Below, one piece after another: positions 1-20,000 of a DNA stretch of 20,000 bases. The notes beneath the pieces are model-generated. The model made no database searches. It was not told where the DNA came from and worked only from the letters and a program-made list of their open reading frames with translations. The position numbers were made by a program, and so were the translations under genes. Numbering within the stretch: position 1 is the first letter of the stretch; each line of letters opens with the position of its first letter. This DNA comes from an uncultured virus (IMG/VR IMGVR_UViG_3300032291_000723) (taxonomy: Duplodnaviria > Heunggongvirae > Uroviricota > Caudoviricetes), in the IMG/VR virus record IMGVR_UViG_3300032291_000723; one strand, written 5' to 3'.

Positions 1-1005
1 GCCAAAGGCAATATCTCCACAAACGATACAGGCAATGAGAAGTTAATCGACTCTCAGGATATCTCAAAGATTAAGAATGCAACTCAGATTGCAAACGACA
101 TGTATCCAGACCACGCTGCAAAGCGGTTTGACTACTGGAAGAAGTCGGTATCTTTGGATGGCATGTCTAACAATGCTCGTAACGAGTACTGGAAGACTTA
201 TGAAAAGATGCATCCCCGTGGTCTTGATGGGGCCAAGAGTGATTTTATTAATGTTACTCTTAATGAAGTAGGTCTTGTCAACGGAGTCTCCAACAAGGAG
301 TTCCTGTTGCGGGATCGTATCTCTAACTCCCCACCTTGGGCCAATGATGTCCTCGGCTCAGAGCTTGCAAAGTATTCCACTGTGGTTGCCAATGCCAACA
401 TGAGCAAGGCCAGCCAAGTCTACGGCAAGTCTCTGCAGGATAAGATCAATCGCTTTGTGCATAGCGCAAGCCTTGATCCCGATGTCTCTGTAGATCAGCA
501 CACTTCAGACTTCCTTCGTATGGAACAACTAAATCTGTTTGATGTTGCCTCGGTCAGCAATGGCCGTATTGGCGCACACGATCAGTCTGGTCAGTTTGTT
601 CCCGGCTTTGCTATTGCAGACCGTAAGCAAATCTTCCCAAAGGATTTCTATGGAACTCCATCAGTTGCTGAGCAGGTTATTGTACGAGATACTGCAACCA
701 AGCCAATCAAGGATGCAGTCGAAACAAGAATCATTAATCAGCGCAGCTCTATTTCCCGTCAGGAAAGACTGTCCGCCATGGAAGCCACAAAGCTTTTGGA
801 GGCAGGTCATTACCCAATGGATCGTTGGGGCGAGGCGTTCTCAATCAATCCAGAGGCTAGCAAGGAAGATCAGATTTCCCGTGGTTTAAAGGGAGAGATT
901 GCCGCTGGTCGGATTAAGTCTAATAAGGATTTAATTGAAGGAATCTATACTGCAATGACAAAGTTCCCAACAATGTTTGGAGATTTAAATAATGGCGGAA
1001 GTTAA
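1..1005 (+). CDS. 5'-truncated phage protein, probable virion/internal virion protein
   Basis: Frame 1 is open from base 1 (AKGNISTNDTGNEK...) through the ATG at 100 to TAA at 1003-1005, so the true start lies upstream of the window. It overlaps the next gene by 14 nt. Function is inferred only from position. Confidence 0.7.
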   Translation, partial: AKGNISTNDTGNEKLIDSQDISKIKNATQIANDMYPDHAAKRFDYWKKSVSLDGMSNNARNEYWKTYEKMHPRGLDGAKSDFINVTLNEVGLVNGVSNKEFLLRDRISNSPPWANDVLGSELAKYSTVVANANMSKASQVYGKSLQDKINRFVHSASLDPDVSVDQHTSDFLRMEQLNLFDVASVSNGRIGAHDQSGQFVPGFAIADRKQIFPKDFYGTPSVAEQVIVRDTATKPIKDAVETRIINQRSSISRQERLSAMEATKLLEAGHYPMDRWGEAFSINPEASKEDQISRGLKGEIAAGRIKSNKDLIEGIYTAMTKFPTMFGDLNNGGS

Positions 1006-4000
1006 AAATGAACTTAGTAAATTACTAGGCCAGAGAGGCTTAGATCCACTACAGCAAACTATATATGAACAGGGACCAAAGAATTCTTTTGTTGCCCCTG
1101 AAGTACAGAATGTATATCAAGAAGGTAAAGTATACTTCCCTTCTCCACAAGTTCAAGTAGAGAGTAGCGATGTTGCATGGTACAAGCTCGGTGAGTTTGC
1201 TTTTGATGCAGCCTTGAAGACATTCACAAATGTTCAAGACTATCTAATTGAAACAAAGCAAAACGGTATAGTTGATGCCAAAGATCAGGCGCAGACTGCG
1301 CTTTTTGATCTGGAGAGTAAGCTTAGCACCGAAAGCTATAACGCTGGTGCTCAGAAGAGAGAGAAGCAAGCAGCCCTTATCGAAGATATGCAAGCTGAAG
1401 CTAATCTCATTCGGCAAACATATGCTGACAAAGTAAAGAATGTTTTAGGTGATGATCATGATTTACTCCTGAATCCAAACCTAGACATGAACACTCTTGG
1501 TCTCAAGTATCAGAAGCTTGCTCTAACTAGCAGAGGAAGCGATAGAGATATTAGCCGTACAGCCAATCGAATGCTGTATCAACTTGAGCGTGTGAACAAA
1601 AACACCGAACAAGTCAATGATATGTCCAAGGCATGGATGGCTGGTGCTGGTATTACAAAAGATAATATTTCTGCATTTCAGACAGGCCTTGCTCCTATCC
1701 CAATGAATAATGGCGTTCCTGTCATTGGAGTTGATGTGCAGCCAAATGGCTCCTTTAAAATGAAGACAGCCGTTATTGATAATATAGAAGTTTCGTTGTT
1801 AATTAAACATGAAGGACAAGAAGGCTACTTCTTAAACTTACAAGCTATTGATGCAGCAAGTTGGGATGATCTACAGGGACTAGTATTACTAGATCAGAAG
1901 AACAGCTACTTAGCAAGTCCCGCTGCTAAGCAGTTTACCAAGACAACCGAAGATATCTTAACTAATGTAGCCAATACTGAAGGCTCTGCTATGAGCACAG
2001 GTATGTCTGCGTATGCTGGCCAAGTCTTAGCACAGTTTCCAGACTCCATAGCAGAACGAATGATCAATGGTCTGAGTGGATTAGGTACTGATGTTATTAC
2101 CAAAGAAGGTGCGCGTATGAAGCTAATGATGCTTCGTGATGCGGCTATTCAGAGGATGCCTATTGAGCAAATCAATACCCTCACAGCAATGTCTAACCAG
2201 TCTCTTGGCCAATCTATTGATGGTCTGCGTAAGTTACAAGCATCTAGTGGTGGTTTAATATATGGAAATATCAGAGAAACTGGAAGAATGGATGAGCTTA
2301 ATTTAGAAGCTGATGCAATCTTGAAAGTAATTGCTGGTATTAATCCAGAAGAACCACTACTCAAGCAGGACTTTAAGTTCAAGCCTGATTCTACAGGTAG
2401 CGGCTTTACTACTGCTAATCCTAACAACGCTATTATATTATCTCACTTCTTGCAAAAGAATCCCGGACTAATGCCAGTCGTTGCTCGGGTAATGGCTACA
2501 GCCAAAGACAATAGCGCACTATATACAAATGCAGATGGTACTATAGATCCAGCAAAGCGTTCTGCTCTACTTGGTAAGCTTCTGCATGAACAAGTTAATT
2601 CATCTAATTATGTTAACCTAGGTGCTCAGGCCGATGGTACGCCAACCTATGTTTATAATCCCGGCTTGATGCATGTACAACAAGGCATGTCTGAGTTAGC
2701 CAGAGACACACAAAAGACAGTCGGATGGCCTACTGCATTTAAAGATCCTAGCAAGCATCAGCAGGTCATGGCACAGACTGCATGGTTCTCTACAGACATT
2801 GGCAGCACATCTTCCAAAGCAAAAATCATGGAGATGTCTGCAGATCAGGCTTATGAAGCTGCTCGGTCTTTCATCCCAACTGCAGATAAAGATTTATTTG
2901 TTAAGGGATGGGAAGCAATGCAAGCCGTTCAGGATGATCCTGAGTACGGCTATCGCAGTGCAAGTCTACCTCCAATGGCTATGCTATACAGACTAGCCTT
3001 GGCTGCTACTCCTACTGTTCAGGAAAAGTCTGGTGCTTTTGCTATGTTTAGCGTAGCATCACCAGAGCAGCGAGAGCAAGCCATGAAGCGTATCATGGAT
3101 GACTTCCCCCTAGAAGTTGATCCTACTACTGGTTTTATGCCCGGTATTTCCATTGACATTGACACAGGTGCTTCTAGCCTTGACTTCATTGGTGCTACCA
3201 ATGGTGGCATTCCTATTGCCATTACGGGCATTAAAGGAAAGTCTGGTATTGATTATATGGACGCTACTTACTCTATCTCAAGTAGAGTCAATGGCCGTGT
3301 AATTCCTAAAGGCAGCGATGGTATGCCATCTCTAATGATTCATGCTAGCTCAGTCAATGATAAGAACCCTGAGTTCTCTTCTAATCTGAAGAGACTGGGC
3401 AGTGCTTATCGTGGAAACTTGGATATGTCCATTGCAACCAATCAAGACATGCCAAACGGAAACAGCCTTAATATTCGATCTGAAGAAATTCAGAATGTTA
3501 TTAGTGCAACTACCACTCCATACCTACCAAAGAAAGCACAGGCAATTTTTGGTAACATTCTAATTGATCAACCACTAGTTAATGCAGAGACAGCTATTGC
3601 TTCTTTAAGCCGAAATGGTGTTGCTCTGCGTGAAGTGGTTGATAGTGATCCTCAGTTGAGCAAGGTAAAGAAGTTAATGTATGAAGTTGCAGATATCAAT
3701 GGCAGAGGACCAGCTACGGTGGATAACCGTGTGCTCTTTAGCCCAGAAAATCTACAGCGTCTATATACGCAAGCAGTGGCCCGTGGAGCAAAGACACAAG
3801 GAGACTTTGTTGGCTTTGTGTTAGGAACAATGAAGACATTCCAAGAGAACAAGGCATCTCTAAAAGAGAGAGACTTTGTTGCTCAGAATCAAACCAACTC
3901 CGACACTACGCAAGACATTGTAATGCAGGGTGAAGAGCAAGGACGAATCCTTTGGAAGCCAAGCTCTCCTAGGTTCTTTGACTTTGTTACTGATCAAGCC

Positions 4001-5353
4001 CGACAAGGCAAGACAGTATACTCTGGTCCTGCTCCTGAAGATCCAGAGAACAAGACAGCATATTATGTTATGGATGCAGAGCAAGCTACTCAGCGTGGCT
4101 TGGCTGTTGCCATTGACGCTACCATGCTTCCTGATCTAGACGCCTCTCCCCGTGGTAAGTCACAGGCAAAGCGAAGACAGATTAACGCTACTCGGGATAT
4201 TCTATTCCCATCAAAACCACAAGCAGATACGATTTCTCTGACAGAGATAGGTAGACAATCAACTCTTCCCTCTAACATGCAGAAGCAGTTTCAGGAAGAC
4301 TTCAATGCCTTTGTGGCAAAGAATGATATCGGTGATTTTGTAGACCTTCCCTTTATTGATCTATCTGGTTATTATACCGACAACGGTAAGATGCCTGATG
4401 ATATCGCAAAGGTTCCTCAGAAGTATATCCTACCCGGACACAGTTCTACCAGACCATGGGTTGATCGGCGTGAGCGCAAGGATTCTTTTGGTCGTAAAAA
4501 CGAACTGGTTCAGAATGTAAAGGATACTACTAAGACAATCCAGACATCTGGGTTCTCTGATGAACAGCTGCGTCAAGCAGAGGAACAGCTAGGTTTCCCT
4601 GTTTATGTTCCCGGTAAGATAGCCAATGTTGCTATAGAAGGAACATCTTCAATACTCGGCGGTCTCTTTGGATTTGCTAAGACTGTTGACGATGCTTTGT
4701 CCAAGGGCATGACTCAGGCTGGTAATAACCTCAATGCAGATATTGAAAAGAATGCTATTGAAGTTCATAGACAGCAGACAATGGAACAATACAACAAAGA
4801 TCCTTATGCGTGGTACAACAAGGTCTTTGGTGGTGATGCATTAACCGCTCTCCGTAGAAACCCACCAAACAAAAATGAAGTTAAAGTTCCAGAAAAGTTC
4901 TTTAATTTTATTAATGCCGTGGTTGACTTTGGTGAGCCAATGGGTCCATCACCTTTCCATTACCTAGGCATTACTACAGATCGTCAAAAGAAGTTGATTA
5001 GCACAGGCTGGTCTACGCTAGAAACAGAATATCAAATTCGCCTAAATCTTAGTAATAAGTCAGATATACTTGCTGACATTCATGAGACTATTGATAATTT
5101 AGAACCAAATACTTTTCAACTTAGTTCCTCTGATAGCGTGGCATTTTCCAATAGCCTTTATCAAGCAACTAAAGACACTGACAATCCTCTTACAAAAGAA
5201 GAGGCAGAGTTCCTTGCAGCAACACCTGCATGGAGACCTGACTTAAAGAGAGCATATTTTAATCTGAGTTTATACCCAGATGGATATGTTGGTCACACTT
5301 ACAAAACAACCCGTGCATCCATTGTGGATGCATTGAGAAAGTTGTTGAAGTAA
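992..5353 (+). CDS. 1453-aa probable internal virion (ejection) protein, positional analogue of T7 gp15
   Basis: Long ORF with GGAG at 979-982 before the ATG. The N-terminus is helical and Q/A/K-rich. It lies directly upstream of the giant protein. No catalytic motif was recognised. Confidence 0.7.
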   Translation: MAEVKNELSKLLGQRGLDPLQQTIYEQGPKNSFVAPEVQNVYQEGKVYFPSPQVQVESSDVAWYKLGEFAFDAALKTFTNVQDYLIETKQNGIVDAKDQAQTALFDLESKLSTESYNAGAQKREKQAALIEDMQAEANLIRQTYADKVKNVLGDDHDLLLNPNLDMNTLGLKYQKLALTSRGSDRDISRTANRMLYQLERVNKNTEQVNDMSKAWMAGAGITKDNISAFQTGLAPIPMNNGVPVIGVDVQPNGSFKMKTAVIDNIEVSLLIKHEGQEGYFLNLQAIDAASWDDLQGLVLLDQKNSYLASPAAKQFTKTTEDILTNVANTEGSAMSTGMSAYAGQVLAQFPDSIAERMINGLSGLGTDVITKEGARMKLMMLRDAAIQRMPIEQINTLTAMSNQSLGQSIDGLRKLQASSGGLIYGNIRETGRMDELNLEADAILKVIAGINPEEPLLKQDFKFKPDSTGSGFTTANPNNAIILSHFLQKNPGLMPVVARVMATAKDNSALYTNADGTIDPAKRSALLGKLLHEQVNSSNYVNLGAQADGTPTYVYNPGLMHVQQGMSELARDTQKTVGWPTAFKDPSKHQQVMAQTAWFSTDIGSTSSKAKIMEMSADQAYEAARSFIPTADKDLFVKGWEAMQAVQDDPEYGYRSASLPPMAMLYRLALAATPTVQEKSGAFAMFSVASPEQREQAMKRIMDDFPLEVDPTTGFMPGISIDIDTGASSLDFIGATNGGIPIAITGIKGKSGIDYMDATYSISSRVNGRVIPKGSDGMPSLMIHASSVNDKNPEFSSNLKRLGSAYRGNLDMSIATNQDMPNGNSLNIRSEEIQNVISATTTPYLPKKAQAIFGNILIDQPLVNAETAIASLSRNGVALREVVDSDPQLSKVKKLMYEVADINGRGPATVDNRVLFSPENLQRLYTQAVARGAKTQGDFVGFVLGTMKTFQENKASLKERDFVAQNQTNSDTTQDIVMQGEEQGRILWKPSSPRFFDFVTDQARQGKTVYSGPAPEDPENKTAYYVMDAEQATQRGLAVAIDATMLPDLDASPRGKSQAKRRQINATRDILFPSKPQADTISLTEIGRQSTLPSNMQKQFQEDFNAFVAKNDIGDFVDLPFIDLSGYYTDNGKMPDDIAKVPQKYILPGHSSTRPWVDRRERKDSFGRKNELVQNVKDTTKTIQTSGFSDEQLRQAEEQLGFPVYVPGKIANVAIEGTSSILGGLFGFAKTVDDALSKGMTQAGNNLNADIEKNAIEVHRQQTMEQYNKDPYAWYNKVFGGDALTALRRNPPNKNEVKVPEKFFNFINAVVDFGEPMGPSPFHYLGITTDRQKKLISTGWSTLETEYQIRLNLSNKSDILADIHETIDNLEPNTFQLSSSDSVAFSNSLYQATKDTDNPLTKEEAEFLAATPAWRPDLKRAYFNLSLYPDGYVGHTYKTTRASIVDALRKLLK

Positions 5354-5390
5354 TCCTATTTATGGCGCATTGCTCCCAGAAAGGGTAATA

Positions 5391-8300
5391 ATGTTTGATT
5401 TTGCACAAGGCTTTCCAAGCCAACCTTCGCTGCCTACTTCCGGGCCGCTGAACTACCAAGCCGAAAAGTCAATCCAAGTTCGTGGATTTGGCGAGATGGG
5501 GTGGAACCCAGTAAACATGGTTGGCGGTATGCTCAACCAAGTAGTCGGTGATGATTATGTTCGCGTTCTTGATGCCTCTGGCCTACGCGATGGAATTAAC
5601 TGGACCCATGGTGAACTTCGCAAGGTAGCGGATAACCGTGAGTATGGAAATCTTGAATACTTCATTAATACCCTTAACGGTGGTAAGCAAAACGATGCAG
5701 CAGTTGGCTTGGGATGGGCCTTAGAATCCTCCCAAGCCATGCTGCTTCGTCAGATTCTAGGTAATAAGCCACTAGAGCCAGTGATGTTTGCTCCTAGTGA
5801 AATTACTCCAGAGATCATGGCCGCTGAAGAACAGGAACTAAAAGGACTATTATCGACTGATGGTGTCTCAGAAGAGAACCAGAAGCGAGTACAAGAAATT
5901 TCAAACAAGAAAGCTTATGTCGAATCAAAGACACAAGCTGACAAGAACCTAGGCTTTAACTGGTGGGATTGGTATAAGCAAACCAATGTGTTTAATGCTG
6001 CTTCCACCTTGGGAGTCAATGTTCTTGGTGATAAGGATATTATTGATACACTTACTGAGTATGATCCAAACTTTAAGTCAAACGATTGGTTTGATAATTT
6101 TGCTGCTGATCCAATTGTTAAGCAGGGTTTACTAGAAAACGGGATCACTGCAGATATTGTAGCTGAGTCACCAAATGCTGACCATGCTTTTATGCGTATT
6201 AGCCATATAATGTATGAGTCCAATACCCAAAAGAGAATGGGTACCTATAAGCCAACTAATTATGACTTTGTAAAGAACATGGGTTCAGGCTTAGTTAGTT
6301 TTATGGTGGATACCCCAACAGGTGCTACTATTATAACAGGAGCGGCTGTTACTACTGCAGCGTCAATTTTTAGCCCTGCTAACTTTGCTGCTGTAGGAGC
6401 CACTGCTTTAGGTGAAGCTGCTGTACTGGGAGAAAGCGCTGTTGCCACAAGCAGCACCATGACCTTCCTTAATGGAGCAAAGACACTAGGCGAAACTCTC
6501 TATAAGCTCCCACTTGGTATGGCTCCTCAGTGGATGGAAGGTACTACCCTTTTATCAATGACTGCAGCTAACATAGCTTCCGGTGCTATTCAAGGAACAA
6601 TCGGTTCTTACAATCAACAAGCCAATGAGATTTCCTTTGGTGCTGCTACCATGTATGTCAATCCCTCTGTTCGTAGAGAGATGGATTATGGTGAGGTAGC
6701 AATAGAAGCACTGTATTCCGGTGTGATGATGGGTGGTCTATTTGGTTTGGGTGGTGGTCTTTTACGCTCTGTAAAAGGCATGACTGATAACGGACTAAAG
6801 GGACTAATCATTGATCCAGTAACAGGCAAGCGCAATAGACTAGACCGTAGCTTTACTTTCCAAGATACGCCACTAGGTAATACACTCCAGATGCTTCATA
6901 TCAAGGACTACGAAAGAAGTCTCATTGACCTGAAGCCAGTTGATGTTGTGCGTAATGAAGCCATTATTGAGAAGACTGATCCCACTCCAGATCGCCTTGC
7001 TGCCGAGACAGAAGGCTACGCTGATAGAGCCGAGGCCAGAGAAGCGCTTAAGAATCCCGAGGCAGCAGAGGCTACCCCAGAGGATGTGGGCACTCGTAAG
7101 TATGAATCCGAAACAACAGAACAATATATTAATCGTGTGGCCCCAAGCCGCACTATCCGTAACCTACCTGAGCTGGTGACTGAGGTTGCCAGAAGAACAC
7201 AGGTAGAAGGTGGGCGTATGATTTCTTCCACAGAAGAGTATCATCAAATGACCCCACAGGATCAAGCAAGAACGCTGATCCGCACACAGGCTGTTCTTGA
7301 AGCGGCTAAGAGGGCCGAAGAGAAGGCTGTGGGTCTACCCAAGGAACGAGAGCGTGTCTTTGAGCAGTTAGAAGCTTCCCGCAAAGAAGCCTTACGCCGC
7401 ATTGGCAAGACTCTTACTCCAATTGAATTCAAGAGACTGAAGGCAGAACTTAAGGGCGATAAGCCCAAAGTAAAGGGCAGTCTGCCTGAGCTGCTTACTG
7501 TAGCCAATGACAAAGCAAAGCCAATCGCAGAACGAAAGGCTAATGCTGAAGAAGCCGCAGGACAAATCCTAGAGACAGCCCGTGCAGTTATTAAGAATCC
7601 TGATAAGGCTAAGGTAATCAAGTCAAAGGTTCCACAAGAAATTCTTGACAAGGTTGATGCTGTTGTTGTAGAAGAAGCTCTCACTGGTAGAGTCTCAGCA
7701 GAAACAGCAGAGGAAGTTAAGAGAAGTCTTTTAGCAGCCGAAGAACCTTTTACCTCTAGCCTTACCAAGCGTATTGAGCGAGCAGTAAAAGTCAATAGAC
7801 TCTCTCCTGATCGCGTCGCTAGAATCAATGCAATCAAAGAAGACCACACTCGTTTTGTGTCTCTAGTTAAGGGAAACAAGATGCGAGCACTGGCGCTGTA
7901 CAACCACATCCACGAAGGCGTAGTTACTGGTGTACTTACTGCAGAAGATCGTGTTCTTATCTTAGCTTCCGTATCACACCTTAACTTTGATCTTAAGGGT
8001 TTTGCGATGGAGTATGCATATAAGAACATGGACGATGTTAATGTTGCAGGTGAATACAATGCCAAAACAAGAGTACTCACACTAAACACTAAGTCTACAC
8101 CATCCAATAGAGCACATACAGTTCTCCATGAGATTGGACATGCTCTCTTCTCAAACGACATGCGTGGTGAAGTATATCTTGAGAATCTCAAGCTGTACAA
8201 CAGCATGCGCGAAGGTACTCCTCTTTCCAGTAAGGGTATTCAATTAATTGATCCTCTTACAGAAAACCTAGGCAAGTACCATCTTCAGAATGTTGAAGAG

Positions 8301-11300
8301 TCATTTGTTCAATTGTTCTCCAATGTAGTACTGGCAGAGACAGCACAGGTAATGACACCTGTGGAATCCACAATGGTCCGTAAGACTCTTGCTTTCATTG
8401 AGAAGGCAATCCTTAATGCAACCATTGCTCTGGATGAATCCAAGTATTACGAAAGAGCCAACGCTGTAATTAAGGCACTGACTGAAGTTGACAACAAGGT
8501 CATTCGCCAGAGCGTATCTGTGTCTAGCCTTCTCCGCGCTATTGCAAAGGCAGAAGAAGCAAGACCAAAGAATGTTGCTCAGTTTAACTATGAGATTGCA
8601 AAGAGTCTGGGTGCTCGGCATCCAGAAGTTGATAAGGCTGTAATTAGAGAAACTTTTACTGATGCTGAATATAAGATGTTGTTCAAGCAGGTAAACGATC
8701 CTACCTCACTAGCAGCTTTTGCTATTACCCGAGAAAGCGGTAAGCCAATCGTTGATGAAGCAGGACGCTTCACTGTACATGCTCCTAAGTTCTTTGAGGC
8801 TTACTCAGAGTACAAGAAGGCGCAGTACAACTCAGCTGCAACCCGCGTTGCATACATGCTACGATCAATGTCTTACAAGCTTCTAACTGGTATGACAAAA
8901 GAAGAACGAGAGAACTTCTTTACTTATGAAATGTTTGATATTAATGCTAAGCAAGAAAAGGGATCACCTTATGAGAAGTCTTTAAATGACAATCTATCGG
9001 CTACCTATGAGGACAACCACCTTGCCAGCATGAATCTTAATGGTGGTAACTATGCTACCGACTACCTAATGACTACAGCTGAATCCTTTGTGGAACTGCT
9101 GCAAGAAGATGGTATGAGTGATATTGCTCCATCGGCTATGACACTATCAGCCGCAGCGCGTGAAGCTCTTATCAGCCGCATTCAGGAAGATCCATATCTA
9201 TCAAAGCCAATCATGGAACAACTCCGTGAGCATTTTGATAAGGCTGGTCTTACAAAGTATTATCAGCGCGCCTTTGATACAATGCAGAAGAATCTAATCC
9301 TTCGCATGTATGAAGAAGGTGTGTTCAGCATGAATGACCTAAAGCTTGTCTGGGATACGCCAGAGTTCAAGCAGTACTTTGGGAATAGTAAGGTAGTGGA
9401 TAAAGATGGTAATCCATTGATTATGTATCATGGTACTGCTGCTAATAATGGATTTGTAATTTTTAGAACAAAAGACGGTGATTTTGGGTTATTTGGTAAG
9501 GGTGGTTATTTCACTAGTAATCCTAAAATTGCTAGTGAATATGCCGGAGTAAGGAATGGAGCAGCTAGAAGAGGCTATGAAGAACCGGGTTCTGTATATC
9601 CTGTTTACTTAAGCATTCAAAATCCTCTGGATATGGATGCTAAAGTAGTACTTATAGGCGAAAGAACAGATGCTACTTTTATTCCTGCATTAAAAAAGTT
9701 TAAACCAAATGAATCACAAAATGAAACTGTAAAACTCTATTTTGATTTAGCTACAGAAGAAGGTAGAGCTCGTTTAGAAGAGTACAATGCAATAGTTGAA
9801 TCTGCTCAAGAATATTTAAAAAATCGTACAGAATCAGAAGTAACTAACGAAGAGTTCTTTAGGTATATATTAGATGCATTTGAGCATTACATTGAAGATG
9901 GTTCTGAATTTGTACATGAGTTAACAGATGATATTTTAAGAGCCACAAGTCATGACGGAATTACTCATATGGGTGGAGGCAGAGTTAGAGCCGATGGTCC
10001 ACGCCATCGGGTATACATTGCTTTTGAACCTGAGCAAATCAAGTCTATCTGGAATGATGGTACTTTTAGTCGCACTAATCCAGACATCCGTAGAAGCATT
10101 AATCCAGAAGTATCTAAGAAGCGTGAGATGATTGGTGTTCTTCAGAAATTTATTGGTGATAAGAATACTTTTAATGCCATGCCACTTGAGCATCTACTCC
10201 GTAATGTAATGGGTTTAGAAGAAACTCTAGTTGTCAAGTATATGAACCTAGGCAAGTCTAATCCTTTTAAGGCTCTTCAGGCTCTGCAGATTGCAGTTAG
10301 TAAAGACCTAATTGAACATGATGGTGCTAACTGGATTCTAAAGGTACAACAAGTTGTACCTAATGAACCTGTCCAACCTAAGATGCTTTCTCCTAAAAAG
10401 GTAGCTATGGTTGAAACAAAAGCTAAGCTTGTTACTGCAAAGACACTAGATGCGGAGCTTATGAGATATGTTGAAGATAATAAGAGTGTTTCAAAAGAAA
10501 TAACAAGCGAAGCTTTACAAGAAGCTTTAGTTAATTTCTTTGATATTAATTCTCCTGAAAGAGCAGCCTTGTTAGCCCAAGTTGAAGACGGCATGACAAG
10601 CCAACAACTTGGTTATTATATAAGACGCACTGTAAAGAATAATATAATTAAAGAACAACGCGATCAAAATAAAAACCAAGGTGATGTTAAAAACGCTGAG
10701 CAAACTTCTAAGAAAAATAAAAAAAGTGAAGCTATTGATACTACAAAGCAACGGCAGTTAAATGCTAATGCTTATAAAGTAATGCAGGATATTCATGATC
10801 TTTTCCTAAAGAAAACTGAATCTTCTTTGTTTACTGATACTCAGATGCAAACTTTGCGAGTACTTACTATAAATAGAACAGTAAAGCTTGCAGATGGTAA
10901 AGAAGAATTAGCACCACCAACATTAGACGAAGCAGCTAAGCTTCTTGGTCTTAGTGGTAAGTCTGGTGTTTCTGAGCGCATTAAGTCAATGCAAAAGCGT
11001 CTTCAAAAGAAATTAGGACTTACTGATGAAACTGCTAGTATGCTGTTTGATCCTAATACTAAACTCACCAATAAATTAAAAACAGAGGTGATGTCTAATA
11101 TTGAAGAAGCAATGGAAAAGCTTAATGCGGCTGAAAAAGAAAAGCCTGCAGCTGTTAAAAAAGAATCTAAGGTTGAGCTAGAGCCAGCACTACCTCCTGC
11201 AGAAAAGCTAGTAGAAACAGGAAATCAAATCTTAGACACAATAAACCAAACAGCCAAGATGGAACAGAATGCTGATCCAGTTGCTGTACCTAAGACTGAA

Positions 11301-14300
11301 GAACCCACAGGACACGCTACAGTAGATACTGGAGCTGAAGCACCAAAGGAAACTCCTAAGTTGGTACACACAGAACCAGTGGCCGATGCTGTTGCCAGTG
11401 GTGAAACCAACATGACTAAGACAGCGGTACAGCTGGATATCAAGAAGTCATTCTCAATGAAGGGTGTATTCACCCAAGCATCGGATGCTCTTGATCGTCT
11501 CTTCAATGCACTGGCAATTGAATATCCTGATGAGGTCGTTAGCCTTAAGACGGTTAAGGATCAGCATGCCTTTGTAGTTAAGCTACTGAAGGAAAAGGGA
11601 TATGACTCTGTTATTGATGAGCGTGGTAATGTTGTTCCTCTCAAGGAACCCAAGGTAATTGGTAAGACCAAGAAGCGAATCTCCAAGGAAGTTGCGGAGA
11701 AGCAGCAAGATCCTACCGTTGTTACTAAGGACGAAACAACATTCTCTACCGAAGACGGAGTTCCTGTGGCTACTACAGAGACTGTGGTGGAAACACCCAA
11801 GGCTCCTGTGGGACCAGTTGAAACTCCTGCTGGAGATCGTACTGTTGTTCCTACTCCTACTAAGACTGTGAGTGATGTTGCAAAGCTACCTGAAGCAGAG
11901 ACTTTAGAGCGTAAGGTAAACGAAGATCCAAAGCTACTCCGTAATAACGGTATGGATCGTAGTTTCCTAAAGCTCTTTACTAAGGCTTATTGGAAGTCCA
12001 AAGTTGAAGCCAGTGCCAATGATCGTGCTATTGCTAAGATGGCCGAGGAATCTAATGGCGGCGCTAATGCAGCCAATACTATGATGGCAAGAGCTTTCTT
12101 CAGTGGTACCAATTCAGTTAGTCACTCAATCACTGAGAAGTTTAAGACTGCATGGGGTGACTTTGTTCAGGTCAATCAGTTCATTGCTGAAGCAAATAAA
12201 AGAATGTTTGGCGAAGATATCATGGAACGCTTCTGGAAGAAGGTCGATGAGATTAACGCCGTAGATAGAATTAGACCAAAGGCTGCTGAAGGTCCAGCAG
12301 GAATTAAACCTTTGACATATAGAGAAGTTCTTGACAAGGCTGCTGAGGCCATGAACGAAGAAGGCAAACCAGCCTTTGTTCGTCCATTGCTTCCAGATGA
12401 GGTTAAGTTTGTCAAGGCCGATGAAGCTGGAAATGTTCGTCTATCCGGTAAGAACAAGCAGACCCGTGCCATTATTGATGCGGCTCTGACTGAAGCTGAA
12501 AAGGTAGAACCACCTAAAGTTGAAAGGGTATTAGATGCCGAAGGAAAGGTAGTACCAGAAGATACAACCCCAGCAAAGCCTGAGGAACCTACTCCACCTA
12601 CAACCGAAGATCAAATGATTGACGCTGCGGTAGATGGTAGCGAATCAGCAACCTCCAGACCATGGAGACTAAATAACTTTGTTGGGCATCTGTTTGGTGG
12701 CGACAACACTGCTAATGCTACATGGTGGCGTAAGCAGATGGCTAAGCTTGCCAATGCAACCCAGAGTTCATCACAGCTTGGAAACACAATCCGAAGCTTT
12801 AATGATTCAATTGCATTTATTTCCCGATGGGCTGACGATACCCGAGCACAGACAGGACATGTCGTGGGTGTAGGCAAGACTCCTTTCAAGACCATGTTGC
12901 AAATCAAGATGGACGAAGGAAGAGTCATTACCCGAATCCTACGAGCATACTCTGACTTTGATACCACCCTAAGAGGTGCTAACAAGCGAGCTGTGCAATC
13001 CTATATCTACGACTGTTTGCGTAAGGGTGAGCAACCAAACAAAGCTGAGATGGTCAAGCTAGGTGTTGGTGTGCATAATGCTGAAGCAGCAGTAAAGAAG
13101 GCGGGTTACTTACTGGAAATCTCCAGAGCAATCAATGACAAGATCCTCTACATGGAAAATACCACAGGTAGACTGGTCACCACTGATAAGCACGGCATGC
13201 CTCTTGATCCCAAGAAGTATGCCCCTGTTCAGTTTGATCACGAAGCTCTGATGCGTATTGCACCCGGAGAGCACTCAAAGATTATTGATGCTATGGTGAT
13301 TGCCCGTACTGCAACTAAGTTAAACGATCCACGCCTTGACAAAAACACAATGATTGTCATGGGTTGGATTGATGTTAAGTATAATAAAGAAACTGGTGGA
13401 TACGAGTTCTTCTCTAAGGAACGCCAACTAAAGCATTCCGAAGGCGCCAATATGTTCGGTAATGATACCCTAGCCAAGCTGCAAGTCAGCAAGATTGCCA
13501 AAGAAGGCACAGGCGGTGACAAGGGTATTCTTAAGAACCTACTGCGTAAGGGAGATCCAAATAAATATTTCATCCTTGAATCAGATACAGAGTACACTGT
13601 ATACCGTCTGCCTGAGGTTCTTGAAGACCTAGGCAATGCCGACAAGGCAAAGTATACAGAAGCTGTAAAGGGTAACACTGCTCATTACACCATTGATTGG
13701 CGTGAGCGTCTTGGTAACAAGAACCTGATTCAGCGAGAGATGGAAGAGATGTTTGCCTACAAGACCAAGAAGGCTCCTTATACGGATGACAGCTATGGTC
13801 TTGTTCGATCCATGTTTAAGATTGATGAGAATGGTCGAAGTGGTATTACAGTACCCGGCCTTACTCCCGAAGAGATGTTATCTGACCCAATGCTGGCCAA
13901 GCTATTGAGAACCAATCTGGCTGAAGCATACTTCCACTGGGTAAAGGGAAGATACTTTGATTTGAGCTTCCAACAGGAACTAGACAGAGTAATGGGAACC
14001 AAAGGCATCACTTGGGATAAGGTTACTAGCAGAGTTGCTAAAAGAGCACAAGATGATATTTCTAAGATTGCAGTAGATAGTGGGTGGACCAGTAAGCAAC
14101 TAGATAGTGCACATCAAGATATCAACAATGGTATCAAGAGACTGCAGGAAGAGTTCCGAGCTGGTGCTGAAACCCTACCCTTCTTTGCAAACAAGGGACC
14201 ACTAGGTTCAAGAGCTGCTAATGCTGCTATTCGATTCAAGTTCTCTGTTGGCTATGGTGTATCACAATTTACAGAAATTCTTCAGGAACTTGTTAAGCAC

Positions 14301-15983
14301 TCCCCAGAGTTCTATACAATGCCAAAGAATATCTTTGAAGCACTGCGCTATGTGGTTGGTGATTATAGAATCTCCAAGAACAAGATGCTTATGTCTGAAC
14401 TGGGTGATATGACCTTTGTGCTTGAAGCTTTCAAGACAGACCTATCAAACCGATTTATGGGTGAGACTGGTTATGGTACACTCACTACAGATTCCAGAAT
14501 GGGCACTCGTTTTGCAAAGGTTGCTCAGAATATCCGTAATGCCAATGGACTAGGGGAAACTCTGGTGACCATTGGTGAGGGTGCTGCCGAAGGTATGCAA
14601 GCCCTAGGCTCACTGTCGGCTCAGACACAAGCTGTGCGTGTACTGGGTAAGGTGAGAATGCAACGGTCTATCTGGCATTACTTTGAAAACGGTAGTGTGG
14701 AAAAGCTAATCACTAGACTAGAAGACCCAACGGTTGCTGCTGAGCTGGCTGAGCTTAACAAGGCTGCTAGCAAGGATCAGGCCCAACAGGTTAAGCTGTG
14801 GAAGCGCTTTGCTGGTGTTGCCAGAGAGAGTGGCTTCGGTATGGATCAGCATGATGCCATGATGTTCCTCAAGTATGGCTTCGGTGATGCAGAGACTGTC
14901 AAGGCCTTTAAGTGGGCCATGACCAAAGTCAAGCATGACAAGGGCCGTGTCAATATGAACCTCCTTTGGGATCTGGCTGATCAGGTTGCCCGAGAAGGCT
15001 CTAAGGAAGTAGACCCAGAGGTTCTGGGTAATGCCTTATCCAATTATCAATTTATGTTAGAGGACAGAATTACCAAGGAAGTAGCAAGCGAAGTCCGTGG
15101 GTTAAACCGACAGACAGACCTTGAATCCAGAAGCGCTCTTGGGCGTCTATGGTATGCCTTGAGTTCCTTTACTCGTTCATATCAGGATAATGTGATTATG
15201 GGTTACGGTAGCAAGAGTACCATCAAGTACCTTGCTGGCGGTATCTTCCTGTACATGGCGGTGGATGCCCTAACCAGTTACCTTAAGGAATATCTAGCAG
15301 GGCGTGACCACAAGGATATCCTACAGGAACTGGAAGATCGTCCAAGTGAGTTCATGATTCGTGGTGCTGCAAGAACCCCATTCATGGGAACATGGAATGG
15401 ATTCTTGGAAGCTGGTCTGGCTGGAGCTTCTGCTCTCAACGGTGGAACCTATAAGTACTACGGGATTCCCGGACTACCCGCAGGTGCCTCTGCTGGCGAA
15501 GGTGCCCTATCAGATATCTACAATAACACCAAGACATTGGTGGGTAGTGATTCTGACATGGGTAAGAGACTTAAGGCAGCTAGTGGTCTATTGGGTGTTT
15601 CAGATATAGTTAATCGTAGTCAGGCTGCTATTCCCATCCGTGTCCTACAGGACATGGGGGCCATAGAACAACAGTCTGCCGTAGGAACTTATTTGGATCT
15701 TATCCACAGAAAGCCATATCCCTACATGAAGCAGAATGCTAGTGCTGGTACTTATCAACCAATGGACCCCAACGATTATCAGCCTACTCCAAGGAACTTT
15801 GCCAAGGAGGCTTCGCAATACGAGGCTGCTAAGCAGATGACCAAGCAGTTCCCTCTACCACCAGAGAGAGTGGTAGTACCTAAGAGAACCGCAACATCTA
15901 GGGGTACGACCAGTCAGATGTTTAATTCGACTAGTCCCAATACAGGAGTGTCAGGTGAACTAGGGGATCTCCTAGATCAATGA
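5391..15983 (+). CDS. ~3530-aa polyvalent internal virion/ejection protein (metallopeptidase + ART-like + sigma-like domains)
   Basis: ATG at 5391 follows GAAAGGG (5379-5385) and is preferred over TTG at 5370. There are Gly/Ala-rich hydrophobic segments near the N-terminus (~6290-6770) and C-terminus (~15140-15290), as in podovirus DNA-ejection proteins. Internal domains are listed separately. Confidence 0.85.
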   Translation: MFDFAQGFPSQPSLPTSGPLNYQAEKSIQVRGFGEMGWNPVNMVGGMLNQVVGDDYVRVLDASGLRDGINWTHGELRKVADNREYGNLEYFINTLNGGKQNDAAVGLGWALESSQAMLLRQILGNKPLEPVMFAPSEITPEIMAAEEQELKGLLSTDGVSEENQKRVQEISNKKAYVESKTQADKNLGFNWWDWYKQTNVFNAASTLGVNVLGDKDIIDTLTEYDPNFKSNDWFDNFAADPIVKQGLLENGITADIVAESPNADHAFMRISHIMYESNTQKRMGTYKPTNYDFVKNMGSGLVSFMVDTPTGATIITGAAVTTAASIFSPANFAAVGATALGEAAVLGESAVATSSTMTFLNGAKTLGETLYKLPLGMAPQWMEGTTLLSMTAANIASGAIQGTIGSYNQQANEISFGAATMYVNPSVRREMDYGEVAIEALYSGVMMGGLFGLGGGLLRSVKGMTDNGLKGLIIDPVTGKRNRLDRSFTFQDTPLGNTLQMLHIKDYERSLIDLKPVDVVRNEAIIEKTDPTPDRLAAETEGYADRAEAREALKNPEAAEATPEDVGTRKYESETTEQYINRVAPSRTIRNLPELVTEVARRTQVEGGRMISSTEEYHQMTPQDQARTLIRTQAVLEAAKRAEEKAVGLPKERERVFEQLEASRKEALRRIGKTLTPIEFKRLKAELKGDKPKVKGSLPELLTVANDKAKPIAERKANAEEAAGQILETARAVIKNPDKAKVIKSKVPQEILDKVDAVVVEEALTGRVSAETAEEVKRSLLAAEEPFTSSLTKRIERAVKVNRLSPDRVARINAIKEDHTRFVSLVKGNKMRALALYNHIHEGVVTGVLTAEDRVLILASVSHLNFDLKGFAMEYAYKNMDDVNVAGEYNAKTRVLTLNTKSTPSNRAHTVLHEIGHALFSNDMRGEVYLENLKLYNSMREGTPLSSKGIQLIDPLTENLGKYHLQNVEESFVQLFSNVVLAETAQVMTPVESTMVRKTLAFIEKAILNATIALDESKYYERANAVIKALTEVDNKVIRQSVSVSSLLRAIAKAEEARPKNVAQFNYEIAKSLGARHPEVDKAVIRETFTDAEYKMLFKQVNDPTSLAAFAITRESGKPIVDEAGRFTVHAPKFFEAYSEYKKAQYNSAATRVAYMLRSMSYKLLTGMTKEERENFFTYEMFDINAKQEKGSPYEKSLNDNLSATYEDNHLASMNLNGGNYATDYLMTTAESFVELLQEDGMSDIAPSAMTLSAAAREALISRIQEDPYLSKPIMEQLREHFDKAGLTKYYQRAFDTMQKNLILRMYEEGVFSMNDLKLVWDTPEFKQYFGNSKVVDKDGNPLIMYHGTAANNGFVIFRTKDGDFGLFGKGGYFTSNPKIASEYAGVRNGAARRGYEEPGSVYPVYLSIQNPLDMDAKVVLIGERTDATFIPALKKFKPNESQNETVKLYFDLATEEGRARLEEYNAIVESAQEYLKNRTESEVTNEEFFRYILDAFEHYIEDGSEFVHELTDDILRATSHDGITHMGGGRVRADGPRHRVYIAFEPEQIKSIWNDGTFSRTNPDIRRSINPEVSKKREMIGVLQKFIGDKNTFNAMPLEHLLRNVMGLEETLVVKYMNLGKSNPFKALQALQIAVSKDLIEHDGANWILKVQQVVPNEPVQPKMLSPKKVAMVETKAKLVTAKTLDAELMRYVEDNKSVSKEITSEALQEALVNFFDINSPERAALLAQVEDGMTSQQLGYYIRRTVKNNIIKEQRDQNKNQGDVKNAEQTSKKNKKSEAIDTTKQRQLNANAYKVMQDIHDLFLKKTESSLFTDTQMQTLRVLTINRTVKLADGKEELAPPTLDEAAKLLGLSGKSGVSERIKSMQKRLQKKLGLTDETASMLFDPNTKLTNKLKTEVMSNIEEAMEKLNAAEKEKPAAVKKESKVELEPALPPAEKLVETGNQILDTINQTAKMEQNADPVAVPKTEEPTGHATVDTGAEAPKETPKLVHTEPVADAVASGETNMTKTAVQLDIKKSFSMKGVFTQASDALDRLFNALAIEYPDEVVSLKTVKDQHAFVVKLLKEKGYDSVIDERGNVVPLKEPKVIGKTKKRISKEVAEKQQDPTVVTKDETTFSTEDGVPVATTETVVETPKAPVGPVETPAGDRTVVPTPTKTVSDVAKLPEAETLERKVNEDPKLLRNNGMDRSFLKLFTKAYWKSKVEASANDRAIAKMAEESNGGANAANTMMARAFFSGTNSVSHSITEKFKTAWGDFVQVNQFIAEANKRMFGEDIMERFWKKVDEINAVDRIRPKAAEGPAGIKPLTYREVLDKAAEAMNEEGKPAFVRPLLPDEVKFVKADEAGNVRLSGKNKQTRAIIDAALTEAEKVEPPKVERVLDAEGKVVPEDTTPAKPEEPTPPTTEDQMIDAAVDGSESATSRPWRLNNFVGHLFGGDNTANATWWRKQMAKLANATQSSSQLGNTIRSFNDSIAFISRWADDTRAQTGHVVGVGKTPFKTMLQIKMDEGRVITRILRAYSDFDTTLRGANKRAVQSYIYDCLRKGEQPNKAEMVKLGVGVHNAEAAVKKAGYLLEISRAINDKILYMENTTGRLVTTDKHGMPLDPKKYAPVQFDHEALMRIAPGEHSKIIDAMVIARTATKLNDPRLDKNTMIVMGWIDVKYNKETGGYEFFSKERQLKHSEGANMFGNDTLAKLQVSKIAKEGTGGDKGILKNLLRKGDPNKYFILESDTEYTVYRLPEVLEDLGNADKAKYTEAVKGNTAHYTIDWRERLGNKNLIQREMEEMFAYKTKKAPYTDDSYGLVRSMFKIDENGRSGITVPGLTPEEMLSDPMLAKLLRTNLAEAYFHWVKGRYFDLSFQQELDRVMGTKGITWDKVTSRVAKRAQDDISKIAVDSGWTSKQLDSAHQDINNGIKRLQEEFRAGAETLPFFANKGPLGSRAANAAIRFKFSVGYGVSQFTEILQELVKHSPEFYTMPKNIFEALRYVVGDYRISKNKMLMSELGDMTFVLEAFKTDLSNRFMGETGYGTLTTDSRMGTRFAKVAQNIRNANGLGETLVTIGEGAAEGMQALGSLSAQTQAVRVLGKVRMQRSIWHYFENGSVEKLITRLEDPTVAAELAELNKAASKDQAQQVKLWKRFAGVARESGFGMDQHDAMMFLKYGFGDAETVKAFKWAMTKVKHDKGRVNMNLLWDLADQVAREGSKEVDPEVLGNALSNYQFMLEDRITKEVASEVRGLNRQTDLESRSALGRLWYALSSFTRSYQDNVIMGYGSKSTIKYLAGGIFLYMAVDALTSYLKEYLAGRDHKDILQELEDRPSEFMIRGAARTPFMGTWNGFLEAGLAGASALNGGTYKYYGIPGLPAGASAGEGALSDIYNNTKTLVGSDSDMGKRLKAASGLLGVSDIVNRSQAAIPIRVLQDMGAIEQQSAVGTYLDLIHRKPYPYMKQNASAGTYQPMDPNDYQPTPRNFAKEASQYEAAKQMTKQFPLPPERVVVPKRTATSRGTTSQMFNSTSPNTGVSGELGDLLDQ
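7950..8420 (+). other. Zincin metallopeptidase domain (MPTase-like) within the giant protein
   Basis: VAGEYNAKTRVLTLN strands, then HTVLHEIGHALF (HExxH at 8127-8141), then NVEESFVQLF (from 8289) providing a likely third Zn ligand. Boundaries are approximate. Confidence 0.8.
9357..10097 (+). other. ADP-ribosyltransferase-like domain (ART-PolyVal type) within the giant protein
   Basis: Characteristic motif series: FKQYFGNSKVVDKDGNPLIMYHGT (YHGT 9426-9437), FGKGGYFTSNPKIASEYA, VYPVYLSIQNPLD, HDGI, YIAFEPEQIKS, NDGTFSRTNPDIRRS. Confidence 0.85.
10461..11020 (+). other. Sigma-70-family (ECF-sized) sigma factor-like module within the giant protein
   Basis: Region 2-like SEALQEALVNFF and LGYYIRRTVKNNIIKEQR, then a polar linker, then region 4-like LFTDTQMQTLRV and TLDEAAKLLGLSGKSGVSERIKSMQKRLQKKL. 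Order and total span (~185 aa) match ECF sigma factors. Confidence 0.6.
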
Positions 15984-16001
15984 CATGCCGAATAGATGGG
16001 G

Positions 16002-16199
16002 CTATAGATATAGTACTATAGATATACCTAGGTTAACCTAGGGGAGTAGCTAAGCTACTCTCCTAGGCACCTAGGAAATTCCTATAGGTTTTAGTTTAGG
16101 TTTTATTACTATGGATATAGCTTAGTCCCCTAGGTATCTCTCTAGTTAAAATCACAATAAATTATCCAACCTAGGTCCCATGGAAACATGGACCTAGGT
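16002..16199. repeat. Cluster of CCTAGG palindromes and inverted repeats
   Basis: CCTAGG occurs at 16027, 16037, 16062, 16070, 16129, 16170 and 16193. There is a perfect 16-bp palindrome at 16027-16042, hairpins at 16037-16067 and 16169-16199, and a direct repeat CTATAGATATA at 16002 and 16016. Confidence 0.9.
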
Positions 16200-16345
16200 A
16201 TTATGCGTATCACTGGTCAACCTCCCCCCGGTCTTGCCGGGTAGGTCCCTTGTCGATTTCGGTAGTTGCTCCCTCCCCGCTCACTGCCGGGGGAGCTCCC
16301 TTAGCTACGCCTGTTCCTGCTGGCCCTACGATGCCTCAGGAACGC

Positions 16346-16424
16346 TTCCTAAGAATCCAATGGGTCCAAGGGGCACCAAGGAGAGCCAAGGCCCCATAAG
16401 CGATTCCTAAGAAATCGACTTAGG
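16346..16424. repeat. 10-bp-phased CCAAGG repeats flanked by TTCCTAAGAA direct repeats
   Basis: CCAAGG starts at 16366, 16376 and 16386, with variant CCAATGG at 16357. TTCCTAAGAA occurs at 16346 and 16404. Confidence 0.8.
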
Positions 16425-16484
16425 GGTAAAAAATTAATAAAAGATTATCCCCCGTAGGTACCTTACCCTTGCCCCCCGCTACCC

Positions 16485-16566
16485 CCGGAGGGTCCGGTAA
16501 CTCGGGACATGGTTATCGGACCTAGCGCGGCGCCCCAAGGTTATCGGACTTTGGCGCCGGAGGGTC
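16485..16566. repeat. Nested direct repeats CCGGAGGGTC x2 and GGTTATCGGAC x2
   Basis: CCGGAGGGTC at 16485 and 16557; GGTTATCGGAC at 16511 and 16539. Confidence 0.8.
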
Positions 16567-16592
16567 TGAACATTCCCGGCTATGCGCGTCTA
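16567..16592 (+). promoter_or_regulatory. Candidate ECF-type promoter
   Basis: TGAACAT (16567-16573) and CGTCTA (16587-16592) resemble GAACTT-N16-TCTNA (sigmaE/AlgU type), with a 15-nt spacer here. A +1 near 16597-16598 would fall at the start of the hairpin-boxA element. Confidence 0.35.
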
Positions 16593-16597
16593 CCAGT

Positions 16598-16624
16598 GGC
16601 GGAGCGACCCGCCCTCTTTAACAA
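16598..16624 (+). promoter_or_regulatory. Hairpin followed by a boxA-like sequence (rrn-type Nus antitermination site)
   Basis: GGCGG-agcgac-CCGCC hairpin (16598-16613), immediately followed by CTCTTTAACAA (16614-16624). E. coli rrn boxA is TGCTCTTTAACA; the G is replaced by C here. Confidence 0.5.
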
Positions 16625-16635
16625 GTCAAACGTTT

Positions 16636-17155
16636 GCGTTTCCCGCGTCCCCCATGGGGAAAGTGGAAACTGGTTCTAGCGAATCATCGAATGCCCGATC
16701 CCAAGTACGCTAGGTTTCCATGGGGAAGCCAACGTAGCAAGCCGGACCCCTGAAAGGGGGTCGCGGGAAGTACGCCTAGCCTAACGGGAACGAAACCGGA
16801 ACGATGAAACGAGTGATTCGCGCAAGCGAATCGAACCGTAATACCTGCCACCCCTTGGATGGGGTAAGGTAGTGCGCGTATCCCGGATGACTAACGGGAA
16901 CGCATGGACGGGAACGGTAGCACGTTCCACCCATGAAACAATAATTAATTCCGATACCCTGCTTTCTTTCCGCAGGGTATCGGCTAGGACTCTCCGCAAT
17001 CGTTAGGGCCAGCCAATGCCACGGACGCCATGAGTTATCGGTGCGACCAGTATAGGGTCTATATCCGATAAGTACCGCAGTACCGTGGCCCATATAAATG
17101 GCCCCTGAACTATGCGGAGGGTTCTAGCCGATCCGTCCACCGTGGACAATCGGAA
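16636..17155 (+). ncRNA. Putative large structured RNA or leader of the early transcript (family not recognised)
   Basis: Nearly continuous nested helices, GAAA (16752-16755) and GCAA (16822-16825) tetraloop hairpins, and a 20-bp helix 16979-16998/17113-17132 whose only non-Watson-Crick pairs are G-U on the + strand. No convincing ORF in the interval. Confidence 0.7.
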
Positions 17156-17178
17156 CTCAAGTTTACGGAGACTGAATC

Positions 17179-17595
17179 ATGTCTATCGACCGTGCTACTT
17201 TCGTTCGCGTTGCTTCCGCCTGCAACTTGTCCGCTGCTTTCTCGGACACTCTCGCTAGCGGCAAGGGTCGGACGGCTACGGGGAAGGTGGATTGCCGAAA
17301 GTTTGCTGCCCTGATGGAGAAGGTGGCATTTATGTACGGCAAGGATTGTGCGTCCAAGTACTTCATGCTGCCTATCCTGCTTGCCAAGGCAGGTATCCCG
17401 GCGGATGCTTTCCGGTGGCGTGGCAATGCCACGGAGGGTATCGAAGCCCATCCGGCGGCTGAAGTGTTCCAGACTCTTTGCACGGAGTACCTGCAGGGTC
17501 TGTATCCCTACGAAACTTGGGAGACGGCATCGTCTGCTCCGCAGGTTCGCCGCAAGGATATCCCGTCCGATATCCTCGCCACGCTCGATATCTAA
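17179..17595 (+). CDS. Hypothetical early protein, 138 aa
   Basis: GGAG at 17167-17170 upstream of the ATG. First gene after the structured leader. Confidence 0.85.
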   Translation: MSIDRATFVRVASACNLSAAFSDTLASGKGRTATGKVDCRKFAALMEKVAFMYGKDCASKYFMLPILLAKAGIPADAFRWRGNATEGIEAHPAAEVFQTLCTEYLQGLYPYETWETASSAPQVRRKDIPSDILATLDI

Positions 17596-17601
17596 TCGGG
17601 C

Positions 17602-17666
17602 CGTCTATCCCCGCAGGGGGATGGACGCTAGGGTATCCCCTGCGGGGGATGCTCTAGCGTCTATCC
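17602..17666 (+). other. Overlapping intergenic inverted repeats (possible RNase III site or RNA switch)
   Basis: An 11-bp hairpin (17602-17627) overlaps a 22-bp hairpin (17619-17666). All deviations from Watson-Crick pairing are G-U on the + strand. Confidence 0.7.
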
Positions 17667-17693
17667 GCTCGCCATCAATCCGAAAGAACCCCA

Positions 17694-18014
17694 ATGCAGG
17701 CTTTCCAGAAGAACGTGCTTGAGATGTATGTCCGCCGTGCAATGCAGACTGGAACTATGGCAGACGCTGCTATTGCTGCGGACTATCTCTGCAAGGTATC
17801 AGGCAGTTCCTATGCGAACTGCATGGCTGCTCTTTGCAAGGCATACGGTATCCGCCATGCGGATCGTATCTGCAAGGATCGTCCGGGCATGTATGTATCC
17901 AAAGATCCTGCACGGGAATTGGCTGCAGGATGTATCGTCAAGTTTGACAAGGAAACTATCTCCGTGAAGCGTATCCCGGAGGTTGTTCCCGCTGCCATTC
18001 TGATGGCCATCTAA
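17694..18014 (+). CDS. Hypothetical early protein, 106 aa
   Basis: ORF fills the gap between neighbours. The RBS is weak (GAAAG), and its stop codon runs into the next gene's RBS (CTAACCGGAGG). Confidence 0.8.
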   Translation: MQAFQKNVLEMYVRRAMQTGTMADAAIAADYLCKVSGSSYANCMAALCKAYGIRHADRICKDRPGMYVSKDPARELAAGCIVKFDKETISVKRIPEVVPAAILMAI

Positions 18015-18027
18015 CCGGAGGCAAACA

Positions 18028-18285
18028 ATGACTACGCACACTTACCGTGGCAAGGTTCTCGTCTGCAAGTTCAATCGGACGCATAGGGATACCCGCAACA
18101 ATGAGGTGGGAACTATGTGGTTTGAAACTTTGCAGGGTTACTTGGTGGCCGATGCTAATGCGCCTACCTTTGATGACGCATTCATTGATGACATTGCCTA
18201 TGAGCATGTCAAGGATTACTTCCACCAGTTTGCGGACAATGCTACCCCGGAACAATATGTGTTGGTTGGTTCCGAGGAGAACTAA
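18028..18285 (+). CDS. Hypothetical early protein, 85 aa, acidic C-terminal half
   Basis: GGAGG at 18017-18021 upstream of the ATG. Confidence 0.85.
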   Translation: MTTHTYRGKVLVCKFNRTHRDTRNNEVGTMWFETLQGYLVADANAPTFDDAFIDDIAYEHVKDYFHQFADNATPEQYVLVGSEEN

Positions 18286-18290
18286 ACTTT

Positions 18291-18417
18291 GGTATGCCAT
18301 AGGGAAACCTATGGTATGCCTTTCCAACTAGGGGTGCGCGGCTAGACCATTCCACCCCGCCCAGTGTCGTTGTGTTACAACCCAACGGGATAGCGTAGGG
18401 AAACCTATGCTATTCCC
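18291..18417 (+). other. Structured intergenic element bounded by twin TAGG-GAAA-CCTA hairpins
   Basis: 13-bp stems at 18291-18320 and 18387-18416, each with a GAAA loop and two G-U pairs. Two shorter stems lie between them (18331-18358 and 18368-18387). Confidence 0.75.
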
Positions 18418-18438
18418 ATTAGTCCGAATGAATCCCAT

Positions 18439-18471
18439 ATCCGGCTATGCCGGGAAAGGTATGAGACAATG
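18439..18471 (+). repeat. Start-associated 33-bp repeat, copy 1
   Basis: ATCCGGCTATGCCGGGAAAGGTATGAGACAATG, ending in the start codon at 18469; 31/33 identical to copy 2. Confidence 0.9.
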
Positions 18472-18789
18472 AAGGTTTCCGAATCTGTTTGTGTTGGTTC
18501 CGATGCTGTTGCCAATGCTTTCTTTGCGGGGGATACGCTTGTTCTGTATACCGCGCATGATGGTAAGACAACGGTTCGTATCTCTGGCAATGAGGGTTTC
18601 ATGGCGGGTAATCAAGTTACCTTTGATACCCGGAATGCCGCAATCAAGTTTGTGAAGGATGCTGCTCATGGTTTGCCAATGCAGTATAACAAGCAAACTA
18701 ATACATACAATCGCAGGGAACTTACCCGTGTTCGCCTTTGCTTCATGGATGGATGGGCCACCATGAATACCAACGGAGAAGGTTTCTAA
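18469..18789 (+). CDS. Hypothetical early protein, 106 aa
   Basis: The ATG lies in the repeated translation-start cassette, and the stop abuts copy 2 of the cassette. Confidence 0.85.
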   Translation: MKVSESVCVGSDAVANAFFAGDTLVLYTAHDGKTTVRISGNEGFMAGNQVTFDTRNAAIKFVKDAAHGLPMQYNKQTNTYNRRELTRVRLCFMDGWATMNTNGEGF

Positions 18790-18821
18790 TCCGGCTATGC
18801 CGAGAAAGGTTTGAGACAATG
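18789..18821 (+). repeat. Start-associated 33-bp repeat, copy 2
   Basis: ATCCGGCTATGCCGAGAAAGGTTTGAGACAATG, ending in the ATG at 18819. Confidence 0.9.
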
Positions 18822-19133
18822 GCAACCATCGCTTTGATTCAGGACTCTGCGGATAAGCCCTATGCCCTGCTGTGCGCTATCCATGACGATGCCGTGGAAA
18901 GTGTGGAGGCTATCAAGAATGTGATTGAAGAAGCCTATCGGTGGACTATCCCCGGCCATGTCACGGACTATGTGACCCTGAAGGTTACTAGTGGCAAGAA
19001 GTCTAATGAGTTTGTGGTGGAGGCTACGGAACACATGGATTGCGTGGACAATGAAGGCCATGACTATGTGGAGTATCGTACCTTCACTATGCCCGTCATC
19101 GTCAAGTCTGTCCCTACTTTTGGAAAGGAATAA
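18819..19133 (+). CDS. Hypothetical early protein, 104 aa (MATIALIQDS...)
   Basis: Start reassigned from 18738 to 18819, because that ATG is in the repeat cassette and removes the overlap with the upstream gene. Confidence 0.85.
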   Translation: MATIALIQDSADKPYALLCAIHDDAVESVEAIKNVIEEAYRWTIPGHVTDYVTLKVTSGKKSNEFVVEATEHMDCVDNEGHDYVEYRTFTMPVIVKSVPTFGKE

Positions 19134-19134
19134 C

Positions 19135-19386
19135 ATGTCTACTGATAACACGGGATACTTGGTTGAGAAGATCAAGACTGCGCTTATGTCCAATCCTAAT
19201 ATGGACATTGTTGTTAGTCGTGCAATGGCTAAGTTTGTCCAGAATCTGTACGATCTGGATGTGTCTAACACCAAGGTGATTGAGGCACAGAGGGCTGTGA
19301 TTGCTAATCAGAAGGATCTGATTGAGAATCTGAAGAAGCATAACAACGATCAGGCTAACATTAAGTGGACCAATATCACCATCTAA
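19135..19386 (+). CDS. Hypothetical protein, 83 aa, with a probable coiled coil
   Basis: ATG at 19135 follows AAAGGA, 1 nt after the upstream stop. VIEAQRAVIANQKDLIENLKK has a heptad-like pattern. Confidence 0.8.
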   Translation: MSTDNTGYLVEKIKTALMSNPNMDIVVSRAMAKFVQNLYDLDVSNTKVIEAQRAVIANQKDLIENLKKHNNDQANIKWTNITI

Positions 19387-19399
19387 CTGGAGAAATAAT

Positions 19400-19492
19400 A
19401 TGTCTACCTTTCTTCTGATTGGTGTGGCTTTGCTTGGAATCTTTGGGGTATATACCCTTCTTTGGTGTGCTGAAGAGAACAAGAATCTTTAA
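19400..19492 (+). CDS. 30-aa single-pass membrane peptide (not in the ORF track)
   Basis: MSTFLLIGVALLGIFGVYTLLWCAEENKNL. Preceded by CTAACTGGAG like neighbouring genes, and its TAA is followed directly by the next RBS (AGGAG). Confidence 0.8.
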   Translation: MSTFLLIGVALLGIFGVYTLLWCAEENKNL

Positions 19493-19504
19493 AGGAGATG
19501 AACA

Positions 19505-19714
19505 ATGGATAACAAGGTTGTTGCCAAGAATCTTGGCGGGGTTGTTGTTTCGGGTAAGTATCTTGATAGGCTTTGCAAGATGGTGATTGCGGACAATCCT
19601 TATCTTGATAAGGAGTCTGCAGAGATTCTTTGCCGACACATTGATGATCTTCGTGCTACGCTTGGTATTCAAGATGATACCATTGTAGCACTAAAGAATC
19701 AGAAGCACCCCTAA
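19505..19714 (+). CDS. Hypothetical protein, 69 aa
   Basis: AGGAG RBS at 19493-19497; tightly packed with neighbours. Confidence 0.8.
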   Translation: MDNKVVAKNLGGVVVSGKYLDRLCKMVIADNPYLDKESAEILCRHIDDLRATLGIQDDTIVALKNQKHP

Positions 19715-19726
19715 CTGGAGACAACA

Positions 19727-19999
19727 ATGCTGCGAGTCATCACTCTCTCTGATCTGAATGGTAAGAACCCCTTCAATCTGTGCATCCTTGGTGAGAATAA
19801 GAAGGATGATACTGATATTGTGGAGGCCATTAGTTATATCCTCATGCGAGACTTCTATTCGGATGGTGGTAACTTTTACATTCACATTGAACACGCAAGG
19901 CATAGTGACTTTGTAGTGATTGTTACTACGGATGATTACATTCAACCTGTTGCTACTTATATGGCACGGGTTCAGACTGTCTGTATGTATGGTGCCTAA
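19727..19999 (+). CDS. Hypothetical protein, 90 aa
   Basis: CTAACTGGAGACAACAATG start context. Confidence 0.8.
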   Translation: MLRVITLSDLNGKNPFNLCILGENKKDDTDIVEAISYILMRDFYSDGGNFYIHIEHARHSDFVVIVTTDDYIQPVATYMARVQTVCMYGA

Positions 20000-20000
20000 T

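Follow-up and report, generated by a model that had tools for sequence, protein, structure and literature searches.

Comparative sequence evidence for a previously uncatalogued structured RNA in an exchangeable slot preceding the early genes of a T7-like podovirus

What occupies the 1.2-kb gene-free gap that lies, in an uncultured phage, between the gene for a 3,537-residue protein on its 5′ side and the small early ORFs that begin at position 17179 on its 3′ side? The stretch analysed here (the window) comprises 20,000 nucleotides of a 55,106-base virus record (G000; 82% complete), and a preliminary description of its letters had placed in this gap a folded RNA outside the recognised families. 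That proposal is supported by double compensatory changes in relatives, by the Rfam covariance models, none of which matched, and by pieces of the region in the RNA libraries of three studies. Alignment with relatives indicates that the structured RNA is real, had not been catalogued before and sits in a swappable early slot. The element spans approximately positions 16614-16945 of the + strand, is about 330 nt long and precedes the first early gene.

The virus is a T7-like podovirus; inspection of the ORF list by eye shows a T7-like gene order, and the best identity of its terminase to named phages is 36-37%. A T7-type RNA polymerase (RNAP) gene is found in all four near-complete relatives searched, with its start an estimated 7-9 kb downstream of the element (from coordinates and frame lengths), whereas G000 lacks that part of the genome. 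The product of the giant gene upstream of the gap (5370-15983) is probably an internal virion protein; it has an ART-PolyVal domain and weakly matches an M78 peptidase, and the corresponding frames in relatives are 2,950 to 4,337 residues long. The promoter-like motif at its 3′ end is retained in relatives and has counterparts at G000 1522 and 10286, three in the genome, and its position suggests that the genome ends lie just downstream. The T7 genome has promoters at its ends, gene 0.3, which is ocr, and the RNase III site R0.3. By the T7 gene order, the genome ends are presumed to fall inside the gap, which would put the element near the left, first-entering end. The conserved DNA motif at 16411 probably represents a genome-end or origin signal. 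The sequence GAAATCGAC forms an inverted pair at 16260 (−) and 16411 (+), with some 150 bases between the copies; it is conserved in relatives and is a candidate genome-end or origin site. The GTCCG(A/G)TAAC repeats are regarded as DNA-level sites, one to four copies being present, in orientations that differ between records, in each of the 14 records that reach that far. The last 270 bases of the window (19731-20000) are absent from the genome contig.

Table 1. Features in and around the gene-free gap (window coordinates; P, pair probability; MFE, minimum free energy fold)
Feature	Position	Strand	Remarks
Phage-RNAP-promoter-like motif	15988..16010	+	Directly after the last late gene (giant gene)
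Conserved DNA motif	16411..16450	.	5′ of the repeats, then C-runs; present in syntenic records
Three GTCCG(A/G)TAAC repeats	16492..16549	+, −, −	At 16492 (+), 16512-21 (−) and 16540-49 (−); left border of the slot
BoxB-like hairpin GGCGG/CCGCC	16598..16613	+	P 0.99; identical in L001
BoxA-like single-stranded motif, CTCTTTAACA	16613..16623	+	5′ edge of the type-A RNA
H1, local 5′ hairpin with small internal loop	16638..16670	+	P 0.7-0.97
Domain 2: closing helix GGTTC/GAACC, long arm, optional GCAA hairpin	16672..16837	+	MFE
Arm-closing helix 16684-89/16802-07	16684..16807	+	Changes in X18, X17 and X2
Hairpin at three-way junction	16713..16730	+	16717/16726 compensated in L001 (U-A to A-U), broken in X2
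Apical arm: CGTA/TACG, internal loop, GACCCCT-GAAA-GGGGGTC	16733..16774	+	X2 double changes 16735/16772 (U-A to C-G) and 16745/16762 (G-C to A-U)
Repeat copy 1	16781..16792	+	3′ strand of helix with 16696-16702; paired in MFE and ensemble of 16614-16945
Optional GNRA hairpin	16815..16832	+	Deleted in L001; U-A to U-G in X2
H3 of the conserved 3′ core	16842..16871	+	Double changes 16850/16865 (L001, L258, X2) and 16853/16862 (X2)
H4, loop GAUG-N-CUAA	16876..16903	+	Holds repeat copy 2; double change 16876/16903 (L258)
Repeat copy 2	16891..16902	+	Inside H4
H5, loop (G/C)UAGCA(A)	16904..16934	+	Double changes 16905/16933 (L258) and 16914/16925 (X2)
Junction before ORF1, invariant UUCUUUC loop, 20-bp arm	16949..17155	+	z −7.8
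ORF1, first early gene, 138 aa	17179..17595	+	No assigned family

Relatives were gathered with ORF1, which retrieved one viral contig (L001), and with the terminase, which retrieved 51 loci. Whole records were searched for 42 of the latter, and the end of the giant gene was present in 17 of the 42; 16 regions were compared, 12 of them with the whole interval, so that the window included there are 13 complete records. All 13 share one order: giant gene, end motifs, GTCCG(A/G)TAAC repeats, a slot of 85-519 nt, a junction with the UUCUUUC loop, and ORF1. The RNA of the window, designated type A, fills four of the 13 slots in three distinct sequences; type B is found in three records and one partial record (L256, L257, L259, L253) and type E in one (L252). 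The five remaining records hold four other slot sequences (C in L249/L250, D in L251, F in L255, and G) which bear no BLAST likeness past the first 55 nt. Further uncatalogued folded RNAs of 305-519 nt are predicted in the B, E, C, D and F slots, which are without Rfam matches. The flanks of L258 (type A), L256 (type B) and L255 (type F) are 98-99% identical, yet these three records carry three slot types. The window and L258, both of type A, have upstream flanks that are 57% identical and 3′ cores that are 76% identical (mean of shuffled sequences 51%, maximum 62%). Differing folded sequences between flanks of 98-99% identity therefore indicate that the slot is an exchangeable cassette; the RNA looks accessory because one record has a slot of only 85 nt.

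How far the slot types are related to one another is less certain. Covariation is seen in 20 of 80 pairs of the type-B RNAs, whose 3′ end consists of three hairpins; a UAGCAA-type loop caps the last of them. Model R1, built from the four type-A records, recovered just these four across 47 records; its matches to the B and E slots, at the 3′ ends, are weak (E 0.12-1.3), as are those of model R2 to the window (E 0.19 and 2.3). Since these cross-matches are weak, a common family of A with B/E is treated as a lead only. The region had no BLAST match among GenBank phages or plasmids, and scanning metagenomes for ORF1 or for a degenerate hairpin pattern gave nothing. Pattern scans of viral sequence gave four matches in one case, all judged to be chance because the hairpin scanned for is deleted in L001; in others 34 of 35 and one of four were chance, and none of 120 reported stretches had a significant profile match. 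A single match in a genome pattern scan, in coding-like sequence, was apparently also due to chance.

Folding energy separates the element from its shuffled counterparts on both strands (z −5.2 on the + strand, −3.5 on the − strand), and the DNA fold likewise scores −3.5. Its 300-nt segment ranks fifth among 65 scanned in the genome (z −4.7, 12 shuffles each), and in a genome so rich in hairpins folding energy alone is not decisive. A strongly folding segment (z −7.6) is also found where the probable DNA polymerase gene ends (G000:C1:7912-8211).

The preliminary description had drawn a multibranch fold with GNRA tetraloops, and all the complementary segments that it named exist in the sequence at the places given. 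Its local hairpins stand. The GACCCCT-GAAA hairpin (pair probability 0.97) and those built on TACCT/ACCCC (0.8-0.98) and CATGG/GGAACG (0.83-0.98) show compensatory changes in relatives, while the GATTCGC-GCAA hairpin (1.0) is cleanly deleted in L001. The long-range helices of its 5′ part are mostly wrong and are replaced by another fold: the closing helix 16636-47/16762-75 has a pair probability of 0.00-0.02, the inner helices CCCCAT/ATGGGG, GGAAAC/GTTTCC and CTAGCG/CGCTAG reach at most 0.05, and forcing all four costs 7 kcal/mol. L001 and/or sequencing run X2 have changes that break each of the three inner helices. Three changes fall in the proposed closing helix, all to G-U and none breaking the pairing; two of the three are double compensations within other helices. 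Of the two GNRA hairpins, whose loops might make tertiary contacts with receptors, L001 lacks one and L254/L258 lack both.

In the revised fold, covariation among the aligned alleles supports a long arm, a local hairpin on its 5′ side and three hairpins on its 3′ side (Table 1). Among the variants listed, at least 12 distinct pairs carry double compensatory changes, against two broken pairs, both in X2, of which the second is 16881/16899. Four of the six pairs of the arm-closing helix are changed on both sides in run X18, by our reading of rows with loose ends and indels, and the 3′ side of this helix changes alike in X17 and X2. The five one-sided changes among these variants are all of the G-U type on the + strand, with pairing kept or improved, and never produce A-C in the supported fold, which favours a + strand RNA. 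With the three full-length alleles alone, 3 of 29 pairs are double-changed, a number reached by 23 of 500 shuffles; the covariation statistics are weak because only three distinct full-length alleles exist.

The individual parts differ in how well they are retained. A hairpin matching H1 but with a different inner stem is present in L001, and folding of L258 recovers the outer stem only. The closing helix of Domain 2 changes from G-C to G-U in L001 and X2, and the pair probabilities of the Domain 2 arm drop to about 0.06 when folding starts at 16560. In L258 this domain is much shorter and includes a second H4-like hairpin. The UG-N-CUA of the H4 loop is complementary to the UAGCA of the H5 loop in all three alleles, the pairing bases being invariant and so without covariation; the H5 loop motif recurs in type-B RNAs.

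A 12-nt sequence, CTAACGGGAACG, had been reported to occur twice, and this repetition is genuine, given that 9 of 2000 shuffles contain a 12-nt repeat. Its GGGAACG portion is base-paired in both copies, and the folding models place CTAACGGGAACG mostly in pairs, as the predicted 3′ strand of a duplicated helix; the second H4-like hairpin of L258 fits a duplicated helical module. The accompanying suggestion that purine-rich linkers act as protein-binding sponge sites is unsupported because the repeat is paired and, among the 12 GGA motifs of the element, the only fully unpaired one is not conserved, reading GGG or GGU in other alleles. Sponges of the CsrB/RsmZ type have multiple conserved GGA motifs (CsrA motifs) in hairpin loops. 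The element resembles them in its repeated GGA-containing segments but differs in that its GGA motifs lie mostly in stems, with a single, non-conserved one in a loop; a sponge of this type was therefore rejected.

No known family accounts for the RNA. Rfam 15, which includes ROOL, GOLLD, OLE, 6S, group I and II introns and ribozymes, gave no match in the window at gathering score, none inside the element at E ≤ 5 and none over gathering score in four homologous loci, and ARAGORN found no tRNA or tmRNA gene in the window. Several candidates seen by eye (group II intron domain 5, a group I core, twister, a tmRNA tag and the 11-nt tetraloop receptor) were dropped, being without Rfam support. The pistol model (RF02679) has no match in G000 and is positive in one of five genomes: a pistol ribozyme of 38.9 bits, over the Rfam gathering score, lies between early genes of L251 (2224-2295, − strand; G012:C1:32923-32994). 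A pistol look-alike was noticed by eye in L248. No ATG frame is common to the three type-A alleles (the window, L263 and L258), and X17, X18 and X2 carry changes in the ATG at 16804. The element is undescribed in the literature searched; it was not found in the accessible part of the supplement to PMC10690425, and a partial listing among the 10,006 candidates of that paper is possible, their alignments lying outside the part covered.

Some part of the stretch is contained in 20 sequencing runs, four of which are recorded as RNA; some runs that share only few of its words were left out of account. Three RNA runs from three studies, chosen for containing the stretch, each gave one contig within 16604-16919; these are single contigs of depth 2-3 without strand or ends, and may be DNA. 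We take them as presence in RNA libraries and not as proof of transcription. For the flanks within 15600-18600, contigs came from DNA run X2 and none from the three RNA runs, a difference which was not counted as evidence.

The surroundings of the element recall a ribosomal RNA (rrn) leader. The boxA-like motif agrees at 10 of 11 positions with GYTCTTTAANA, the consensus in the accessible part of PMC5725501, the first G being missing; this consensus is gamma-proteobacterial and may not be that of the host. Agreement is 9 of 11 in L001, L254 and L258 (one more change), the 10-mer has a single exact copy in G000, and the motif is absent at the equivalent place in the nine non-A slots. A hairpin lies 5′ of it, in the boxB-then-boxA order described for rrn leaders (PMC8632103, in part), but this weighs little because hairpins are common in the region, and L254/L258 have a different hairpin there. 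The junction motif is present in all 13 complete records, its loop is invariant in the nine aligned, and changes of the G-U type occur in L001 and X2; the 20-bp arm is a candidate RNase III-type release site. Portions of PMC8632103 and PMC5725501 describe a boxB-boxA-boxC leader with a NusA/B/E/G-SuhB complex and Nus-assisted folding of rRNA. The likeness extends to a hairpin, a boxA-like motif, a large folded untranslated RNA and, beside it, a candidate RNase III helix. The element differs in being phage-borne, non-ribosomal and confined to 4 of 13 records, in its boxA without the first G, and in that no boxC was identified. No sigma-70-like promoter site was found against 5.5 expected, no terminator was found at the 3′ end of the element, and neither a promoter nor a terminator for a separate unit was detected. 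What we take to be an ECF-like motif lies at about 16565-16593, its spacing one base short of the presumed consensus.

The reading that we favour, tentatively and at somewhat less than an even chance, is that of a stable RNA which the host polymerase makes early, which is cut from a leader and which serves in trans as a host-protein decoy. The host RNAP would transcribe the element among the first products of infection, and the hairpin and boxA would load host NusB/NusE as on rRNA operons, helping the RNA to fold and protecting the untranslated leader. Cleavage of RNase III type at the long helices of the junction might then release the stable RNA and free the ORF1 message. In trans, the free RNA would be an accessory host-interference factor, most likely a host-protein decoy that binds through the conserved loops GAUG-N-CUAA and UAGCA and the duplicated helix, and phage lineages would swap such RNAs as they swap early host-takeover genes. 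An accessory RNA acting in trans is favoured by the rrn-like layout (boxA, folded RNA, processing helix) taken together with exchange at the slot and near-absence in one record.

The main alternative, which we consider possible though rather unlikely, is a read-through leader that acts in cis in the manner of nut, put or EAR: boxA and the folded RNA would remain attached to the host polymerase during elongation, protect the leader of about 600 untranslated nucleotides against Rho, and assist transcription, and DNA entry, in reaching the phage RNAP gene. Such a role would suit the location 5′ of an operon, the hairpin-then-boxA order, the missing terminator and the remoteness of the RNAP gene; in lambdoid phages, antitermination modules are also swapped at one locus. 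It fits poorly with the absence of boxA from the nine non-A slots, with the relative that has just 85 nt, with a modular structure of 330 nt that exceeds the needs of boxA, and with the lack of sequence likeness to antiterminator RNAs in Rfam. Distinctly unlikely is a joint module in which the ORF1 protein binds the leader, either for autoregulation or as an N-like antiterminator with its RNA site. ORF1 belongs to one family in all eight A, B or E records and in none of the five C, D, F or G records (profile comparison with the other ORF1s, probability 1.5%), and a conserved basic motif is found in its low-confidence C-terminal tail; simple linkage explains the association, and at finer scale the two are discordant, L254 having the most similar RNA and the least similar ORF1 (28%) and the B and E records 38-48%. 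ORF1 itself has no match over cut-off in Pfam, PHROG or NCBIfam and 12 relatives at E ≤ 0.001; its structural model (pLDDT 82) gave a best Z of 4.7, no Foldseek match at E ≤ 0.001 and atlas matches under 0.9.

A DNA-level feature, such as an origin, packaging site or cruciform, or a neutral spacer, rich in hairpins, close to the genome end, with the RNA reads as by-products, seems to us quite improbable. It would accord with the many strongly folding segments of the genome, the DNA fold score and the DNA-type repeats and end motifs just upstream, but the one-sided changes described above run to G-U on the + strand and never to A-C among the variants listed, the fold is nested and long-range and not a simple palindrome, and the core is conserved well above its flanks. 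Least probable of all is a self-cleaving ribozyme of a new class that processes the early transcript: the pistol ribozyme in the early region of one relative implies that the group uses ribozymes, whereas the element matches no family at E ≤ 5, pistol is lacking from G000, and the element is larger and more modular than the small ribozymes.

Other systems offer partial parallels to the trans-acting RNA that we favour and to its cis-acting rival. HK022 put and Bacillus EAR bring about protein-independent read-through of downstream terminators. Like them, the element is a structured RNA at the start of a long operon; it differs from these two RNAs, which PMC8632103 names, in having no sequence or Rfam match to them and in being accessory and swappable. 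In the early region of T7/phiKMV phages, according to the accessible parts of PMC10914365 and PMC3604761 on LUZ19, the genome position is the same, hairpins lie between early genes, host promoters precede the first gene, and 5′UTR-derived RNAs are reported for LUZ19. Here, by comparison, a covarying RNA of 330 nt is exchanged between close relatives, a sigma-70 promoter was not found and the RNAP gene is much further downstream. The large phage ncRNAs ROOL and GOLLD (PMC12286853, in part) are likewise phage-encoded and multi-domain, with loop-loop pairing possible, whereas the element is much shorter, has no Rfam match and lies in a window without tRNA genes.

The current view is that infection by T7-like phages begins with small proteins. 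Were the favoured reading true, swappable large folded RNAs at that position would be early host-interaction factors of a new class, and a single locus would yield several new RNA motifs whose natural alleles could serve structure-function work; were the cis-acting one true, a lytic T7-like phage would have borrowed rRNA-style antitermination for a long early operon. A bolder conjecture, which we put forward as speculative and on balance doubtful, is that in this freshwater T7-like group the position of the first-expressed gene is an RNA-gene hot spot, at which a minimum of five to seven different folded RNAs (among which A, B and E are probably one diverged family) are swapped like host-takeover genes and serve as RNA-only anti-defence factors or host-protein decoys, type A possibly associating head-to-tail through its H4 and H5 loops.

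Further structures were noticed downstream of the slot. The UUCUUUC loop of the junction (16963-16971) is conserved more strongly than any RNA of the slot, and its sequence is similar to the beginning of boxA. A rod of about 115 nt (16999-17112), seen only in the window and L001, is inserted in the long arm of the junction; by eye, the L001 changes mostly keep its pairing, and it has a TTATCGG/CCGATAA stem which is the motif of the upstream DNA repeats. Between ORF1 and ORF2 (17600-17670), two copies flank a central segment that is able to pair with either of them, a design shared with the junction before ORF1; this arrangement is kept in several relatives and is possibly a processing signal. 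Repeated hairpins, of the GAAA-loop type and of the form CCGGC-TAT-GCCGG, precede early genes at 18291-18320, 18387-18416, 18441-18453 and 18791-18803.

Follow-up and report, generated by a model that had tools for sequence, protein, structure and literature searches.

In the record of bacteriophage T7, a boxA-like motif at about position 812 is followed by a hairpin before gene 0.3. The RNase III sites of the early transcript, which besides R1.1 are named R0.3, R0.5, R1 and R1.3, are not annotated in this record. Cleavage of the T7 R1.1 site has been placed at nucleotide 5887 (PMC8708148), and RNase III is described as needing about 11 bp above the cut (PMC3867540). A C-G base pair at pair 4 of the proximal box lowers the reactivity of E. 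coli RNase III 7-fold while binding is not blocked (PMC1540722), and that of the Aquifex enzyme about 10-fold (PMC3074117); the rule is known from these two enzymes only and may not be that of the host considered here. A different kind of large regulatory RNA is represented by 6S RNA, a rod of about 200 nt with a closing stem, a central bubble and an apical arm, in which the 3' strand of the bubble is -10-like and the apical region -35-like (PMC8876501). No phage-encoded 6S or 6S-like RNA was found described in the accessible portions of the literature that our searches returned.

The DNA analysed here (the window, 20,000 nt) makes up the last 20 kb of a contig of 64,924 bp, whose ends overlap by 123 bp. 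This T7-like freshwater phage genome encodes a T7-type single-subunit RNA polymerase, primase/helicase, DNA polymerase, head-tail adaptor, capsid and terminase. The closest cultured phages share only 26-28% polymerase identity, and nothing was matched by blastn against GenBank phages. Scans of metagenomes and prokaryote genomes were empty, so that no host was identified. The element under study, 16949-17155, closes a 1.2-kb non-coding gap (15984-17178) between the gene for a 3537-aa virion protein and the first early gene. By analogy to T7, this gap would hold the genome end and the early leader. A scan for sigma-70-type promoters found no consensus promoter. Directly after the last virion gene, the segment 15984-16220 is AT-rich and palindromic, with seven copies of CCTAGG. 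An inverted pair, GTCGATTT / AAATCGAC, about 160 nt apart, lies within 16253-16435; it is followed by a conserved motif that is present in 10 IMG/VR records of the clade. This arrangement may bound the terminal repeat.

Together, folding models and the comparison of related leaders indicate that the element, with which the early leader ends in a group of uncultured T7-like phages, is a genuine and conserved RNA junction with two states. Its parts, and the first gene downstream, are as follows.

16949-16955, plus strand: strand S1, with CCGAT at 16951; its partner is S4 (outer stem, isomer A) or S2 (isomer B)
16956-16978, plus strand: arm 1, carrying CCCTGC-N-TTCTTTC at 16957-16970
16979-16998, plus strand: 5' strand of the arm 2 basal helix; S2 is 16979-16983
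16999-17112, plus strand: distal rod, restricted to one clade; it has a 4x4 loop, a 6x9 bubble and, at its apex, a TTATCGG/CCGATAA helix
17093-17099, plus strand: TATAAAT on the 3' strand of the rod's 6x9 bubble
17113-17132, plus strand: 3' strand of the arm 2 basal helix; S3 is 17128-17132
17133-17155, plus strand: arm 3 (17135-17147) and strand S4, with ATCGG at 17149
17167-17170, plus strand: ribosome-binding site (RBS) preceding the first early gene
17179-17595, plus strand: first early gene (gene 1), 138 aa, no family

The segment 16949-17155 folds with a minimum free energy (MFE) of -104.7 kcal/mol (z -9.19), and none of 200 shuffled sequences is as stable. The original prediction had described a four-way junction with a bubbled rod and switchable arms. 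The helices it named lie at their coordinates in the sequence and are present in the MFE and centroid folds. Within the rod, the 20-bp helix 16979-16998/17113-17132 with two G-U pairs and the 6x9 bubble stand as described, while one detail needs revision: at 17003-17011 the MFE structure pairs UUAGGG with CCCUGA and CCA with UGG, with a one-base bulge, instead of GGGCCA with UGGCCC. CCGAT and ATCGG alternate at 16951, 16979, 17128 and 17149, and both resulting arrangements are allowed in constrained folding. Isomer A, the four-way junction in which S1 pairs with S4 and S2 with S3, has an energy of -105.2 kcal/mol; isomer B, in which S1 pairs with S2 and S3 with S4 to form three hairpins, has -103.0 kcal/mol. 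The outer stem is predicted to form with a probability of 0.93 in the window. Isomerisation just upstream of the first RBS had also been proposed; the alternation and the RBS start at 17167 agree with it, but the predicted RBS accessibility in the window is identical in the two isomers (0.50 vs 0.50), which gives no support to a translational switch here.

When the window, the element and the upstream domain were compared with Rfam, no family, ribozymes, GOLLD, ROOL, RNase P and tmRNA included, matched at the gathering score, and the only hits, miRNA-like and RNase P-like, were weak and far below the cut-off. Searches for tRNA and tmRNA found none. A likeness of words in the rod to the pistol ribozyme was set aside, as the order of elements differs and Rfam gave no match.

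Eight distinct leaders were compared: the window, L004 (obtained via gene 1), L160 (via a terminal motif), L135, L139, L140 and L141 (via the polymerase, 79-81% identity) and L167 (via the junction pattern, and hence selected for the junction). L155 and L158, which stop short of the leader, were omitted from the counts, and L002, L144 and L168, which duplicate the junctions of the window, L135 and L167, respectively, were counted once. The junction is present in six of the eight leaders, or five of seven without L167, and is located 13-16 nt 5' of the RBS. The close relatives L140 and L160 are without it. Both isomers can be paired in all six junction lineages, with 9-10 of 10 pairs each, which bears out the switchable arms of the original prediction; the outer stem has a predicted occupancy that varies between 0.93 in the window and 0.01 in L135.

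The arms are more variable. Arm 2 is 154 nt long and contains the bubble in the window and L004, and is 41-45 nt long without a bubble in the other four lineages (L135, L139, L141 and L167). The long rod is additionally covered by contigs of runs X2, X4 and X7, and L141 carries a long insert inside the loop of arm 1. In a tree of the neighbouring virion protein, in which several forks are weakly supported, short-arm forms flank the window clade on both sides. With the caveat that early modules may recombine, the long rod therefore looks derived, a lineage-specific extension. Since rod and bubble occur in two of six lineages, the junction occurs in six of eight leaders and no match to the 6S family (RF00013) was obtained, the conserved unit is the junction and not the 6S-like rod. 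A weak resemblance links the 5' half of the rod (16989-17042) to the 3' part of the short junction (P 0.007-0.05 in four of six comparisons), and the rod may stem from a local duplication.

The window and L004 differ at 12 of 140 paired and at 18 of 67 unpaired positions (Fisher p 0.001). All four changed pairs in the junction and basal helix remain paired, by G-U/A-U exchanges. In the distal rod, two of six changed pairs are compensatory and four break in the window's register; L004 nonetheless refolds into a similar rod (z -7.6).

The leader upstream of the junction contains four further features.

16492-16549, unstranded: CCGATAAC-type motif, three copies of mixed orientation that follow a C-rich tract (regular-expression match)
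16598-16613, plus strand: small hairpin, next to the boxA-like motif
16613-16623, plus strand: boxA-like motif CCTCTTTAACA, 10/11 positions matching the consensus GYTCTTTAANA given in PMC5725501
16838-16940, plus strand: upstream three-hairpin domain, common to the window, L004 and L167/L168 and not recognisable in the other leaders

The upstream domain has changed on both sides in 3 of 44 pairs among three sequences, a count that includes the adjoining arm 1 columns. Upstream of the junction (16560-16948 and equivalents) the leaders are mosaic, with folding z-scores from +0.2 to -3.8; L139 and L141 share a second domain, and L135, L140 and L160 each differ again. The leader of a more distant phage, L164 (G008 1-2900, minus strand; RNA polymerase 49% identical), is different and has, before the early genes, three copies of a T-tract with CGATATCC after it, possibly promoters or terminators.

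The early genes are separated by additional hairpins, the first of which resembles arm 2.

17619-17666, plus strand: hairpin of 22 bp in the gap between early genes 1 and 2, starting with CUAGG as arm 2 does; 26.5 bits with the short-junction model

A strong hairpin is found at this position in all nine loci folded. The short-junction model, built from three short junctions, matches the gene 1/2 hairpin in the window, L004, L135, L139, L141 and L160. Searched against the whole genome, it matches only this hairpin and the junction; it has no match in T7 1-3300 or in the distant phages G008 and G014. A looser junction pattern returned 120 chance loci, of which 80 were screened with the short-junction model and none matched. 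Going by these model matches, the gene 1/2 hairpin is likely a paralogous signal. Further downstream, hairpins of 13 bp that contain G-U pairs and are capped by a GAAA loop lie between early genes (18291-18320 and 18387-18416 in the window), with several copies in L135, L139, L141 and L160. They often precede a U-rich TTCTTTC and an RBS, and may mark cassette boundaries for the shuffling of early genes. Homologues of gene 1 contain modular insertions and end in a C-terminal tail that hardly varies. For its product and that of gene 2, the ESM Atlas offered no usable lead.

The position of the element, a boxA identical to that of T7 upstream (10 nt, 16614-16623, match the T7 early-leader boxA-like stretch) and the paralogous hairpin before gene 2 suggest that it forms the structured 3' end of the early-leader RNA and most likely acts as an R0.3-like RNase III processing or stabilising signal. 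We regard this as the most probable reading, with about even odds of being right. Host polymerase would transcribe the leader through boxA, and arm 2 would be recognised by host RNase III, with cleavage at its base between 16983 and 16984 and between 17129 and 17130, if the T7 register applies. The first early mRNA would thereby acquire an end that is defined and protected, and the sliding junction may gate the cut. The predicted cuts coincide exactly with the start of the five migrating pairs, so that in isomer A the duplex would run on without a break for five base pairs beneath the scissile bonds, whereas in isomer B these pairs are re-partnered and the scissile bonds would lie at a junction, where helices meet.

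The cut register was set by R1.1 in the T7 sequence and agrees with the description of the boxes in PMC1540722. It places the proximal box at 16984-16987, paired with 17124-17127. At least 13 bp lie above the predicted cut in all six lineages, 15 of them contiguous in the window and L004; the short forms have 13-15 bp, and the L167 helix is interrupted after 6 bp. Pair 1 of the proximal box is G-C and pair 2 A-U in six of six rows, which are homologous and not independent, as in the E. coli consensus of PMC1540722. Pair 4, from which the antideterminant rule bars G-C and C-G, is C-G in five of the six and A-U in L167; pair 3 has U-A in place of A-U, and UA/UG is not found at the distal-box positions. 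Scored with a profile of five T7 hairpins, arm 2 is not above shuffled sequences in any of the six lineages (P 0.08-0.91; 0.25 in the window and 0.91 in L004). The gene 1/2 hairpins give P 0.07-0.64 in five rows, and the best score (P 0.01) falls on the 3' strand of arm 1. A CUAG determinant considered for Aquifex RNase III was dropped, as it has 0 occurrences in PMC3074117.

As in T7, a hairpin lies between the leader and the first early RBS, just 5' of the latter and after a boxA-like motif, a further hairpin precedes the next gene, and pairs 1 and 2 of the proximal box are G-C and A-U in the same register. Unlike the T7 sites, the element is embedded in a branch-migrating three-armed junction, is completely paired around the predicted cut, a place taken by an internal loop in T7, is much more stable, has the C-G at pair 4 in five of six lineages and carries arms of up to a 154-nt rod. 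An RNase III substrate had been offered in the original prediction as an alternative to a 6S-like RNA. It is the reading we favour, with the reservations that the sequence likeness to T7 sites is not significant and that pair 4 is an antideterminant in E. coli.

The main suggestion of the original prediction, a 6S-like promoter mimic that would complement a phage sigma factor, is not supported. RF00013 has no match in the window (E<=5), in the element alone or in the whole genome (E<=10), while 7 of 14 control genomes match. Like 6S RNA and at a similar size, the 154-nt rod of the window and L004 is closed by a helix and interrupted by a bubble, whose 3' strand is AU-rich; these features are confined to those two lineages. 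Its largest loop is 6x9, a comparison to be read with the fact that ViennaRNA gave no open central bubble for E. coli 6S itself. The rod is not a free-standing gene, and the bubble with its -10-like strand is found in two of six lineages. Given the missing RF00013 match and the distribution of the bubble, the element is not a member of the 6S family. Sigma70_r2 has no match in the phage genome, and thus no phage sigma factor was detected; a T7-type polymerase is encoded instead.

Several other explanations can account for parts of these data. One, which we consider unlikely, is that the leader stays uncut and serves as a structure: stacked helices, perhaps with RNase III bound, would shield the 5' part of the mRNA, and CCCTGC-N-TTCTTTC would be a translation or pausing signal. 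The C-G at pair 4, which in E. coli blocks cleavage and not binding, speaks for it, as does the distribution of the loop motif, the most constant sequence of the region. It is present in all eight leaders including both junction-less ones, where it sits 26-32 nt 5' of the start codon, and TTCTTTC alone has six occurrences in 10.5 kb of early DNA but a single one in the remaining 54 kb of genome G000 (the bias is similar in L139, L140 and L141). An uncut leader, however, leaves the retention of both pairings in every junction lineage unexplained, and predicted RBS access differs little between the isomers (0-0.16). Distinctly less probable is an antitermination module, boxB/boxA- or put-like, that would keep host polymerase moving and aid genome entry. 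A hairpin followed by a 10/11 boxA match recalls rrn/lambda-type leaders (PMC5725501), the motif TCTTT[A/G]ACA with its hairpin lies upstream in four of eight leaders, and the upstream domains are folded in the window, L004, L135 and L140 (z -2 to -3.8). Yet the motif lies about 330 nt upstream of the junction, outside the flagged structure, and is missing from L135 and L139, both junction-bearing, while the paralogous gene 1/2 hairpin fits processing better.

We find it harder still to accept that the fold is a by-product of DNA palindromes, in which alternating CCGATAAC-type protein-binding motifs near the genome end would have no RNA function. Such motifs are repeated upstream in mixed orientation, with 1-4 copies in each of the eight leaders and an orientation that differs between relatives (regular-expression matches). 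The array probably represents DNA-level sites near the genome end, possibly binding sites of the left end comparable to T7's short repeats. The four junction strands and the rod apex carry the core of the motif, and the window folds equally well on both strands, with an asymmetry of less than 1 kcal/mol. Against an origin in DNA, the plus strand out-folds the minus strand in six of six lineages. In the four short forms, which contain 4-6 G-U pairs, the minus strand is less stable by 6-20 kcal/mol, the changed junction and basal pairs between the window and L004 all stay paired, and the stem of arm 3 is kept among the six lineages while its sequence is largely different. The folding advantage of the plus strand, strongest in the short forms, favours a structure at the RNA level in these models. 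The least probable alternative is that a rod of about 146 nt (16984-17129) is released in this clade and acts as a 6S-like holoenzyme decoy or as a decoy for a dsRNA sensor. Its shape, with closing helix, bubble, apical arm and roughly the size of 6S, its two compensatory distal pairs and TATAAAT on the 3' bubble strand, which is kept in L004 (chance roughly 0.1 at the unpaired change rate), would suit such a role. No T7 gp2-type polymerase inhibitor (PF16857) was matched in the phage genome, which makes another route of host shut-off conceivable. That a junction-gated RNase III cut frees this rod as a trans-acting polymerase decoy in place of a gp2-type inhibitor seems equally improbable. The 6S search was negative and the bubble measures just 6x9 nt, the rod is absent from four of six junction-bearing relatives with short forms on both sides of the tree, four of six changed distal pairs break in the window's register, and no phage sigma was detected. 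In T7, moreover, host polymerase is needed when early RNA is made, which counts against a polymerase decoy.

The element may be among the candidates of PMC10690425; six short motifs had no match in the part of its supplements that was searched. If the RNase III reading is true, a natural RNase III site lies at the edge of a mobile, Holliday-like RNA junction, which is kept across phages whose neighbouring virion proteins are only about 36-47% identical. The element would then be a small and experimentally tractable example of RNA branch migration that controls processing, with arms of 41 to 154 nt as natural controls. Should the rod turn out to bind polymerase, a 6S mimic encoded by a phage would be at hand; otherwise the element would be a modest elaboration of T7 early-leader biology.
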